Part shown: piece after piece, positions 1 through 64,000 of the stretch
How the letters are laid out: every line of letters begins with the position of its first letter
How positions within the stretch are numbered: position 1 is the stretch's first letter
Assembly: GCA_963835575.1 (NCBI GenBank)
Contig: CAWIGG010000005.1
Location: 160,001-224,000, forward strand
DNA: 64,000 nt
Direction of reading: 5' to 3'
From: an uncultured Spirochaetota bacterium
GTDB taxonomy: Bacteria; Spirochaetota; Brevinematia; Brevinematales; JAOACQ01
The notes under the pieces: model-generated
Told to the model about the DNA's origin: nothing
Database searches by the model: none
Seen by the model: only the letters and a program-made list of their open reading frames with translations
Made by a program: the position numbers and the translations under genes

Positions 1-33
1 TTCGCAAACGCCTACCGTTAAATGTCATGCCTC
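1..33 (+). other. 3' half of integron attC site (R' core GTTAAAT at 17-23)
   Basis: TTCGCAAACGCCTACC-GTTAAAT fits GTTRRRY. Bases 17-33 are complementary (14/17) to 662-678 after the gene, as expected for a cassette. The site is cut by the window edge. Confidence 0.6.
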
Positions 34-61
34 GCAACGATAATATTTAAGGAGTTATAAA

Positions 62-652
62 ATGTTTCATAATATTTCATCAAAAATATTACAAAGAATG
101 AATTATTTAGAGGAAATTGATCGAAAAGATAGAAATGATGGAACACCAAGAATGCAAAGATTAAGACAAATTCCTCCAGAAACAGGTAAATTTATATCGC
201 TGATAGCTTCAAGCTGTCCAAACGGCGAATTTATTGAAATCGGAACAAGTGCAGGTTATTCAACAATGTGGCTGTCCTTAGCGGCAAAAGAAAGAAATAT
301 TAGAATCAAAACTTTTGAAATATTGCCGGAAAAAATAAAATTAGCTAAAGAAACATTTAAAATAGCTGATATTGAAAATTATGTCGAATTGATTGAAGGA
401 GATTTCTTAGAAAAAGGAAAAAATATAAATAACATAGCTTTTTGTTTTTTAGATGCGGAAAAGGAAATATATGAAAAAAGTTTTGACATCGTTTCAGCAA
501 ATTTGGTAAAAAATGGTTTGATTATAGCTGATAATGCTATTAATCATTATGAAAAAATAAAACCGATGATTGATAAAGCAGAAAATGATAATAGTTTTGA
601 TTGTTTAACAGTACCGATTGGAAAAGGTGAATTTCTATGTAGAAAAATATAA
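62..652 (+). CDS. SAM-dependent O-methyltransferase (Methyltransf_3-like), probable integron cassette gene
   Basis: EIGTSAGYS motif I, FLDAEK, IIADN; AAGGAG RBS; very AT-rich. Confidence 0.85.
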
Positions 653-682
653 ACCGATTTTGAGGCATGGCATTCAAGAGCG

Positions 683-2360
683 GAGTCTGTCGCAAAAGCA
701 ATAAAACGAATCAGCAATGTCCTATTGAAAATGGCTTTTTTAAAATTTTATAACTTTCTCGGGTAATATGATCACTCAGTCCGGATTTTTTACTATTTTC
801 AGTCCCCTAATCCTACAATTTAATCCCCAAAGCCGCCATTTTCCTGAAATTGTACGCAATGCAGACCATATGCCAGATAGTGTTTACACTATCCAGACCG
901 CGGTAGTAAAACCTTCCGAAGTTGAAGTACTCTTTTATCGTCCCGAAAATGTGCTCGATCAGGCAGGCACGCTCATTGTAAGTTCTTTTACCTTCAATAC
1001 TCCTAAGCTTTTCCTTCATCTTGCGCCTTAATTCAACCGTTTCAAAATATTCATACTTTACATTAAACCGTTTGTTTTTTAATGCTTCCAGCTTACCGGC
1101 GCAATTTGAAAGCAGCTTGCACTTCCTGCACAACTCGCGCTTTGGATAGAAACGGTAATTCTTGACTCCCCGATCATTATAAGCTCTTTCCGCGCACATA
1201 ATCTGGCCTCCGGGGCATTTGATTTTCCTGATATTACCGTCAATTATTAATTCACAGTCTTTGGATGTTATTTTATCCTTGTTCTTTCTCTTTTTCGGAC
1301 TTCCGTCTTCTTCTTTTCCTTCGGGGATATAAAGGTCGATCTTTTTATCTTCACCGTATTGGATATTATCCGATGTGAAATATCCGGCGTCCAGCGTGAA
1401 CTTTGTGTCTTCCTTCGGCTCTTCCTGGTGATCCATTACTTCCTCTATCATCGGGACAGCAAGGTTACGGTCGCTTGCGCAGTCTGATACCATCGCGCCG
1501 GTCAGAAATTCATTTTTACTGTCAACGGCGGCCTGGCAATTATACCCGGGGCCGATTGATCCGTTATTCATTTTCATTAACCTGGCGTCTTTGTCTGTCA
1601 GGTTTACGCTTTCCGTTTCGTCTAAATTCCTGTCCTCAACTGTTTTCAGAAATTTATCTATCCCGGATTTCTGCTGTTCAAACTTCTTGAGTTTATTTGC
1701 CATCCTTTTGGAATATTTATCATCGGTATTGCTGTTCACCGTTTCCTGGAGGATTTTTAAGATCTTTTCCTCGATTTTATCCTTTTTATCCCGGAATTCC
1801 TTCGCATTCCCCGTGAAATTCCTGTTGGCCGATGCCTTTATCTTTGTACCGTCTATAGCTTCCAGTTCATAACTGATAAAACCCGATTTCGCCAGAATGT
1901 ATACCATTTTCCCGAAAATACTAACGATTTCATCCAGGTATTTATTGATAAATCTACAGATATTACTGTGGTCAACGGTGGTATTTCCCGCGAGATAAAT
2001 CGTGTTCAGGTCGTTTTTCATCCTTTTTTCTATTTTACGTGAAGTGTAAATACCGGACGCGAAGCTGTAAAACAGGACTTTCAGCATCATTGTAGGGTTG
2101 ACCGCTTTTGCTCCCGTTGTTTGATTCCGCAGTTTAACGGCAAATTCAGCGGGGGAAATATAGCTCTCAACATAATCGTCAATGACTTTGACCAGCAGAT
2201 TGTTTTCCCTGATTTTGTCGGGATCGACGGTCAGCCAGTAGATTTGATCGCGAATATATTTTTTGAATTTCCCCAGCATTTGACACCTCTTAAATATGGT
2301 TTTATTATATTCTATCGTAAGTTATGAAAAATGTACATGAAGAGCTTTTGCGACAGACTC
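683..2360 (-). mobile_element. IS1182-family insertion sequence
   Basis: Perfect 17-bp TIR GAGTCTGTCGCAAAAGC (683-699 / 2344-2360); 4-bp target duplication AGCG (679-682, 2361-2364). Confidence 0.92.
813..2279 (-). CDS. IS1182-family DDE transposase
   Basis: DUF772-like N-terminus (PTMMLKVLFY..SRKIE), AIDGTKIKA, TDKDARLMK, GYNCQ, LDAGY, IEHIFGTIK. Confidence 0.92.
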   Translation of the reverse strand: MLGKFKKYIRDQIYWLTVDPDKIRENNLLVKVIDDYVESYISPAEFAVKLRNQTTGAKAVNPTMMLKVLFYSFASGIYTSRKIEKRMKNDLNTIYLAGNTTVDHSNICRFINKYLDEIVSIFGKMVYILAKSGFISYELEAIDGTKIKASANRNFTGNAKEFRDKKDKIEEKILKILQETVNSNTDDKYSKRMANKLKKFEQQKSGIDKFLKTVEDRNLDETESVNLTDKDARLMKMNNGSIGPGYNCQAAVDSKNEFLTGAMVSDCASDRNLAVPMIEEVMDHQEEPKEDTKFTLDAGYFTSDNIQYGEDKKIDLYIPEGKEEDGSPKKRKNKDKITSKDCELIIDGNIRKIKCPGGQIMCAERAYNDRGVKNYRFYPKRELCRKCKLLSNCAGKLEALKNKRFNVKYEYFETVELRRKMKEKLRSIEGKRTYNERACLIEHIFGTIKEYFNFGRFYYRGLDSVNTIWHMVCIAYNFRKMAALGIKL

Positions 2361-2513
2361 AGCGGTTCAGTTCCCCGTATTAACCCAATTACTAATAATT
2401 ACTTTTTAATCCTCATTTAATTGTTTCATTTCAATAGAGTTAATATAATTGCAGAAAAACTCTATTTTAATTTCTTTTTTTTAACAGTCGTAGCCTAATA
2501 CCTCATTCCTCTT

Positions 2514-2611
2514 CTGTGAAATCTGTGTAATCTGTGGTTACATTACCCCTTGATCTTCTCAAATCTCAATACCCTCCGTGCCCTCCGTCTCTCTCAGTGC
2601 TCCCTGTGTTA
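2514..2611. repeat. short-period (about 9 nt) REP-like repeats
   Basis: CTGTGAAAT-CTGTGTAAT-CTGTGGTTA and CTCCGTGCC-CTCCGTCTC-TCTCAGTGC-TCCCTGTGT; a related 10-nt-period unit lies at 6035-6065. Confidence 0.5.
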
Positions 2612-2702
2612 AACTCCCGTAGGCGACTCCCAAAAGACAGGCTCCTGGTTTACTCAAATATTTCTTTTCTAACAATCCCTTCCCGTCTTGTAAGCTATAT
2701 TT

Positions 2703-2913
2703 TGGAGAAAAAGTTTACAAAAAATAATTCTTCAGTAGAATACCTCCTTGTGGAAGTTGTTGCTCACTACCCGCCTGCCTTCTGGTTTGAAACCAAGGCA
2801 CACAGGAAGATTGCCAACTCCACAAGGACCGTTTTGGTCTCTTAAAACAATTGCCAGGATATTCCCTTGAATAATCCTGTCGCTCATTACAAGGGTGCCG
2901 AAATGGAACGGTC
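2703..2913 (+). ncRNA. IS110 bridge RNA (5' stem-loop, target-binding loop, donor-binding loop)
   Basis: Three predicted stem-loops: 2703-2734, 2746-2827, 2827-2913. Internal loops match the junctions: TACCCGCCT ~ TTCCCGTCT, ACAGGAAG = rc CTTCCTGT, TAAAACAAT = right end, TTACAAG = rc CTTGTAA. RNA ends are approximate. Confidence 0.8.
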
Positions 2914-2931
2914 TGATATTTTAATCTGCTG

Positions 2932-4606
2932 TTGCCTGTCGGTTTTTATAACATGCTTCATGGACATACGGCAGGGTTCCCGTTAAAATAAAACGGGAGA
3001 AAAAGATGGCAAGATTTGAAAAGAACAGCCTGGAGCAGGGTGAGTTCCTCGCGATCAATATAGGCGAGCAGTTTGATGAGAATTCCAGAGAATTTATACT
3101 AAAAGAATTCATCAAAAACCGTATTAAACTGGAGGATTTCGCGGCTTACTATAAGAACGACCATAGAGGCAGAGAGATTAAAAATCCTCGGGATGTGATC
3201 TGTGCGGTACTCTACGGTTACATTACGGGAAATCGTATCAGCCGAAAGATAGAAGATTTGCTGAAAAAACACATTGGGTTTATGTATGTTTCAAACCGGC
3301 TGAAAATTGACCATTCGGTAATTTGCGAGTTCAAGGTACTTTTTCAGGAAAAGATCGAGGAGTTGTTCAGCCAGCTTTTATATATACTCAACGAAATGGG
3401 GTCTATAGATTGGGACATGGTAGTGGGTGACGGCACAAAGATCAAGGCCTACGCGAGTAAGAATAAGAATGTGGGAAAGAAACATACCCGGAAGCTGATG
3501 GACACTTACCAGAAGATGGCGGAAAAGATTGTGAAACAAGACCTGGAACTGGAAGAATCTTACCGGGAAGGCAAGCTGGAGCAGCCTTATTACGAAGCGG
3601 AGAAGAAGCGGGTATCAAGGCGGAAAAAGATTTACGATAGTGTTTTGAACCAAATCGATGAATACAAAAAACAGGTAGAGAGAGGGGAAAAGACAGACGA
3701 AGAATTCACCAACCTGACTGATCCCGAAAGCAAGCTGATGTCTGGAAATCCGCATAGTGTGTTTATACAGGGATATAATTCGGCGATGATGGTCAGTAAT
3801 AATGATGTGATTATAGATTTTGAAGCAATCACAACACCGGAAAAACAGCATACGGAAGAAATGGTAAAGAGGGTGGAACAGAAAAAAGCGGAATTAAAAG
3901 TTGATAAGGCTAGCAAATACCTTTTTGATTCGGGTTTTCAGGACATGGAAGAGACAATCCGGATGGTGGAGGAAGGAAAAGACCTTTATGTGGATACGAA
4001 AGAGCGGGATTTCAGTGATAAATCACAGAAGCGAAGAGACTTTAAACTGGAAAAGATTGATGACGAATATATCCTGGGATGCCGGGGCGGCCGTAAGGAA
4101 AATGGGTATTTAGATCGAAATAACCAAAGATATACATTTTTGTATTCACGGAAGGGCTGTGAAAGATGTCCATTTTTCAGTGAGTGTTATAAAAACATCA
4201 AACCGAAAACACAGCAAAAGACAGTAATTTTCAGTGAGTTTGAATTGAATAATCGGTCTAAGATTGATGCTTATTTAACAAAACTTTACAGCGAAGAAGG
4301 GCAAAAGATATACAACCGCAGGATAGGTAAAGAACACGTATTTTCAAACATCAAAACACAGAAGGGTTATGTTCAGACAGTTTACAGAGGTCAACGGAAA
4401 GTGAATTTGGAGCTATGCTGGGTATCCCTTGCGCATAATTTTATGAAATATGCCCAATATTTGAGAAAATAGAGAGGATTTTGTATAGTCTGAGTATCGA
4501 TTATTCGAAATTTATTATTAAAATCAGCTAAGCTGACAAAATTTTTATTTGCCCGCTTATTGTAAGGGGCTGGTTTGACTCCGAAAATGAAATAACCGAC
4601 AGGCAA
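2932..4606 (+). mobile_element. IS1182-family insertion sequence nested in the IS110
   Basis: 13-bp TIR TTGCCTGTCGGTT (2932-2944) / AACCGACAGGCAA (4594-4606); 4-bp duplication GCTG (2928-2931, 4607-4610). Confidence 0.9.
3006..4472 (+). CDS. IS1182-family DDE transposase
   Basis: SRKIEDL, DGTKIKAYAS, TDPESKLM, QGYN, FDSGF, EHVFSNIK. Confidence 0.9.
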   Translation: MARFEKNSLEQGEFLAINIGEQFDENSREFILKEFIKNRIKLEDFAAYYKNDHRGREIKNPRDVICAVLYGYITGNRISRKIEDLLKKHIGFMYVSNRLKIDHSVICEFKVLFQEKIEELFSQLLYILNEMGSIDWDMVVGDGTKIKAYASKNKNVGKKHTRKLMDTYQKMAEKIVKQDLELEESYREGKLEQPYYEAEKKRVSRRKKIYDSVLNQIDEYKKQVERGEKTDEEFTNLTDPESKLMSGNPHSVFIQGYNSAMMVSNNDVIIDFEAITTPEKQHTEEMVKRVEQKKAELKVDKASKYLFDSGFQDMEETIRMVEEGKDLYVDTKERDFSDKSQKRRDFKLEKIDDEYILGCRGGRKENGYLDRNNQRYTFLYSRKGCERCPFFSECYKNIKPKTQQKTVIFSEFELNNRSKIDAYLTKLYSEEGQKIYNRRIGKEHVFSNIKTQKGYVQTVYRGQRKVNLELCWVSLAHNFMKYAQYLRK

Positions 4607-4619
4607 GCTGGAGGAAAAA

Positions 4620-5894
4620 ATGCTAATCCGGGATGCTATCGGGATTGATCCCGATTCACAACAGTATGTGTGTATGTATGTCAAAGCGGAAGACTGGAAA
4701 ACGGAACGGAAAGCCTTTCCGGTTACCACAAGCGGCCTTGATAATCTGATCGAATGGACTCGGTCGAAAAATGACCCGATTATCGCCATCGAGGGAAGCA
4801 ACGGGCAGAGTAAGCCCTTAGAGAAAGTGCTTCGTAAGGAATCGATGACCTATTACTCGTTTAAAGCAAGGGATGTTGAACAAAAGAGGAAAAGCCAGCT
4901 CCCGGCGGGAAAGAACAACGAAAAGGATGCTCATGCCGCCGCTCTTTTGGCTTTAGAGCGTGAAATGAACGGTTCTCTGGAAAAATGGAGAAGGGTCTAT
5001 CCTGTTGACAGCGAATTACAGACGATAACCCGGAAATATGAAAGTGTAAGCGGCAGGATCACAGAGGAAATATCCGGGCTGTGGAAGCTTTTATGCGAGG
5101 CTTCCCCGGATGTTTACCTGTTCTTAAGCGGCAAGAATATGGAGACGGATAACAGACGTAATGTTTTGAATAGCGCAGGAGTACTGAATTTGCTGTGTAA
5201 TTGTCCCGATTTAAGCCAATGGAGGAGATTAAGCGCGGAGAAAATGAAAGAGCTGATGGGTGGAGGCTCTTATAGAGGCCGGGATAAGACCATCGCCGGC
5301 TTACAGGTAATAGCCCAAAGAATCTTGGGTGTAGCGGGCCCCATTTCCATGATGATCCGGCAATCTGCTGAAAATATTATTCTTTTGAAAGGCCATAAGG
5401 AAGAAATGAAGAAGATTTTGGATAATCTGGCTGAATCCAGGGAAGCTGTCCGGGTTTTAGCCTATGACGAATCCAATGGCAATGGGTTGAAAGGAATCGG
5501 CGTGATCACTGCCTCTACGATGATAGCCGAGATTATTCATATCAATCGTTTTGTTAAAGAGGACAGCCTGGCGTTATATGCGGGATTCGGTATGGTGGAA
5601 GATGAAACCGGAAAGAAAAATAGGGGTGAAAGAAAGAAGATGAAACATACTCACGATTATAACCGCCGTTTGAAAAACGCCTTTATGAACGCGGCCAAGA
5701 ACTTTGTTCACTGGAATCCGGACCACCATATTTCCGGCATGCACAGGAATTTGATAAAAAATGGAATGAGCAGGCTCGAAGCGAATAAAAGGGTTGCCAG
5801 AGCATTAGTCCGTAAGATATTTCGGATATTAAAGGACTATGAGTCTGAAAATATAAGGAAAATGGAAGAAAACGGGGTGGCAAAAGTGGGTTAG
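4620..5894 (+). CDS. IS110-family DEDD recombinase/transposase
   Basis: IGID, IAIEGS, KNNEKDA, GIGVITASTMIAEI, LALYAG..ETG, NRRLKNAF, RVARAL; GGAGG RBS. Confidence 0.9.
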   Translation: MLIRDAIGIDPDSQQYVCMYVKAEDWKTERKAFPVTTSGLDNLIEWTRSKNDPIIAIEGSNGQSKPLEKVLRKESMTYYSFKARDVEQKRKSQLPAGKNNEKDAHAAALLALEREMNGSLEKWRRVYPVDSELQTITRKYESVSGRITEEISGLWKLLCEASPDVYLFLSGKNMETDNRRNVLNSAGVLNLLCNCPDLSQWRRLSAEKMKELMGGGSYRGRDKTIAGLQVIAQRILGVAGPISMMIRQSAENIILLKGHKEEMKKILDNLAESREAVRVLAYDESNGNGLKGIGVITASTMIAEIIHINRFVKEDSLALYAGFGMVEDETGKKNRGERKKMKHTHDYNRRLKNAFMNAAKNFVHWNPDHHISGMHRNLIKNGMSRLEANKRVARALVRKIFRILKDYESENIRKMEENGVAKVG

Positions 5895-6093
5895 AAACCC
5901 TGCGGAAATATTCCGCGAGCAACACCTCCATTTTCTTCCGCCTTTATTATATCGAACTACTGAGGTTTTTTAAATATTTTGATCGTTTTTTTCTTGACTT
6001 AACTAAAACAATCTTCCTGTTAATTTACCCCCCAATTCGCGTCCATTAGCGTGCATTCGCGGATTATCCATCGGTCTCCCGCGAATACACAAT

Positions 6094-6124
6094 AAAAAAA
6101 CCCGGCAAATAATTGCCGGGTTTT
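6094..6124. terminator. bidirectional intrinsic terminator
   Basis: A7-CCCGGCAA..TTGCCGGG-T4, just past the VWA gene stop. Confidence 0.75.
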
Positions 6125-6140
6125 ATTCTGTTATACCATT

Positions 6141-7559
6141 TTATTTCTTCTTCTTAATCTCCCCTTCATCGAACACGATCGTGGCGCCGCCGACATTCAG
6201 AACATCGCCGGATTCCAGTATTTTTGTCTTGACGGGCTTGTTGTTGACCATCACATCTTCCTTGCTCTTAAGCGTGTAGACCTGGGTCTTGCCGTCGAAT
6301 ATGATCGTCGCATGCTCGTCTTTGACGGACGGCGCGTTCATAATGGTCAGGTCCGCGTTTTTAGACCCTCCGATGATCGTCTGGCCCTTATTTAGTAACA
6401 GCGACTTGCTGATAATCGTTCCCTTCGGCGCGTCCAGAACTTCCAGCATGGGTTTTGTATTCGTATTCTTAAATTTAATGAGCGACAACAGCCATAATAA
6501 TAGAAGGGCAAGAAGAAGCGCCAGAAGAAGCCAGAGGGTAAATTCCTTTAAAGGCATGCCGAAGAGGACGCTCGAAAAATAATACCGGGTCGAGCTTACC
6601 TTGCTGTTATCACCTGCTGTCATATCCACTTTTACATATTTTTTGAGCGCGGGCTCCATTCCTGCCTTATAGGTGATCATAAACTCATTCAGGATCTGCT
6701 CTTTGATCCTGATATAAATATTCTTCAGTTCTTCCTCGTTTTTAGCGTCAAACACCACGCCGCCCGTGTTCTGTGAGATTGTTTTCAGACCAGTGTCCTT
6801 TTTATCGTTGCCGTAGTTTATAACAAATACCGACACGCCTTCCATCAGGCTTTTTTCAATAGCTTCCTGGTATTTAAAAATCTTTGTGCCGAAATCCTTG
6901 TGCGGCTTTTTGACATATTCATAATAGGGCATATTCTCGCCATCGGAAAGAATGATGACGGCTTTTCTGCCCGACACCTGTTTGAAATCTTCCATGGCCA
7001 GATACAGGCTTGAATAAATTTCAGTCCATGCTTCCTCGCTGGACGGTTTCTTGATCTCATTCAGGTAATTCGCGATCTTATTTTTATCATTAATGGGCAT
7101 TGAATAAATAGTATAAAATGAATTAAAGGAAGCGATCCCGACCGTGTCCCTCTGGTTTTTTATGCTCTGAAGAAAATTGACAATGGCTTTTTTCGCGCTG
7201 GAGATCCGCATATTATCCTCATCCGGGGTTTCCCTTCCGTTAAAATCATCATACATACTGCCGGAATTATCCAGAAGCAGAAGAAAATTAATACCGTTTT
7301 CATAATTCGCTTCCGGCTTGAAGTTCAATATTTTAACCGGTTTGAAATTCTTCTGGTCGGCGGATTCAGATACATTAAACCTGTTCTGCTCGATGTTTTT
7401 TACAGGATTACCCTTATTGTCCAGAACGCTGATGTATAAATTAATTTTCTGATTAAGCAGTAGACGGGAATTATCAATCTGCGAGATATTGACAGAATCG
7501 CCGAACACCCATTGAAAGACAAGAAATGATAAGACTATCAAAATAGATTTTTTAAACAT
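6141..7559 (-). CDS. signal peptide + VWA domain + TM helix + C-terminal FHA-like domain
   Basis: MIDAS LLLDNSGSM, IILSDGEN; Leu-rich TM; C-terminal IIGG..HATI..LESGDVLNVG. Confidence 0.85.
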   Translation of the reverse strand: MFKKSILIVLSFLVFQWVFGDSVNISQIDNSRLLLNQKINLYISVLDNKGNPVKNIEQNRFNVSESADQKNFKPVKILNFKPEANYENGINFLLLLDNSGSMYDDFNGRETPDEDNMRISSAKKAIVNFLQSIKNQRDTVGIASFNSFYTIYSMPINDKNKIANYLNEIKKPSSEEAWTEIYSSLYLAMEDFKQVSGRKAVIILSDGENMPYYEYVKKPHKDFGTKIFKYQEAIEKSLMEGVSVFVINYGNDKKDTGLKTISQNTGGVVFDAKNEEELKNIYIRIKEQILNEFMITYKAGMEPALKKYVKVDMTAGDNSKVSSTRYYFSSVLFGMPLKEFTLWLLLALLLALLLLWLLSLIKFKNTNTKPMLEVLDAPKGTIISKSLLLNKGQTIIGGSKNADLTIMNAPSVKDEHATIIFDGKTQVYTLKSKEDVMVNNKPVKTKILESGDVLNVGGATIVFDEGEIKKKK

Positions 7560-7631
7560 AATTTACTCCTTTTCCGTCAAAGTCCGCCGGCAGCGCTTTA
7601 CGCCGCATGCGTCTCTGTATGGAATATATTT

Positions 7632-8522
7632 TTAACTATACTTGAATAAAAACTTCGCGCTGCCGATCTGTATGACATCATCAAGCTGCAGTTCTTTCTG
7701 CTCGGCAGCATCATCATTAACTTTGATCCTGCCGTTCTTCGCCTTGTTTTTAATGCTGACATTTATCCCTTTGGCTATCACTTCGGCATGATAAGATTCA
7801 ATGTCTTCATAATCCGAAAGCCTGATGTCGCTCCAGCCGGAAGTCCCGATCCTTATCTTTCTCTGATTGATCAGGAATTCCTTCCCTTTATACTTACCGT
7901 TCAATAACCTGAGGACCCCGAAAGAAAACGAGCTTTCGATAATTCCGTAAAAAAAGCCTATCATCAGCCCGAATACCAGGAACCCGATCAGCCTGGCGAT
8001 CAGGAGATTATTGATCATGAGGGGGAGATACTCTACGGCCAGCCCTCCTATGATGCCGCCGATAAGACCGCCCAGAAAACCGACCTTCATTTTATTAAAT
8101 GAAAGCGAGCGGAAGCCTTCCGTCATGCCGATAAAAATCCCCAGTATGGCCCAGCCCCCGGCCCGCGTCAGAGGCACGGCGATCTTATTAATGCTGGAAA
8201 CGGAATGAAGCAGTTTATCCCCGACTATGAATAACGCCGCCTGCCCGGCTAAAAAACCGGCGGCTCCGCCGATAACGCCTACAATAGCGCCGGTAATGAC
8301 GCCTTTCAATATTTTGCCGCTATCCGCCAGAATAATGCCTTCGCTGGAGCCGAAAAAACCGCACATAAAAATTCCGACAATGACTCCCAGGGTTATGCTG
8401 AAAATTAAATAGGAAGGAAATTTTGCCTGAAATATGATGATTGATTCCACCATGGCCCACGAAGCGAGCCCGCCGAGAAGTCCGATAATTGAAAGAAAAA
8501 CCCTTTTCATTAATGTTGACAT
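7632..8522 (-). CDS. Gly-rich multi-TM protein with C-terminal FHA-like domain
   Basis: About 6 hydrophobic helices; IRIG..YHAEV..LQLDDVIQIG. Confidence 0.8.
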   Translation of the reverse strand: MSTLMKRVFLSIIGLLGGLASWAMVESIIIFQAKFPSYLIFSITLGVIVGIFMCGFFGSSEGIILADSGKILKGVITGAIVGVIGGAAGFLAGQAALFIVGDKLLHSVSSINKIAVPLTRAGGWAILGIFIGMTEGFRSLSFNKMKVGFLGGLIGGIIGGLAVEYLPLMINNLLIARLIGFLVFGLMIGFFYGIIESSFSFGVLRLLNGKYKGKEFLINQRKIRIGTSGWSDIRLSDYEDIESYHAEVIAKGINVSIKNKAKNGRIKVNDDAAEQKELQLDDVIQIGSAKFLFKYS

Positions 8523-8547
8523 ATTCTCACTCCTTCTAAATTATTAA

Positions 8548-8760
8548 GGGCAGTTTCAGAACTGCCGCCTTTGTTTTTAATCATGCTGCCCCTCACCATT
8601 TTGTGAACTCCAGCGGTGCAGCCCCAGCAAAATGGTGAGGGGCAGCGTCGTTTTTATTAACCAAAAAGCTTTTTATATCCGGGGCAGTTTCCAATCCCCG
8701 CGTCAGTTTATTTGCTTCTCAGATGCCGATATATAGACTCGTGCAGGATTGGAACTGCAC
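8548..8760. repeat. MITE/REP-like palindrome cluster (GGCAGTT..AACTGC family)
   Basis: Nested inverted repeats (GCTGCCCCTCACCATTTTG / CAAAATGGTGAGGGGCAGC); shares TTTTTATTAACCAAAA and GGCAGTT ends with 47108-47270. Confidence 0.6.
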
Positions 8761-8761
8761 C

Positions 8762-10670
8762 TTATTTAATCCTTAAGTTAATTTGATCGTTTTTGACATC
8801 ATAATCCACATAAACATTTTTATAACCGTCGGGCGTAATATTGATCGATTCCGATTTTGTCTTTTCACCTTTCTTAATAGTTAAAGTATAGTGTCTGGAA
8901 GCAAGCAGATATTTCTGGCCGCTCTGTGTTGTCGTATTAATTTTAACATACTTTTTATCTTCCCCGCCGGTGTAACAATAGGCATGGTCGTCCAGAAACA
9001 CTTCCAGCCCGTCATAATTTGACTTGATAAAGAGCGTTCCCGCTTTCGGGACAAGATACACATTGATTTTCACTACCGTTTCATAATGACCCACCGGTAT
9101 TGTGATTTTTTTAGGGAGATACCCTTTTTTTTCAAATTTAAAGTAATACTTCTTGCTGTTGACAAGCATGTTTTTCAACCTGCTTTTGAAAATCGCCCAC
9201 TTGATCCATCCGTAATTACCAAACACGGAAATATTCACATCATCCAGCTGGGTTTCAACGTCCCTGTCATAAATATTGAACCGGATGTCCATGGGCAGCA
9301 AGGGAGGCGCGGAACGGCTGATTTCTATTTCATCAGCCTTTGACGGGAATTTATAAGATTCCTGTACGGCGACAGGCTCTACAAATATTTCCCTGTAATA
9401 CTTTTCATTTTCGGCTGTCAAATCGAACCTGTATTCCCTGGACGGCAGATAAATTTCATCCGACCTGTATACATTAATATTACCTTTGGTCTTAACAGCA
9501 TTATTCAGGCGGCAGATGACTTTCGCGTATTCGGAATAATTATCATTTTTATTTTTATAAGACAGAGTCCCTGTCATATAATCTTTATCGCCGGTCATAT
9601 AAGCCTTATCCGCTTTTACAGTGATCCTTATTTTTCCATAGCTGTCTCTTGCAAAAAGGTCATAATAGAGGCCTTTATAATAAAGTAAATTGAATGCTCC
9701 GGCCAGAATTAATAAGCTGAAAGCTGTTTTTAAAACAAAAGTCCCGATATTAAAATACTTAACTTTCGGGAGGCTTTTAACTTTCTGAGTATATTCGTCG
9801 CCGAAAACATAATTCCTGATGGCGTCGTTAATTTTCTGCTGTGTTTTGAATTTTCTGAGATACGGCCCCAATTTCGCTATGACAACGCCCAGATCGTTAT
9901 AGCGGTTTTTCGCCCTGTGATGCATCATCTTCCTGATGATGGACTGGACCCTCGACGGGACATGCGGATTGATCTTGCGGGGCTTTTTATACTTGCCCTT
10001 CTCTATAAGCGATATTGTTTTGGCGGCCATATCGGACGAAAAAGGCAGCTTGCCTGTCGTCATGAAAATAGAACAAAACCCCCATTGAAAAAATATCCGC
10101 CCTTTTATCCACATTCTTGCTGTCCGCGATCTGCTCAGGCGCCATGTAGGAAGGGGTACCAAGGGTCGTGCCTTTCTGGGTCAAACCCGTTTCCGTATCA
10201 TCCTCGGATTTAGCGATGCCAAAGTCGGTCAGTTTGACTTCCCCTTCTTTTGAGATGAGTATATTCGCCGGCTTGATATCCCTGTGGATAACGCCCTTGT
10301 CATGAGCGTATTTCAAACCCTTGCATACCTCTAATAAAATGAGTACCGCGGCCTCGTTTGACAGATGCCTTTTCAATTGAATAAGCTTGTCCAGGCTTAT
10401 TCCGTCGATATATTCCAGGACTATATAATATGATCCGCCCTCCCTGAAATGATCATAAACCTGCACTATATTCTCGCTTCTGAAGTTGAACATAATTTTG
10501 GCTTCTCTTTTAAACCTTTCAACAACCCCTTCTATTCCCTTGAGATTGAGCTGTTTGAGGATTATAAAGCTTTCCAGCGTGGGGTGTTTTGCTTTATAGA
10601 CAGTTCCCATTCCGCCCGAAGCGATTTTTTCTATGACAAGATATTTACCAACTTTTTCCATCATGTCCAT
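8762..10670 (-). CDS. Hanks-type Ser/Thr kinase + TM + extracytoplasmic PEGA-like region; one frameshift near 10065-10068
   Basis: GGMGTVY, HRDIKPAN, TDFGIA, GTPSYMAPEQ. Removing one base from the A4 run joins ...GVLFYF to MTTGKLPF. May be a pseudogene or a sequencing error. Confidence 0.8.
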
Positions 10671-11707
10671 TATCCTTGAATAATTTCTTTTGTCCTGTTC
10701 TGAAGCTCAAAAATATCATGGTCCAGTATTATATCCCTTTCCGCGCTGATCTGCGCAATGATAAACTTAGAGGGATTATGGATTTGAATATACTTTCCGT
10801 CAGCGCGCTTATTATAATAGTCTTTTACCGGCCTGTGCCCTCCGAAATAATAAGCGGCGCTCATCCCTTCGTTTCCCAGGTAATACTCAAGCATTTTTAA
10901 TACGCTGTCGTGTTCGGCCTGGTTATTGTCGGTCCATGTCAATCCCTCTATTATATCCGGATTTCTCCGGTAATTGACGATCTCATTTTTTGAAAAGAAC
11001 CTTTTCGGCTCAGCATGAGAGATCAGAAAATTCTTTCCGACAGCGAACAGCGGCAGCTGTTTCTCAAAAATATAATAGCTCCTCAGGAATTCTTCGCTGA
11101 AAAATTTTGCCACATAAGAGGCGACCATAGGCCCTTCAAGCGCAAATTTCCTGAAAGGGTAATTCCCCTCCCCCTGTTCATTGGAAATGTTTTCATGATT
11201 ACCCTTTAAAAAATGAAAATTCTCGGGAAACGCGCTTTTTGTCTCCATAACCATTTCCATCAGACCCATGCTCTCTTTCATCTCTTTATCCATGTGCGAG
11301 TGGCGGCTGTAACCATCCAGGTATTCATAATGTGCTTCTTTCCATCTTTCCATTTCCCTGCTCTCGGCATGGAAACCGTCGCCCACACAGACTATCTGCA
11401 GTTCATCCCCTGCAAGCTTTTGTATGCTGGTAATACCCTCGCCGTCTTTATAGAACAGTACATTCAGAAAAAAGTCCATTCTCGCATGCAGATCCGGCAT
11501 TATTATGGTAGGAATATACTTTTTTAAATTCAGCAGGCCTCCGGGCATTCCGTCGGAATCCCGGGGCCTGATGTTTCTATCCTCATCCAGCAGCGCTTTG
11601 CTTGCTTCAGTTATAACCGGTAAAAATTCCCCTTCATCCGGCGGCTTTTTACGGTTATAAATTTTAATAAACCTCTGTTTAATTGAATTTAAATTCATTT
11701 TCAGCAA
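10670..11707 (-). CDS. calcineurin-like metallophosphoesterase (PPP-like)
   Basis: PDLHA, VGDGFH, KGNHE, SHA, GGH motifs; stop overlaps the kinase start. Confidence 0.85.
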   Translation of the reverse strand: MLKMNLNSIKQRFIKIYNRKKPPDEGEFLPVITEASKALLDEDRNIRPRDSDGMPGGLLNLKKYIPTIIMPDLHARMDFFLNVLFYKDGEGITSIQKLAGDELQIVCVGDGFHAESREMERWKEAHYEYLDGYSRHSHMDKEMKESMGLMEMVMETKSAFPENFHFLKGNHENISNEQGEGNYPFRKFALEGPMVASYVAKFFSEEFLRSYYIFEKQLPLFAVGKNFLISHAEPKRFFSKNEIVNYRRNPDIIEGLTWTDNNQAEHDSVLKMLEYYLGNEGMSAAYYFGGHRPVKDYYNKRADGKYIQIHNPSKFIIAQISAERDIILDHDIFELQNRTKEIIQG

Positions 11708-11777
11708 ACAATCCTTCTTAGATTTTATGAAAGAGAATGACAGACAAAGAAGCGCGGCTTTAAAGCAAATTCACGCG

Positions 11778-12308
11778 TTATTCATTAATATAGGTTTTAT
11801 TGACTTCAACAAATTGATCCGTCAATATCATGGTGACTTCTTCCAGCTTTTCGCCTTCTTCTTCCGGAGTAAGGTTTTCAGAAGTCACGGCAATCTTGAA
11901 TATCGGTGAAGTCTGCTGTACCGGCCCGTTTGTTAAAACAGCCCGCTGTCCATTGGCCATGTCTTGAGAGAGCTGCGCGTCGTCTTTTGACAGTAAATGA
12001 GGGACATCCTGACGCAGGTCGATGCTCGCATAGCTGACCTTTCTATTATTATCTACAAGAGGCCCGATTGATACGAGCGATCCGGAATAAGTCATGGCTA
12101 TGGCTCCCCTGGCATCATCCTTGCTGAGGACCTCTACTTCTTCCATCTTCTGGGTTTCGAGCTCGTCCAGAAATTTCTTTTCCTTTTCAAGCCATGCTTC
12201 AGCGATCTTTTCCGTAGATTCCTCGGTGTCCGGCAGACCTGAGGTTCTTGTAATACCTTTGATATGATCCTGGATCTTTTCAGGGATCTGACTTAAAAAT
12301 TCTCCCAT
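11778..12308 (-). CDS. acidic hypothetical protein
   Basis: 176-aa ORF with AGGAGG RBS, heading the kinase operon. Confidence 0.75.
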   Translation of the reverse strand: MGEFLSQIPEKIQDHIKGITRTSGLPDTEESTEKIAEAWLEKEKKFLDELETQKMEEVEVLSKDDARGAIAMTYSGSLVSIGPLVDNNRKVSYASIDLRQDVPHLLSKDDAQLSQDMANGQRAVLTNGPVQQTSPIFKIAVTSENLTPEEEGEKLEEVTMILTDQFVEVNKTYINE

Positions 12309-12458
12309 ATTTTTTATCCTCCTAATAAATTTTTGATTAAATAAAATATAACATTACCCTATTGATAAAGCAAGAATATTTCCATTTAGCAGCTTTAAAA
12401 ATAACATAAACTGAGCAATTCTTTTTACAAAAGCTTAATAACAGCCCCTCACCATTTA

Positions 12459-12486
12459 GTAGAGACGCACGGCCATGCGTCTCTAC
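12459..12486. repeat. GTAG-type REP hairpin
   Basis: GTAGAGACGCA-CGGCCA-TGCGTCTCTAC. Confidence 0.6.
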
Positions 12487-12494
12487 TAAAAAAA

Positions 12495-14470
12495 TCATAA
12501 TTCAATATGATCTTTAGGTTCGCTGAAATAAAATCCCTGCGAATAATCGATCCCCAGCTCAAGGCATTTTTCATAAACTTCTTTCGAATGAACAAACTCC
12601 GCTATTGTCAGCAGACCGAGCTCCCTGGCCGCATTAACAATCATTTTTGCAATGATATATGAGTTGTAGTCTTTGTCCAGATTCTTAATTATGGAAGCGT
12701 CTATTTTTATATAATCCACATTTAACTTAATGATATACTCAAAATTGGAATAGCCCGAGCCGAAATCATCAATGGCGACCTTGCACCCCATGGCCTTTAT
12801 ATCCTTGATAAAATCAGTCATAATATCATAGTTAACGACGCCTTCCGATTCAATGATCTCAAAAACGACATGGGAAGCTATATCTTTATTATTAGTTATC
12901 ATATATTTAATCAGATGATTGGTTTCCTGATTGAGAATATCCTTGACTGACAGATTAATTGAAAATTCATAATCCGTGTTTTTGAATGTTTCAAAGGATT
13001 TTTTAAGGACTGTGCTTGTTATCTGGCTGTACAGCCTGATCTTTTGCGATATATCCAGAAAGTTATATGGGCCGATTATTTTTCCGTCCGTGTCTATCAT
13101 TCTGACAAGACATTCATATTTCTCAATTTTTCCGCTTTTATTATTAATGATCGGCTGAAAAAATACCGTGATCATGTTATTATTAAGGGCTATTTTTAAT
13201 TTGTCCGCCCAGAAAATGTTCTTTTCATATTCCCTGCTGATCTCCATTGTGTCGCTATAAACGAGAAACGCTTTTTTCGATCTCTTTGCCTCTTTCAAAA
13301 CCATATCAGCGTTATTTACAACTTTATTTTTTGGTATTTCCTTTATTTTACTGTCCTGGATACTGCTGTAATCGGCGACGCCGATTGTAACGCGTACATT
13401 TATATCATGATCCTTATATTTAAAAGTATTGTCATTAATCTGTTCAAACAGATATTGCGCCAGATATCCGGCAGTTTTATTCTTTACATCGGTCGAATCC
13501 TCCTGAAAATCCATCAATATCGCGTATTCGTCGCCCTGCATTTTATACAGGTTATATTCCTGTCCGACAGACAGCTTTTTCAGACGGGCCGCCATTTCCA
13601 GCAGGACAAAATCCCCCACTTCATTCCCGTAAAAATCATTGATCTCCTTAAAAGAATCAATATTAATCAGGAGGACAAAAGGGTTTTTTATATTTTCAAT
13701 ATCCATCATCAGTTTTTTGCGGTTCGGCAGATCTGTCAGCGTATCCATGCAGAACTGCCTGGCAAGGGATTCTTTCAGATCGACAAACTTATTAAGTAAT
13801 AAATTTATCATTGTTAAAATCAATATAAGATATGAATATTCGACCATATAAACGAATTTATATATTTGATTGGCCACCATATAATCATTAAACGCGGCGG
13901 CAAAAAAAAGAAATAAAGCGATTATAATCGGCCCGAGATATTTATTACGCGTCATGATATAATTTTTAATCAGAAGGTAAAACATATAAATGAAATTAAT
14001 AAACTGGACAACCATTCCAATGGTGAAAATAATCCCCGGATTGGCTTCATAGTATAAAATTTCATAATTAAAGATTTTCAGGTATTTTATTGCCGGATTA
14101 TTGAGCGACAATGTCAGGTCGTTCTGAAGAAAAAGACCGAGAAAAAAAAGGCAATATAAAATATGGATAAAAATATATATATTGTTTTTGAAATATTTTT
14201 TACTAAAAAAAATATGAACCATATCACGGATATGCCGATCAAATAGGAAAATGATAACTGGAGCCTTTGCCAGAACATACCTTCCGTAATCGAATGAGAG
14301 CTGGAAAGACCGCATGAAAATACGGCGTATAAACCGACAGTTAATGACAGAAAAGCAAACGCCAGATTCACTTTTTCTTTTGTCTGCCGCAAAAAAAGCG
14401 CAAGATGATACAAACAGACACAGAAACAAATGACAGCTATGATTAATGGGGGTAATGACGTTAAAGCCAT
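12495..14470 (-). CDS. 7TM sensor + degenerate GGDEF + EAL phosphodiesterase; frameshift near 14142-14149
   Basis: QGDEY, ECLVRM, EIIE, IDDFGSGYSNF, IKIDAS, AEFV, SQGF. The hydrophobic N-terminal ORF 14114-14470 joins at an A8 run. Confidence 0.8.
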
Positions 14471-14776
14471 AAAATCCTTTTACTTGAAAATGAATATATT
14501 ATAAACATTGTTTCAATAAAAAGTCAACGGCGATTTTGTTATGGATATATGAAAATTAAAAGACTGCGGGAGGAAAGATCTGGCAATGATATCCGCCCGA
14601 TAAAACAGCTTATTAAATTGTATAAAAAACAAGGTTTATCCGATTTGACACCCCCTTAATATTTTTAATAAAATCCTTTATTATGAAACCCTCAATTTCC
14701 CAATATTCAATATTTCTTTTTTTTTCAAAACTTCCATAGACATTTATTTTAAATCATTGTAGAATAAACCATATTA

Positions 14777-14898
14777 AAATTGAGTGATTTATTTTTTATT
14801 TATCTATAGCATATTTAATGGCAGATTTCCACTCCGCGCGAAGCTCGGGGTGGAAATCTGCCTATTATTAAGCTTTTGATAAAGTAATCACTCAGTTT
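14777..14898. repeat. MITE-like element (AAATTGAGTGATT TIR, internal hairpin)
   Basis: TIRs at 14777-14789 / 14886-14898; GGCAGATTTCCAC..GTGGAAATCTGCC; homologous copy at 38186-38329. Confidence 0.6.
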
Positions 14899-14938
14899 AG
14901 GATTTATTTGAACCAATTCAGATTTTCAGGATGGAATA

Positions 14939-16120
14939 ATGAATACAGTAATTTCCAGTTTTATGAAATCTCCAGTTGTTACTGTACAGCCTGATATCAA
15001 ACTAATCGATGTTGTCAAGCTGATGCGCTTAAAATCCGTTGGTTCAGTCCTTATCACACAAGAAAATAAACTGATCGGTATTTTTACTGATAAAGATGTC
15101 ATTAAACACTTAAGCCGGCCTGAGAATAAAAACCTCATTAAACCCATTATTCATTTCATGACCCCAAATCCTGTCAGCATACAAGCTCTAGATACTACCG
15201 GCTTAGCCTATAATCTTATGAAACAGCATAATATCAGGCATTTGCCTGTTTTTGAAGGCGATACCCTGACCGGGATTATATCCATGCGGGACTTGATTGA
15301 TCAAATACAACAACCAAATAAGGCTGATGCAGATCATACAGTAAAAACCGAGGCCGTCTTAACTCAAAAGGCCAGGGAACTCACAGGTTTTCAAATACGA
15401 AACATCTCATTTCTGGCTCATTTATATATGCATGATGCTGTTGATGACGAAATTGTAGAAAACCTCCGCGAATCCGAACTGGAATATTTTGCCCTCATTG
15501 AAAAATGCCGTTATCTGGAACAGCGTGTGAATATTGATGAAAAAACCGGGCTCCTTAAATACAAAAGCGATTACCTGCTCGCTATTCTGAAAACAGCCAC
15601 CCGGGTATTATCCGGGTTCATTGAAATATATCCTATCGGTTTTATCCGTTTTGATATTGATGATTTCTCTGTTTTCAATAACCGGTATGGTCATGATGTC
15701 GGCGACAAGGTCCTTGTTCAGTTTTCACAGTTATTAAAAGATAATTCACGCCCAACAGATTATATCATCCGTTTTGGAGGCGAGGAATTTGATATCATCC
15801 TGCCGAACACAAAAAAAGAAGGCATGATCGGTTTGCTTGAAAAACTCTATCTTGCCATGGAAAATCTTAAAATCACTATAGACGGCAATCCCATCCGTAT
15901 TACCGTCAGTGCCGGCGCCACAAACCTGGTTTACAGCCTTAAGAACCGTATTATTGATGATAGTTCCATTCAGACTATGTTTGAGAAGCTTCAGAATGAG
16001 GCCGACAATGCGCTGTATGATTCAAAATGCAGCGGGAAGAACAGATTCAGTCTCTATGATGCCGATAAAAACAGTCTTTATCCCGAAATCCGCGCGCGGT
16101 ACGCATCGTCCAAAAAATAA
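14939..16120 (+). CDS. CBS-pair + GGDEF diguanylate cyclase
   Basis: Two CBS repeats; DIDDFS..NNRYGHDVGD, RPTD I-site, GGEEF. Confidence 0.88.
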   Translation: MNTVISSFMKSPVVTVQPDIKLIDVVKLMRLKSVGSVLITQENKLIGIFTDKDVIKHLSRPENKNLIKPIIHFMTPNPVSIQALDTTGLAYNLMKQHNIRHLPVFEGDTLTGIISMRDLIDQIQQPNKADADHTVKTEAVLTQKARELTGFQIRNISFLAHLYMHDAVDDEIVENLRESELEYFALIEKCRYLEQRVNIDEKTGLLKYKSDYLLAILKTATRVLSGFIEIYPIGFIRFDIDDFSVFNNRYGHDVGDKVLVQFSQLLKDNSRPTDYIIRFGGEEFDIILPNTKKEGMIGLLEKLYLAMENLKITIDGNPIRITVSAGATNLVYSLKNRIIDDSSIQTMFEKLQNEADNALYDSKCSGKNRFSLYDADKNSLYPEIRARYASSKK

Positions 16121-16218
16121 ATGGAATAAAATCTTTCTTGATATTCGAATAAACTCCTTACTTTCTGCGTGTAGAATCAGTTGGAATATAAAATCAGATA
16201 AATAAAATAACCTGATGA

Positions 16219-16516
16219 AGGGTAGTTCTAAATCTTGTGGTGGTGGTGGGTTTACAGACTGTGTGAAAAGACAAAATTTCACCACGAAGACCACGAAGAA
16301 AATAAATGGGTTAGTTAAAATTTGTTATTGATTGTTCATTATTTAACGGTAATAAAGAAAATAAACAATAATTAAACAAGAAAGTTAATCAATTATTAAA
16401 AAAACTTCGTGTTTTTCGTGAACACTTCGATAAACTCAGTGCAGGCTTCGTGGTTAATAAAAAAAGTTTTCACACAATCTTTTATCGCACCAACATTCAG
16501 GTTTTTGGGACTGCTT
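16219..16516. repeat. nested MITE/REP-like repeats
   Basis: TIR AGACTGTGTGAAAA (16256) / TTTTCACACAATCT (16467-16480); ACCACGAAG / CTTCGTG repeats; outer GGTAGTTCTAAA..TTTTTGGGACTGC. Confidence 0.5.
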
Positions 16517-16532
16517 TAAGTTATATCAAAGA

Positions 16533-16561
16533 AAAAGGGCTGTCCTTCCGGACAGCCCTTT
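16533..16561. terminator. bidirectional intrinsic terminator
   Basis: AAAAGGGCTGTCC-TTCC-GGACAGCCCTTT downstream of the helicase. Confidence 0.75.
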
Positions 16562-16583
16562 ATTATTTTTTAACCGGATTTCT

Positions 16584-17831
16584 TTAATATGATGCCCTGT
16601 TTTTATTATTCACTCTTCTGAAATATCCTATTGAATTTCCATTCCTATGGCCAGATGATTGAGGAATTGGACTACTTTGCTGAAGAGCAGGATTGCCTGC
16701 CGCGAACGGGTGGTCCTGAACAACCGCTATATTTCTCGAAATCAATCTGTTGATATCCCTCAGATACGTCTTTTCGTCAGAGTCGCAAAATGAAAGCGCA
16801 ATACCGCTCGAGCCAGCTCTCCCGGTGCGTCCGATCCGGTGCACATAGGTTTCGGGTATGTTCGGAAGTTCGTAATTGACAACATGAGAAAGAGACTCAA
16901 CATCAATTCCCCTGGCCGCGATGTCGGTCGCCACAAGCACTCTTATCTGCTTCATTTTAAAATTACGAAGGGCATTCTGCCTGGCTGCCTGGGATTTATT
17001 GCCATGGATCGCCTCCGCACGTATGCCGGCCTGAATAATTTCCCTGACGACTTTATCGGCCCCATGCTTGGTCCGGGTAAAGACAAGCGCCGATTCAATG
17101 CTTTTGTCTTTTAATAGATGAATGAGAAGAGATTTCTTATGCTGTTTCTCGACAAAATAAACAGACTGATTGATCGCGTCCACAGTGGGAGAAGCCGGGC
17201 TTATATCCACTCTTGAAGGATTGACCATCAAATTCCGCGCCAGCTTTGAAACTTCCTCCGGCATTGTTGCGGAAAAGAGCAGGGTCTGCTTCTTTGCGGG
17301 AAGTTTCGCGATGATCTTCCTGATATCCTGGATAAAGCCCATATCAAGCATACGGTCCGCTTCATCAAGCACAAAGAATTTTATATTCGCCAGATTGATA
17401 TGTCCCTGGTTCATCAGGTCCAGCAGCCTTCCTGGCGTCGCGATCAATATATCCACCCCGGCCCTTAAGGCGTTGACCTGGGAAAATTGTGAAACCCCGC
17501 CATAGACCGTTGTATGCCTGAGGCCTGTATATTTTCCATAAGCCGTAAAGCTTTCCCCGATCTGGACGGCAAGCTCCCTTGTCGGGCAGAGCAGAAGCGC
17601 CTGAATAGCTTTAGGTCTTTTTACGCCGCTTTGCTCCGTATAGAGCATCTGCAATATCGGTATGGCAAAAGCGGCTGTTTTACCAGTGCCTGTTTGAGCG
17701 CATCCGATCAAATCCTTTTTGTTCAGAATAACCGGAATGGCCTGTTCCTGGATTGGGGTCGGCTTTGTATAACCTTCGTTTTTCAAAGCCTTCGAAATTG
17801 GTTCGATCAATTTCAAGTTTTCAAATGACAT
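16584..17831 (-). CDS. rhlE: DEAD-box RNA helicase (RhlE-like)
   Basis: AQTGTGKT, PTRELA, DEAD, SAT, ARGID, HRIGRTGR. Confidence 0.9.
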   Translation of the reverse strand: MSFENLKLIEPISKALKNEGYTKPTPIQEQAIPVILNKKDLIGCAQTGTGKTAAFAIPILQMLYTEQSGVKRPKAIQALLLCPTRELAVQIGESFTAYGKYTGLRHTTVYGGVSQFSQVNALRAGVDILIATPGRLLDLMNQGHINLANIKFFVLDEADRMLDMGFIQDIRKIIAKLPAKKQTLLFSATMPEEVSKLARNLMVNPSRVDISPASPTVDAINQSVYFVEKQHKKSLLIHLLKDKSIESALVFTRTKHGADKVVREIIQAGIRAEAIHGNKSQAARQNALRNFKMKQIRVLVATDIAARGIDVESLSHVVNYELPNIPETYVHRIGRTGRAGSSGIALSFCDSDEKTYLRDINRLISRNIAVVQDHPFAAGNPALQQSSPIPQSSGHRNGNSIGYFRRVNNKNRASY

Positions 17832-18307
17832 TTTTTTTATCTCCTTTAAAAATGCGAGTCCAATGATTTTCTTTTCATTTTCATAATTACATAATTATAA
17901 AAAAACTATGGACAACAGTCAGTTCATAACATACCGTCTGATAATTGTGAGGTTTAATTCTCCCGAAATCAGGAACCGGAAGGGTTTGCTTTTACTGACA
18001 AGAAATCTGATAGAAAGATTTATCATCCAACTCTGCGGTATTATAACCGGTAATTTAATTACTGTCAAAGAAATGGCAAGTCGATCAAACTATTATTCCC
18101 GGCTTTACCGGTAAAATAATGATTATTTCTCATCACAACTTAAAATTCCGGGATACCGACGGGGCAAAAAATTTAACACCGTCAATAAAAATAGTTTTTT
18201 GATGCTGTATAAAATAATTAATTCTATATTGCTATAATATGGTCCATTCACTAAAATAGCTATGTGAAGTTTTTCAACGATTAATTTATATTTTCCGGGA
18301 GTCATAT

Positions 18308-19201
18308 ATGTATGATGATTTTTATTTTGAGGTGGAAAAAGAATTTTACCTGGAAGCGGTGGCTCATCTTCAAAAAATGTATATCGCGGACAAGAAGTTT
18401 ATCATAGACCCAAAATACCCGTTCCCGGCCAGAAGCTATAACTTCGAAGAGCTGGAGCGTCTGCAGAAAATATTATTCCCCCTGTACTGGAATAACAAGG
18501 ATTTCTGCACTTACAAGCAGAAGCTCTATGACGAACTGCTGGATTTCGCCAGCTATCTGTTTTACGCGATCCTCTCCTATGATGAACTGAGCGGCGACGC
18601 AATCAGCAGCGCTGTTAATGTAAGCATAAAAACCCTGCCTGTGCTGGGGAAAAAATTGAGAATGGATGTGGAGGCGGCCTATCTGGGCGACCCGGCCGCG
18701 ACAAAAAATTACAGCCAGATCATCCGGACATATCCCGGGTTCAAAGCGGTTATGATCCAGAGGTTCGCCCATATTCTCTATTTAAACGGCGCCGTATCCT
18801 ATGCCAGGGAACTGACAGAAACCGTCAATTTATTAACCGGTATCGACATTCATCCGGGAGCGAAAATCGGGGACTACTTTTTTATAGATCATGGAAACGG
18901 CGTTGTTATCAGCGAGACTGTCGAGATCGGCAAATGGGTCAGAATTTACCAGGGCGTCACGCTGGGAGCTCTCATTCTTGAAAAGGACAATAAAGGCAAA
19001 TTAAAAAGGGGATACAAGCGGCATCCCACTCTTAAGGACGACGTTGTCGTCAATAACGGCGCAAAGATATTGGGACCTGTCACCATCGGAAGCAATACGG
19101 AAATAGGCCCGAACTGCTGGATTGACAGGGATATTCCTAAAGATTCCAGGACCTATCTGGATAACAAGTTTATCCTGCAGTACAAAATAATCAAGCCTTA
19201 A
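18308..19201 (+). CDS. cysE: serine O-acetyltransferase (EpsC/CysE type)
   Basis: GDPAA, GIDIHPGAKIG, IDHG, YQGVTLG, KRHPT. Confidence 0.85.
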   Translation: MYDDFYFEVEKEFYLEAVAHLQKMYIADKKFIIDPKYPFPARSYNFEELERLQKILFPLYWNNKDFCTYKQKLYDELLDFASYLFYAILSYDELSGDAISSAVNVSIKTLPVLGKKLRMDVEAAYLGDPAATKNYSQIIRTYPGFKAVMIQRFAHILYLNGAVSYARELTETVNLLTGIDIHPGAKIGDYFFIDHGNGVVISETVEIGKWVRIYQGVTLGALILEKDNKGKLKRGYKRHPTLKDDVVVNNGAKILGPVTIGSNTEIGPNCWIDRDIPKDSRTYLDNKFILQYKIIKP

Positions 19202-19449
19202 AACCTTTAGGACAGTGCTTTTTTAAGTTGTAATACTAATTTCACATCTTTTTTTTTTAAAATTCAAATTTTTCTGAAAGAAAATCTTTATGCAATTTGT
19301 AGCTTTTATATTAAAAAAAAGCGATAATATTAGGGGTTGTTTTAATTGAAGCGAATAAAACAGCCGATTTATTATAAAAATATATTCATGGTTTAAAAAA
19401 GATTCAAATTCTTTTCTAATCCTTTGAGTAGGAAATAGGAGTATTACGT

Positions 19450-19734
19450 ATGTACCAGGACAAAAACTTGAAATGCCGCGATTGCGGAGCTGATTTTGTT
19501 TTCAGCGCTTCAGAACAGGAGTTCTATGCCCAGAAAGGCTTCCAGAATGAACCCGTCCGCTGTCCGGATTGCCGGAGAGCCAAAAAATCACAAAGCCAGG
19601 GCGGTTATGGAAGACAGGAAAGGCAGATGTATGATGTAACATGTTCTTCCTGCGGCCAGCCCGCACAGGTCCCGTTCAAACCCACGAACGACAAGCCTGT
19701 TTATTGCAGAGAGTGCTATTCTAAAAACCGCTAA
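19450..19734 (+). CDS. zinc-ribbon / CxxC-x17-CxxC domain protein
   Basis: CRDC..EQEFY..PVRCPDC; CSSC..VPFKP..PVYCREC. Confidence 0.9.
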   Translation: MYQDKNLKCRDCGADFVFSASEQEFYAQKGFQNEPVRCPDCRRAKKSQSQGGYGRQERQMYDVTCSSCGQPAQVPFKPTNDKPVYCRECYSKNR

Positions 19735-20168
19735 TTATTTTTAATAAAATAATACGACGTTTTTGAAAAACTATCCGCACGTGCCGCAGGCTTTTTTGCC
19801 AGCGGCTGTGCTGTGATAGTATTTTTTCTGCAATTTAAAGCAATATATTTGTTTCCCTCAATGTTTAATTTAATTGCCGCCGGAATGCGTTGAAGACAGT
19901 TTATTCGTGTTTATATTTTAAAGCATAAGCATTGTTTTTAAAGACCATCCCTGTCAATTATTTTTTTACAATGAAACTTAAAGAAAACAGAAAGTGATAT
20001 ATCAAAACCGATAGAAAACCCCTCGTAAATAAAATTCCATTCAATCTAAATCAAAAAGCTAAAAATATCTAATTCTTTTATCAGCAGCAAATTATATTTT
20101 TGTTTTTATACCTGGTACACTATTTGCTTATAATAACCATGAATTTTAATTTAACAGGAGATTCAATT

Positions 20169-20834
20169 ATGAAAGGCAAATGGTTTTTAGCCCTAATGCC
20201 AGTTTTACTTCTTCAGAGCTGTGTTCTGCTTCTTAAAGACAATATATCCGGTTCCGGCAGAGTTACCACCGAATCCCGGGCTGTCAGCGGAATAAACGGG
20301 ATGGAACTGAACGCTATAGGCGAAGCACAGGTCGTTGTCGGCAGCGCTGAAGCTTTAGTTGTCGAGGCTGAAGACAATCTTATGCAATATATTACAACTG
20401 AAGTCGTAAACGGCAGACTAAAATTAGATATCAGCCGGAATGTTACTATCAGCCCGACCAGACCGATCCGCTATACAATTATTGTAAAAGATATTAATGA
20501 CGCCGTAATTAACGGTTCCGGTGATATCAGTATTTCCGGTATCAGTGAAAACAGCATGAACTTGAACATAAACGGTTCGGGTTCTATTAATGCTTCAGGG
20601 GATTGTGTCTATCTCAATACTGATATAGCAGGGTCAGGTTCCATTAACGCTTCCGACCTGATGGCAAATATAGTGAATACCGATATCAGCGGATCAGGAA
20701 GCGCCACGGTGTGGGCATCAGACAACTTAAACGCCTTAATTTCCGGGAGCGGTAATATTAATTACTATGGAAATCCCAATGTTACCAAGAACATCACAGG
20801 TTCAGGATCGGTCCATTTTCTTGGATATAAATAA
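20169..20834 (+). CDS. DUF2807 (head GIN) beta-helix lipoprotein
   Basis: LQSC lipobox, repeated I[NS]GSGxI; AGGAG RBS before the ATG at 20169. Confidence 0.85.
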   Translation: MKGKWFLALMPVLLLQSCVLLLKDNISGSGRVTTESRAVSGINGMELNAIGEAQVVVGSAEALVVEAEDNLMQYITTEVVNGRLKLDISRNVTISPTRPIRYTIIVKDINDAVINGSGDISISGISENSMNLNINGSGSINASGDCVYLNTDIAGSGSINASDLMANIVNTDISGSGSATVWASDNLNALISGSGNINYYGNPNVTKNITGSGSVHFLGYK

Positions 20835-20858
20835 AACCTTAAACTCTCTCTCAACCTC

Positions 20859-20889
20859 AAAGCCCGGCGGCTTCATTCTGCCGGGCTTT
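20859..20889. terminator. intrinsic terminator between convergent genes
   Basis: AAAGCCCGGCGG..CTGCCGGGCTTT. Confidence 0.7.
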
Positions 20890-20957
20890 ATTTATTTTCT
20901 TAATTAAAGAAAAAAACATATACTGAAAAAAATATTTTTTATATAAATAAAGAATAA

Positions 20958-22646
20958 TCAGGCGATCGGGCCATATTGAATGACATTTTCTTCCGGCGAT
21001 TCGAAAAATCTGGCGTTCGTTATTTCCTTTTCAATTTCCAGTTTGCTTTTCTTAATATTCAGTACCGTTCCAGGATAGATCTTATCCTTAATGATAATAA
21101 CAGGTTCCTCTTCGAGTATCAGCTTCTGCTCAATTTTAGAAACCTGTTCCATCAACTCTTTAACTTTTTTATTAATATTCGATTCCTCAGAGAGCAATTC
21201 CAAACAAAGGATTTTTTTAACTTCGGGCAGGCTTTCGACATATTTTTTCGGATCTTCAAATAACTGCGACCCGAAAGTGGCCGTCAGCTTAGTCATCACC
21301 GTTTGGAGCAGGTCCTTCTGGCGGTTCATGACACTCCTGACAGATTCAAGCTCGCGCTCCAGCTCAAGGTTTCTGCCGACGGTAAGTACTGTGTTTGAAA
21401 CAGTTTCCGAGCCTGCTGAATTAACCTCAATTTTATAAAGCGCGATGGTCTCGCCGCCCAGGATCCTGCCATGAGCGCTTGAGACAATTACTTTCTTATT
21501 TGAAAAGACCTTGCTGTTGATAATGGAATCCTCAGCCATTATTTCACCGCCGGCTTCCACATGTGCATTCTGGATAAATTTCGCGCTGACGCTGCCGGCC
21601 GCCTTGATGATTTCGGGACCTTTACCGGAAATACCCATTTTCACCGTTATATTCCCGCCTGCTTCAATAGCCGCTTCATCCACGCTTTGTTCTATAAGAA
21701 TATCGCCCCTCGATTTTACTGAAAAACTGGGGTGTACGCTGCCTTTTATAATAACCGACCCGTTATAATCTATATTTCCCCTCTCGTAATTCACATCACC
21801 GCTGATCGTTAATACTGCTTTGACCGATACCCTTTTTTTGTCGATTTCCAGATAGCCGTCAATAGCCGAAACATATATTTCCGGGTTATTTACCGAAGGG
21901 CTAATATTATCTCCCGCTTCATAACCTTCTACCATTTCGTTAACCGCAGCGACTTTATTTCCGAAGATATCTGTCCCGTCCGAAGGCTGCACTTCCATAT
22001 GCCTCTGTAATACTTCTTCCCCTTGAGAAACCTGGATAATAGAACCCTGATCTTTAAAATCTATTTTTCCGTCAAGCTGCAGTTTTCCCGCTTTTCTGGT
22101 CGTATCGATCAATAATGTATAATACTCCGGCTTTCCATTGACGGGTTCCTGCATTGACTGCGCTATTTTTACTTTAGTTATTTGCCGAACGGCGGGATCG
22201 ATTTTTAAAATCTCCGCCTTGATAATTTCAGGATCAACCGGGGCAGTGATTTTATTTTCTGAAATCACCGCGCCGATATCATCGTAATCGGAAAGCTTGC
22301 CGTTATTTGCAGGATGGATAAGATAATACGCTTTTGTTTTATCTTTTGTTATCTGGAATGGGATAATAAGATGCAGTCCTTTAATGCTGTCATTAACGAT
22401 AAATCCATACTGCTTTGCCCTGTAATTTTTAGCTGTTTCATCAAAGTGAATGCCGGCCCCAGTTTTCAGCTGGAAAAACGGGACGATAGAATGATAAGGA
22501 TATGCCGGGTCTGCAAACCTTTCCGCATCCTCCGGACTATTTGCTTCCGCTAATTCGGCTATCAAGTCATCCTCCGCCACAAAATTGTGATGGCCTGAAA
22601 GGACCGTATGGGTTTCACCCGCTTCATTCCGGTCTTCGACAAACAT
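20958..22646 (-). CDS. FapA/DUF342 flagellar assembly family protein
   Basis: GDVNYERGNIDYNGSVIIKGSV, beta-helix repeats, C-terminal IYPGTVLNI. Confidence 0.85.
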   Translation of the reverse strand: MFVEDRNEAGETHTVLSGHHNFVAEDDLIAELAEANSPEDAERFADPAYPYHSIVPFFQLKTGAGIHFDETAKNYRAKQYGFIVNDSIKGLHLIIPFQITKDKTKAYYLIHPANNGKLSDYDDIGAVISENKITAPVDPEIIKAEILKIDPAVRQITKVKIAQSMQEPVNGKPEYYTLLIDTTRKAGKLQLDGKIDFKDQGSIIQVSQGEEVLQRHMEVQPSDGTDIFGNKVAAVNEMVEGYEAGDNISPSVNNPEIYVSAIDGYLEIDKKRVSVKAVLTISGDVNYERGNIDYNGSVIIKGSVHPSFSVKSRGDILIEQSVDEAAIEAGGNITVKMGISGKGPEIIKAAGSVSAKFIQNAHVEAGGEIMAEDSIINSKVFSNKKVIVSSAHGRILGGETIALYKIEVNSAGSETVSNTVLTVGRNLELERELESVRSVMNRQKDLLQTVMTKLTATFGSQLFEDPKKYVESLPEVKKILCLELLSEESNINKKVKELMEQVSKIEQKLILEEEPVIIIKDKIYPGTVLNIKKSKLEIEKEITNARFFESPEENVIQYGPIA

Positions 22647-22899
22647 GCGGCTGATACTTCTGTCAATATAAAAAATAAGCAGTTTTATTTTATTACCCTC
22701 AATAGCTTATATATAATCATCGGTATTTAATATCTGCTTCTTACCACCAAATAATATCTTATATGGATTGAGTAGAATTATCAATAGTTATTTCTAATAA
22801 TGATATCTAAAACTTTGAAATCCTTTTTATTGCCTGAAATGTGGCAAAAAACAGCAAATTCAATTAAGATAAATATTGTTTTAAAAAGGAGGATTAATT

Positions 22900-23313
22900 A
22901 TGGCGGTCACAGGGTTCGCTCATTTATGCATTCATACAAAAGACCTTGAGGAATGCGGGAAATTTTACTGTGATATACTGGGGTTCAAAAAGGTATTTAA
23001 TTTCACGAAAAACGGAAAATTAACCGGTTTTTATGTCCGGATCAGTAAAAATACATTCATGGAATTCTTCCAGGACGATCATGACTATAAAGAGAAATCA
23101 TCTATAGCGCATTTCTGCCTGGAAACGGATAATATCGGGAAAATGAAAAAGCATCTGGCGGAGCATTCGGTTCAAACGACTGAAATAAAACTCGGCGTCG
23201 ATAACACCTATCAATTCTGGTTCAAGGACCCGAACGGCCTCGATATCGAGTTCCATCAATACACAGGCAAAAGTTCACAGAGAACAAAAAAGGATGTGGA
23301 AATAGACTGGTAG
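22900..23313 (+). CDS. VOC/glyoxalase family protein
   Basis: HLCIHT..FYCDILG, HFCL, DPNGLDIEF. Confidence 0.88.
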   Translation: MAVTGFAHLCIHTKDLEECGKFYCDILGFKKVFNFTKNGKLTGFYVRISKNTFMEFFQDDHDYKEKSSIAHFCLETDNIGKMKKHLAEHSVQTTEIKLGVDNTYQFWFKDPNGLDIEFHQYTGKSSQRTKKDVEIDW

Positions 23314-23322
23314 AATTTCATA

Positions 23323-24108
23323 CTAAGTCTGATCGGCAAAACGCCACCAGGCAAATGTGCCGGCCAGCCCCAGAACGCTAGTCAAAATCAGTATCATATA
23401 GTTTATGAGAGTGAGTGATTCCGCGCTTTCGGACCCCGCCGCGCCGCTGTAAAGCATCGGTATTGCCCATGGAACATATTGCGAAAAACCCAGCGCGCCG
23501 GCAAATTGCGCCAGCGCCATTGTGAGAACCACATAAGCCATGGGAGGCAGATATCCCCGGCCGGAACTCGCAAAAAACGCTACCGGCGTACAGAGTATTA
23601 TTGTAAGTAAAGAAGCTATGGAATATAAATACGCGTTATGAAAAGCCAGTGCGGCTGACCATCCCGGAATATCGATTATCAATCCGACCAACAGACTTAT
23701 TATCAATAAAATAACTGAAAGCAGGGCGCACCAGACTGCCGCAACAATAAATTTTGAAAAAACGATGGCCGATCGCGAGACCGGCAGCGAAAGGAGGTCT
23801 TTGACGGTACGGTCGGAATATTCCCGCCCGAAAGCCCAAGAAAACACAAAACCGTACCCGATCAATCCCAGCGCGGACGCCGCCATATTGAGTATCCCGA
23901 AATAATTCGGCCAGTCGGCCTTTCCCAGCAAACGCGCTTTGGTACCCAAGAGTCCTAATTTATATGCAAGTTCCGGATTTTTTGAAACCCATAACAAAAA
24001 ACCCATCATAACCGCTATGACAGAATAAGCCAGCAGGGTTGCCGGAAACATTTTGGATTTGATTATTTTCATGCTTTCAGCCCGGAGGGCCGCAGACATG
24101 CTTTTCAT
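23323..24108 (-). CDS. ABC-2 permease (bacitracin/lantibiotic-resistance type)
   Basis: 6 TM helices, FGREYSDRTVKDLLSLPVSR. Confidence 0.85.
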   Translation of the reverse strand: MKSMSAALRAESMKIIKSKMFPATLLAYSVIAVMMGFLLWVSKNPELAYKLGLLGTKARLLGKADWPNYFGILNMAASALGLIGYGFVFSWAFGREYSDRTVKDLLSLPVSRSAIVFSKFIVAAVWCALLSVILLIISLLVGLIIDIPGWSAALAFHNAYLYSIASLLTIILCTPVAFFASSGRGYLPPMAYVVLTMALAQFAGALGFSQYVPWAIPMLYSGAAGSESAESLTLINYMILILTSVLGLAGTFAWWRFADQT

Positions 24109-25028
24109 TGTACGCCTCCATTCACGCCGATTATTCTTAAAAAATAACTCTCCAGGTCTTCTTCCTCGACGTTTAAAAGCGACGGCGGCAGTCCGGAATG
24201 GACTAAGAAAGCCGCTATTTCCTCGGGATGGTTGAGGGCTTTTTCTCCTGTTATTTCCAGGATGCCTTCATTGGTCTGGTTAACTGAATATCCCTCATTT
24301 TTCAATTTAATTCCGGCGGCTGTATTATCAATTGTTTTAATAAGAAGACGCCTCCGGCGGAGTTTGTCCAGACTGTCAGCGTCCGCTTCCTGCAAAAGCC
24401 TGCCTTTATGAATAATACCGATGCGGGTGGCAAACCTGGAGATCTCGCCCAGGATATGGCTGGAAATAAATATGGTGACCCCCTGGTTAAAAGCAAGGTC
24501 CTTGAGCATTTCCCGTATCTCGACAATTCCGGCGGGATCGAGCCCGTTGGAAGGCTCATCCAGGATCAGTATTTCAGGCTTGTGAATCAGGGCCCTGGCC
24601 AGCCCGAGCCTCTGGGCGTTGCCCAGGGAAAGATTCCTTGCCTTTATTTCAGAATATTCTCCCAGCTTCATTCTTTCAATGATTGAATCAATGGAATGTT
24701 TATCTTTTATTAAACGGAGCCTGCGGGTTATTTCCAGGTTCTCCCGGACGGTCAGGTCGGGATACGAATAGGGTATTTCCACAAGAAAGCCGACGCTGTT
24801 CCATAACCCGAAATTCCCTCCGCGGACACGCCTGTTGCATAAAAAAGATGCGCCCGATGACGGACGGACCATGCCTAGGAGCATCCGGATGGTTGTAGTC
24901 TTTCCCGCGCCGTTCAAGCCGAGGAAACCGTAAATCTCGCCTTTTCCGACACGGAGTGATATGCCGTCCGCCGCATGGACCTTTCCGTAGTATTTTGAAA
25001 GATTTTCAGTCCTGATGATTTCATCCAT
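24105..25028 (-). CDS. ABC transporter ATPase (BcrA-like)
   Basis: GLNGAGKTT, LSLG, ILDEP, SSH. Confidence 0.9.
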   Translation of the reverse strand: MDEIIRTENLSKYYGKVHAADGISLRVGKGEIYGFLGLNGAGKTTTIRMLLGMVRPSSGASFLCNRRVRGGNFGLWNSVGFLVEIPYSYPDLTVRENLEITRRLRLIKDKHSIDSIIERMKLGEYSEIKARNLSLGNAQRLGLARALIHKPEILILDEPSNGLDPAGIVEIREMLKDLAFNQGVTIFISSHILGEISRFATRIGIIHKGRLLQEADADSLDKLRRRRLLIKTIDNTAAGIKLKNEGYSVNQTNEGILEITGEKALNHPEEIAAFLVHSGLPPSLLNVEEEDLESYFLRIIGVNGGVQ

Positions 25029-25249
25029 AAAGAACCTCACTGTTTTTTTAAACCTAAGAAAATTCCGGGAAAAAAAACATATTAAACCTCTTTTTTTACC
25101 TATTAATTATTTTCCCTCTCTCTCCATACCGGAACTGATTCGAAGTACACATTTGAAGATATGCAAGTGATGGAAATTCCTCAAAGCGGCGGGAAATCGT
25201 GTAATGGCTGCCCAATCAATGTGTGATTTCCAGTTCTCAGGGAATTTAA

Positions 25250-26461
25250 TTATAATTGCCGGAGCGCTTCAGCAGGAGACATTTTTCTCGCGCGTCTTGC
25301 CGGTATACATGCAGATATGGCTGAAACAATAATGGCCATTATAATGGCGATAAATAAAACCTGAATATCCGCAGAAGGATAAATGATCATATTTATCGGT
25401 ATTTCTCTATTCTTCACCATACTGCTGAAATTAAGCCCTTTTACGGATGAATAAATGGTTAACAAATAACCCAGCAGGCTGCCGGATATACCGCCAAAAC
25501 ATCCGATAAAAATTCCTTCCAGTGTGAAATTAAAGAAAATGTCGCGGTCGGTCATTCCCAGCGCTTTCAAAGTACCGATTTCCTTCATTCTTTCATAAAC
25601 ACTCATAACCATAGTATTAACAATTACAAACGAAGCAAGCAGAAGGATTAACAGGAACAGGATATAAAAGGCATATAGAGTTTTCAACATGATATTGTAA
25701 AGTCCGCCGGTCTGTTGATCGGGGTCCTGTATAACCATTCCGGCAGGCAGCATTTTCCGGATTTCATTCTGCACCCTGGAAAGGTCAGCTTTCTTGCCGG
25801 TAAAGATAGTGAGCTCTGTTATTCCATTTTGCATCTTGAGAAGTTTGCGCGCATTCTGAAGGTCTATAAAGAGAGTCCGTTTATCGATCATGCTGATACC
25901 AAAGCTGATAATTCCCTTTATTTTGAGCTTAATTCCGTTAAGTCCTCTTTCGGCGGTCGATGTAACCAATAAAATATCGTCGCCGATTTTAATCTTCATT
26001 TTTTCAGCCAGGCCCTCGCAGATATAAAGCCCTTCATCATCCAGTTTTCCCTGAGTTAATTTGTTTTCCAGATCAAAATATTTACTCCTGAGGTCCGCCC
26101 CCACTCCCAATGCCGGCTGCGTATTTTCTCCTTTTCCCAGAACGATGGCAAACCGGACCCGTTCTTCTACTAATAAGACACCCTTAATTTTACTGATTTT
26201 TACGGCTAAATCACCCGAATTGGGGATATAATCATCCACCGGCAGATAGCGTTCATATCTGACATAATCGGCAGTAGTCACCTTAAAATTCCCGGTCGTG
26301 TAATTAATAGTATTCCTCAAGACTCCGTTTACAGTACCGTTAAAAAAACCAATTCCAAATGTTACGGCAATCGTCGCAATGAAAACGGACAATGCCGTCA
26401 GCAGCGACCTTTTTTTATTCCGTAAGACATTCCTGACAGCGAATTTAATTAATGTAAACAC
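25250..26461 (-). CDS. MacB/FtsX-like ABC permease (pair 3, subunit B)
   Basis: RNVLRNKKRSLLT, ERMKEIGTLKALG, SPAEALR; GTG start after GGGGAAG. Confidence 0.85.
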   Translation of the reverse strand: MFTLIKFAVRNVLRNKKRSLLTALSVFIATIAVTFGIGFFNGTVNGVLRNTINYTTGNFKVTTADYVRYERYLPVDDYIPNSGDLAVKISKIKGVLLVEERVRFAIVLGKGENTQPALGVGADLRSKYFDLENKLTQGKLDDEGLYICEGLAEKMKIKIGDDILLVTSTAERGLNGIKLKIKGIISFGISMIDKRTLFIDLQNARKLLKMQNGITELTIFTGKKADLSRVQNEIRKMLPAGMVIQDPDQQTGGLYNIMLKTLYAFYILFLLILLLASFVIVNTMVMSVYERMKEIGTLKALGMTDRDIFFNFTLEGIFIGCFGGISGSLLGYLLTIYSSVKGLNFSSMVKNREIPINMIIYPSADIQVLFIAIIMAIIVSAISACIPARRARKMSPAEALRQL

Positions 26462-26471
26462 ATCTTCCCCC

Positions 26472-27692
26472 TTATTGGACTTTTTTAAGGCAATCGGCGA
26501 TTTCCAGCCTTGTCGCTTTTCTGGCGGGATAGTAGCTGGCAAGCGCGCTGAAAATAACTCCTACAATAAAGGGTCCCGCGATGGTCCCCGGGTCTAATTT
26601 AAATTTGACGATCCCCAGGACATTAAATCCGCTAATATTAGTGGTGCCGAAAATTGAAGTAATATCCAATCCTACTAAAGCCGGATAAAGGCATATAATA
26701 ATACCGCACAGGATCCCGAATAAACTTCCAAAAAAGCCTATCATAAATCCCTCTAAAACAAAAAGGGTCTGGACTTCCCCATCGGTCATACCGAGGGCTT
26801 TCATAGTGCCGATTTCACGCTGCTTCTGATAAACCGATATGAGCATCGTGTTAATAATACCGATCAGTCCGATAATTGCTATGAAGAACAGAAAAATACT
26901 AAAAATCTTTTCTCTGCTTTGCGTCTGGACAACCGTGTCCTCGCCCATCTTGATCCAATCATAGATATTATATCCCGGCAGCGACATTTTTAAATCGGGT
27001 TCAAACCGGGCGTATTTGTGATAGTCTATTGTCTTAATCGCTATTTCCGAAACGCTATCGCTGTTCAAAAACATTAAAGCTTCATTCAGATTGATAAAAA
27101 CTGCCGAATTATCCACCTGCGGATCCGGAGAGCTTATCAGACCGGTAATTTCAAGATCTATGGAGTCGATCGTATTCTGGCTGTTATGGAAAGTGATATA
27201 GACGGTATCTCCGACAGCAATGTTTAAGTTACTGGCCAGTATTTTCCCGATAACTGCGCCTCCGGGCCGAAGATTCCCTTCATAGATAAAATTAGTAAGC
27301 GAGAAAACCGAATTATCGGTTATCAGGTTGATTCCGGTAGCAATGATTGGAGCAGATACTCTTCCATTATCCAGGTCCGCTGTAAACTGGACCCTTTCGG
27401 TATAGGACTTGATGTAGGATTTGGTTCTGAGGACAGCCTCTACGGAACGGTAGTTGCTAATAAAATTACTGAGATCATAAGGGCTGTCTTCATCGAATGT
27501 CATACTGCGGATCTTAAAATCCCCGGATTCAAACTGAATCTGGTTTTCAAAAGCCTGTGTGCTGAGGCCCTTTATAAATCCCATCATCAGGATATAAAGA
27601 GCAATACCGGCTGATAAAATAATGAATGTCAATAGAGTCCTGCGCTTATACCGCAGGATATTTTTAAGCGCCATTGAAAAAATGAATTTCAT
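26472..27692 (-). CDS. MacB/FtsX-like ABC permease (pair 3, subunit A)
   Basis: KNILRYKRRT, REIGTMKALG, YYPARKA. Confidence 0.88.
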   Translation of the reverse strand: MKFIFSMALKNILRYKRRTLLTFIILSAGIALYILMMGFIKGLSTQAFENQIQFESGDFKIRSMTFDEDSPYDLSNFISNYRSVEAVLRTKSYIKSYTERVQFTADLDNGRVSAPIIATGINLITDNSVFSLTNFIYEGNLRPGGAVIGKILASNLNIAVGDTVYITFHNSQNTIDSIDLEITGLISSPDPQVDNSAVFINLNEALMFLNSDSVSEIAIKTIDYHKYARFEPDLKMSLPGYNIYDWIKMGEDTVVQTQSREKIFSIFLFFIAIIGLIGIINTMLISVYQKQREIGTMKALGMTDGEVQTLFVLEGFMIGFFGSLFGILCGIIICLYPALVGLDITSIFGTTNISGFNVLGIVKFKLDPGTIAGPFIVGVIFSALASYYPARKATRLEIADCLKKVQ

Positions 27693-27743
27693 AGGAACTC
27701 CATGTATTACAATTTATATATTGCTCGCGTTTGGTTCAAAAGC

Positions 27744-27887
27744 TGTCATTGCGAGTACCTGGTTTTTTCTTAGCAATTGACTATCGCACGAAGCAATCTG
27801 TCGATAAAAAAAGCTAAGTTAACGTGCAGATAGATTGCTTCGCTTTAAAATATTCGGCAGAATATAAAGTCGGATGCTCGCAATGAC
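27744..27887. repeat. GTCATTGCGAG-type REP-like palindrome (copy 1)
   Basis: GTCATTGCGAG..GAAGCAATCT..AGATTGCTTCG..CTCGCAATGAC. Confidence 0.7.
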
Positions 27888-27963
27888 GGTCTTTGTATTT
27901 AAATTCTTAAATTTTCAATAAACCTTGTTTAAACAATCTATTCAATCTGCCGTTAACACAACC

Positions 27964-29166
27964 TCACAGCTTCCTTAATGCCTCAGCCGGCATCAGCTTT
28001 CCGGCATGCCGCGCGGGGTAGATCGTGGAAAGCGCCGGCACCAGAATGCTCAGAAAAATTGTTATCATAAGAACGTCCCAGCCCATCTGCGGACGGATGA
28101 TATACTCCATCGGCAGTGCAATTCCCTGCATCGCGAAGTCAAAATTAAAACCCACTTTGTTGAATATAAAATTAAATAAAAATCCGAGTAATCCTCCCAA
28201 TATGCCGCCCATCGCGCCGATGATCCCTCCTTCCAGAATAAAATTAAGGAAAATCTCCCTGTCTGTCATTCCCATGGCCTTAAGAGTGCCGATCTCACGG
28301 GTCCTTTCAAAAATAGCCATCATCATCGTGTTGATCACGACAAACGATGCCAGAAATACGATGAGAGCGTAAATAAAATAGAAGATCCATTTGCCGGTAT
28401 CCATAAAATCATAGAGATTCCCGAGCTGATCGCGGACATCCTGCACAGCCAGGCCTTCAGGGAGCATCTTTTTTATCAAATTTTTCACATTCCGGTCATT
28501 TCCCGCGTAAACAAGAAGTTCCGTAGTCCCTTTCTTTATTTTTAAAAGCTTCCTGGCATCATCAAGGCCGATAAAGAAAAACTGATCGTCGAACATTTCC
28601 ATATTATACTGAAAAATTCCCATGACCGGCAGTTTGATCCCGTTCAGCCCGCCCTCGGAAGTTTTTGTCGCCAGCAGAAGATTTTCGCCGAGTTTAACGC
28701 CCAGTTTCGCCGCCAGTTTCGTACCTATATAAATTCCGCTTTTCTCTATAGAACCCTCTTTTATTTTATCCTTCAGTTTCAACACGCTGTCTTTTAAATC
28801 TATCCCCATACCGAAAGCCGCAAAGGTTTTATCGCTATTTGCCAGCATAATACCGAACTTTATTCTTTCCTCAACCGATGATACTCCCGGTATTATTTTT
28901 ATCTGCCCGGAAAGTCCCGACGAATTTTCGACTATTTCATCCACAGGTATGAATTTTTCCCTTTTGATAAAACCTTCGGTAATAATACGCATGTCGCCTG
29001 TTTGATATCTTTTATAGTTGTCCAGCAGCATATCGATCATCCCGTTCATCCAGCCCATGGCCACGGCAACAATAAACGCGGCGGTAAAAACGGCGCTTGC
29101 CGTCAGGATGGTCCGTTTTCTGTTTTTTAACACATTGCGGAAAGCGAATTTTAAAATCATAAACAT
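27964..29166 (-). CDS. MacB/FtsX-like ABC permease (pair 2, subunit B)
   Basis: RNVLKNRKRT, ERTREIGTLKAMG, MPAEALRKL. Confidence 0.88.
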   Translation of the reverse strand: MFMILKFAFRNVLKNRKRTILTASAVFTAAFIVAVAMGWMNGMIDMLLDNYKRYQTGDMRIITEGFIKREKFIPVDEIVENSSGLSGQIKIIPGVSSVEERIKFGIMLANSDKTFAAFGMGIDLKDSVLKLKDKIKEGSIEKSGIYIGTKLAAKLGVKLGENLLLATKTSEGGLNGIKLPVMGIFQYNMEMFDDQFFFIGLDDARKLLKIKKGTTELLVYAGNDRNVKNLIKKMLPEGLAVQDVRDQLGNLYDFMDTGKWIFYFIYALIVFLASFVVINTMMMAIFERTREIGTLKAMGMTDREIFLNFILEGGIIGAMGGILGGLLGFLFNFIFNKVGFNFDFAMQGIALPMEYIIRPQMGWDVLMITIFLSILVPALSTIYPARHAGKLMPAEALRKL

Positions 29167-29176
29167 GACAGTACTC

Positions 29177-30406
29177 CTATTGAATTGTACGCAGGCATTC
29201 GGCCGCCTGCATCCGGGTTGTCTTTTTCGCCGGATAGTAACTGGCCAGGGTGCTGGCTATGACCGATAAAATGAAAGCGTAAATGAATGAAGGGATGTCC
29301 CATACGGCCCGGATTGTGCCCGCCAGCCGCAAGGAAGCCATCATATTCTCGTTATTCTTCCCCACCATATCGGAAATACTATATCCGACGGCAACGAAAT
29401 ACCAGGTGACAAGCCCCCCCAGGATCAATCCCAGAATGCCTCCCAAAATGCCGATGATCAGCCCTTCCATGACAAACATGCCCTGCACTTCACTATCCGT
29501 CATGCCCATCGCCTTGAGCGTGCCGATCTCCCTTGTTTTTTCAAAGACCGACATCAGCATGGTGTTGACGATCCCGACAATGGCTATGATCGCTATGAAT
29601 ATGACAAAGATATAGGTTGTAATCTCATCCTGCATCGCGGCCCCCTCGATAGCCTCTGTCAATTCCCTCCAGACGGCGATCTGGTTCTGAGGAAGGTCTT
29701 TTTTCAAGTCGGCGCGGTATTTTTTATCATTATTTAAGTCTTCGGTAATAACTGTTATGGCCGTAACCCAGCCGGTATTGAGATATTTCTTGGCGTCCGG
29801 GAGCATGATATAACCCATGGAATTATTGACCATCGGATCGGTGGATTCGATGAGGCCTGTGACCTCAAATTCAACCGAATCTATCGTTCCCTGCCCGTTG
29901 CGGAATGTGAAATAGACATAATCGTTTAGCGAGAGCCCAAGGTCATCGGCCAGGGCTTTTCCCAGCATAACGCCGCCTTCTTCCAGCTTTCCTTTGTAAA
30001 TATAATTGGTCAATGAAAAAACCTCAGGGTCGCTTTTCAGATCAATCCCGGTCAGAATGCATGGCATTGAATCCCGGCCGTTATCGGCGTCAACCTGGAA
30101 TTGTATCCTTTCGGTGTAAGCCTTTACGTATTTTTTTGTTTTTAAAACAGCCTCAACTTCCGCCGCGTTCTGCATAAAATTGGACACCGAATAGGGATCA
30201 TCCTTGTCGAAATTGATGCTGCGGATCCTCAAATGCCCGGTGTCGAATTTGATATAATTATCGATGGACTGCTTTTTATATCCATGGACTATCCCGACCA
30301 TCAGGATATACAATGCGATGCCGACGGATAAAATGAAAAACGTCAATAGCGTCCTTCGCTTATACCTCAGGAGGTTTTTAAGCGCGAACGAAAAAATGAA
30401 TTTCAT
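29177..30406 (-). CDS. MacB/FtsX-like ABC permease (pair 2, subunit A)
   Basis: KNLLRYKRRT, EKTREIGTLKAMG, YYPAKK. Confidence 0.88.
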   Translation of the reverse strand: MKFIFSFALKNLLRYKRRTLLTFFILSVGIALYILMVGIVHGYKKQSIDNYIKFDTGHLRIRSINFDKDDPYSVSNFMQNAAEVEAVLKTKKYVKAYTERIQFQVDADNGRDSMPCILTGIDLKSDPEVFSLTNYIYKGKLEEGGVMLGKALADDLGLSLNDYVYFTFRNGQGTIDSVEFEVTGLIESTDPMVNNSMGYIMLPDAKKYLNTGWVTAITVITEDLNNDKKYRADLKKDLPQNQIAVWRELTEAIEGAAMQDEITTYIFVIFIAIIAIVGIVNTMLMSVFEKTREIGTLKAMGMTDSEVQGMFVMEGLIIGILGGILGLILGGLVTWYFVAVGYSISDMVGKNNENMMASLRLAGTIRAVWDIPSFIYAFILSVIASTLASYYPAKKTTRMQAAECLRTIQ

Positions 30407-30458
30407 AAGTACTCCTTGTCTTCTATATTATATAAAGTTAATGTTTGATTCAAAAAGC

Positions 30459-30625
30459 TGTCATTGCGAGCGCCCGGTTTTTTCTTAGCCATTGACTATC
30501 GCGCGAAGCAATCTGTCGGTAAAAAAAGATAACTTAACGTGCAGACAGATTGCTTCGCATTAAAATACTCGGCAGAGTATAAAGTCAGAAGCTCGCAATA
30601 GCCTGCCCTAAGCTTGCGAAGGGAC
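30459..30625. repeat. GTCATTGCGAG-type REP-like palindrome (copy 2, with a 23-nt insert)
   Basis: Collinear with 27744-27887; extra AGCCTGCCCTAAGCTTGCGAAGG at 30600-30622. Confidence 0.7.
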
Positions 30626-30701
30626 GGACTTTGTGTTTAAATTCCTGGTTTTTCTGTAAGCCCTATTTAAACAATCTATTCAATTCACCGTTACCATATC
30701 C

Positions 30702-31913
30702 CTACAGCTTCCTCAATGCCTCCGCCGGCATAAGCTTCCCGGCGCTCCTGGCTGGGATCATGGCCGCCAGGCTTGATATAATAACAGCCGCCAAGATTGC
30801 AATAATCAATACGTCAATTCCTATATACGGGCGGACCACAAAGTTAAAGGGAAGGTCCATATTCTTTGCCTGCTCGAAACTCAAACCGGTGACGCTTAAA
30901 CTCAGCACGATCAGGTAGCCCAGAACCCCTCCGGGCAAAGCGCCTATCGTCCCAATGATGGCCCCTTCGAGGGTGAAGCTGTTAAATATATCCCTGTCGG
31001 TCATTCCCATCGCTTTCAGGGTGCCGATCTCGCGCATTCTCTCGAACACGGCCTGCATCATAGTGCTTATGATCACGAAGGAAGCGAGCAGAATAACCAT
31101 CAGGTCGAAGAAATAATAAATATATCTTGCCGTTTGAAGCAGGTCGTACAAACCGCCAACCTGTTCCTCGATATTTCTGACTGTATCCGGTTCCGGCAGG
31201 ATGGCAGATATCTTTCCCTGGACCTCCGGTATGGAATAGTCTCTCTTCGTAAAGACAAGGACCTCGGTGTCCAGGTCCTGCATTTTTAATAACTTCCTCG
31301 CGTTTGCCATGTCCAGGTAGAAGAATTTACTGTCGAACATCCCCACGCCGAAACTCAATAATCCCTTTACGCGTACCTTGATACCGTTCAGTCCCCCGTA
31401 TGTCGTTTTCGTGGCCAGCAGGATTTGATCCCCCGCCTTCAGATTGAGTTTGCCCGCGAGGGTATAACCTAAATAAAGCCCTTCCTTTTCAAGCGAACCC
31501 GGTTTTATTATTTTGTTTGAGAGATCGAGCCTCGGGCTGTTCAAATCGGCACCGATACCGAACGCCGGGACCGTATTCTGGTCGTTTCCCAGGAGAATGC
31601 CGAACCTTATTCTTTCCTCAACCGTGTCCACCCCGGGGATCTTTTTGATCTTATCCGCCAGTTGATCCGCGCCGGTCATCGTTTCATCGACCGGCAGGAA
31701 TTTTTCATATTTGACATAGTCCTTTGTAGTGACTTTAAGATTCCCTGTCTGATAATCAACATAATTGCTGTCGAAATTATCCAGAAAACCGTTCAATATC
31801 CCGATCATCAGCGCTATGACTATGGCCCCGGTAAAAATCGAAGCGGCGGTCAATAGAGATCTTCTGCTGTTCCTGAAAACATTTTTAAAAGCGAATTTGA
31901 AATTGGAACCCAT
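30702..31913 (-). CDS. MacB/FtsX-like ABC permease (pair 1, subunit B)
   Basis: KNVFRNSRRS, ERMREIGTLKAMG, MPAEALRKL; ATG after GGAGG. Confidence 0.88.
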   Translation of the reverse strand: MGSNFKFAFKNVFRNSRRSLLTAASIFTGAIVIALMIGILNGFLDNFDSNYVDYQTGNLKVTTKDYVKYEKFLPVDETMTGADQLADKIKKIPGVDTVEERIRFGILLGNDQNTVPAFGIGADLNSPRLDLSNKIIKPGSLEKEGLYLGYTLAGKLNLKAGDQILLATKTTYGGLNGIKVRVKGLLSFGVGMFDSKFFYLDMANARKLLKMQDLDTEVLVFTKRDYSIPEVQGKISAILPEPDTVRNIEEQVGGLYDLLQTARYIYYFFDLMVILLASFVIISTMMQAVFERMREIGTLKAMGMTDRDIFNSFTLEGAIIGTIGALPGGVLGYLIVLSLSVTGLSFEQAKNMDLPFNFVVRPYIGIDVLIIAILAAVIISSLAAMIPARSAGKLMPAEALRKL

Positions 31914-31923
31914 ATCATCCTCC

Positions 31924-33147
31924 TTACTGGATAGTCCTGAGGCATTCCGCCGGCTGGAGCTTCGCGGTCTTATTGGCCGGGTAATAACTGGCAATAACGC
32001 TGACGATCAGGCTGACTATGACGGCCCTGAAAATGGCGCCGGTATCCCAGCCTGCCTTGACAACGCCCATGACCTTGTATCCTAAGTCCAAATTGGACGA
32101 ACCTATTAAGGCAGTTATATCCATTCCGTAAACCGCAAAATAAAGATTGAGCAGAATGCCAGCGGCCAGCCCAATGAGGTTCCCCAGGACCCCGATCAAA
32201 AGGCCTTCGAAGACGAATACGGTCTTTATTTCGCCGTCGGTCATTCCCAGCGCCTTCATGGTCCCGATTTCTCTTTTCTTCTCGAATACCGACATCAGCA
32301 TTGTGTTGATGATGCCGATAACCGCTATGATGGCTATGAAAAACAGGAGAAACCCGATGGCCTTCGCTTTTGCCTGGCCGATAGCCAGGAAATCCTGGCC
32401 GAGCCTCTCCCAGTCATATACTTTCATGCCCGGGAAGCTTTTGACAAGATCGGGCTCATATTTTTTGAATTCCCTGTAATCCTCCGTTTTCAATACCAGT
32501 TCCGTGACCCTGTCGGTGTTGAGAATACGCTGGGCGTCGGTTATATTTATATATATGCTGGAATTATTGACCTGAGGGTCAGGCGAATTTATGATGCCGG
32601 CGACATTGAGCTCAACAGAGTCGTACGTGCCCTGCGCGTTCCGGAAGGTAACGAATACCTGGTCCCCTATCGTTACATTCATGTCTTTCGCCAGGTTCTG
32701 TCCCAGGACCGCCCCATCCTTTTCAAGCCCGCCTTTAATTATGAAGTTTGTAGTTGTGAATACGGAATCCTCCCGTTCGGGATTTATCGCAATAACGATG
32801 ATGGGGGAAGTTGACTTGCCGTTATCAAGGTCGGCGGTAAAACTCAGGCGTTCAGTGTAGCTTTTTACATAAGGTTTCGTTTTCAATATATTTTCAGCCG
32901 CCATGTAGTTTTTTATAAAATTGCTGATTTCAAGGGGACTGTCTTCGTCAAAAACACCGCTCCTGATCTTGAAATCCCCCGTCTCGAACTGGATCTGGTT
33001 CTCAAACGATTTATCATCGAACCCCTTTAAAAGGCCGGCCATGACGATGAAGATCATAATGCCGAACAACAGGACCAGGGCTGTCAGCGCCGTTCTTCTT
33101 TTATATCGTATAACGTTTTTAAACGCGATCGAAAAAAGATACTTCAT
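31924..33147 (-). CDS. MacB/FtsX-like ABC permease (pair 1, subunit A)
   Basis: KNVIRYKRRT, EKKREIGTMKALG, YYPANK. Confidence 0.88.
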   Translation of the reverse strand: MKYLFSIAFKNVIRYKRRTALTALVLLFGIMIFIVMAGLLKGFDDKSFENQIQFETGDFKIRSGVFDEDSPLEISNFIKNYMAAENILKTKPYVKSYTERLSFTADLDNGKSTSPIIVIAINPEREDSVFTTTNFIIKGGLEKDGAVLGQNLAKDMNVTIGDQVFVTFRNAQGTYDSVELNVAGIINSPDPQVNNSSIYINITDAQRILNTDRVTELVLKTEDYREFKKYEPDLVKSFPGMKVYDWERLGQDFLAIGQAKAKAIGFLLFFIAIIAVIGIINTMLMSVFEKKREIGTMKALGMTDGEIKTVFVFEGLLIGVLGNLIGLAAGILLNLYFAVYGMDITALIGSSNLDLGYKVMGVVKAGWDTGAIFRAVIVSLIVSVIASYYPANKTAKLQPAECLRTIQ

Positions 33148-33160
33148 GGAAGACCTCCTT

Positions 33161-33853
33161 CTATTCGCCTTTACCCTTCACATCGCTTTCAATATGCCCG
33201 TCGCGGATATTGATCAGGCGCCTGGCATGCTTCATGATCATCTGATCATGCGTGGAAAAGACAAAGGTGACGGCTTCCTTGCCGTTCATCTCCTGCATCA
33301 GATGAACAATGGCTTCCCCGTTGACCGTGTCCAGGTTCGCCGTCGGCTCGTCCGCCAGGATCATCTTGGGTTTTTTCACGAGCGCCCGCGCGATCGAGAC
33401 CCGCTGCTGCTGTCCGCCGGAAAGCTCAAGAGGCTTCCGGTTATCGAGGCCTGTCAGGCCGACTTCGTCCAGGACTTCCATCACTCTTTTTTTTATTTCG
33501 GCATCGCTGTATTTTTTCAAAAGCTTCAGCGGCAGTTCGATATTCTCATAGGCCGTCAGGACCGGAATAAGGTTATAAGTCTGAAAAATGAACCCGAAAT
33601 ATTCCCTCCGGAGATGCGCCAGCTCATCGGAAGTTTTGCCCATCAGGCTCACATTATCCAGGAGCACCTCACCTCCGTCGGCCCTATCGATGCAGCCGAT
33701 GATATTCAGCAGCGTAGTCTTGCCGGAGCCGGACGGCCCGCAGATAGCGGTGAACTCGCCCTTGCCGATCTCCACATTTATATCGTGTAAAGCTTGAAAA
33801 TCGACCTTGCCGGTATGGTAGACCTTGTTCAGTTTTTTAACCTCTAAAAGCAT
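33161..33853 (-). CDS. ABC ATPase, LolD/MacB type
   Basis: [32 protein letters not shown]. Confidence 0.9.
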
Positions 33854-33927
33854 AAATGACCTCCTCATTTAACTTTATTGTTTCATGCAAAGACTTGGCA
33901 GTCTTTGCGTATTCACATGCATTTTAT

Positions 33928-35035
33928 TTACAATTTCGCTTCCAGCCTTAAATCGACTGCGTATTCCCCAAGAGTGTCGCGCGAAAACTCCTGGCTCTCC
34001 TTTCCCGTAATAAACATAAAAAGAAAAGTCAAATCCAAACCGTCAGACAGCGTATATGTAACAGACGGCATAATAAGACTGCTCAGATCAATCAGATTCC
34101 AGAAGATGTTCAGCTGGAAATTGAGAAATTCATCATATGTATACATGATATTTCCGTACAGATAATGTTTGGCTGAAAAATAAACATCCTCCTGATTCAT
34201 GGACTTGTAATCATTGGTTTTTTCCGCGCCTCTTTCATCATAATAATAAGTCAGCGCCGTTATCAATTTTCCGTCCAGAAAGTTATAGTCTATTCCGATG
34301 CTCGCTTCATTAAAACGATTTGTGAAATAATCATCAAAGTGATAGGCATAGGACACATTGACGCCGACTTCCATATCCCCTTTGAGATAGAAGCCGATAA
34401 CATTCGTGTTTAATCCTTTGCGGTTATAAACAATGCCTTCGTCAAAGTGCATCCAGTTTCCGAAAAGGCTTCCGCCGACGGCGCTATTAGTCAAACCTCC
34501 CTGAGGAGCGGTATAAATTTTTAATCCCGACAGGTCATTGATACTAGCCTCATAGAGTACGGCAAGCATTCCTTCCTTGTCATATGACAGATCGTTAAAA
34601 TTGATCGACTTTGACATCTCAAAAGGATTAAAAATCCCGAAATTCCCGAAGTTCACGTATGTCTTGCCGACTGTCCAGATCCCGATATGCGAAATCATAT
34701 CGTATAAATGCCCTGAGAAGATCCAGCCCGTAGTTCAGCGGTATATTTGAGGGAATTCCCGCATTTGTCCCGGGAGACCCCGCGCCAGCATTGGCAAGAC
34801 CGGCCGCTATATCACCATAATAAGCGTATATCCTCAAATCCGCGTAAAACCGCCAATCATCCGTTTTCCGGGAAAAGACAAGCTTATTCTCCAGGATATC
34901 GGAAAAGGAATACGCATTGGTTGTTTTTAATACAATCGCGTCATTCCTGATCCCGCCTGAAAGATCAATTGTCCCATATAAACCCGGCGCGGCAGCGGCA
35001 AACACCAGGATCATGATTAATATTTTCAGCTTCAT
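33928..35035 (-). CDS. putative outer-membrane beta-barrel protein; frameshift near 34692-34694
   Basis: Signal peptide, alternating beta-strand pattern. Removing one base joins RAFIRYD to SHIGIWTVGK. Confidence 0.65.
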
Positions 35036-35061
35036 ATTAAACTCCTGTTTTTAAATATCCC

Positions 35062-35796
35062 TTATTTTTTCAAATTCTGCCTGGTAAATACGCCCTTTGA
35101 AATCGGTATGTCAAACTCAAGGTTGGACAATTCCACAGTTGTGACTGAATTTTCCCTTTTCATATCCCTGATGGTCATTTTTGTCGGATAGTACCGCCCC
35201 TTGAAAGTCTGTATCTCACTCTGGGCGAATTTCTTTAACAGCCTTCCGCTTTTCGCGTAAAGGTCCCTTTCAACCGCCACCATTCTTTCCTCATCCACCA
35301 GTATTCTTTCCTTAAAATAAGTCACATCTTCAACTTTGGCGATCAATTCAATATCATAGCACTTGATCCCGTCCACATTTGTTTCCGCTATGATTGTGGA
35401 TTTATATTTAGACTGGTAATCCTCGTCCCGCATCATATCCTCATAAGAAATATCGCTTCCCATCATTCCCTGCCGGAGCATATGCCCCGATATTTTCATA
35501 ACATCATCCGCGTCGGGCAGATAAATCCACAGCTCATTATCCAGTTTTAGATACTTAACACCCTTATCCTCAGGGTTTGTAAATTCCACAAAAAATTTAT
35601 TTCCCGCTTTCATCCCATACATGATCATTTTCTTTGTCATTTTTTTCCCGTCCCTGTCGATGGTCATCATGGCCGTTGTTTTCTGCGTATCAAACACCTG
35701 ATTTTTATCCACCATTTTAATAATCTCATCCGCCGTCAGTGAAAAAGCTAATACAGGCAGTAAAAAAGCCAGTAAAAGCAACCCTATTTTCCTCAT
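35062..35796 (-). CDS. outer-membrane lipoprotein-sorting (LolA-like) protein
   Basis: Signal peptide; KGVKYLK..LWIYLP..MMGSDISYED..FTRQNL. Confidence 0.85.
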   Translation of the reverse strand: MRKIGLLLLAFLLPVLAFSLTADEIIKMVDKNQVFDTQKTTAMMTIDRDGKKMTKKMIMYGMKAGNKFFVEFTNPEDKGVKYLKLDNELWIYLPDADDVMKISGHMLRQGMMGSDISYEDMMRDEDYQSKYKSTIIAETNVDGIKCYDIELIAKVEDVTYFKERILVDEERMVAVERDLYAKSGRLLKKFAQSEIQTFKGRYYPTKMTIRDMKRENSVTTVELSNLEFDIPISKGVFTRQNLKK

Positions 35797-35805
35797 ATAT
35801 GCCTC

Positions 35806-36126
35806 CTATTTTTTCAAAGATTTGATGATCTGTTCCATATCATTTAAATATTCCTCAAGCGCCTTGATCCCTTCCTCGTTTTCAGAAACCGTTGTCAGCG
35901 GTTTATTGTTCTCAAACTTTTTCCTGATGGAAATATAACCCGCTTCCTCCAGATTTTTCAGCTGGATCGAGAGGTTCCCGGAAGTAAACCCGAGAGATTC
36001 CTTTAAATCTGAAAAACTCATCGTTTTTAATGGATGGCTTGCCAGTTTTGTCAGGATCATAAGCCTGGATCGTTCATGAATGATCTTATTATAATCAAAG
36101 ACTTTATTCCCTTCACTCAAGGCCAC
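35806..36126 (-). CDS. winged-helix transcriptional regulator (HTH_34-like)
   Basis: IIHERSRLMIL..FSDLK..TSGNLSIQLKNLEEAGYI. Confidence 0.85.
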   Translation of the reverse strand: MALSEGNKVFDYNKIIHERSRLMILTKLASHPLKTMSFSDLKESLGFTSGNLSIQLKNLEEAGYISIRKKFENNKPLTTVSENEEGIKALEEYLNDMEQIIKSLKK

Positions 36127-36129
36127 AAA

Positions 36130-36813
36130 TCACTCCTTTCTGTTTTTTTTTAAAAGAAGTTTGATCTCTACAACCGCCCCGAGAGTAAAAAAGGCCAATC
36201 CAACCGTGCCGCTTGTCCATATCCATACGCTCACCGGGTCTCTACCGAGAAACAAAACCGATAAAACGCCTGGAATAATAGATAATAGACCGCTGAGCGA
36301 GAGTTCAAACAAAGCAAACTGGTTTCCTATAATAACAAATAAAATCCCGACGCCGATCGTTACTACTGGAAAAATAAAATGAGCCTGTCCGCCCAGGATA
36401 AAATAGACAGAAAAACAAATCATGAGCGCGCCTATGACCATATAAGTCATGAGCAGCGGGCGGCCGATCAACTTTATGACCATGTTCACTATCGACGCAT
36501 CCGGGTAGAGCTTTTTTAGAAACCCGAGACTACTCGATTTTATCAGCCCTGAAATGATAAAAAGCGCCGCCGCAGTACCGATTAGTATAATCCTGATTTC
36601 AGACGGCATTTTATCAAAAGAGCCGTACATCCGGCTGAAATAATAAATAAGGAATGATAATAGAAGTATACCGATTCCTCCAAACCAGAATAGTATCCTG
36701 TATGGCCGGGTATATATAACCTGCCTGAGTTTATCGCCATTCTGCTCTATGGCGGAACGGATATATTTAATATCCTTAAGTATTACATTAAAATTCTCAG
36801 GGATTGGTTTCAT
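36130..36813 (-). CDS. hypothetical multi-TM membrane protein
   Basis: About 6 TM helices, GGAGG RBS; first gene of the export operon. Confidence 0.75.
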   Translation of the reverse strand: MKPIPENFNVILKDIKYIRSAIEQNGDKLRQVIYTRPYRILFWFGGIGILLLSFLIYYFSRMYGSFDKMPSEIRIILIGTAAALFIISGLIKSSSLGFLKKLYPDASIVNMVIKLIGRPLLMTYMVIGALMICFSVYFILGGQAHFIFPVVTIGVGILFVIIGNQFALFELSLSGLLSIIPGVLSVLFLGRDPVSVWIWTSGTVGLAFFTLGAVVEIKLLLKKNRKE

Positions 36814-36828
36814 ACTTCCTCCTAATTT

Positions 36829-36886
36829 ATAAACAAGTTTATAATATAAACTTGTTTATTATACCAAGTTTTTTTATCCTTGTCAA
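36829..36886 (-). promoter_or_regulatory. sigma70 promoter with overlapping 31-bp palindromic operator
   Basis: TTGACA (rc 36881-36886)-17 bp-TATAAT (rc 36858-36863); perfect inverted repeat ATAAACAAGTTTATA-A-TATAAACTTGTTTAT at 36829-36859. Confidence 0.8.
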
Positions 36887-36975
36887 TACTTATTTTAATA
36901 ATTTTAATTTAAATATAATAAAACTCATTATTATGCCTTTTTAATTTTATATATAGATTTACAATACCCATCATA

Positions 36976-37022
36976 TGACCAACCGGTCATATATGAATCA
37001 AAAAATAATGACCAGATGGTCA
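36976..37022. promoter_or_regulatory. two TGACC-N4-GGTCA palindromes (putative TetR operators)
   Basis: 36976-36989 and 37009-37022; a third copy lies at the tetR promoter. Confidence 0.7.
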
Positions 37023-37046
37023 TTTCATAAAATTATAAATAAATTT

Positions 37047-37469
37047 TTACTGCCTGTCAAGACCTTTTAAAAATTTTTTTCCAACTTTAAAAATATCCGA
37101 AAGCCTCTTCAATGCCTCCTTCTCTTCTTCAAGAACCGTTCCGTCGGCTTTTACCAGATTTACGGCAAAGCCGATTAATCCGTTTTTCTGATCTTTAGAC
37201 GACTTTTCATTATAATAAGAAACGGCTCTTTCATATCTTTTTTTCAGCTCTTCTTCTTTGAGGGAAGAAAGCAGGCCTATTTCCAGTGAAAGGCTGGTAA
37301 AATCCGGTTGATAAGAAAAAATTCTCTTTTCAGTTTTCTTTCGCACATCCGTCTCGGCTTGAAGCAAATACTTAACGATTTCCTGAATTTCACTGCTTTC
37401 TATCACTCCATCTAACGTCATGAGGTAATACAAAATATCAAGGCCTGCATCCACCAGATTCATACGCAT
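37047..37469 (-). CDS. TerB-like protein
   Basis: DGVIESSE and KADGTVLEEEK motifs. Confidence 0.7.
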   Translation of the reverse strand: MRMNLVDAGLDILYYLMTLDGVIESSEIQEIVKYLLQAETDVRKKTEKRIFSYQPDFTSLSLEIGLLSSLKEEELKKRYERAVSYYNEKSSKDQKNGLIGFAVNLVKADGTVLEEEKEALKRLSDIFKVGKKFLKGLDRQ

Positions 37470-37478
37470 TTCCTTTAA

Positions 37479-38099
37479 TTATTTATATATCCCTTCTGAA
37501 AGAACTTTTAAAGCCTGATCCAGTTTTTCCAGATATTTTTGCTTAAACTTTTCATCATCCGTCTGAATATCATATTCCACCAGCATATCCGTCCTGATGC
37601 CGTTTAAAAGCCACTTTATGATTTCTATTGTTGTTTCCAATCCCCATTTGAGATTTTGAGTATCAATACCGCGGCTGAGGATATGAATAAACGATTCTAT
37701 ATCCCTTGAAAAAATCAAAACCAGTTTTTCCTGGAAAAGAAGGTTTTTTTGTCCCAACAGACTGAAAAAAAGCTTAAAAAGCTTCGGCTGCTTTGAATAA
37801 ATATCAATAGATGTTTCGCCGAATTTTTTTACCCTTTCCAGGACATCCGGTGATAAATCCCTCATCTGCATCTGCAGCTGTTTGAGGATCCCCCCGATGG
37901 CGACTTCCATAACATAAATATAAAGATTTTCTTTTGTTTTGAAATATTGAAAAAGGCTACCTTTTGATATGCCGATTTTTCTAACCATTCTGTTTGTTGA
38001 TGCATTTTCAAAACCGTACTCTGCAAATTCATCGATACATGCATCAATAATAATCTTCTGCTTTTCATCAGGAAGGTTTTTAAAGGCATCCAATTTCAA
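37479..38099 (-). CDS. TetR/AcrR regulator
   Basis: EFAEYGFENASTNRMVRKIGISKGSLFQYFKTKENLY. Confidence 0.9.
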   Translation of the reverse strand: MKLDAFKNLPDEKQKIIIDACIDEFAEYGFENASTNRMVRKIGISKGSLFQYFKTKENLYIYVMEVAIGGILKQLQMQMRDLSPDVLERVKKFGETSIDIYSKQPKLFKLFFSLLGQKNLLFQEKLVLIFSRDIESFIHILSRGIDTQNLKWGLETTIEIIKWLLNGIRTDMLVEYDIQTDDEKFKQKYLEKLDQALKVLSEGIYK

Positions 38100-38124
38100 T
38101 GTTTTTACCCCAATAGATTAAAAT

Positions 38125-38172
38125 TGACCAACTGGTCATTATTATTGTATAAAAAAAAGCGTCTTTTGTCAA
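38125..38172 (-). promoter_or_regulatory. tetR promoter with autoregulatory operator
   Basis: TTGACA-17 bp-TACAAT on the minus strand; TGACCAACTGGTCA at 38125-38138. Confidence 0.75.
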
Positions 38173-38185
38173 TAAAATATTTCAT

Positions 38186-38329
38186 AAAATGAGCGATTTG
38201 TTTTTTATTTATATATAACATATATAAATGCAACTTTCCACCCCGCGCCGGTTCCTGAGTAGCCCGACAGGGCGTATCGAAGGACGCGGGGTGGAAAACT
38301 GCCTATTTTATAAAAGAATCGCTCAATTT
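38186..38329. repeat. MITE-like element, second copy of 14777-14898
   Basis: AAAATGAGCGATT / AATCGCTCAATTT ends; TTTCCACCCCGCG..CGCGGGGTGGAAA hairpin with an insert in the loop. Confidence 0.6.
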
Positions 38330-38341
38330 AGATAATATCTT

Positions 38342-39100
38342 TTACTGCTGAGGCATAATAAATGGAATGACAGTATTGCTGGATGTTGTGTTCTTCCCGG
38401 CCGTATCAGAATAAAAATATATCTTGCCTTTCGCAAAACGGACCCATTCTGAATTTGGATAATCTTTTATCAGCTGTTTGTAATAACCCAGCGCATGCTC
38501 GGTATCCGACATCTGCTCGCGGCAGCGGGCCAGGCCGACAAGGGCAAGCGGGGCAAAACCTTCATTTGTATATTTCTGTACAATAATAGTATAATCCTCA
38601 AAGGCTTTATCATATTTATTTCCCTGTTCTGAACACTGCGCTCTTCCCAGTAATGCCAGAACCTTATAAAAATCCGAACCGGCTGCCAGGTAAGCGCTGT
38701 TGTAATAATTCTGGGCTTTCTGGATAGAATCCGCTTTTCCTGTCTGAAAAAAATCATTATAAAATATCCTTCCAAGTAAAAGACGCGCCCTGATGGAAGC
38801 CACTGTTTTAGGATAAAGCTGAACGAGGCTTTCCAGGCTCTGGACCTGTTGATTATATATATTAAGCCGCTCTGTCTCATTTGTCGTAAAAGCAGGATTA
38901 TTGATATAACTGAGATAGTTCTGAGCCATATCATATTGCTTATTTGCTTTTTCATTATTCGACGAACTGATATAATTCGATACAGTAATAATAACAATAA
39001 TCAGCACAACCGCTCCGAATATTACGCTGAGCGCCATTCTGTATTTAAAAACCAGCTCTACTATCTGATCAAATTGAGTTTTTTGCTTTTGCGGATTCAT
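38342..39100 (-). CDS. membrane-anchored TPR protein
   Basis: N-terminal TM, TPR-like repeats, YKQLIKDYPNSEW. Confidence 0.8.
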   Translation of the reverse strand: MNPQKQKTQFDQIVELVFKYRMALSVIFGAVVLIIVIITVSNYISSSNNEKANKQYDMAQNYLSYINNPAFTTNETERLNIYNQQVQSLESLVQLYPKTVASIRARLLLGRIFYNDFFQTGKADSIQKAQNYYNSAYLAAGSDFYKVLALLGRAQCSEQGNKYDKAFEDYTIIVQKYTNEGFAPLALVGLARCREQMSDTEHALGYYKQLIKDYPNSEWVRFAKGKIYFYSDTAGKNTTSSNTVIPFIMPQQ

Positions 39101-40802
39101 CAGTATTCTCCAATTTTATATTTGCAAACTGTTCCTTTAGTAAAGACCCGATACTCAGAGTATTCGCCTGGGATTTATCGCCTGCTATATACTTTGAAAA
39201 TTCAAATTTTTCCTCATTATAGAGATAATCCTTAATACTGAGCTCAATTTTATTCTTATTAACATCCACATACCTGACCAGCGCCTTGACTTCTTCCCCA
39301 ACCTTTAAAACATCCTGGACTTTTTCAACCTTGTCTTTTGATATCTGGGAGATATGGACAAAACCCTCCAGGTTATTTTCCAGTGATAAAACCGCGCCGG
39401 TTTCCTGGATCTGCTTTACAACCGCCGTAACAACAGATCCTTTCGGGTAGTTCATTGAATAAGACTTATAAGGATTATCAGAAAGCTGTTTATAGCCCAG
39501 CCTGAGCTTTTCATTTTCCTTATCCAGCGAAAGAACTATTACCCGGACTTTCTCTCCTTTCCTGAATTTCTTTTTTGGGTCCACACCGCTGTCAAGCCAG
39601 TCAACATCTTCACGGCGCATAAGGCCTTCAATGCCATCGTCGAATTTTACAAATAAGCCGAAATCCAGAATCGAAGAAACGACTCCTTCAACTTTGCGCC
39701 CGTAGCTGTAGTTTAATTCGGCCTTTTCCCATGGATTTTCCTGAATATCCCTCAGGGACACATCCATGCGCCTTTTTTCCGGCTCGAAATTTCTGATCTT
39801 GACTTCCACAATTGTTCCATGGCTCAAGAATTTCTTGGCATCATGGATTCTTTCTGTCCAGGACATTTCCGCGACGGACAAAAAGGCCTCCACTCCATCT
39901 TCAATCTCTATAATAGCGCCGTCTTTTCTATAGCTGACGACTTTGCCTTTAACAACATCACCCGGCGAATATTTTTTCGGCACTGAAAGCCAGGGGTCCT
40001 GTGTCAGCTGTTTTCTCCCGACCTTAATGGAATTTCTCGCCTTTTCCATCCTGGTTATTATGACATCCATCTCATCGCCAAGCTTGACAACTTTACGCAT
40101 ATCATCAAGATACTTCCATGAAAAATCGGAAACATGCATAAAAACTCGGATGCCTTCAGCGGTCAGCACAATAAAATCCTCTTCTATCCTGTCCGCCTTG
40201 CCATGAATAACATCACCGACTTTATACTTTTCAAAAAATGTGACATAAAGCTTTTTTATTGTCTTTTGAAGGAATTCCCGGCGGGAAACCGTATAACTGT
40301 TCCTTTTCGCTTCAATTACAGCAAAATCAGTAACCAAGCCTTTTAATGTTTCAAGCTTTTCATCTTTTTTCACATCAATCTGCGACAATGGAAGAAAAGC
40401 TTTGATCCCAAACCCTAATTCTACTGTAAAACCCTTCGGTACATTATCTTTATATATTGGTTCCTCAATGGTCCCGCTGACAGGCAGACCTGAATTAAGG
40501 GCATTATTCAAATCCTCAATTTTCCTGATTTTTTCCGCTTCTGTTTTTGAGCCTATATTAACGCCGTCTTTTGCTTCTTTTAAAATAACATCGGTCTCAT
40601 CGCCGATTGAGGGAAGCTGTGAAAACTCGGATAAGGGAACAACACATTCCGATTTGCCTCCCATATCCAGAAACACATCGCCGCTGTTGACAGCGACAAC
40701 TTTGCCCTTCCTGACCCGGCTCTGGTATTCTGCTGAAGCCGCAGGCGCATTATCCTGTTTCATCGCCTCAAGAAAAATATCACTCATCACATCTACACCC
40801 AT
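39069..40802 (-). CDS. rpsA: 30S ribosomal protein S1
   Basis: Six S1 repeats (FLPLSQID, HVSDFSW, DFGLFV, GFVHISQIS). Confidence 0.9.
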   Translation of the reverse strand: MGVDVMSDIFLEAMKQDNAPAASAEYQSRVRKGKVVAVNSGDVFLDMGGKSECVVPLSEFSQLPSIGDETDVILKEAKDGVNIGSKTEAEKIRKIEDLNNALNSGLPVSGTIEEPIYKDNVPKGFTVELGFGIKAFLPLSQIDVKKDEKLETLKGLVTDFAVIEAKRNSYTVSRREFLQKTIKKLYVTFFEKYKVGDVIHGKADRIEEDFIVLTAEGIRVFMHVSDFSWKYLDDMRKVVKLGDEMDVIITRMEKARNSIKVGRKQLTQDPWLSVPKKYSPGDVVKGKVVSYRKDGAIIEIEDGVEAFLSVAEMSWTERIHDAKKFLSHGTIVEVKIRNFEPEKRRMDVSLRDIQENPWEKAELNYSYGRKVEGVVSSILDFGLFVKFDDGIEGLMRREDVDWLDSGVDPKKKFRKGEKVRVIVLSLDKENEKLRLGYKQLSDNPYKSYSMNYPKGSVVTAVVKQIQETGAVLSLENNLEGFVHISQISKDKVEKVQDVLKVGEEVKALVRYVDVNKNKIELSIKDYLYNEEKFEFSKYIAGDKSQANTLSIGSLLKEQFANIKLENTDESAKAKNSI

Positions 40803-40905
40803 ATGAACCTCATCAATAAAAATACAGGTATATATTTTAATTGGTTTATTCTGTTTGTCAATTTTTTAGGCAAGTTTCAATTACCTAAATAATGATCAAA
40901 CAGCT

Positions 40906-41583
40906 TTATTTCAAGCGAAGATTGTCCATTTCAAATAAATCGGGACGGGAATCATTTTTATTGGCAAATATTTTAGAAATAAATCTTACCGGAATTGAAT
41001 AGTTTTTCCCTTCTGAAGAATAATCGTTATATGAAATAATCGTGGAACTCATTATATCTTCTCCCAGCAGGTAATCCAGCCTCTGGATCTGCTTATTATC
41101 CATATTAACATATAATAAAAGGGTGTTTTCAGCATCTTTAATGCGCAGTTTTAAAATAATAAGATTATTTTCTTTTAATTGATAAGAAATATTATATTTT
41201 TTTAAAAAAGCATCGGTTTCATGTCTTGACAAAAGAATGTCAAACGCGAAAAACTGCCTCGGCAGGTCCTGATAAAGATTCCGGTAAAGGTCGTCAACAT
41301 TCTGCACTATTATAGTGATCCCTTTCTCCTTTGAATAAATAACAGCCGCAGTAACATTTTTATTTTTATCCAGATAAGAATCCCTGGGAATACTGGCAAG
41401 CTTTTTTTCTATTGATCTGCCTTTAAGGTCGGCGCTGAATGAAGGCGGCAGTTTTTCAAGAGAAGCGTTCCTGATATCTTTAAAGTATACTTCAGCCGGC
41501 ACATCCTGATTCTGCTGGGAAAAACCTAATACTGCCGGCAAAAGAAACGCAAAAAATAATATGATGGATTTTCTCTTTTCCAT
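40906..41583 (-). CDS. secreted hypothetical protein
   Basis: Signal peptide, AAGGAG RBS. Confidence 0.7.
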   Translation of the reverse strand: MEKRKSIILFFAFLLPAVLGFSQQNQDVPAEVYFKDIRNASLEKLPPSFSADLKGRSIEKKLASIPRDSYLDKNKNVTAAVIYSKEKGITIIVQNVDDLYRNLYQDLPRQFFAFDILLSRHETDAFLKKYNISYQLKENNLIILKLRIKDAENTLLLYVNMDNKQIQRLDYLLGEDIMSSTIISYNDYSSEGKNYSIPVRFISKIFANKNDSRPDLFEMDNLRLK

Positions 41584-41673
41584 AAAATACTCCTTTATTC
41601 TAATATTAATTTACATAGTTATCATTTTTTTCAACATTTCATTTCGGGTTCTTATAAAAATTCAATAAGATTT

Positions 41674-42441
41674 TCATAAATAATCAAGGCGTACCGGCAC
41701 TTTATTTCTCTTAAGATGCTCTTTTACCTGATTAATTGTCATCTCCCTGAAATGAAACAGCGAAGCGGCCAGCGCGGCGCTTGCCTTGCCTATAGTAAAA
41801 GCCTCAAGAAAATGCTCTAATGTTCCGGCGCCGCCGGAAGCAATGACCGGAATGGAAACCTTCCCGCTGATAATGGACGTGATTTCATTATCATACCCGT
41901 CTTTTGTCCCGTCCCTGTCCATCGAGGTCAGTAATATTTCCCCTGCTCCCAGCCCGCAGACTTTAACCGCCCATTCTACTCCATCCAGCCCGGTATCAAT
42001 CCGGCCTCCATTTATAAAAACATGCCATTTACCTGTTTCCACTTTCTTAACATCAATCGCCACAACGATTGTCGAACTGCCGAAAACCCGGGCGGCTTCT
42101 TTTACAAAGGCGGGATTCTTAACGGCGGCCGAGTTAATGGACACTTTGTCCGCACCGGTCTGGAGCATGGTGCGGATATCCTTGATTGTCCTGATGCCGC
42201 CCCCTATTGTAAAGGGAATAAAAATTTCCCGTGCCACCCTTCTGGCGACATCAACCATTGTATCCCGGTTTTCATGGCTTGCCGTAATATCCAGGAAAAC
42301 AATTTCATCAGCCCCTTCATCATTATAATAAACCGCGTTTTCCACAGGATCGCCGGCGTCTTTTATATTGACAAAATTTACCCCTTTTACAACCCGGCCT
42401 TTGTCTATATCAAGGCAGGGTATAATCCGTTTAGCAAGCAT
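41674..42441 (-). CDS. hisF: imidazole glycerol phosphate synthase cyclase subunit
   Basis: [28 protein letters not shown]. Confidence 0.97.
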
Positions 42442-42454
42442 GAAGCTTCCGTCC

Positions 42455-42973
42455 TTAAATTTTTTCTACAATAAAAAGCGCTTCTCCAGACTGGACAGGG
42501 CTTGAGTTGGTTTTTAATATTTCCACAACTTTACCCTGAATATCGGCTTTAATTTCATTCATGATCTTCATGGCTTCAACTATGCAGACAGTTGTATCCT
42601 TCGAAACCGTATCCCCGGTTTTAACATAGGGAGGCGATTGAGGCGAAGGCGCTTCATAAAAAGTACCGATAACAGGAGATTTAATCTTAAAGTACTTATT
42701 CTCATCCTCATAAGCGGCTTTTTGAGACGGTTTCTGTTCTTTTGCCGGAGCCGGCGCTTTCGGCATGATGTCGTCATGCTGTGATGGCTCTGCCGGTTCA
42801 TACAGCACCGCTGGCGCGCAGCCTGAAGGCATAACCCGGGCCTTTTTTTTTGATATCCGGAGATAAAGAGAGTCCCCTTCCTCCAATTCTAATTCCTGAA
42901 TATTTGAATCTTCCAATAGGCTTTTTACCTGTTTTAAGAATGCAATATCAAACCCGCAAACATTCTTTTCCAT
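42455..42973 (-). CDS. accB: biotin carboxyl carrier protein
   Basis: [18 protein letters not shown]. Confidence 0.95.
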
Positions 42974-43025
42974 ACAAAATGTACCTCCGCAATTTTAAAT
43001 TTTAAATGAGGGCATGGCTGAACCA

Positions 43026-44219
43026 TTATTTATCCAATAAAGAGCGAATTCTTTTGACTGCTTCCTCCAACCGGCTGATAGGCTGAGTATAGGAAAGCCG
43101 TATATATCCTTCCAGACCAAAGGCGCTGCCTGGAACAACAGAAACATGGGCCTTTTCCAGCAATATGCGGGAAAACTCCGCTGAATTTATCGGTACCGTA
43201 TCACCCACTTCTTTAGCCAGGTAATACTGGATATTCGGGAAAATATAAAAAGCGCCGTCAGGGACCTGGCATCTGACACCATGAATGGCATTCAAAGCAT
43301 TGGCTATATAATCCCTTCTTTCTTTAAATTCAGACACCATTTTTTCCACATAACTTTTAGAATTCTTTAAGCATGCTATACATGCCATCTGGGCTATGGT
43401 ATTGGGATTGGATGTTGAGTGGCTCTGGATTTCATCAAATTTTTTAACTATTCCTTCCCGTGCGGCGGCATAACCGACCCGCCAGCCGGGCATGGAATAA
43501 GCCTTTGAAAAACCGTTTATCGTTATTGTATTTTCGAAAATGGCCGGGGATAATGAAGCGATGGAAGTATGTGCTCCTGTATAATTAAAATACTCGTAGA
43601 TTTCATCCGCTATTATAAAAATATCTTTTTTTAAGGCCAGATCCCCGATAAATTGAAGCTCTTCAGGTGTATAACATACTCCCGTCGGGTTAGAAGGATA
43701 ATTCAGTATCAAGCCTTTAACCCTGGCGGTGATATGCTTTTCCAGTCCATCCAGATCAATTTTAAAACCATCGTCTTCTGTTGCCGGTACCGCTCTCGGC
43801 ACACCGCCGGCAAGCCTTATCTGCTCCACATAGCTTACCCAGTAGGGAACAGGCACCAATACCTCATCTCCTTCATCCACAAGCGCCTGCATTGCCAGAT
43901 ACAAGGCGAATTTAGCGCCCGGCGTCACGATAATATTCTTCGTTTCCAGCGATATATTGTTTTCTTCCTTTAATTTGCCGACAATCAGCTGCTTTAATTC
44001 AATTAATCCGGAATTTTCCGTGTAATGAGCGTTGCCTTCCTGAACCGCTGCCATTGAAGCTTCCTTGGCCTCAAAGGGCGGTTCCCAATCAGGTTCTCCC
44101 GCGGCAAGAGAAATCACATCAATCCCGTTTTTCTTCATTTCTTTAGCTTTGGAGGCTATTGAAAGAGTCGCCGAAGCTTCCAGCTGCCTGACCCGTCTGG
44201 AAAATTCTATCATATTCAA
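43026..44219 (-). CDS. aspC: PLP-dependent aspartate aminotransferase (class I)
   Basis: GEPD, NYPSNPTG, DEIY, GFSKAYSMPGWRVG. Confidence 0.88.
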   Translation of the reverse strand: MNMIEFSRRVRQLEASATLSIASKAKEMKKNGIDVISLAAGEPDWEPPFEAKEASMAAVQEGNAHYTENSGLIELKQLIVGKLKEENNISLETKNIIVTPGAKFALYLAMQALVDEGDEVLVPVPYWVSYVEQIRLAGGVPRAVPATEDDGFKIDLDGLEKHITARVKGLILNYPSNPTGVCYTPEELQFIGDLALKKDIFIIADEIYEYFNYTGAHTSIASLSPAIFENTITINGFSKAYSMPGWRVGYAAAREGIVKKFDEIQSHSTSNPNTIAQMACIACLKNSKSYVEKMVSEFKERRDYIANALNAIHGVRCQVPDGAFYIFPNIQYYLAKEVGDTVPINSAEFSRILLEKAHVSVVPGSAFGLEGYIRLSYTQPISRLEEAVKRIRSLLDK

Positions 44220-44414
44220 TCCTCTTGATCATAATCCCGATTCGAATCATTTTAAAGGCAAGAAGAACCGATGTCAAAACTTTATTGAAAATATTTACCC
44301 GCTGGAAACGCGCTCAAATCCCCGGACGGTGTTCCGGGCTCACCGGGGTATAATACCGTTATAACAGAATAATATCAATGGGAAGCAAGTCCCTGTCAGG
44401 AATAAACAATCCGT

Positions 44415-46823
44415 TCAGTTTTTTATTTTGATAGGGCCAGCCAGCCTTTTAAAAGCTTTTTCCTTATAAAGCTCCTGATCTGCCTGCGAAAGCAGCTCGT
44501 CAAAAGACCTGGGATCCGAATAGTTAAAATAGGCGCAACCCATGCTGAGCGAGAGTTGATAATGTTTATGAGGGGAAGCGTTATATTTGGCGAGATTTTC
44601 ATAAATACGGGATTTGAAAGTATCTTTATCTTCGAGAGTGGAATCCAGAACCAGTATAACAAATTCATCGCCTCCCAGCCGCCCTATAATATCGCCGTCA
44701 CGGAATGATTTCTGAAGAATACCCGCTACTTTCCTGATGGCAAAATCACCTTCCTTATGTCCAAAATTATCATTAATTAATTTAAGTTTGTCCATATCGC
44801 AGAATACCAGCAGGAAATTCTTCTTCGATCTGATCGCATATTTATAATGCTGTTCGCTCAGTAAAATAAAGCCTCTTCTATTATAAAGACCTGTCAGTTC
44901 ATCATGCAGGCTCTGCTTATGCAGTTTGGAGTTTGTCCTGTTTAACTGCGACAGAACCCTTTTAAGCCGTTCCTCAATTTTTTTTCTTTCTGTAATTTCA
45001 CCTTTCAGGTTTTTGTTTGCCAGAGTCAAATCGGCCGTTCTGGCTTTAACTTCTTCCTCAAGGGTCTGGGCCTGCATTTTTATCTGCTCAATAAGCATCG
45101 CGCCCTTTAAAGCGACGCTGAGTTTATGCCTGAGTATTTCATATGTTTTGGCCTCTCCCGCGCCTAATGAAAAAAGAACAAGCCCAATTTGATCATACCC
45201 CTGAAAAAGACTTTCGACTAAAAAACTATATCGTGTCTTTTGCGGCATGAATTCCGGATGGATCAGGTTTTTAGTCGGGAATCTTTTACCTTTCTTATCA
45301 AGCCAGAGCAGCTTTTCATTATTATAAGCTAAAAGCATTCTTGAATAAGTCAGCGGTTTTTTATTATTTTCATAAATTGACAGGAAGCATGAGCGGATCC
45401 CGATTGACGGAAATTCATTAAAAGCGACTTTCAATTCGTCTTCTATTTTAAGAGATGTGATCAGCCGTTCTCCGATATCATTCATGTCTTCCAGCCTGTA
45501 ATCAAAAAGGGCCTGATTGAATGCCTCGCTTCTTTCAGCGGCTTCAACAAGCATAACTTCCGCCTGCTTGAACAAAGCATTCAGATAGTTCAACATTTTC
45601 GCGTCCGGATGACCGGAAAAAATATGCATCCGCATAGCATGAAGCATTTCTCCAAGGAGCGTTAAATTGATATTTTCAGCGACCGCCTGAAATATAATTT
45701 TATTCCATTTTTGAATGAAGGAGAATTGGGATTTGCCGTTTAGATCTTCCGCAAGAGTCTTCAATAGAGTATTGACCCACTTTATAAACAATTTTTCACT
45801 TTTATCGTCAATTGCCTTGTTATGAAGAATATCCAGCAGAATAGACTCCTTATACCGGGACGCAATATAATCAAAATAGTTTTTGGGGAGAACCGGCTTT
45901 TCACGCGCAACAGCGGCCGCATCCGCCCGGGTCATAAAACAACCGCATGAATTTCGGATGACAAGTTTCGTGGAGATATAGGTCACCGGCGGAATATCTT
46001 CCCCATTAATATATTTGGCAAACACCTCGGCTGTTTTCTGCCCGTATAGATAAAAAGGCTGGTTAACCGTTGTTATCTTCAGATACTGGCTGATTTCAGC
46101 ATCATCAAAGCCGACCACGGGAATATCCTCGGGAACATTTATTTTCCGCTCTTTAAGTTCCTCAAGCACGCCAAGAGCCATTGTGTCATTTGATGAAACA
46201 ATCACGTCAAATTTGACTTTTCTTTTATCCAGAAGGGTCTCCACAGCTTTTTTCCCGGAAGAAATGAGAAAATCCCCATGAATAATCAAATCATTTTTCA
46301 GAGGTATATGATGCTTTCCCAGCACCTTCTGGTATGCTTTAAAACGCGCTTCCGCCTCATGATTACCCCTGGGCCCGCTGATAAAAGCGATTTTTTTATA
46401 ACCATGAACATGGATCAGATGTTCCAGCAGCTCGCTCATCCCTTTCTCATTATCAATAGTCAGGCAGGGATAATTGTCGATCTTTTCGCCGACCGTGACC
46501 ACCGGCAGATTGTTATATTTTTTCAAATAATTTTTCAGCCGGTCAATCCCCACCAGATTGGCAATCGAAGGCGCCATGACAATAAGCCCGTCCACATTGC
46601 CCGGATCAACAGCGTCGAACAGAATATTCCGGCATTTTTCCCATTCCAGCTGAGAATCCAGTCTGCCTGTAACAAAACAAAGAAGATTATAATCATTCTT
46701 CCCGGCATAATCCGCGATCCCTTCCATCATATTGACATGATAGGAAGTCCCCAGCCAATCCATGAGAAGCCCTATTGTTTTACGCTTTGAAAGAGATTTG
46801 CCTGATTTACCGTCCCTGTTCAT
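44415..46823 (-). CDS. LacI-type sugar-binding domain + coiled coil + GGDEF diguanylate cyclase
   Basis: SNDTMALG..VPEDIPVVGFDD..TTVNQP..LVIRNSCGC with no HTH; DELTGLYNRR, RDGD I-site, GGDEF. Confidence 0.88.
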   Translation of the reverse strand: MNRDGKSGKSLSKRKTIGLLMDWLGTSYHVNMMEGIADYAGKNDYNLLCFVTGRLDSQLEWEKCRNILFDAVDPGNVDGLIVMAPSIANLVGIDRLKNYLKKYNNLPVVTVGEKIDNYPCLTIDNEKGMSELLEHLIHVHGYKKIAFISGPRGNHEAEARFKAYQKVLGKHHIPLKNDLIIHGDFLISSGKKAVETLLDKRKVKFDVIVSSNDTMALGVLEELKERKINVPEDIPVVGFDDAEISQYLKITTVNQPFYLYGQKTAEVFAKYINGEDIPPVTYISTKLVIRNSCGCFMTRADAAAVAREKPVLPKNYFDYIASRYKESILLDILHNKAIDDKSEKLFIKWVNTLLKTLAEDLNGKSQFSFIQKWNKIIFQAVAENINLTLLGEMLHAMRMHIFSGHPDAKMLNYLNALFKQAEVMLVEAAERSEAFNQALFDYRLEDMNDIGERLITSLKIEDELKVAFNEFPSIGIRSCFLSIYENNKKPLTYSRMLLAYNNEKLLWLDKKGKRFPTKNLIHPEFMPQKTRYSFLVESLFQGYDQIGLVLFSLGAGEAKTYEILRHKLSVALKGAMLIEQIKMQAQTLEEEVKARTADLTLANKNLKGEITERKKIEERLKRVLSQLNRTNSKLHKQSLHDELTGLYNRRGFILLSEQHYKYAIRSKKNFLLVFCDMDKLKLINDNFGHKEGDFAIRKVAGILQKSFRDGDIIGRLGGDEFVILVLDSTLEDKDTFKSRIYENLAKYNASPHKHYQLSLSMGCAYFNYSDPRSFDELLSQADQELYKEKAFKRLAGPIKIKN

Positions 46824-47047
46824 TTCCCCATCACCTTCCTTTTAGCCTTCTATAATATATCTGTCTTATCAATACTTTTCAAATTTTTCATATATTGTCT
46901 TATAGAAAAATTCATATGCCCTCCTGCAATTATTATTAAGAAATGAAAACAAACCTGAATATAACCGTTTTTATCGCAAAAGTTCAGGATGAATTGGACT
47001 TAATAATTAACCTGATATATAGAATAATCGATCGGCCGGGAACATAC

Positions 47048-47107
47048 TCTCAGGAAAAAAATCTCAGGAAAAAAATACTTGACCGTACAAAAAGATGTCA
47101 TTATAAT
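47048..47107 (+). promoter_or_regulatory. sigma70 promoter of the cellodextrin operon with an upstream 14-bp tandem repeat
   Basis: TTGACC (47079)-17 bp-TATAAT (47102); TCTCAGGAAAAAAA twice at 47048-47075. Confidence 0.65.
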
Positions 47108-47270
47108 AGGGCAGTTCTAAAAATGTGACTTTTTAGAACTGCCAATATTGTTCCGAACCATGCAGCCGCTAAGTTTGCTTCGCAAACTCCTCGCGGCAGC
47201 AGTTTTTTATTAACCAAAAGTTTTTATAATTAGGCAGTTCCAAAAACTTCAGGTTTTTGGAACTGCCTAA
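47108..47270. repeat. MITE-like element with GGCAGTTC-N-GAACTGCC terminal hairpins
   Basis: Two hairpins flank an internal stem; a solo copy lies at 50281-50318. Confidence 0.65.
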
Positions 47271-47302
47271 TTAAAACCGCTTTGTTTACAGGATGGATTA
47301 TC

Positions 47303-50281
47303 ATGAAAAAGGAAATTCTCACCGCCCGTTCTTTTAAAATCAGCCCTGAAGATATTTTAAGGGAACTATTTAAGAAATTAATACAACCGGGCCATCTTGC
47401 TGATGCCGTATTTACGAACAGCCGTTTTAAAAATGTCATAGGCATTGCCCCTCTGCCTGTCAAAGCGCCATTTCTGATTATTCTTCTTAAAAATACTTCC
47501 ATAACGGATTTTATCTATAAAAATATATCAGATTTTAAATCCTTATTATTTTTACTCTCAGAAAGCCTTAAAAATATTCAGTGTTTCTGCCGCGAAGGTA
47601 AAATAGTCAAGGAACTTGATATCCCGCTTAAAATAAAAAAATCGGTTATTGCCGAGATTACGCAGGCGCTTCAGAATGCCGGCAGTCTTAATCAGAACGG
47701 GGCTCATGAAATCGATTTAAAATTACAGTCTCCCGGCCCTCATTTTTCCGTAAACCTCTTGATCGGCAACCGGACCGGCTTCCCAAACGCGCTTCAAACA
47801 ACCCCTAAAAGCGTAGTGGATAAATTCGGGCGCGGCAGTTTCCGTTCGCATGCCGCCGTCCAGATCCTCGCCACGCGTTATGATATGCGGCAGGAAGAAA
47901 ACGGATTCCCTGCAAACCGGCAGTTTTATATTCTGGAAAATTCAAAAAAAATATTTTATTCGGCGAATATCCAGGATGAGAATTTCGAATCGGGCACCTG
48001 CATTCATTCTCAGAATTACACTCAGATCAAATACCGGACCCGCTGCGCCCTTGATATAGAGAGGACCATCTTTCTGCTGCCTCAGTACAACGGGCTCCCG
48101 ATGGCGACAGAGGTCCAGGAGATAGAAATTAAAAACATGAGCCGGAAAATCAGACGCCTTAAAATTATTACCACTGGCATGTTCGGTTCTGCAAAACCTG
48201 TCGCCTTACAGGAAGATGTGCTCTACAGCAATATTATTGTTCAATCCAAAATCCTCAGGGGCGACGACGGTTCCATTCTTGCCGTCGGAGATGACTATTA
48301 TCCTGAAGAAGACCGGAGCGATCTCCGTTTCCACACAATGATCATCCATAACGGAAAATCCACCCATCTGGCCAGGGAATTCTGTACTGATTATAATGAA
48401 TTTGTCGGGAACGGCACTCTTGAAAATCCCGAAGGCGCTTTAATACTCAGCAACAGACTTTCCCGGAAAGGCCCCCCCTTCTTTGCCCTTGCCGGCGAAA
48501 TTAAAATTAAACCCGGCGAAAAGGCCAGGATCGACACGTTTACCGGAATGGTTTCTGAAAAAGCGAACCCCAATTTCTATGCTTCTTCTTATAAGGAAGA
48601 AATATCCCGCCTGATCAATTATTTTTCCAGAAATGATTCACTGGCAAAAGCTTTTCAGGATATAAAAAGATTCCAGTCCAGATACTGCGGTTTCCTACAG
48701 GTTTCCTCCTCAAACGCATTATTTAACTCTTTTTTCAATAAAAATCTTCCTTTTCAGGTTTTCTACCAGACTTTTACTTCACGCTCCTTCTGTCAAACCC
48801 AGAAAGGGTACAGGGAAATCGGGTTCCGTGAAATCCAGGATATTTTCGCTTCCATGTATTATTTTGTAAGTATGGGAATGGAGAATGTCGTCAGGGATTT
48901 ATTATCAGAATGGGCGGCTAATATCTTTGAGTTCGGTTATGCCTATCACAATTTCTTCTGGAAGGGAAAAGAACCCGGTAAATGGTCTGACGATGCCCTC
49001 TGGTTTATCCAGGCTGTTTACCGCTATGTTATTCTGACCGGCGATTTAGGCTTCCTGAATACTGAATGCCCTGTTGCCGGGACTGTGCCGGTGCAGAAAC
49101 GATCGATATATAAAACAATCCAGGCTGTTATTCATTATTCCGGCGTCGTATCAACCGGCAAGCACGGCCTGCCGCTTCTCGACAGCGCCGACTGGAACGA
49201 TACGCTTAAACTGGACGAGGATTATATAAACGGGCCTGAAAAAGAAATAATCTATCAGGAACAAATAAAAAAAGACGGGAATAATAAAGCGCCGTTTAAG
49301 AGCAATTATTCCGAAAGCGTTATGAACGCCTTTCTCCTCAAAGTGGCTGTTGATGAAATGCTCCTTCTTTCAAAAAGGAAAAAAGATACCGCCTATCATG
49401 AATATCTGAAGAATTTTTCAGATAAATTAAAAGGAAACATCCAGAAGCATGCCTGGAAAGGGGATTTTTTTGCTCGGGTGCTTTTTAACCGTTATCCGGA
49501 CGGAGAGTATGCCTACCTGGGAGCTGAAGGGGACGGTTTATCTGCAGACCCTCATTTAAAAGGCGTTTATCTCATCAATTCCTTCAGCTGGGCCATTCTC
49601 AGCGGCACAGCCACAGAGGAACAGGTCCGCATCATGCTGCCGGTTTTTGAAAAAGCGCTTAAAACACCTTACGGCCTGAAGCTCATGACCCCAGCCGCGC
49701 TGGACAAGGTTTCAAAAAGCACAGCTGCGGGACATTATTTCCCCGGCGACCGCGAAAACGGCGGAGTATTCAAGCACGCTTCCATGATGGCAGCGGCAGC
49801 GCTCTTAAAAGCAGCTAAGGAGTCCCTTGATAAGGCCCTGGCCGTAAAACTCAGCTCTCTTGCATACTGGATGATAGACCTGGTCATGCCTTATAAAACC
49901 CTGGAAAATCCATACCAGTTCGGCGGTAATCCCCGCTTCTGCACACAGTATACCAACAGCGAAACAGGTGAAAATATCGGACCGCTCTTGAGCGGGACAG
50001 CGACATGGCTTAGCCTGGCCCTTTTTTCCGCCTTCGGTCTGGAATACACATCACAGGGTATAGATTTCAATCCCATACTCAGGGAAGATGATGAGATACT
50101 TTCTTATAATTTAAAAACCGGCAAATCACAGTATAAATTTATAATAAAAAAACCGAAAGGTTTTTACCGTACTCTGGACAATACCTTCATCATTAAACTG
50201 GACAGAATAAAAAAAGAAAAGAATATCATTCCCCTCTTTAATGACGGGAAAAAACACATTGTCGAATTAGTATTTAATTAA
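47303..50281 (+). CDS. cdp: cellodextrin phosphorylase (GH94)
   Basis: PGPHF.VNLLIGNR, LQTTPKSVVD.FGRGSFRSHAA, QEENGFPANRQFY as I recall from C. thermocellum CDP; ADWND catalytic motif; RENGGVFKH. Confidence 0.88.
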   Translation: MKKEILTARSFKISPEDILRELFKKLIQPGHLADAVFTNSRFKNVIGIAPLPVKAPFLIILLKNTSITDFIYKNISDFKSLLFLLSESLKNIQCFCREGKIVKELDIPLKIKKSVIAEITQALQNAGSLNQNGAHEIDLKLQSPGPHFSVNLLIGNRTGFPNALQTTPKSVVDKFGRGSFRSHAAVQILATRYDMRQEENGFPANRQFYILENSKKIFYSANIQDENFESGTCIHSQNYTQIKYRTRCALDIERTIFLLPQYNGLPMATEVQEIEIKNMSRKIRRLKIITTGMFGSAKPVALQEDVLYSNIIVQSKILRGDDGSILAVGDDYYPEEDRSDLRFHTMIIHNGKSTHLAREFCTDYNEFVGNGTLENPEGALILSNRLSRKGPPFFALAGEIKIKPGEKARIDTFTGMVSEKANPNFYASSYKEEISRLINYFSRNDSLAKAFQDIKRFQSRYCGFLQVSSSNALFNSFFNKNLPFQVFYQTFTSRSFCQTQKGYREIGFREIQDIFASMYYFVSMGMENVVRDLLSEWAANIFEFGYAYHNFFWKGKEPGKWSDDALWFIQAVYRYVILTGDLGFLNTECPVAGTVPVQKRSIYKTIQAVIHYSGVVSTGKHGLPLLDSADWNDTLKLDEDYINGPEKEIIYQEQIKKDGNNKAPFKSNYSESVMNAFLLKVAVDEMLLLSKRKKDTAYHEYLKNFSDKLKGNIQKHAWKGDFFARVLFNRYPDGEYAYLGAEGDGLSADPHLKGVYLINSFSWAILSGTATEEQVRIMLPVFEKALKTPYGLKLMTPAALDKVSKSTAAGHYFPGDRENGGVFKHASMMAAAALLKAAKESLDKALAVKLSSLAYWMIDLVMPYKTLENPYQFGGNPRFCTQYTNSETGENIGPLLSGTATWLSLALFSAFGLEYTSQGIDFNPILREDDEILSYNLKTGKSQYKFIIKKPKGFYRTLDNTFIIKLDRIKKEKNIIPLFNDGKKHIVELVFN

Positions 50282-50505
50282 GGGCAGTTCCAAAAACTAA
50301 TGATTTTTAGAACTGCCTTTAAGAGTATTTTTATTCCAAGCCAGTTTGTCAGATTCTGCCTGAGAAGCGGACAAACTGCCAAGGGATTGAATAGATATAA
50401 GTGATTTTATCAATTTTTTAAAACCACCGGTCAGGAGACATGAAATGCCGAAACATGATGTTTATGCCTATGGTATGATTGCAGCCAGCGCTCTCTATAT
50501 ATTAA

Positions 50506-51789
50506 GGGCGGTTTGAAAAACCCACGTATCATATACAAATAGTATATAAAAACATATAATCATAGTCAAAGAAAACAGAGGTAAGGCTATGACAAAAATT
50601 AAGCGGAAAGACCGTAACTTGTTTGAATATCAGGAGCGGATGGAAAAGCTAAGCGGCGTAAAAACACCGCTGGATAAGCTTAACAGGGTTGTAGACTTTG
50701 AGATGTTCCGGCCGCTGTTAACAGAGATTTTGGCGCCGAAAGAGCAGAAGGCGCCGGGCGGAGCGCCACATTATGACTATGTTTTCATGTTCAAGATACT
50801 GATATTCCAGAGGTATTACAATCTTTCCGATGAGCAAGCGGAATTTCAGATCAATGACAGGTTATCCGTTCAGCGATATCTTGGGATAACACTTTCGGAC
50901 AAAGTTCCGGACTACAGTAAAATCTGGGAATTCAAGGAAAAACTGACGAAAGCGAAAGCAATAGAGAAACTTTTTAAAATATTCGATGAGAATCTTGAGA
51001 ATAAAGGTGTGATAGGGAAAGCGGGCGTTATGGTAGACGCAAGTTTTGTGGATGTTCCCCGGCAGAGGAACAGCCGCGAAGAAAACAAGAAAATAAAAGA
51101 AGGCGAGGTTCCGGAAGATTGGAAAGATAATACGCATAAGCTTTCCCATAAAGACACGGATGCGCGCTGGATGACCAAGAATAAAGAGAGGCATTACGGA
51201 TACAAAAACCATACAAAGGTTGATGTGAAGTCAAAACTTATTCGTTCTTATGTCACGACAGATGCGAGCGTTCACGATTCACAGGTAGTTGAACCTCTAT
51301 TGAATGAGAAAGACAAAGGGAAGCCGTTTTACGCGGACAGCGCATATGTTGGCCCAACGGTAGCAGGAATATTAGAAAAATTTGAGATGAAAAACCGGAT
51401 TCACGAAAAAGGATACAGAAATAAGCCATTGACGGAGAAGCAGAAAGAAAAAAATAGAAGAAAGAGCCGCATCCGAGTTCGTGTTGAGCATGTTTTTGGT
51501 TTTGTTGAAAATAGTATGAACGGCAGTACAATACGATCGATAGGAAAAGAAAGGGCAGAGAGCCAAATCGGGCTGATGAATCTGGTTTATAATTTAGCAC
51601 GGTATGTTGTGGTAAAAGGTCGAATTGCGTCTTGTGCGGCTTAAAATACAGAAGATATGGATAATATTGCCCGTGTTTGGCTGAATTTTGGTAATAGAAA
51701 CAGTTTTTAACCTGTTGGCAGAAATATTTTGAAAATATTTTCTATTATCAGGGAAGTGTTGATAAATTAGGCGGTTTTTAAAACCGCCC
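50506..51789 (+). mobile_element. IS5-family insertion sequence
   Basis: TIR GGGCGGTTTGAAAAACC / GGTTTTTAAAACCGCCC; TTAA duplication at 50502-50505 and 51790-51793. Confidence 0.92.
50589..51644 (+). CDS. IS5-family transposase
   Basis: YNLSDEQAE, VDASFV, KDTDARW, YGYKNH, YADSAY, RVRVEHVFG. Confidence 0.93.
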   Translation: MTKIKRKDRNLFEYQERMEKLSGVKTPLDKLNRVVDFEMFRPLLTEILAPKEQKAPGGAPHYDYVFMFKILIFQRYYNLSDEQAEFQINDRLSVQRYLGITLSDKVPDYSKIWEFKEKLTKAKAIEKLFKIFDENLENKGVIGKAGVMVDASFVDVPRQRNSREENKKIKEGEVPEDWKDNTHKLSHKDTDARWMTKNKERHYGYKNHTKVDVKSKLIRSYVTTDASVHDSQVVEPLLNEKDKGKPFYADSAYVGPTVAGILEKFEMKNRIHEKGYRNKPLTEKQKEKNRRKSRIRVRVEHVFGFVENSMNGSTIRSIGKERAESQIGLMNLVYNLARYVVVKGRIASCAA

Positions 51790-52658
51790 TTAAAGGACAA
51801 ATATCCTGCGCGCGACACTTATGCAGAGATAAAAAAACAATATAAAATGACCGGCGGCGAAGCGGCCAATTCATCCATAGTCCTGTCCAAACTTGGTGCG
51901 AAAATCAAGATTGACGGCAACTGGCTCGGCCGGGATGAGAACGGGGCAATGACAAGGGCTTTCCTTAAGAGTTATAAAATAGATTGTTCCCGCCTTAAAT
52001 TAAAGAAGGGGTATCATGGCGTGAATGAAAATGTCTTTACCGATGGGGAAAGCAGGACAAACTTCGGGACATATCAGCATCTTCTCTTTACCGAAAAACA
52101 GTGGAATACGCCAAGAAAAGAAGACATCGCTTCAGTAAAGATCGCCTGCATCGATTCTTTTTTCAGCGAAGAATCTCAAACCGCGGCGCGGTATTGCCGG
52201 GAACTGGGCGTACCGTATGTCACCGTCGACGTGAAGTATGACGACCCCATAAGCATGAACGCCGATGCTGTCATTATAGCGGGTGAATTCAGAAAAGAAA
52301 AATATAGAGATTATAAAATAGAAGATTTGTTCAAGGAATATCATGAAAGGACAAAAGGCCTGGTCATTTTTACTTGCGGCGCGGACGATATTATTTACGC
52401 GGAAAAAAGCGGCCCTGTCAGAACATTCAAACCTTACACAATCCAGCCGCTTGACGCGACAGGCGCAGGGGATTCCTTCCGTTCAGGCATTATTTACAGT
52501 TTATTAAAAAAATGGCCGATGGAAAAATCAATCCATTTTGCCTCCGCCCTCGCGGCTTTGATATGTCTATCCTTTCCCGGAGTTATAAATGCTCCTTCAT
52601 TAGAGAACGTATTGGATTTTATCCGGCAGAATAAAAGAGAATTTTAAAAGGAGACTAT

Positions 52659-54005
52659 ATGGACCACTTTACTTTCCCGAAGGATTTTAAATGGGGTGCG
52701 GCAACGGCATCCTATCAGATCGAAGGAGCTTATAATGAAGACGGCAGAGGACTGAGCGTCTGGGATACATTCGCACGGCGGCCCGGCAAGATTTTTAATA
52801 ATGATAACGGCGACAGGGCATGCGATCATTACCATCTTTATAAGGAAGATGTTAAGCTGATGAAGGAACTGGGACTGAACGCCTACCGCTTTTCCATTGC
52901 CTGGCCCAGAATTCTCCCCTCCGGCGAAGGAAAGATCAATAATAAAGGCATTGATTTTTATAATAAGCTTGTGGATGAACTCCTGAAGGCCGGCATAGAG
53001 CCCTATATCACTCTTTATCACTGGGATATGCCTCAGGCGCTGGAAGATAAATACGGAGGCTGGAGAAATAAATCGGTGCCTAAAATCTTTGCTGATTATG
53101 CGGGGCTGATGGTCCGGGAATTATCCGACAGGGTCAAATACTGGACGACAATGAACGAGATTGTCTGTTTTACTAAATTAGCGCATGCCGAGGACAGACA
53201 CGCGCCCGGAAAGATTGAAAAACCGCAGATTGTCAATCAAACAATCCATAATGCGTTATTGGGGCACGGCCTCGCTGTGCAGGCCATACGGTCAAACGCG
53301 AAAAAAGCCGTTCAGGCCGGATTAGTGGAAGTACCGTATAATGTATGGCCTATTTTTGATGATAAAGAACATATTAAAGCCGCATCAAAGGCCTGGAAGG
53401 AAAAAAACCAGCAGATCCTTTTCCCGATTATGACCGGGCAATACAGCAGGGATTTTATTGAATATTTAGGCAATGATATGCCGCAATATACGGATGAGGA
53501 AATGAAAATCATCTCTCAAAAATTGGATTTCATGGGATATAATGTCTATTTCGGCGATCCGGTCCGGGCTAGTGATAATGCAAGCGGTTATGAAATAGTA
53601 CCCCTTCCCCACAGCTATCCAAGAACCGAAATGACCTGGGGAACTTCTCCTAAAGCTCTCTATTACACACTCAAACATTCCCAGGAACATTTTTCCCCTC
53701 TTCCACTTTATATAACAGAAAATGGAATGGCCTGCCAGGATATTGAAACCGCCAAGGGAGAAGTCCTGGATATCGACAGGATGGAATACCTCAGGCAGCA
53801 CCTTGAAATGTGCTCAAAGGCCGTATTGGACGGAATCAATTTAAAAGGATATTTCCTCTGGAGCCTTATGGACAATTTCGAGTGGTCATGGGGTTTTTCC
53901 AAACGCTTCGGCATAGTCCGTACTAACTACGCTAACATGGAAAGAACAGTCAAGCTGAGCGGAAAATATTATTCCGCTGTTATTAAAGCCGGAAAAGTAT
54001 TATAA
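52659..54005 (+). CDS. bglA: GH1 beta-glucosidase
   Basis: FKWGAATASYQIEG, TMNE, YITENG, DNFEW. Confidence 0.93.
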   Translation: MDHFTFPKDFKWGAATASYQIEGAYNEDGRGLSVWDTFARRPGKIFNNDNGDRACDHYHLYKEDVKLMKELGLNAYRFSIAWPRILPSGEGKINNKGIDFYNKLVDELLKAGIEPYITLYHWDMPQALEDKYGGWRNKSVPKIFADYAGLMVRELSDRVKYWTTMNEIVCFTKLAHAEDRHAPGKIEKPQIVNQTIHNALLGHGLAVQAIRSNAKKAVQAGLVEVPYNVWPIFDDKEHIKAASKAWKEKNQQILFPIMTGQYSRDFIEYLGNDMPQYTDEEMKIISQKLDFMGYNVYFGDPVRASDNASGYEIVPLPHSYPRTEMTWGTSPKALYYTLKHSQEHFSPLPLYITENGMACQDIETAKGEVLDIDRMEYLRQHLEMCSKAVLDGINLKGYFLWSLMDNFEWSWGFSKRFGIVRTNYANMERTVKLSGKYYSAVIKAGKVL

Positions 54006-54085
54006 TTTCGGCTGAATATTTTGATTATTACCGGTTTTTCTATTAAAATATTTATCTTTTATTATTAATAACGGGAGGATGGTAT

Positions 54086-56524
54086 ATGAAATTCGGCCAT
54101 TTTGATGACGTTAATAAAGAATATGTCATTACAACGCCTCAAACCCCATATCCATGGATAAACTATCTGGGAACACAGGATTTCTTTTCATTGATTTCGA
54201 ATACATCCGGCGGATATTGCTTTTATAAAGATGCGCGTCTCCGGAGGATTACCCGCTTCCGCTACAACAATGTACCGATCGATAACGGCGGGCGATATTT
54301 TTATATTTACGATAACGGCGATTTCTGGTCTCCCGGATGGAAGCCGGTCAAAAAAGAGCTCTCATCATATGAATGCCGCCATGGCCTCGGCTATACAGAG
54401 ATCAGCGGAGAAAGAAACGGCATAAAAGCTGAAACCCTCTTCTTTGTTCCCCTTCACACCAACTGCGAAGTCCACAAGGTTAAAATCAAAAATACTGGAA
54501 AAGCCGATAAAAAGGTCACACTTTTCTCATTTATTGAATTCTGTCTCTGGAACGCATGGGACAATATGACTAATTTCCAGAGAAATTTCAATACCGGCGA
54601 AGTGGAAATCGAAAAATCGGTCATCTATCATAAAACCGAGTATAGAGAAAGACGGAACCATTATTCATTCTATTCCGTCAACGCTGAAATTGACGGCTAT
54701 GACACCGACAGGGACAGTTTTATCGGCCTCTACAACGGGTCTGAAAACCCTCAGGCCGTCATACAGGGCAAGTCGAATAATTCCGTCGCTGACGGATGGT
54801 CTCCCATTGCTTCCCACAGCATTAATCTGAAGTTAAAGGCGGGCGAGGAAAAAGAATTTGTTTTTGTTCTGGGTTATATAGAAAATCCCGACGCTGAAAA
54901 ATGGCAGTCAAAAGGCGTCGTCAATAAAAAGAAGGCCTATGAAATGATCAATCAATTTAAAAGCGGTAAAGATGTCGAAAAAGCTTTTCAGGATTTAAAA
55001 TCATACTGGAACGGCCTTTTATCACGGTATGAGATCCGTCATAAAGACGAGAAACTCAGCCGCATGGTCAATATCTGGAACCAGTACCAGTGCATGGTCA
55101 CATTCAATATGTCGCGGAGCGCTTCTTATTTTGAATCCGGCATCGGCCGCGGCATGGGCTTCCGCGATTCAAACCAGGACCTTCTCGGCTTTATGCACCA
55201 GATCCCTGAAAGGGCAAAAGAAAGGATTCTGGACCTGGCCGCGACCCAGCTGCCCGACGGCGGAGCGTACCACCAGTATCAGCCTCTTACAAAAAAAGGC
55301 AATAATGAGGTCGGCGGCAATTTTAACGACGACCCTCTGTGGATCATACTTTCAACAGGGGCTTATATAAAAGAAACCGGCGATTGGTCAATATTGAAGG
55401 AGTCCGTGCCTTTTGATAATAATGAAAAGGATAAAGCCAGCCTCTTTGAGCATCTCAAGCGCTCGTTTTACCATGTAGTCGACAACCTTGGACCGCATGG
55501 GCTTCCGCTCATCGGCAGGGCCGACTGGAACGACTGCCTCAATCTGAACTGCTTCTCTTCCACGCCCGACGAGCCTTTCCAGACAACAACCGGTAAAGAC
55601 GGCAAAGTGGCGGAATCCGTATTCATCGCCGGCCTGCTTATCTTCAGCGCTCCTGATTATCTCGCGATGTGCGAATATCTGGGCGAAAAAGAAGAGACAA
55701 AAAAGGCGAACGAGTGGGTCAAAAAAATGGATGATACGATTATGAAGCACGGTTGGGACGGCGAATGGTTCCTCCGCGCTTATGATGATTTCAGCAAAAA
55801 AATCGGCAGTAAGGAAAATGAAGAAGGTAAGATTTTTATCGAAACACAGGGAATCTGTACGATTGCCGGTATCGGCCTGGATAACGGCTACGCGGAGAAA
55901 GCCCTCGATGCATGCAGGAAATACCTGGACACAAAATACGGCCTTGTCCTCAATAACCCGGCTTTTACAAAGTATTATATCAATCTGGGCGAGATTTCGA
56001 CATATCCGCCCGGCTATAAGGAAAACGGCGGAGTTTTCTGCCATAGTAACGCCTGGATCATCGCCGGTGAAACAGTGCTCGGCAGGGGCGACAGGGCCTT
56101 TGAATACTACGCCAAGATTGCCCCCGCTTATACGGAAGAATTCAGCGAAATACATAAACTGGAGCCCTATGTTTACGCCCAGATGATAGCCGGAAAAGAA
56201 GCCAAACGGCCCGGCGAGGCGAAGAACTCATGGCTTACCGGGACCGCCGGATGGCAGTTCGCTGTCATTTCCCAGTGGATCCTCGGAATCCAGCCTGATT
56301 ATACCGGCCTGAAAATCAATCCATGCATTCCTTCAAGCTGGGAAGGCTACACCATAGTCCGCCATTACAGAGGCTCAAACTATAAAATCGACATCAAAAA
56401 CCCTTCCTATGTCTCGAAAGGCGTGAAATCGATAACTATCGACGGAAATAAAATAGAGGGTTTGGTCCTCCCTGTTTTCGGCGACGGTAAAACCCATAAT
56501 GTCGAGGTTGTATTGGGCAAATAA
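54086..56524 (+). CDS. cbp: cellobiose phosphorylase (GH94)
   Basis: [56 protein letters not shown]. Confidence 0.92.
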
Positions 56525-56688
56525 ATGAGTTATAATATAAAAAAAGAATTTTTAAAATAGAGTTAAATCTAAAAATATAAACATTTTATCAAAAAAAATT
56601 AAAAAGAATGAACACTTCGTCCGATAATTCAATTGATTTATGCAGAATTAGATTCCCCTCCCAATTCTGCAAACTCACTGTGTGAGTG

Positions 56689-56720
56689 AAGCGAGGATTT
56701 ATAATCCTCGCTTTTTTTTT
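56689..56720 (+). terminator. intrinsic terminator, target of the class C intron
   Basis: AAGCGAGGATT-TAT-AATCCTCGCTT followed by a T run, immediately before GTGCG. Confidence 0.85.
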
Positions 56721-56721
56721 A

Positions 56722-58643
56722 GTGCGCCCGGCAGGGCGCACGTTCTTGGAGGTTAAAGTCCTCTATGCACCCGGTAAGGGGAATCCCTCACCAGTTTGTG
56801 AACTTCTCCGGGCAGCCGGACAAACTGGTGAGGGACAGACGGCAAGGGTGTCCGCCGTGAGGCGGAATCTGAAGGAAGCCGGAGGCAAAACGCTGGCCTG
56901 ACGAACAGAAACCGCAAATAAGGCGTTTATGTTGGATAAGACGGCCAATATCGTTAAAGTCCGATACTTACACGGAAAACGTAGGCGTAAATGCGGCAGG
57001 TATAAGCGGGAAGGAACGAGCGTATTACCCGGGGAGATCTGGAAATCCGCTACATATTAGCTATTGTCATTGAAAGGTGATGAGAGGGATTTTCAGAAGT
57101 CGGCAGAAGCCATAGTAGCTTCTTGACCGGAAGTGAAGGGCAGAACCAAAATGTAGGAGTACCGCTATGAATCCTGATACGGTAATTTGCGCAGAAGCGA
57201 ATGAAGACCATTTGGCTTTGACAGAAAATAGGGACGGAATCCCGAAGAAGAGTCAAAGTGCGTGTATCCGTACAGAGAGGCAAAGAAGGAGTACACCGGA
57301 TGAAAACAATCTAATCGAGCATCTGGTCAAACGCGAGAACATGCTGGAAGCCTATCACAGAGTGGTAAGCAGCAAAGGCTCGGCGGGAATTGACGGAGTA
57401 ACGGTCGAAAGAATGAAAGATGACGTTAATAACCGGTGGGCTGAAATCAAAGTCAAATTGCTGGAAGGAAGATACAAACCGAAGGCGGTAAAAGGAGTGC
57501 AAATTCCGCAAACGAATGGCGGGGTTCGTCAATTGGGAATCCCGACGGTAATGGATCGACTGATACAGCAAGCATTTTATCAGGTGCTGAGTCCAATCTT
57601 CGAACCGGGATTTTCGGAATTGAGTTATGGCTTTCGTCCCGGAAAAAGGGCACAACAAGCCATAGCGAAGTCAAGAGAATATCAGGAGACCGGGAAACGA
57701 TGGGTTGTAGATATGGATTTAGCGAAATTTTTCGATGAAGTTGACCACGATATCCTAATAGCGAGGATAAAGCGAAAAGTCAGGGATAAGAAAATCCTGA
57801 AACTGATTGCCTCGTTTCTCAAAGCCGGAATGATGACGGATAATAAAATCACGGCGAGGAAAAAGGGAACACCACAAGGTGGAAATCTGTCTCCATTATT
57901 AGCGAATATTATACTGGATGACCTTGACAAGGAATTAGAACAAAGAGGACATAGCTTTTGCCGGTATGCTGATGACTGCAATATATACGTTAAAAGCAGG
58001 AAAGCCGGAGAAAGAGTGATGGACTCGATATCCAGATTTGTTGAGGAAAAGTTGAAGCTGAAAGTGAATCGTGATAAAAGCGCCGCAGCAAGGCCGTGGG
58101 AAAGAAAATTTCTCGGTTACTCATTTACAAGTGAGAAGAAAACAAGGATTCGGGTAGCAATGGAATCGAAAGAAAAACTCAAGAAGAATCTGAAAGAAGT
58201 GTTCAGGAAAGTACAGGGACGAAATCTGAAAGAATTCATCAGGAAAGAATTAAACCCAAAAATTCGCGGATGGATAAATTATTTTATCATTGCGAATGTA
58301 AAAGATTTTACTGACGATATGGATGGATTCGAAGGAAACTACGATGTGCGCTATGGAAACAATGGAAAAGACCCTGGACAAGAAGAAAGCGGCTGATTGA
58401 AGCTGGGCTAAAAGAAGAGCAAGCAGTGGCAAGTACTTTCAACCAGAGAGGCTCGTGGTGGAATTCCGGGGCAAAACATATGAATCTTGTCTTTCCGAAG
58501 AAATACTTTGATAGTATGGGTCTTGTATCAATGCTGGATACGATTTGTAATTATCAGAAATTAAATTTTGGAACCGCCGTATACGGAACCGTACGTACGG
58601 TGGTGTGAGAGGTCGGCGGGTGTGAACCCGCCTCCTACTCGAT
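56722..58643 (+). mobile_element. group II intron, bacterial class C
   Basis: 5' GTGCGCCC; domain V GAACCGCCGTATACGGAACCGTACGTACGGTGGTG (CGC triad); domain VI ending CCTACTCGAT; inserted after a terminator. Confidence 0.92.
57167..58608 (+). pseudogene. ltrA: intron-encoded RT/maturase, frameshifted near 58320-58327
   Basis: GIPTVMDR, SYGFRPG, GTPQGG, RYADD. The X domain continues out of frame (IRRKLRCALWKQWK..GSWWNS..YFDSMGLVS). Confidence 0.85.
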
Positions 58644-58648
58644 TCGAA

Positions 58649-58895
58649 CGAGCGAGTGAAATGACCCAGCGCCATTGGAATGGCGCTGGTCATTTCCGAG
58701 CGAGTAATACCAAGCTGCAATCAATATTAGAGCAACTTTGTTGTGCGGAACTCAGCTATGCTGAGGAGAGAGCACAACAATTAGTTGCTCTTTGATTGCA
58801 GCTTGGTAGAAGACAACAAAGTTGTTTAATACTACCAAGTCTTGCCCCTGATCAGCTCTGGAGCGGAACTCACAGAGTTCTGGAGCTTGCTCCCC
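58649..58895. repeat. array of long hairpins (structured non-coding element)
   Basis: Hairpin 58658-58696 flanked by CGAGCGAGT direct repeats; about 100-nt hairpin 58708-58808 with a 17-bp perfect base. Confidence 0.6.
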
Positions 58896-58919
58896 ATTCA
58901 ACTTTATTGCCCTGATTTT

Positions 58920-58948
58920 TTGACAATTAGCATTTTCATAGATAAAAT
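58920..58948 (+). promoter_or_regulatory. sigma70 promoter of the rpmF-plsX operon
   Basis: TTGACA-17 bp-TAAAAT. Confidence 0.75.
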
Positions 58949-58986
58949 GTATGTTATCAACGATTATTATAAGAGGAGATGAAATC

Positions 58987-59184
58987 ATGCCCGTTCCAAA
59001 GCATAAAACAGCCAAATGCAAAAGCAGAATGAGAAAAGCAAACGGCTATTATAAAACTTCAAGCCCCGCGATGTCGGTTTGTCCCAACTGCGGGGCCAAG
59101 AAACTGCCCCACAGGGTCTGCGATTCATGCGGTTTTTATAAAGGCAGGCAGATCATTACCAAAGTCGTTAAAGAAGAGAAATAA
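58987..59184 (+). CDS. rpmF: 50S ribosomal protein L32 (Zn-binding form)
   Basis: MPVPKHK..CPNCG..PHRVC..CGFYKGR. Confidence 0.95.
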   Translation: MPVPKHKTAKCKSRMRKANGYYKTSSPAMSVCPNCGAKKLPHRVCDSCGFYKGRQIITKVVKEEK

Positions 59185-59198
59185 CCTTGGAGAATCTC

Positions 59199-60230
59199 AT
59201 GAAGATAGGCGTTGATATTATCAGCGGCGAATCGGATATAAAAGATTTGATCCAGGGATGTATTGACGCTGTGAATGACGATCCTACCATTGAGGTGGTC
59301 ATGATCGGCAGGGGTGATGTCTACAAGCCGATCCTGCACAGCAAGGCCAATTTATTAAATAAAAACATCAAGCGCATCAGCATCATTGAAGCATCTGAAG
59401 TCATTACAATGGATGACGATCCCCTTGCCGTGATCAAACAGAAAAAAGATTCCAGCATAGTCAAAGGTCTGCAGGCCCATAAAAAAGGCGAAATCCAGGC
59501 TTTCTTTTCTCCCGGCAATACGGGAGCTGTGGTTGTCGCGTCCGCCCTAATTCTTGGAAGGGTTATGGGCATCAAAAAACCGGCCCTGATCCAGATCATG
59601 CCTACTATGGTAGGTAAAAACAATATTCTTCTGGATGTCGGAGCCAGCGCCGAATGTGAAGCGGAAGATCTTGTCAAATTCGCCGTTATGGGCAGGATTT
59701 TCGCGGAGGAAATTCTCCGCATCCCCAATCCGAAAGTCGGCCTTCTCAATATCGGCGAAGAATCCCACAAAGGGACATCCGCCGCCCGGGAAGCTTTCAA
59801 AAGTCTCTCAAATGCCAACGTCAATTTCAAAGGCAATGTGGAAGGATACCAGATCTTTTCCGATGAAGTGGATGTCATCGTCTGCGACGGATATATCGGC
59901 AATATCACTTTAAAAACGGTTGAAGGCGCCGCGAATACCTTTACCAGCCTTTTAAAAAAGGCGATTTTCAAGCATATTCCGGCTATTCTGACCCTGCCCT
60001 TTTACAGCGGCGCGTTGAAGGAATTAAAAAGAGCGGCCGACGCGGAACAATACGGCGGGGCGCCTCTTCTCGGCGTCAACGGCAACGTTCTGATCGGTCA
60101 TGGAAAATCAGGCAGGACCGCCATTAAATTCGGCATTAAGGCCGCGGCTGACGCTGTCCGGCACGATGTGCTTGGTAAGCTGAACAAGCGGCTTGAAGAA
60201 ATGCATCTTAACGACAGGGAAAACAGCTGA
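59199..60230 (+). CDS. plsX: phosphate acyltransferase
   Basis: SPGNTGA, LDVGA, VGLLNIGEESHKG, CDGYIGN, GGAPLLGV, HGKS. Confidence 0.95.
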   Translation: MKIGVDIISGESDIKDLIQGCIDAVNDDPTIEVVMIGRGDVYKPILHSKANLLNKNIKRISIIEASEVITMDDDPLAVIKQKKDSSIVKGLQAHKKGEIQAFFSPGNTGAVVVASALILGRVMGIKKPALIQIMPTMVGKNNILLDVGASAECEAEDLVKFAVMGRIFAEEILRIPNPKVGLLNIGEESHKGTSAAREAFKSLSNANVNFKGNVEGYQIFSDEVDVIVCDGYIGNITLKTVEGAANTFTSLLKKAIFKHIPAILTLPFYSGALKELKRAADAEQYGGAPLLGVNGNVLIGHGKSGRTAIKFGIKAAADAVRHDVLGKLNKRLEEMHLNDRENS

Positions 60231-60341
60231 AAAATTAACCGAACATATTTTATTATCAAACTTTTATAAAGCCTCTTTAAAACCGGTTAGAGAGGAAGTA
60301 AGAATTTAATAAAGTAAACAACATTAAACTGGAGGTTTATA

Positions 60342-61088
60342 ATGGGCAGGCTCGCAAATAAGAATGCCATCGTTACAGGATCAGCCAGAGGCATCGGTAA
60401 ATCCATAGCTCTGAAACTCGCGGAAGAAGGGGCTAATGTCGTCATCGTCGATGTCATACAGGACGCCGCGGAGGAAACCGCCAAGGAAATACAGGCACTG
60501 GGCAGAAAAAGTTTCGCCATGAAAGTGGATGTCACAAATTATAAAGAAGTCGAGGAAATGATCAATAAAACTAAAACAGATTTGGGCACACTGGATATTC
60601 TGGTCAATAACGCCGGGATAACCCGGGACAATCTGATACTGCGGATGACGCCCGATGATTTCGACCTGGTATTAAACATCAATCTCAAAGGCGTATTTAA
60701 CGGCATTAAAGCCGCTTTTCCCGTTATGATGAAACAGAGAAGCGGTAAAATCGTTAATATCGCGTCAATTATAGGAATGATCGGCAACGCGGGACAGGCC
60801 AACTATTCCGCCAGCAAAGGAGGCGTCATCGCCCTGACAAAATCAGCCGCCAGGGAACTGGCCGCCAGAGGGGTCTGTGTCAATGCCGTCGCGCCCGGTT
60901 TTATCCAGACTGCCATGACCGATAAGCTGCAGGAATCAGATAAAGAGAAAATTCTCGTTCAGGTGCCGATGGGAAGAATGGGCCAGCCGGAAGATGTGGC
61001 AAAAGCCGTTTTATTTTTAGCCTCTCCGGATTCCGACTATATCACCGGGCAGGTCGTCGTCGTTGACGGCGGCATGGTGATGTCCTAA
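60342..61088 (+). CDS. fabG: 3-oxoacyl-ACP reductase
   Basis: TGSARGIG, NNAGITRD, NYSASK. Confidence 0.95.
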   Translation: MGRLANKNAIVTGSARGIGKSIALKLAEEGANVVIVDVIQDAAEETAKEIQALGRKSFAMKVDVTNYKEVEEMINKTKTDLGTLDILVNNAGITRDNLILRMTPDDFDLVLNINLKGVFNGIKAAFPVMMKQRSGKIVNIASIIGMIGNAGQANYSASKGGVIALTKSAARELAARGVCVNAVAPGFIQTAMTDKLQESDKEKILVQVPMGRMGQPEDVAKAVLFLASPDSDYITGQVVVVDGGMVMS

Positions 61089-61103
61089 ATATTGGAGGAT
61101 TTA

Positions 61104-62354
61104 ATGAGTAGTAGAAGAGTTGTTGTCACCGGAATGGGTACCATCAATGCCCTCGGATTAAATGTCAAAGAATACTGGGAAGGATTAAAAGCCGGAAAAA
61201 GCGGCACGACAAGAGTGACAAACATAGATTTAAAGGATTCGCCCAGCCTTGTCGCCGGCGAAGTTAAAAATGATAAATTCAATCCGGAAAATTACATGGA
61301 TAGAAAGCTGACGAAAAGAATGGACCGCTTCTGCCAGTTCGCTTTTACCGCGGCGAAAGAAGCCGTCAATGACAGCGGCATTCTCAATGCTGATATAGAT
61401 AAAACAAGGGTAGGCGTCATCATCGGCTCGGGCATCGGCGGCATCCAGACATTTTATGATAATTCGGTCAAGCTTTATACATCAGGCCATAACCGTGTTT
61501 CGCCTCTGCTCATTCCGATGCTCATCAGCGATATCGCTTCCGGATACGTGTCCATCGAATATGGTTTTATGGGACCCAACTATTGCGTCTCATCGGCCTG
61601 CGCCTCGGCCGGCCACAGCATTACGGCTTCTTTTAACCATATTTTAATGGATGACGCCGACATAATGGTTTCCGGCGGCGCGGAAGCGGCAATCACCAAT
61701 GTCGGCTTTGCCGGATTTACTCAGGCCAAGACGCTCTCGACACATTATAACGACAGGCCTGAAAAGTCTTCGCGCCCCTTTGATAAGGACCGCGACGGAT
61801 TTGTCATGGGCGAGGGATCGGGAATTCTTATCCTGGAAGAGCTCGAACACGCGAAAAAGCGCGGAGCGAAGATATACGCCGAGCTTTTATCTTACGGAGT
61901 CAGCGGCGACGCTTATCATATTACGGCGCCTACTCCCGACGGGAGCGGCGGCGCGCTGGCGGCTAAAAACGCCCTCAGGAAAGCAGGAATCCGCCCCGAA
62001 GATGTTCAGCTGGTAAACGCGCATGGCACCTCGACAGACCTGGGCGATCCGGCTGAAACTAAAGGCATCAAGCAGGTTTTCGGCGAGCATGCCTTCAAGC
62101 TCAAGGTCAACTCGACAAAGTCGATGATAGGGCATTGCCTGGGAGCGGCGGCGGCCGTGGAATCCATCGCCGTCATTAAAATGATTCAAGATAGTATAGT
62201 ACATCCGACGATAAATCTGGATAATCCCGATCCGGAATGCGACCTGGATTATGTTCCCAATAAAGCTGTGCCGTGCGATATTACACACGGCGTCAGTAAT
62301 TCATTTGGATTCGGTGGTCATAATGTTACATTGGTTTTCAAAAAATACCAATAA
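61104..62354 (+). CDS. fabF: beta-ketoacyl-ACP synthase II
   Basis: SSACAS, AHGTST, KSMIGH, NSFGFGG. Confidence 0.95.
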   Translation: MSSRRVVVTGMGTINALGLNVKEYWEGLKAGKSGTTRVTNIDLKDSPSLVAGEVKNDKFNPENYMDRKLTKRMDRFCQFAFTAAKEAVNDSGILNADIDKTRVGVIIGSGIGGIQTFYDNSVKLYTSGHNRVSPLLIPMLISDIASGYVSIEYGFMGPNYCVSSACASAGHSITASFNHILMDDADIMVSGGAEAAITNVGFAGFTQAKTLSTHYNDRPEKSSRPFDKDRDGFVMGEGSGILILEELEHAKKRGAKIYAELLSYGVSGDAYHITAPTPDGSGGALAAKNALRKAGIRPEDVQLVNAHGTSTDLGDPAETKGIKQVFGEHAFKLKVNSTKSMIGHCLGAAAAVESIAVIKMIQDSIVHPTINLDNPDPECDLDYVPNKAVPCDITHGVSNSFGFGGHNVTLVFKKYQ

Positions 62355-63084
62355 GCAAAAAGGACGCAAGAACAAAATAAGCAAAATAAGGATGGGGCAA
62401 TTAAAAAAAATATCCGGCAGGCTTTCAATTAATATTAAAGACTATCACCTGCTGGATAAAGCCTTCACGCATTCTTCATGTATTGACAAATCAGGCGGAT
62501 ATAATGAACCCTATGAAAGACTGGAATTTCTGGGTGATTCCATCCTCAATGCGTCTATAGCCTATCTGCTGTATATTAATAATCCCCATCTTTCCGAAGG
62601 CGGGCTCTCCGCTCTCCGTTCCAGCCTGGTTGATGAAAAAACCCTGTCGGAAATTGCTTTTCAGCTTAAGCTCCTTGATTATATCAATCTAGGGAAAGGT
62701 GAAACGCTTTCCGATCCCCGCGCCAGACAAAAAGTCGCTGCGGATATCACCGAATCGATCATCGGCGTCATATTTCTGGAAAGCGGCTTTGAGAAAGCCC
62801 TGGCATTTGTGAAAAGCATACTTGATCCCGAAATTAAAAAAAGAATTAAGACCGGCACCCGCGATTATAAGACACAGCTCCAGAAATGGTCCGTTTCAAA
62901 ATTCAAGGAATATCCCGTTTACAGGATCATCAGGGAAACAGGGCCGGACCATAATAAAATATTCGAGATCCAGGTAACTGTCCATGGCGAATTTACGGCG
63001 AACGCGAAAGGAAGGACAAAGAAGGAAGCGGAGCAGAAGGCCGCGGAACAGGTGATAAAATCAATTAAAATCGAAAATAAATAA
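62323..63084 (+). CDS. rnc: ribonuclease III (start uncertain: 62323 or 62392)
   Basis: ERLEFLGD, dsRBD DYKTQLQ..KKEAEQKAA. Confidence 0.93.
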   Translation: MLHWFSKNTNKQKGRKNKISKIRMGQLKKISGRLSINIKDYHLLDKAFTHSSCIDKSGGYNEPYERLEFLGDSILNASIAYLLYINNPHLSEGGLSALRSSLVDEKTLSEIAFQLKLLDYINLGKGETLSDPRARQKVAADITESIIGVIFLESGFEKALAFVKSILDPEIKKRIKTGTRDYKTQLQKWSVSKFKEYPVYRIIRETGPDHNKIFEIQVTVHGEFTANAKGRTKKEAEQKAAEQVIKSIKIENK

Positions 63085-63105
63085 TGATTAAGAAGGGATG
63101 GTTTT

Positions 63106-63993
63106 ATGATGAGAAGTATGACAGGCTTCGGAAGCGAATTTAAAAGCACAGACCAATATGATATTACCGTGGAACTGAAAAGCCTGAACTCGCGCTATTT
63201 TGATTTCAAGCTCAAGACCAGCGCTTCGATCGACGAATGGGAAAATGATATAAAAAACGCCGTTAATGAAAAATTAAAACGGGGAAAAATCGACCTCTAT
63301 ATTAAAATAGTGGAAAAGGAAGCGAAAAATTACAATATCGTTGTCAACTATGAACTGGCTAATAAATATGAAGATGCCCTCTCAAGCCTTTCCAAACAGC
63401 TGAAAGTCGTTCCGGAACTGACAATGCGCGACTTTGTGACGCTGGGCAATATTCTTCAGATTGAAAGGACCGGCGGTTATGAGGACCTGTACGACATCCT
63501 GATGGGAATGATCGTTTCCGTCATAAAAAAAGTTCTGGATATGATGAACCAGGAGGGAGAAAAAACAAAGGAAGATATTGAGACTTCCCTTTCAATAATG
63601 GAAAAAAGCGTGACTACGATTGAAATCGTTTATCCTCTTAATCTTGAAAAATATAAACAGGCTTTGAAAGAACGCATAATGGAGTTTCTGTCGGAAAGCA
63701 GGGAAGATCTTTTTACAAACAACCGTCTGCTGATTGAAGCGGAGCTTGTCGCATCCCGCACAGCGATCAATGAAGAGCTCGTCAGGCTGAAAAGCCACCT
63801 CATCCAGTTCAAAAACATCCTGAGCGGAAAATCTCCCGGCGACGGCAAAAAACTTGATTTTATCGGTCAGGAAATGAACCGTGAGGCGAATACCATCGCA
63901 TCCAAATCCTCAGACTATCAGATCATTGAAAACACGATCATTATCAAAGGTGAAATTGAAAAAATCCGGGAACAGCTCAGAAACCTGGAGTAA
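63106..63993 (+). CDS. yicC: YicC/YloC family endoribonuclease
   Basis: RSMTGFG, KSLNSRY, EELVRL, GKKLDF..QEMNREANTI.SK. Confidence 0.93.
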   Translation: MMRSMTGFGSEFKSTDQYDITVELKSLNSRYFDFKLKTSASIDEWENDIKNAVNEKLKRGKIDLYIKIVEKEAKNYNIVVNYELANKYEDALSSLSKQLKVVPELTMRDFVTLGNILQIERTGGYEDLYDILMGMIVSVIKKVLDMMNQEGEKTKEDIETSLSIMEKSVTTIEIVYPLNLEKYKQALKERIMEFLSESREDLFTNNRLLIEAELVASRTAINEELVRLKSHLIQFKNILSGKSPGDGKKLDFIGQEMNREANTIASKSSDYQIIENTIIIKGEIEKIREQLRNLE

Positions 63994-64000
63994 AAATGAA

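Follow-up and report, generated by a model that had tools for sequence, protein, structure and literature searches.

How does an RNA-guided mobile element work when its recombinase carries changes at two catalytic positions? The question is raised by the region 2681..6020 of the window (the whole 64,000-nucleotide stretch analyzed; coordinates refer to its + strand), which the first-pass annotation had presented as one complete IS110 bridge-recombinase system. The region is not one element: an IS110 element of 1,649 bp is interrupted there by a nested IS1182 element of 1,675 bp (bases 2932-4606), giving a composite 3,328 bp long. The nested element had been missed, and because it separates the RNA from the recombinase gene, this copy is not 'complete'. 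The junctions had been read correctly to the letter. The left CT core lies at 2687..2688, a boundary common to all six genomic copies, and the right CT core (6013-6014) runs into the right target arm TCCTGT, which is host DNA (core and arm, 6013..6020, identical at 6/6 insertions). On the left, the target arm is also host DNA, one 8-nt repeat word CTTCCCGT (2679..2686), and the same word or a one-base variant flanks 6/6 insertions. Within the element, the left end opens with the right-donor arm TGTAA and an overlapping -10 box TAAGCT (2689..2696; box at 2691-2696), and the right end closes with a -35 box TTGACT (5994-5999) and the left-donor arm TAAAACAAT (6004-6012; together 5994..6012). The two ends measure ~250 bp (left) and 118 bp (right), and the RNA lies upstream of the recombinase gene. 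No end-to-end pair of long terminal or sub-terminal inverted repeats was found among the 25 longest inverted pairs. Membership of the IS1111 group was rejected, since the RNA is in the left end and not in a right end with sub-terminal inverted repeats. Judged by its sequence, the element is genuine: a jumping gene guided by RNA that belongs to a known type (IS110, IS621 type) and was mobile recently.

The genome holds six copies of the IS110 element, two interrupted and four plain, all in the same intergenic repeat word. As the first-pass annotation expected of other copies, all six share the same ends; they vary at only 4 positions, two of which divide them into two haplotypes of three. Every insertion (6/6) is at the 2-bp core with no other duplication, and all six targets read TTCC[CT]G[CT]-CT-TCCTGT. 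We found 18 empty sites of this form, 0/18 inside long ORFs (which make up 80% of the genome), and the exact empty site predicted from the junctions occurs 11 times against 0.035 expected. In this genome the target is the final pair of words in an intergenic array of 8-nt words, a repeat nature that had gone unremarked; a guide aimed at such an array finds safe, repeated landing sites. A related strain (run X2) carries an element-free allele of this locus, which, set against the rebuilt site, has an additional repeat word and 3 nt of difference. A form of the locus without IS1182 is present in runs X1 and X2, and 9/15 coding differences to the X2 copy are silent. Outside the six copies, the -35 box plus left-donor motif occurs in the genome at a single place, a truncated sister. 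A guide preference between penultimate words was not significant (6/24 vs 0/13, Fisher p 0.07). No RNA dataset appeared among the matches listed, and no circle junction was among those listed in the assembled DNA contigs of four runs, a kind of data that cannot show absence, and the plasmids searched gave 4 weak protein matches only and no match to the left end.

The nested element (2932..4606) has 24 genome copies and matches PF05598, PF13751 and PF01609. It has 13-bp terminal inverted repeats (2932-2944 and 4594-4606) and a 488-aa DDE transposase ORF (3006-4472), and is flanked by a GCTG target-site duplication (2928..2931, second copy 4607-4610), so that the IS110 sequence joins from 2927 to 4607 with 4 shared letters. 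We take it to be an IS1182-family member, from the combination of DUF772 and DDE transposase domains; it has these domains, the short terminal inverted repeats and the 4-bp duplication in common with that family. The duplication is perfect at 16/24 copies, and 16/24 copies are identical over their length. IS1182 shows an oriented site preference (T-rich, GCTG, A-rich), and nothing else unusual was found. In the window copy, IS1182 between RNA and gene probably reduces expression of the copy's own recombinase; its ends and RNA are intact, and the four plain copies can thus probably move it in trans. That the composite arose once and moved as a unit with IS1182 as cargo is less likely than not, the alternative being two IS1182 landings at one site. 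In its favor, both composites carry an identical IS1182 at the identical base, and IS110 elements can carry cargo (PMC11187229; 10.64898/2026.08.14.744561). However, the composites differ at both haplotype-splitting positions, the insertion site matches what IS1182 prefers, a rough binomial puts the chance of IS1182 hitting two of six identical sites at P about 0.15, and the identity of the two IS1182 sequences says little because so many copies are identical. The haplotypes might, in addition, have been blurred by gene conversion or by polishing of the assembly.

The recombinase gene (4620..5894, 424 aa) has kept its ribosome-binding site GGAGG (4610..4614) through the duplication. A single ORF matches both PF01548 (49.8 bits, cut-off 29) and PF02371 (49.3 bits, cut-off 21.3), and its predicted fold is RuvC-coiled coil-Tnp (pLDDT 90.1), with IS621 and ISCro4 as best structural matches. 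The enzyme departs from the canonical catalytic residues in two ways that the first-pass annotation missed. Of the DEDD residues, D10, E58 and D103 are present and the third is Asn100 (codon 4917..4919), at the position of IS621 Asp102 as placed by motif and by MAFFT alignment; in HMMER the alignment to IS621 is weak and is shifted at this point. In place of the canonical catalytic Ser before Gly is Thr330-Gly331 (Thr330 codon 5607..5609, position of IS621 catalytic Ser241). Among 120 homologues, the third Asp position is Asn in 120/120, and the Ser241 position is Thr in 116/120 and Ser in 4/120, followed by an invariant Gly. The third Asp is Asp in 42/42 out-group proteins, and Asn100 and Thr330 align with Asp and Ser, respectively, in 10/10 out-group IS110s. 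A clade of 33 proteins (SH-aLRT 100, in a quick tree without bootstrap) has Asn in 33/33 and Thr in 31/33. In IS621, D102A and S241A abolish activity; in the literature we found no test of Asn or Thr at these positions and no paper discussing Thr at the IS110 catalytic Ser position.

We lean toward a joint reading of these features, in which the proteins would form a natural clade of RNA-guided threonine recombinases that make a phosphothreonine DNA link and use a D-E-N-D metal site, and which may also read a 15-bp target (8 + 2 + 5) and make RNA from an internal promoter before circularizing. It is unlikely, though worth weighing, that the enzyme is active and Thr330 is not the nucleophile, with another residue or direct transesterification at the metal site doing the chemistry and Thr shaping the loop. 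Threonine is beta-branched, our literature search found no report of a threonine-linked recombinase, and the third Asp changed together with the Ser position in the clade; moreover, Ser directly precedes Thr in 86/120 homologues and could serve there. Yet all 120 homologues keep a hydroxyl residue, followed by the invariant Gly, at exactly the nucleophile position, and the window protein has no Ser in residues 317-350, leaving Thr330 as the only hydroxyl residue in its catalytic loop. Thr also recurs with a normal Asp in 7/32 nearest out-group proteins, and the accessible part of the published alignment shows it in further IS110 lineages, with 6 of the first 15 QTG rows at the catalytic position; a Thr unique to this clade was rejected on the same grounds. 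Among 40 loci with both junctions, Thr is present in 33/37 scored, 7 of these without a preceding Ser. String counts in the accessible part of the published table (QTG 28 vs QSG 266; KTN 39 vs KTD 564) give a crude measure: of the first 15 hits for each string, only 6 of QTG and 0 of KNN lie at the catalytic position.

More improbable still is that the bridge-RNA element is real and its Thr/Asn enzyme crippled, with a different host IS110 recombinase moving the copies. The changes do fall on two residues that IS621 cannot do without, and the genome also encodes other IS110 proteins with canonical Asp and Ser (in gene finding, the strict GxxExxY pattern recovered 1 gene and tblastn 9). These other proteins are distant, however, and do not share the right end, while the Thr/Asn pair is held across the 33 proteins of a deep clade, the recombinase frame is open in 38/40 loci with both junctions, and the guides track many different targets.

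The four guide strings of the first-pass annotation (2768-2776, 2802-2809, 2843-2851 and 2887-2893) are all present, and its IS621-type LTG/RTG/LDG/RDG layout, with the CT core and the reconstructed target and donor, is supported; the target guides co-vary with the flanks. The right target guide (2803..2809) covers the core plus 5 nt: positions +1 to +5 match the flank in 33, 35, 32, 30 and 33 of 36 distinct guides (null 10-12), and +6 matches in 10/36 (null 8.1). The string from 2802 is an exact reverse complement, A2802 also matching here, but its eighth base lacks homologue support and an 8-nt right target guide was rejected. Nor are longer right guides the novelty that had been proposed: the guide is an ordinary 7 nt, as no co-variation extends past core + 5 nt, published work already describes natural orthologues with longer RTGs (PMC11208160), and the IS621 RDG spans seven donor bases, discontinuously. 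The left target guide (CTACCCGC-CT, 2767..2776) co-varies with the flank from -1 to -6 and at -8, where 28/39 guides match (null 26%; when each protein cluster contributes a single locus the rate is 0.67-0.69, higher than in any of 500 shuffles). Co-variation is weak at -7 (22/39, p 0.12, not above null), so the 8 bp of the left arm do not form an unbroken run. From this pattern the left target arm is probably 8 nt instead of 7, a base that had been missed. An arm longer than 8 nt was rejected, matches being at background level at -9 (7/38) and -10 (9/35); position -11 matched in 12/21 (p 0.03). At the six targets of this genome, the left guide is mismatched at -6 in every case and at -1 in 4/6.

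The donor loop holds the left donor guide TAAAACAAT (2843..2851, equal to 6004-6012) and the right donor guide TTACAAG, reverse complement of core + TGTAA, with its handshake guide GG (2894-2895; together 2887..2895). These guides match the donor, which is nearly invariant across the clade. The handshake guides had also been overlooked. In the target loop, the handshake guide AT (2810..2811) is complementary to the two donor bases preceding the core and follows the right target guide in 66/82 parsed loci. G2894 faces C in 2/6 and T in 4/6 copies and, by position, would correspond to IS621 G166. Among dinucleotide shuffles of the left end, 0/20,000 contained the three exact guides together and 3 contained two of them, while the 7/9 left-target match alone arose in 5,580/20,000 and so weighs only by its position and co-variation. 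That the guide matches are chance, with insertion by protein-DNA recognition of the repeat, is barely credible: the left-target match is common in shuffles and the six targets, all one repeat, are not independent, but three exact guides never arose by shuffling, and guides that change with their flanks over 36-39 distinct guides already refute it.

Folding recovered the two hairpins with internal loops that had been drawn by eye (z -4.47). The stem segment spanning both target guides (2746..2827) is a consensus stem in 55 aligned sequences with 99.9% of cells paired, and the segment spanning both donor guides (2828..2914) has compensatory changes in 6/9 inner-stem pairs. Overall, 13/30 RNA pairs show compensatory change, with 0/500 shuffles as high and slid controls lower. 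The 5' hairpin also proposed by eye folds in the window copy (2703..2734, centroid structure), where it may begin the junction-promoter transcript, but in homologues the 40 nt preceding the target loop give no sign of folding (mean z 0.0 across 66 sequences). Rfam gave only weak chance matches, all outside the RNA.

Joining of the ends would form TTGACT-N17-TAAGCT; the 17-nt spacing given at first pass was confirmed on the rebuilt junction. Its -35 TTGAC positions are conserved in 48-51 of 51 distinct right ends and its -10 T-A-A-n-n-T in 45/45 distinct left ends, marking a conserved putative circle-junction promoter. Together, target guides that co-vary with the flanks, RNA stems that co-vary and a conserved junction promoter uphold the bridge-RNA reading. 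A further promoter-like motif had gone unnoticed: an internal sigma70-like site TTTACA-N16-TAGAAT (2714..2741; 10/12 consensus match) would start a transcript at the target-loop stem. TTG..-N16-18-TA stands just before the target loop in 57/67 distinct upstream sequences, against a mean of 4.0 in shuffles. Only 3/56 anchored sequences have a T at the end of this -10 box. An RNA hairpin at this motif had no support (mean z 0.0; 4/66 sequences below -1.5). In longer-ended relatives the motif adjoins DnaA-box-like sites, which could tie transposition to replication.

We are fairly confident that this is an active IS110-group element working like IS621. By analogy with IS621, the recombinase and bridge RNA would join the ends at the CT cores into a circle, and the junction promoter so formed may drive the RNA and the recombinase gene. 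Co-variation shows that the target loop picks the site by base pairing, over 5 nt on the right side of the core and probably over 8 nt on the left side, and the donor loop would read the invariant junction TAAAACAAT-CT-TGTAA, with the handshake bases AT and G perhaps favoring insertion over excision. In this genome the guide points at the final two words of the array. The main departure would be that Thr330 makes the covalent DNA link, with Asn100 supplying the loop-positioning hydrogen bond that Asp102 otherwise provides. More tentatively, the second promoter in the left end may supply RNA from the integrated copy, such that excision can start.

If Thr330 forms the DNA link, it would be a third covalent nucleophile beside those of serine and tyrosine recombinases. 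Bridge recombinases are under development for genome editing, and the characterized ones in the literature consulted are serine enzymes close to IS621. The element is a clean natural test of a threonine covalent link: its movement is recent, its guides can be read and its catalytic loop contains no spare serine. For questions of specificity, the clade offers dozens of natural guide-target pairs in which the native right guide is 7 nt long and the left side probably has an additional base, and the promoter-like motif inside the left end is relevant to how RNA for excision is made by an integrated element. If none of these hold, this is one more IS110 orthologue, ~15% identical to IS621.

Among known proteins, 0ab1e5bbbfdc7fe2a5 (Spirochaetota, no ISfinder name; Supplementary Table 1, PMC11208160) carries the clade motifs IGIDPDS, K-D-N-E-K-D-A and E-Y-S-T-G, which, from the accessible part of that source, makes the clade a tip in the published IS110 tree. 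It keeps a Ser beside the Thr that the window protein lacks; it is listed only, and nothing is said of its catalytic residues, its RNA or its target in the accessible part. ISPpu9 and ISPpu10 of P. putida (PMC12288879; 10.64898/2026.03.19.712850) are also IS110 elements in intergenic repeats, but they target palindromic REP sequences whereas the element here goes into a tandem array of words. In ISPpu9 there is a native internal promoter and no junction promoter; ISPpu10 has a native promoter and a strong junction promoter and tolerates a mismatch at the first left-target position. ISCro4/IS622 (10.1101/2025.05.14.653916; PDB 9T56) is the top VIA-align match (Z 21.5, 293 aligned, rmsd 10.7) and shares the scheme of four guides plus handshake; ISCro4 is 88% identical to IS621 with a 14-nt target, and the accessible part of that work reports a screen of 72 orthologues. 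IS621 itself (PMC11208160, PMC11208158; PDB 8WT6-8WT9) is the top Foldseek match (E 1.3e-10), with the same RuvC, coiled-coil and Tnp order, left-end RNA with target and donor loops, CT core, junction promoter, A-U target-loop handshake (IS621 A81/U82), repeat target and lack of terminal inverted repeats. At 424 aa, the recombinase here is longer than the 326-aa IS621 protein, with extra helices between the two coiled-coil helices in the predicted model, and has Thr for Ser241 and Asn for Asp102. Its native right target guide is 7 nt against 4 nt in IS621, and its left arm probably 8 nt against 7. Finally, a conserved promoter-like motif lies inside its left end, whereas integrated IS621 is reported to depend on weak read-through (PMC13626964).

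The span from 2681 to 6020, which the first-pass annotation had taken for a single 3.3-kb bridge-recombinase element, comprises two: an IS110 element and, nested within it, an IS1182-family element. Every sequence string quoted in that annotation was nonetheless found where it had been placed. The IS110 recombinase is encoded at 4620-5894 (PF01548, PF02371), and the ORF of the nested element lies at 3006-4472 (PF05598, PF13751, PF01609). The nested element (2932-4606) spans 1,675 bp, ends in 13-bp inverted repeats flanked by duplicated GCTG, and has 24 copies in the genome; these show oriented insertion at T-rich / G(C/A)TG / A-rich sites, with differing 4-bp flanks in 8 of the 24, and three are frameshifted or changed in length or frame. 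Just upstream is a second, distinct IS1182-family element (~680-2362; ORF 813-2279, minus strand; transposase 28% identical) with several more genome copies, one of them interrupted. On the other side, a minus-strand, operon-like run (6141-10670) encodes a VWA-FHA protein, a membrane FHA protein and a Ser/Thr-kinase-like ORF split over two frames (8762-10162 and 9987-10670), and is closed by a two-way terminator at 6097-6124.

A search for other genomic copies, proposed in the first-pass annotation, revealed six copies of the IS110 element, all with identical ends and with only four variable positions among them. Four are 1,649 bp long and two 3,328 bp, the latter carrying IS1182 at the same base. 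The form without IS1182, in which 2927 is joined to 4607, appears in contigs from two DNA sequencing runs, X1 and X2. The insertion spares the bridge RNA, both IS110 ends and the recombinase ribosome-binding site; in the window copy, it separates the junction promoter from the recombinase gene by 1.7 kb that include a terminator-like hairpin (4524-4536). That the composite of IS110 and IS1182 moved as one unit is possible, though less likely than not. The two interrupted copies sit on different haplotypes, and the insertion point matches the IS1182 site preference, so two separate landings are plausible, and IS1182 may have entered IS110 twice independently (rough P of 0.15 for two such hits).

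The IS110 element very probably inserts by RNA guidance in the manner of IS621. Its left end folds, as predicted, into two hairpins with internal loops (z -4.47, a stability that none of 200 shuffles reached), and the 5' hairpin that had also been proposed appears when upstream bases are included. When the left end was shuffled 20,000 times with dinucleotides preserved, the three exact guides never occurred together, and the 7/9 left-target guide match alone arose in 5,580. Two scans for homologues yielded 94 loci, of which 86 were used (the 8 whose upstream DNA was short or missing were excluded) along with a plain copy taken from this genome. Of the resulting 87 loci, 82 could be parsed and gave 71 distinct target loops. 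Target loops co-varied with target flanks across homologues, as the guide assignment had implied (36 right and 39 left distinct guides). Of 36 distinct guides, 33, 35, 32, 30 and 33 matched right target positions +1 to +5, counted from the CT core, where the null gave 10-12. An 8-nt right target guide was rejected, with +6 matching in 10 of 36 distinct guides versus a null of 8.1. With the register set from positions other than the one scored, left target positions -1 to -8 matched in 36, 30, 35, 31, 30, 29, 22 and 28 of 39; -7 was not above null, -8 was (null 26%), and -9 and -10 were at background. The -8 match, which involves all four bases, persisted with one locus per protein cluster (0.69 for 30 clusters, 0.67 for 18) and beat all 500 shuffles. 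When the window RNA was aligned with 54 of 68 homologous RNAs (near-duplicates removed by eye), the expected covariance was borne out, with 13 of 30 consensus pairs showing compensatory change, above all slid controls and 500 of 500 shuffles, a test that kinship can inflate. The donor, TAAAACAAT-CT-TGTAA, is nearly invariant across homologues. One homologue (L020:2700-3000) has a degenerate donor loop and an intact target loop, with an intact relative, L019, on the same contig. AT directly follows the right target guide at 66 of 82 loci and is the handshake pair described for IS621 in PMC11208158.

All six insertions share the target TTCC[CT]G[CT]-CT-TCCTGT. The empty site predicted by the first-pass annotation occurs in exact form 11 times in the genome, versus 0.035 expected under an order-5 Markov model; a wider form occurs 18 times, never within ORFs of at least 150 aa, which cover 80% of the genome. 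Empty sites mark where tandem arrays of an 8-nt word end; there are 39 such arrays with two or more words. The reverse complement of such an array precedes one of nine GxxExxY genes. An X2 contig spans the window locus without the IS110 element, with one extra word and 3 nt fewer, and so represents a related allele rather than an exact copy of the site before insertion. A truncated, 85%-identical sister element (G000:C2:1329628-1330118 in this genome) has the right end of the IS110 copies, and the CT-CTGTGG that comes next is of a different repeat-word type. A 59%-identical relative (L018:2807-2979 and flanks) also lies in a word array of related type (TTCGTGT-CT-CCGTG), its right guide altered to match its own target. 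A recurrent target with TATA ~9-13 nt left of the core is seen at eleven loci whose guides differ (L023, L051, L070, L075-L077, L079, L081, L092, L104, L105), five of them also with ATCATT right of the core.

At the junction promoter, 48-51 of 51 right ends keep the -35 positions and all 45 left ends the -10 (T-A-A-n-n-T). By sequence match, an internal promoter-like motif, TTTACA-N16-TAGAAT, lies at 2714-2741, and 57 of 67 distinct upstream sequences have, equally far from the target-loop stem, a TTG-type hexamer followed 16-18 nt on by TA (shuffles gave 4.0 on average and 11 at most). Reading the motif as an RNA hairpin found no support, since no folding signal appeared across homologues. 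Only 3 of the 56 anchored sequences, the window copy included, have the last T of the internal -10 box, so the site would be weak or activator-dependent in most members. A DnaA-box-like 9-mer lies upstream of the motif in 40 of 49 left ends (one mismatch allowed) and is absent there from the window copy. Most long-ended homologues, such as L021 (2730-2790), carry tandem TGTGGATA(T/A) motifs of this kind, often after a G-rich tract; the short-ended subgroup that includes the window copy is without them and has a -10 box nearer consensus. A literature search found no IS110 paper with the term 'internal promoter' or 'DnaA box'; PMC12288879 and PMC13626964 report, respectively, internal promoters in ISPpu9 and ISPpu10 and weak read-through in IS621.

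The recombinase model (pLDDT 90.1) best matched IS621 and ISCro4 at ~15% identity. The protein retains D10, E58 and D103; all 120 homologues have Asn at position 100, and at position 330, which Gly always follows, 116 have Thr and 4 have Ser. Thr330-Gly331 aligned to IS621 Ser241-Gly242 (the chain is numbered with an offset of two). MAFFT was used to align the recombinase with 10 further IS110 proteins, those longer than 300 aa from the 17 sources, out of 33, that a pattern had matched; all 10 have Asp at the column of position 100 and Ser at that of position 330. A profile search over 1.84 billion representatives returned 33 full-length proteins of the recombinase's clade, with Asn in 33 and Thr in 31, which form a single branch (SH-aLRT 100, quick tree); of the 32 closest proteins outside it, all carry Asp at the first position, with Ser at the second in 25 and Thr in 7. 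A Ser adjoins the Thr in 86 of 120 homologues; the window protein has none between residues 317 and 350, so a neighbouring Ser cannot replace its Thr. According to PMC11208158, IS621 Ser241 makes the phosphoserine link, Asp102 hydrogen-bonds Gly242 to hold the catalytic loop, and mutating either Asp102 or Ser241 abolishes activity. Asn could form an Asp102-type bond, and Thr would supply the hydroxyl. Recent spread, open frames and the silence of 9 of 15 changes relative to the X2 copy argue that the recombinase probably works. A 25-nt-arm inverted repeat (5851-5952, 76%) crosses its stop codon, and most homologues extend 30-60 residues further in a low-complexity tail. We consider the whole account of the element, catalytic threonine included, likely.

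Long right guides, which the first-pass annotation had offered as the novelty, are not new in themselves: PMC11208160 describes longer right target guides in some orthologues and a tested 7-bp extension, and a 2026 preprint (10.64898/2026.08.14.744561) gives one element predicted guides of 10, 9, 9 and 8 bp. Another preprint (10.64898/2026.08.31.748434) calls the simple cut-out model into question, a point of relevance to the proposed joining of the element's two ends into a circle. Our literature search, which left most subscription journals outside its reach, found no paper on a Thr or Asn variant of the IS110 catalytic residues; the IS110 table in PMC11208160 contains one clade member and scattered Thr-bearing proteins. 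By domains and fold the element belongs to the IS110 lineage, but unlike canonical IS110 enzymes it has Thr330 for Ser and Asn100 for Asp, and we therefore class it as an IS110 variant.

Follow-up and report, generated by a model that had tools for sequence, protein, structure and literature searches.

IS110 recombinases are defined by a DEDD set of acidic residues together with a nucleophilic Ser, and the roles of these residues have been described for IS621. D11 and E60 bind Mg2+, E60, D105 and T12 bind it via water, and S241 forms a 5'-phosphoserine. D102, which is not named among the Mg2+ ligands in the parts of that paper available to us, makes a hydrogen bond to G242 and holds the S241 loop (PMC11208158). 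Mutating any of the five residues, D102 and S241 included, abolishes activity (PMC11208158), and substitutions at the catalytic positions were depleted in a mutational scan of IS622 (10.1101/2025.05.14.653916). The IS621 bridge RNA is laid out as a stem-loop and two looped hairpins (PMC11208160), and the IS621 core is CT (PMC13626964).

Thr at the nucleophile site has precedents in the IS1111 group, where the transposases have SG or TG (Siddiquee et al., PMC11187229). The source FASTA of that paper (392 rows) lists IS4321 and ISPa11 with Thr at the nucleophile and DEDD, and contains the motif YSTGG 11 times and HSTGG 6 times; about 900 and over 1,000 insertions were counted for IS4321 and ISPa11, respectively. 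Among the motif matches viewed in this file (all KTN (17), KNN (7), KDN (5) and KHN (4), and 6 each of KSN (12), KKN (10) and KAN (10)), one protein has Asn at the third position and none has the N-terminal GIDP of the clade described below. The literature searched, which left most subscription papers outside, held no report of an IS110 DEND enzyme, a clade-wide third-position Asn, S241T or D102N; no IS110 paper listed there used 'phosphothreonine', none of the primary IS110 studies listed used 'threonine', and no test of a DNA-phosphothreonine recombination intermediate was found there. Thr at the nucleophile site is already known as sequence, and the clade-wide Asn is the new part within this literature. 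Here, we describe an IS110 element with both residues from a 64,000-nucleotide stretch of an uncultured Spirochaetota genome (assembly GCA_963835575.1, contig CAWIGG010000005.1, positions 160,001 to 224,000), which we call the window and in which all simple coordinates below are given.

Results

The recombinase and its two altered positions

The recombinase ORF contains both IS110 hallmark domains, the RuvC-like PF01548 at residues 7–161 (49.8 bits, cut-off 29) and the Tnp domain PF02371 at residues 290–368 (49.3 bits, cut-off 21.3). Against the NCBIfam IS110 model NF033542 the protein scores 102 bits, under the cut-off of 140, and one clade member (P0026) exceeds this cut-off at 143 bits. An AlphaFold2 model of the recombinase has a mean pLDDT of 89.4, and IS621 and ISCro4 chains make up the ten best matches to its fold, at an identity of about 15%.

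An earlier note on this DNA had picked out K98-N-N100-E-K-D103 and T330 as non-canonical, and the coordinates it gave are exact. The codons are D10 (GAT, 4647), E58 (GAG, 4791), K98 (AAG, 4911), D103 (GAT, 4926) and G331 (5610), together with those of N100 and T330 (Table 1). N100 pairs with IS621 D102, and T330-G331 with S241-G242, ungapped at each site, both by phmmer of the protein and by hmmsearch with a 40-sequence profile; the profile gives the same placement of N100 and T330 on ISCro4. The enzyme reads D-E-N-D in place of DEDD, which is a variant since all other IS110 features are present, and TG stands where the S(t)G nucleophile motif is expected. The note had allowed that alignment might bring a different Ser or Asp into the active site. 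No substitute Ser is present in the loop around T330 of the window protein.

N100 and T330 are not read errors, because the six copies of the element in the genome are 99.8–100% identical and a contig from a run of another study (X2), which spans the element with 19 differences, is unchanged at both codons. Eighteen of these differences were listed; the remaining one is G>A, and AAC and ACC contain no G.

Table 1 Features of the IS110 element and its surroundings in the window.
Feature	Position	Strand	Basis
Left target half (host DNA)	2679-2686	+	Varies among the six copies around CTTCCYGY
CT core, left junction	2687-2688	+	Identical in 6/6 copies
IS110 left end with predicted bridge RNA (5' stem-loop, target loop, donor loop)	2689-2931	+	Same sequence as in the four uninterrupted copies
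Target-binding loop, predicted; left guide 2766-2774, right guide 2802-2810	2746-2827	+	Guide-flank covariation across the clade
Donor-binding loop, predicted; left guide 2842-2850, right guide 2886-2894	2828-2912	+	Guides match the element's own right-end and left-end termini
IS1182-like element, 1,675 bp, ORF 3006-4472, inside the IS110 left end	2932-4606	+	4-bp duplication at 2928-2931 and 4607-4610
Ribosome-binding site GGAGG	4610-4614	+	Sequence
IS110 recombinase ORF, 424 aa, D10-E58-N100-D103 and T330	4620-5894	+	Pfam domains, alignment, fold model
N100 codon AAC (IS621 D102 position)	4917-4919	+	N in all 120 listed homologues and all 31 clade representatives; D in all 32 outgroup representatives
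T330 codon ACC (IS621 S241 position)	5607-5609	+	T 116, S 4 in 120 listed homologues
Guide-less hairpin with bridge-RNA-loop box motifs, overlapping the ORF end	5864-5939	-	Conservation and covariation
Right end, 118 bp; -35 hexamer 5994-5999, left donor half 6004-6012	5895-6012	+	Common to 6/6 copies
Promoter-like site pointing into the hairpin	5946-5974	-	10/12 consensus match; the scan's 6 matches are near chance (3.7)
CT core 6013-6014 and right target half (host DNA) 6015-6020	6013-6020	+	Comparison of copies and empty sites

Conservation of Asn and Thr across a clade

A homologue search found 215 proteins among 8,000 scored candidates, and the best 120 of these, query included, were listed and all aligned. 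D10, E58, N100 and G331 are present in all 120 listed homologues and D103 in 119 (one Ala), and position 330 is occupied by Thr or Ser and no other residue. For a wider comparison we took representatives at 50% identity from the best 150 of 9,738 profile matches, using the 63 proteins of at least 370 residues and leaving out 87 fragments. Within this listed set, 31 representatives score at least 329 bits and are all D-E-N-D, with Thr in 29 and Ser in 2. The other 32 score at most 166 bits and all have Asp at the third position, with Ser in 25 and Thr in 7. A quick IQ-TREE tree separates the 31 Asn-bearing proteins from the rest by a branch with SH-aLRT 100, and the seven Asp-plus-Thr proteins cluster elsewhere, outside the Asn clade. 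D10, E58, D103 and G331 are kept in 31/31 clade representatives of the listed set, as is a hydroxyl residue at position 330. Two further residues distinguish the clade from the outgroup, P11 (28/31 versus 0/32) and D12 (27/31 versus 0/32, absent in 4/31).

Among 87 distinct proteins read from their loci, N100 is encoded by AAC 70 times and AAT 17 times, and position 330 by all four Thr codons (83 times) or by AGC (4 times); the Ser alternative is always AGC, one base away from ACC. Position 329, Glu in the window protein, varies among clade members (S, K, E, T, A). The dN/dS ratio lies between 0.05 and 0.38 in 18/18 pairs. Where the host of a full-length locus is named, it is mostly a Spirochaetota MAG; Cloacimonadota, Anaerolineae, Pirellulales and Lentisphaerae have one record each. 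Matches were present in 5/301 sampled Spirochaetota genomes.

N100 and T330 belong to a clade and are conserved across it, the point that the homologue alignment proposed in the earlier note was meant to decide. Asn is the more unusual feature of the two; the note had overrated the Thr, given that TG has been described for IS1111 transposases (PMC11187229). An obligate coupling of Asn with Thr was considered and rejected, since Asn occurs with Ser in 2/31 representatives and 4/120 listed homologues and Thr occurs with Asp in 7/32 outgroup representatives, IS4321 and ISPa11. D12 was likewise rejected as an obligate replacement acid, being missing from 4/31 representatives. A separate group of long DEDD IS110 proteins (P0202, P0234, P0235, P0236, P0243, P0244 and P0250) has a QTG nucleophile motif and no adjacent Ser.

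Copies of the element and their insertion sites

Six full copies of the element and one diverged fragment are found in the genome. The uninterrupted form measures 1,645 bp between CT cores, with the ORF set between a left end of 252 nt and a right end of 118 nt. The copies stand at six sites with different flanks, vary at 4/1,645 bases, and each has exact CT junctions. Their target consensus is CTTCCYGY-CT-TCCTGT, and its last 13 bases recur at 19 empty sites in the genome, compared to about 0.3 expected from base composition. This is site-specific insertion of the IS110 type, with a short core at both junctions and a single core at empty sites. Reading the core as TGT, with the bridge RNA antisense, was abandoned after guide mapping; the core is CT and TCCTGT is target DNA. 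The element looks active, and it has spread recently, with precise guide-matched junctions.

The surroundings of the insertions gave several further observations. A dispersed repeat of the ATTCGCG type, found at many intergenic sites, adjoins the insertion (6030–6070), several of the 19 empty sites stand beside such repeats, and IS110 targets often lie at a repeat edge. Six empty sites (G000:C2:501316, C4:572881, C4:963342, C5:94951, C5:413239 and C5:349087) consist of left target, CT and TGT and resemble the left junction minus the element; they could be repeat variants or footprints. A 5'-truncated relative (L130, G000:C2:1329629-1330118) is 87% identical over 111 residues, has the Thr and retains its own right end. 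Two loci, L084 and L112, have donor-like host DNA after the right end in place of a guide-matched target, resembling half-match insertions described in a preprint (10.64898/2026.08.31.748434).

A joint between right and left ends was sought in the contigs of four runs, compared with an uninterrupted copy, and none was seen in these contigs, which drop rare forms. The junction pattern had 0 matches in viral contigs and a plasmid search gave no match for the element. The sole junction-like case, L067, amounts to 7 bases at a contig end, and in L084 and L112 the right end is not joined to its own left end.

Predicted bridge RNA, guides and junction promoter

The left end is predicted to encode a bridge RNA at about 2689–2912 in the window copy. 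It folds with z = -4.8 (0/200 shuffles as good) into a 5' stem-loop and two hairpins with internal loops, in which four 9-nt guides sit between short conserved boxes. An Rfam search returned one chance-level match only (E 0.11). The left target guide resembles the left target, and the right target guide is the exact reverse complement of the core and right flank. The left and right donor guides match the right-end and left-end termini, respectively. Thus, a left end with target and donor loops and matching guides is present by sequence prediction.

We compared guides and flanks over 126 loci, of which 93 had a strong match and an intact N-terminus and 61 a right guide with 7 flank bases, giving 41 distinct guides. 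Right target guides agree with their own flanks at 187/246 bases over the 41 distinct guides (shuffled mean 68, maximum 106, 0/10,000), with 7/41 matching at no more than 3/6 bases. Left target guides agree at 202/266 bases over 38 guides when the best offset is allowed, against a shuffled mean of 140 (0/10,000). Donor guides are near-constant across the clade. When the ends are joined, a -35 and a -10 with a 17-bp spacer result in 63/66 loci having a -35; the -10 hexamer of this predicted circle-junction promoter lies at 2691–2696. The lineage has thus gone on moving into many re-programmed target sites with Asn and Thr in its recombinase.

An IS1182-like insertion and the neighbouring genes

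The left end of the window copy is split by an IS1182-like element, which ends 13 bp before the recombinase ATG and parts the bridge RNA from the ORF. Thus, the bridge RNA of this copy lies 1.7 kb upstream of its ORF. The ORF, ribosome-binding site, ends and guides had been called intact in the earlier note, and this holds for the guides and both termini, with the left end itself divided by 1,675 bp. The best NCBIfam match of the inserted element is IS1182, at 213 bits under a cut-off of 270, and the genome has 24 of its left ends, 23 with a matched right end. Twenty-two copies of 1,675 bp differ at two positions only, and most have 4-bp duplications after T-rich DNA. Two of the six IS110 copies, the window copy and one whose IS1182-like insert lies at G000:C2:1643158-1644832, are interrupted at the same left-end point and differ at 3/4 of the variable IS110 sites, so that the compound may have moved as a unit or may have been hit twice.

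At its right end the IS1182-like element has an outward promoter-like site (4461–4489, 10/12) from which the recombinase gene could be driven. Another IS1182 family transposase, different from this one (813–2279, minus strand; 307 bits, over the cut-off) lies 400 bp from the IS110 left end. On the other side, a minus-strand cluster at 6141–11707 presumably comprises, judging from motifs, a vWA/FHA-like protein, an FHA membrane protein, a Ser/Thr kinase and a metallophosphoesterase-like gene. The putative kinase occupies two overlapping ORFs (9987–10670 and 8762–10162, minus strand) and is possibly frameshifted.

A conserved antisense hairpin at the 3' end

The minus-strand hairpin overlapping the end of the ORF has two inner stems where the bridge-RNA loops have guides. 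It was found in 62/93 loci (46 distinct). Over 36 aligned sequences 94% of cells are paired, compared to 39–55% in slid controls, and 18/22 pairs show two-sided change (0/500 shuffles). The large number of G-U pairs favours the minus strand. In 41/46 loci a TTGAC-like hexamer is found 53 nt ahead of the box, and the window copy is without the hexamer at that place. The ORF reads through the hairpin in 44/46 loci, and coding constraint might be the source of the conservation. The hairpin may yield a guide-less decoy RNA. The literature searched for a second small RNA in IS110 elements offered only ISPpu9 Asr9/Ssr9, as a loose precedent.

Discussion

On balance, we consider it quite probable that the element is autonomous, was recently active and represents a distinct IS110 lineage, and that its recombinase, with Asn for the third Asp and Thr as nucleophile, would carry out IS621-type recombination via phosphothreonine. 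A phosphothreonine intermediate is likely. By analogy with IS621, the element ends would join into a circle and create a sigma-70 promoter, with the -35 from the right end and the -10 from the left end. Bridge RNA would be made from this junction, and a recombinase tetramer would pair the circle with its target. D10 and E58 would bind Mg2+, with D103 acting through water. The T330 hydroxyl would attack beside the CT core to form a 5'-phosphothreonine link, followed by strand exchange. N100 would play the part that D102 has in IS621, a hydrogen bond to the glycine after the nucleophile that holds the loop in the RuvC site of the partner, and the amide oxygen of Asn could presumably accept such a bond. 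Speculatively, D12, two residues past D10, may restore the lost charge. The pattern of conservation is consistent with this scheme, in that the three metal-site acids and the glycine are retained in 31/31 clade representatives, the latch residue alone is altered, and Thr retains the hydroxyl.

Several points count against this reading. D102 and S241 are essential in IS621, the IS622 scan showed depletion of substitutions at catalytic positions, no joint was seen in the contigs of the four runs, and 7/41 guides match their flanks poorly; in addition, D12 is gone in 4/31 representatives, the NF033542 score falls under its cut-off, and canonical IS110 genes could in principle act in trans. The essential role of both positions in IS621 (PMC11208158) would suit a catalytically dead RNA-guided DNA binder, either domesticated or mobilised by a canonical IS110 recombinase acting in trans, which the earlier note had offered as its alternative. 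The genome does have other IS110 genes, one of them DEDD with Ser in two copies, trans-mobilised IS110 satellites exist (ssr9/MITEPpu9; PMC12288879), and purifying selection by itself suits a binder too. However, a binder would not account for the metal-binding D10, E58 and D103 and a hydroxyl at 330 in 31/31 representatives, for donor guides, termini and junction promoter spacing kept clade-wide, or for copies at guide-matched sites with exact cores. It would also need a helper, and the other IS110 genes are 23–26% identical over about 115 residues and are without the donor ends of this element. We regard a dead enzyme as improbable, and the note's other suggestion, a phosphothreonine subfamily, fares better: the clade-conserved residues and the recent spread at guide-matched junctions bear it out, with the chemistry itself argued from IS621.

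An active enzyme that uses other chemistry is unlikely, if slightly less so than a dead one. Another residue might attack, or the DNA 3'-OH or water might act in a one-step transesterification, leaving T330 a structural role. The active-site surroundings are remodelled, with P11 for IS621 T12 and with D12 and N100 specific to the clade, and PDB searches gave no structure of a Thr-bearing member. Yet T330-G331 falls on S241-G242 without a gap, and no adjacent Ser can replace T330, since Glu occupies position 329 here and the clade varies at that site. Ser is also the sole alternative tolerated at 330 among the listed homologues, and the junctions fit IS621-type exchange at the CT core. Private mutation, decay or sequencing error, the refuting case raised in the note, can practically be dismissed. 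The interrupted left end of the window copy would fit decay, but Asn is found in six copies, in the contig of another study and in 120 listed homologues, and both Asn codons and all four Thr codons are in use.

A more elaborate version of the phosphothreonine reading seems to us possible though doubtful. It would combine a rebuilt composite active site, with phosphothreonine, an Asn latch and the carboxylate moved to D12, with a guide-less antisense RNA whose recombinase-binding boxes would serve as a decoy or brake. If true, the clade would be a natural test bed for the role of D102 and would supply compact programmable recombinases, distant from IS621, that combine a single fixed donor with many natural targets.

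A mobile Asn/Thr lineage shows that the third carboxylate of the DEDD set is replaceable, in line with a loop-holding role for this residue. With no neighbouring Ser, the clade is a clean case for testing a DNA-phosphothreonine recombination intermediate. Filters that require DEDD or the NCBIfam cut-off would drop such enzymes as dead. With at least 41 natural target guides against a single near-constant donor, the clade is of use in the search for genome-editing orthologues, and the conserved antisense hairpin may be an undescribed regulator.

Comparison with known systems

The S(t)G loop lost in TIGR-Tas/Nop5-like proteins is retained as TG in the clade, whereas TasR (9mty) is without the motif, and the window protein scores 32 bits against the TIGR_Tas model (cut-off 100). 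IS4321 and ISPa11 of the IS1111 group, both known to be mobile, likewise have Thr at the nucleophile site, but keep the third Asp, are 330–350 residues long, have a downstream RNA and sub-terminal inverted repeats, and carry a Ser just before the Thr. The window element instead has its guides upstream and a 424-residue protein, in contrast to the long downstream non-coding region with its guide RNA and the 330–350 residues of IS1111, and no sub-terminal inverted repeats of 11–13 bp are apparent in its ends as read. The DEDD relatives (P0192–P0267, 32 full-length representatives) are the nearest outgroup, of similar length and with Thr in 7/32, but Asp is invariant at their third position, P11 and D12 are absent from all of them, and they score at most 166 bits compared to at least 329 for the clade.

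IS621 and ISCro4 (IS622) share with the element the RuvC, coiled-coil and Tnp domains, the CT core and a target in a dispersed repeat, as well as, by prediction for the element, a left-end bridge RNA with a 5' stem-loop and target and donor loops and a promoter at the joined ends. The clade differs in having Asn for D102, Thr for S241 and Pro-Asp for T12-A13, in its length of 424–480 residues compared to about 326, and in the extra 3' antisense hairpin. An extra small RNA is also found in ISPpu9, an IS110 element with Asr9 and Ssr9, where one of the RNA genes lies downstream of the transposase, but Ssr9 is a separate MITE-like module with its own ends, present in few strains (PMC12288879). The hairpin described here, in contrast to Ssr9, is internal to the element, reads on the opposite strand and shows clade-wide conservation.
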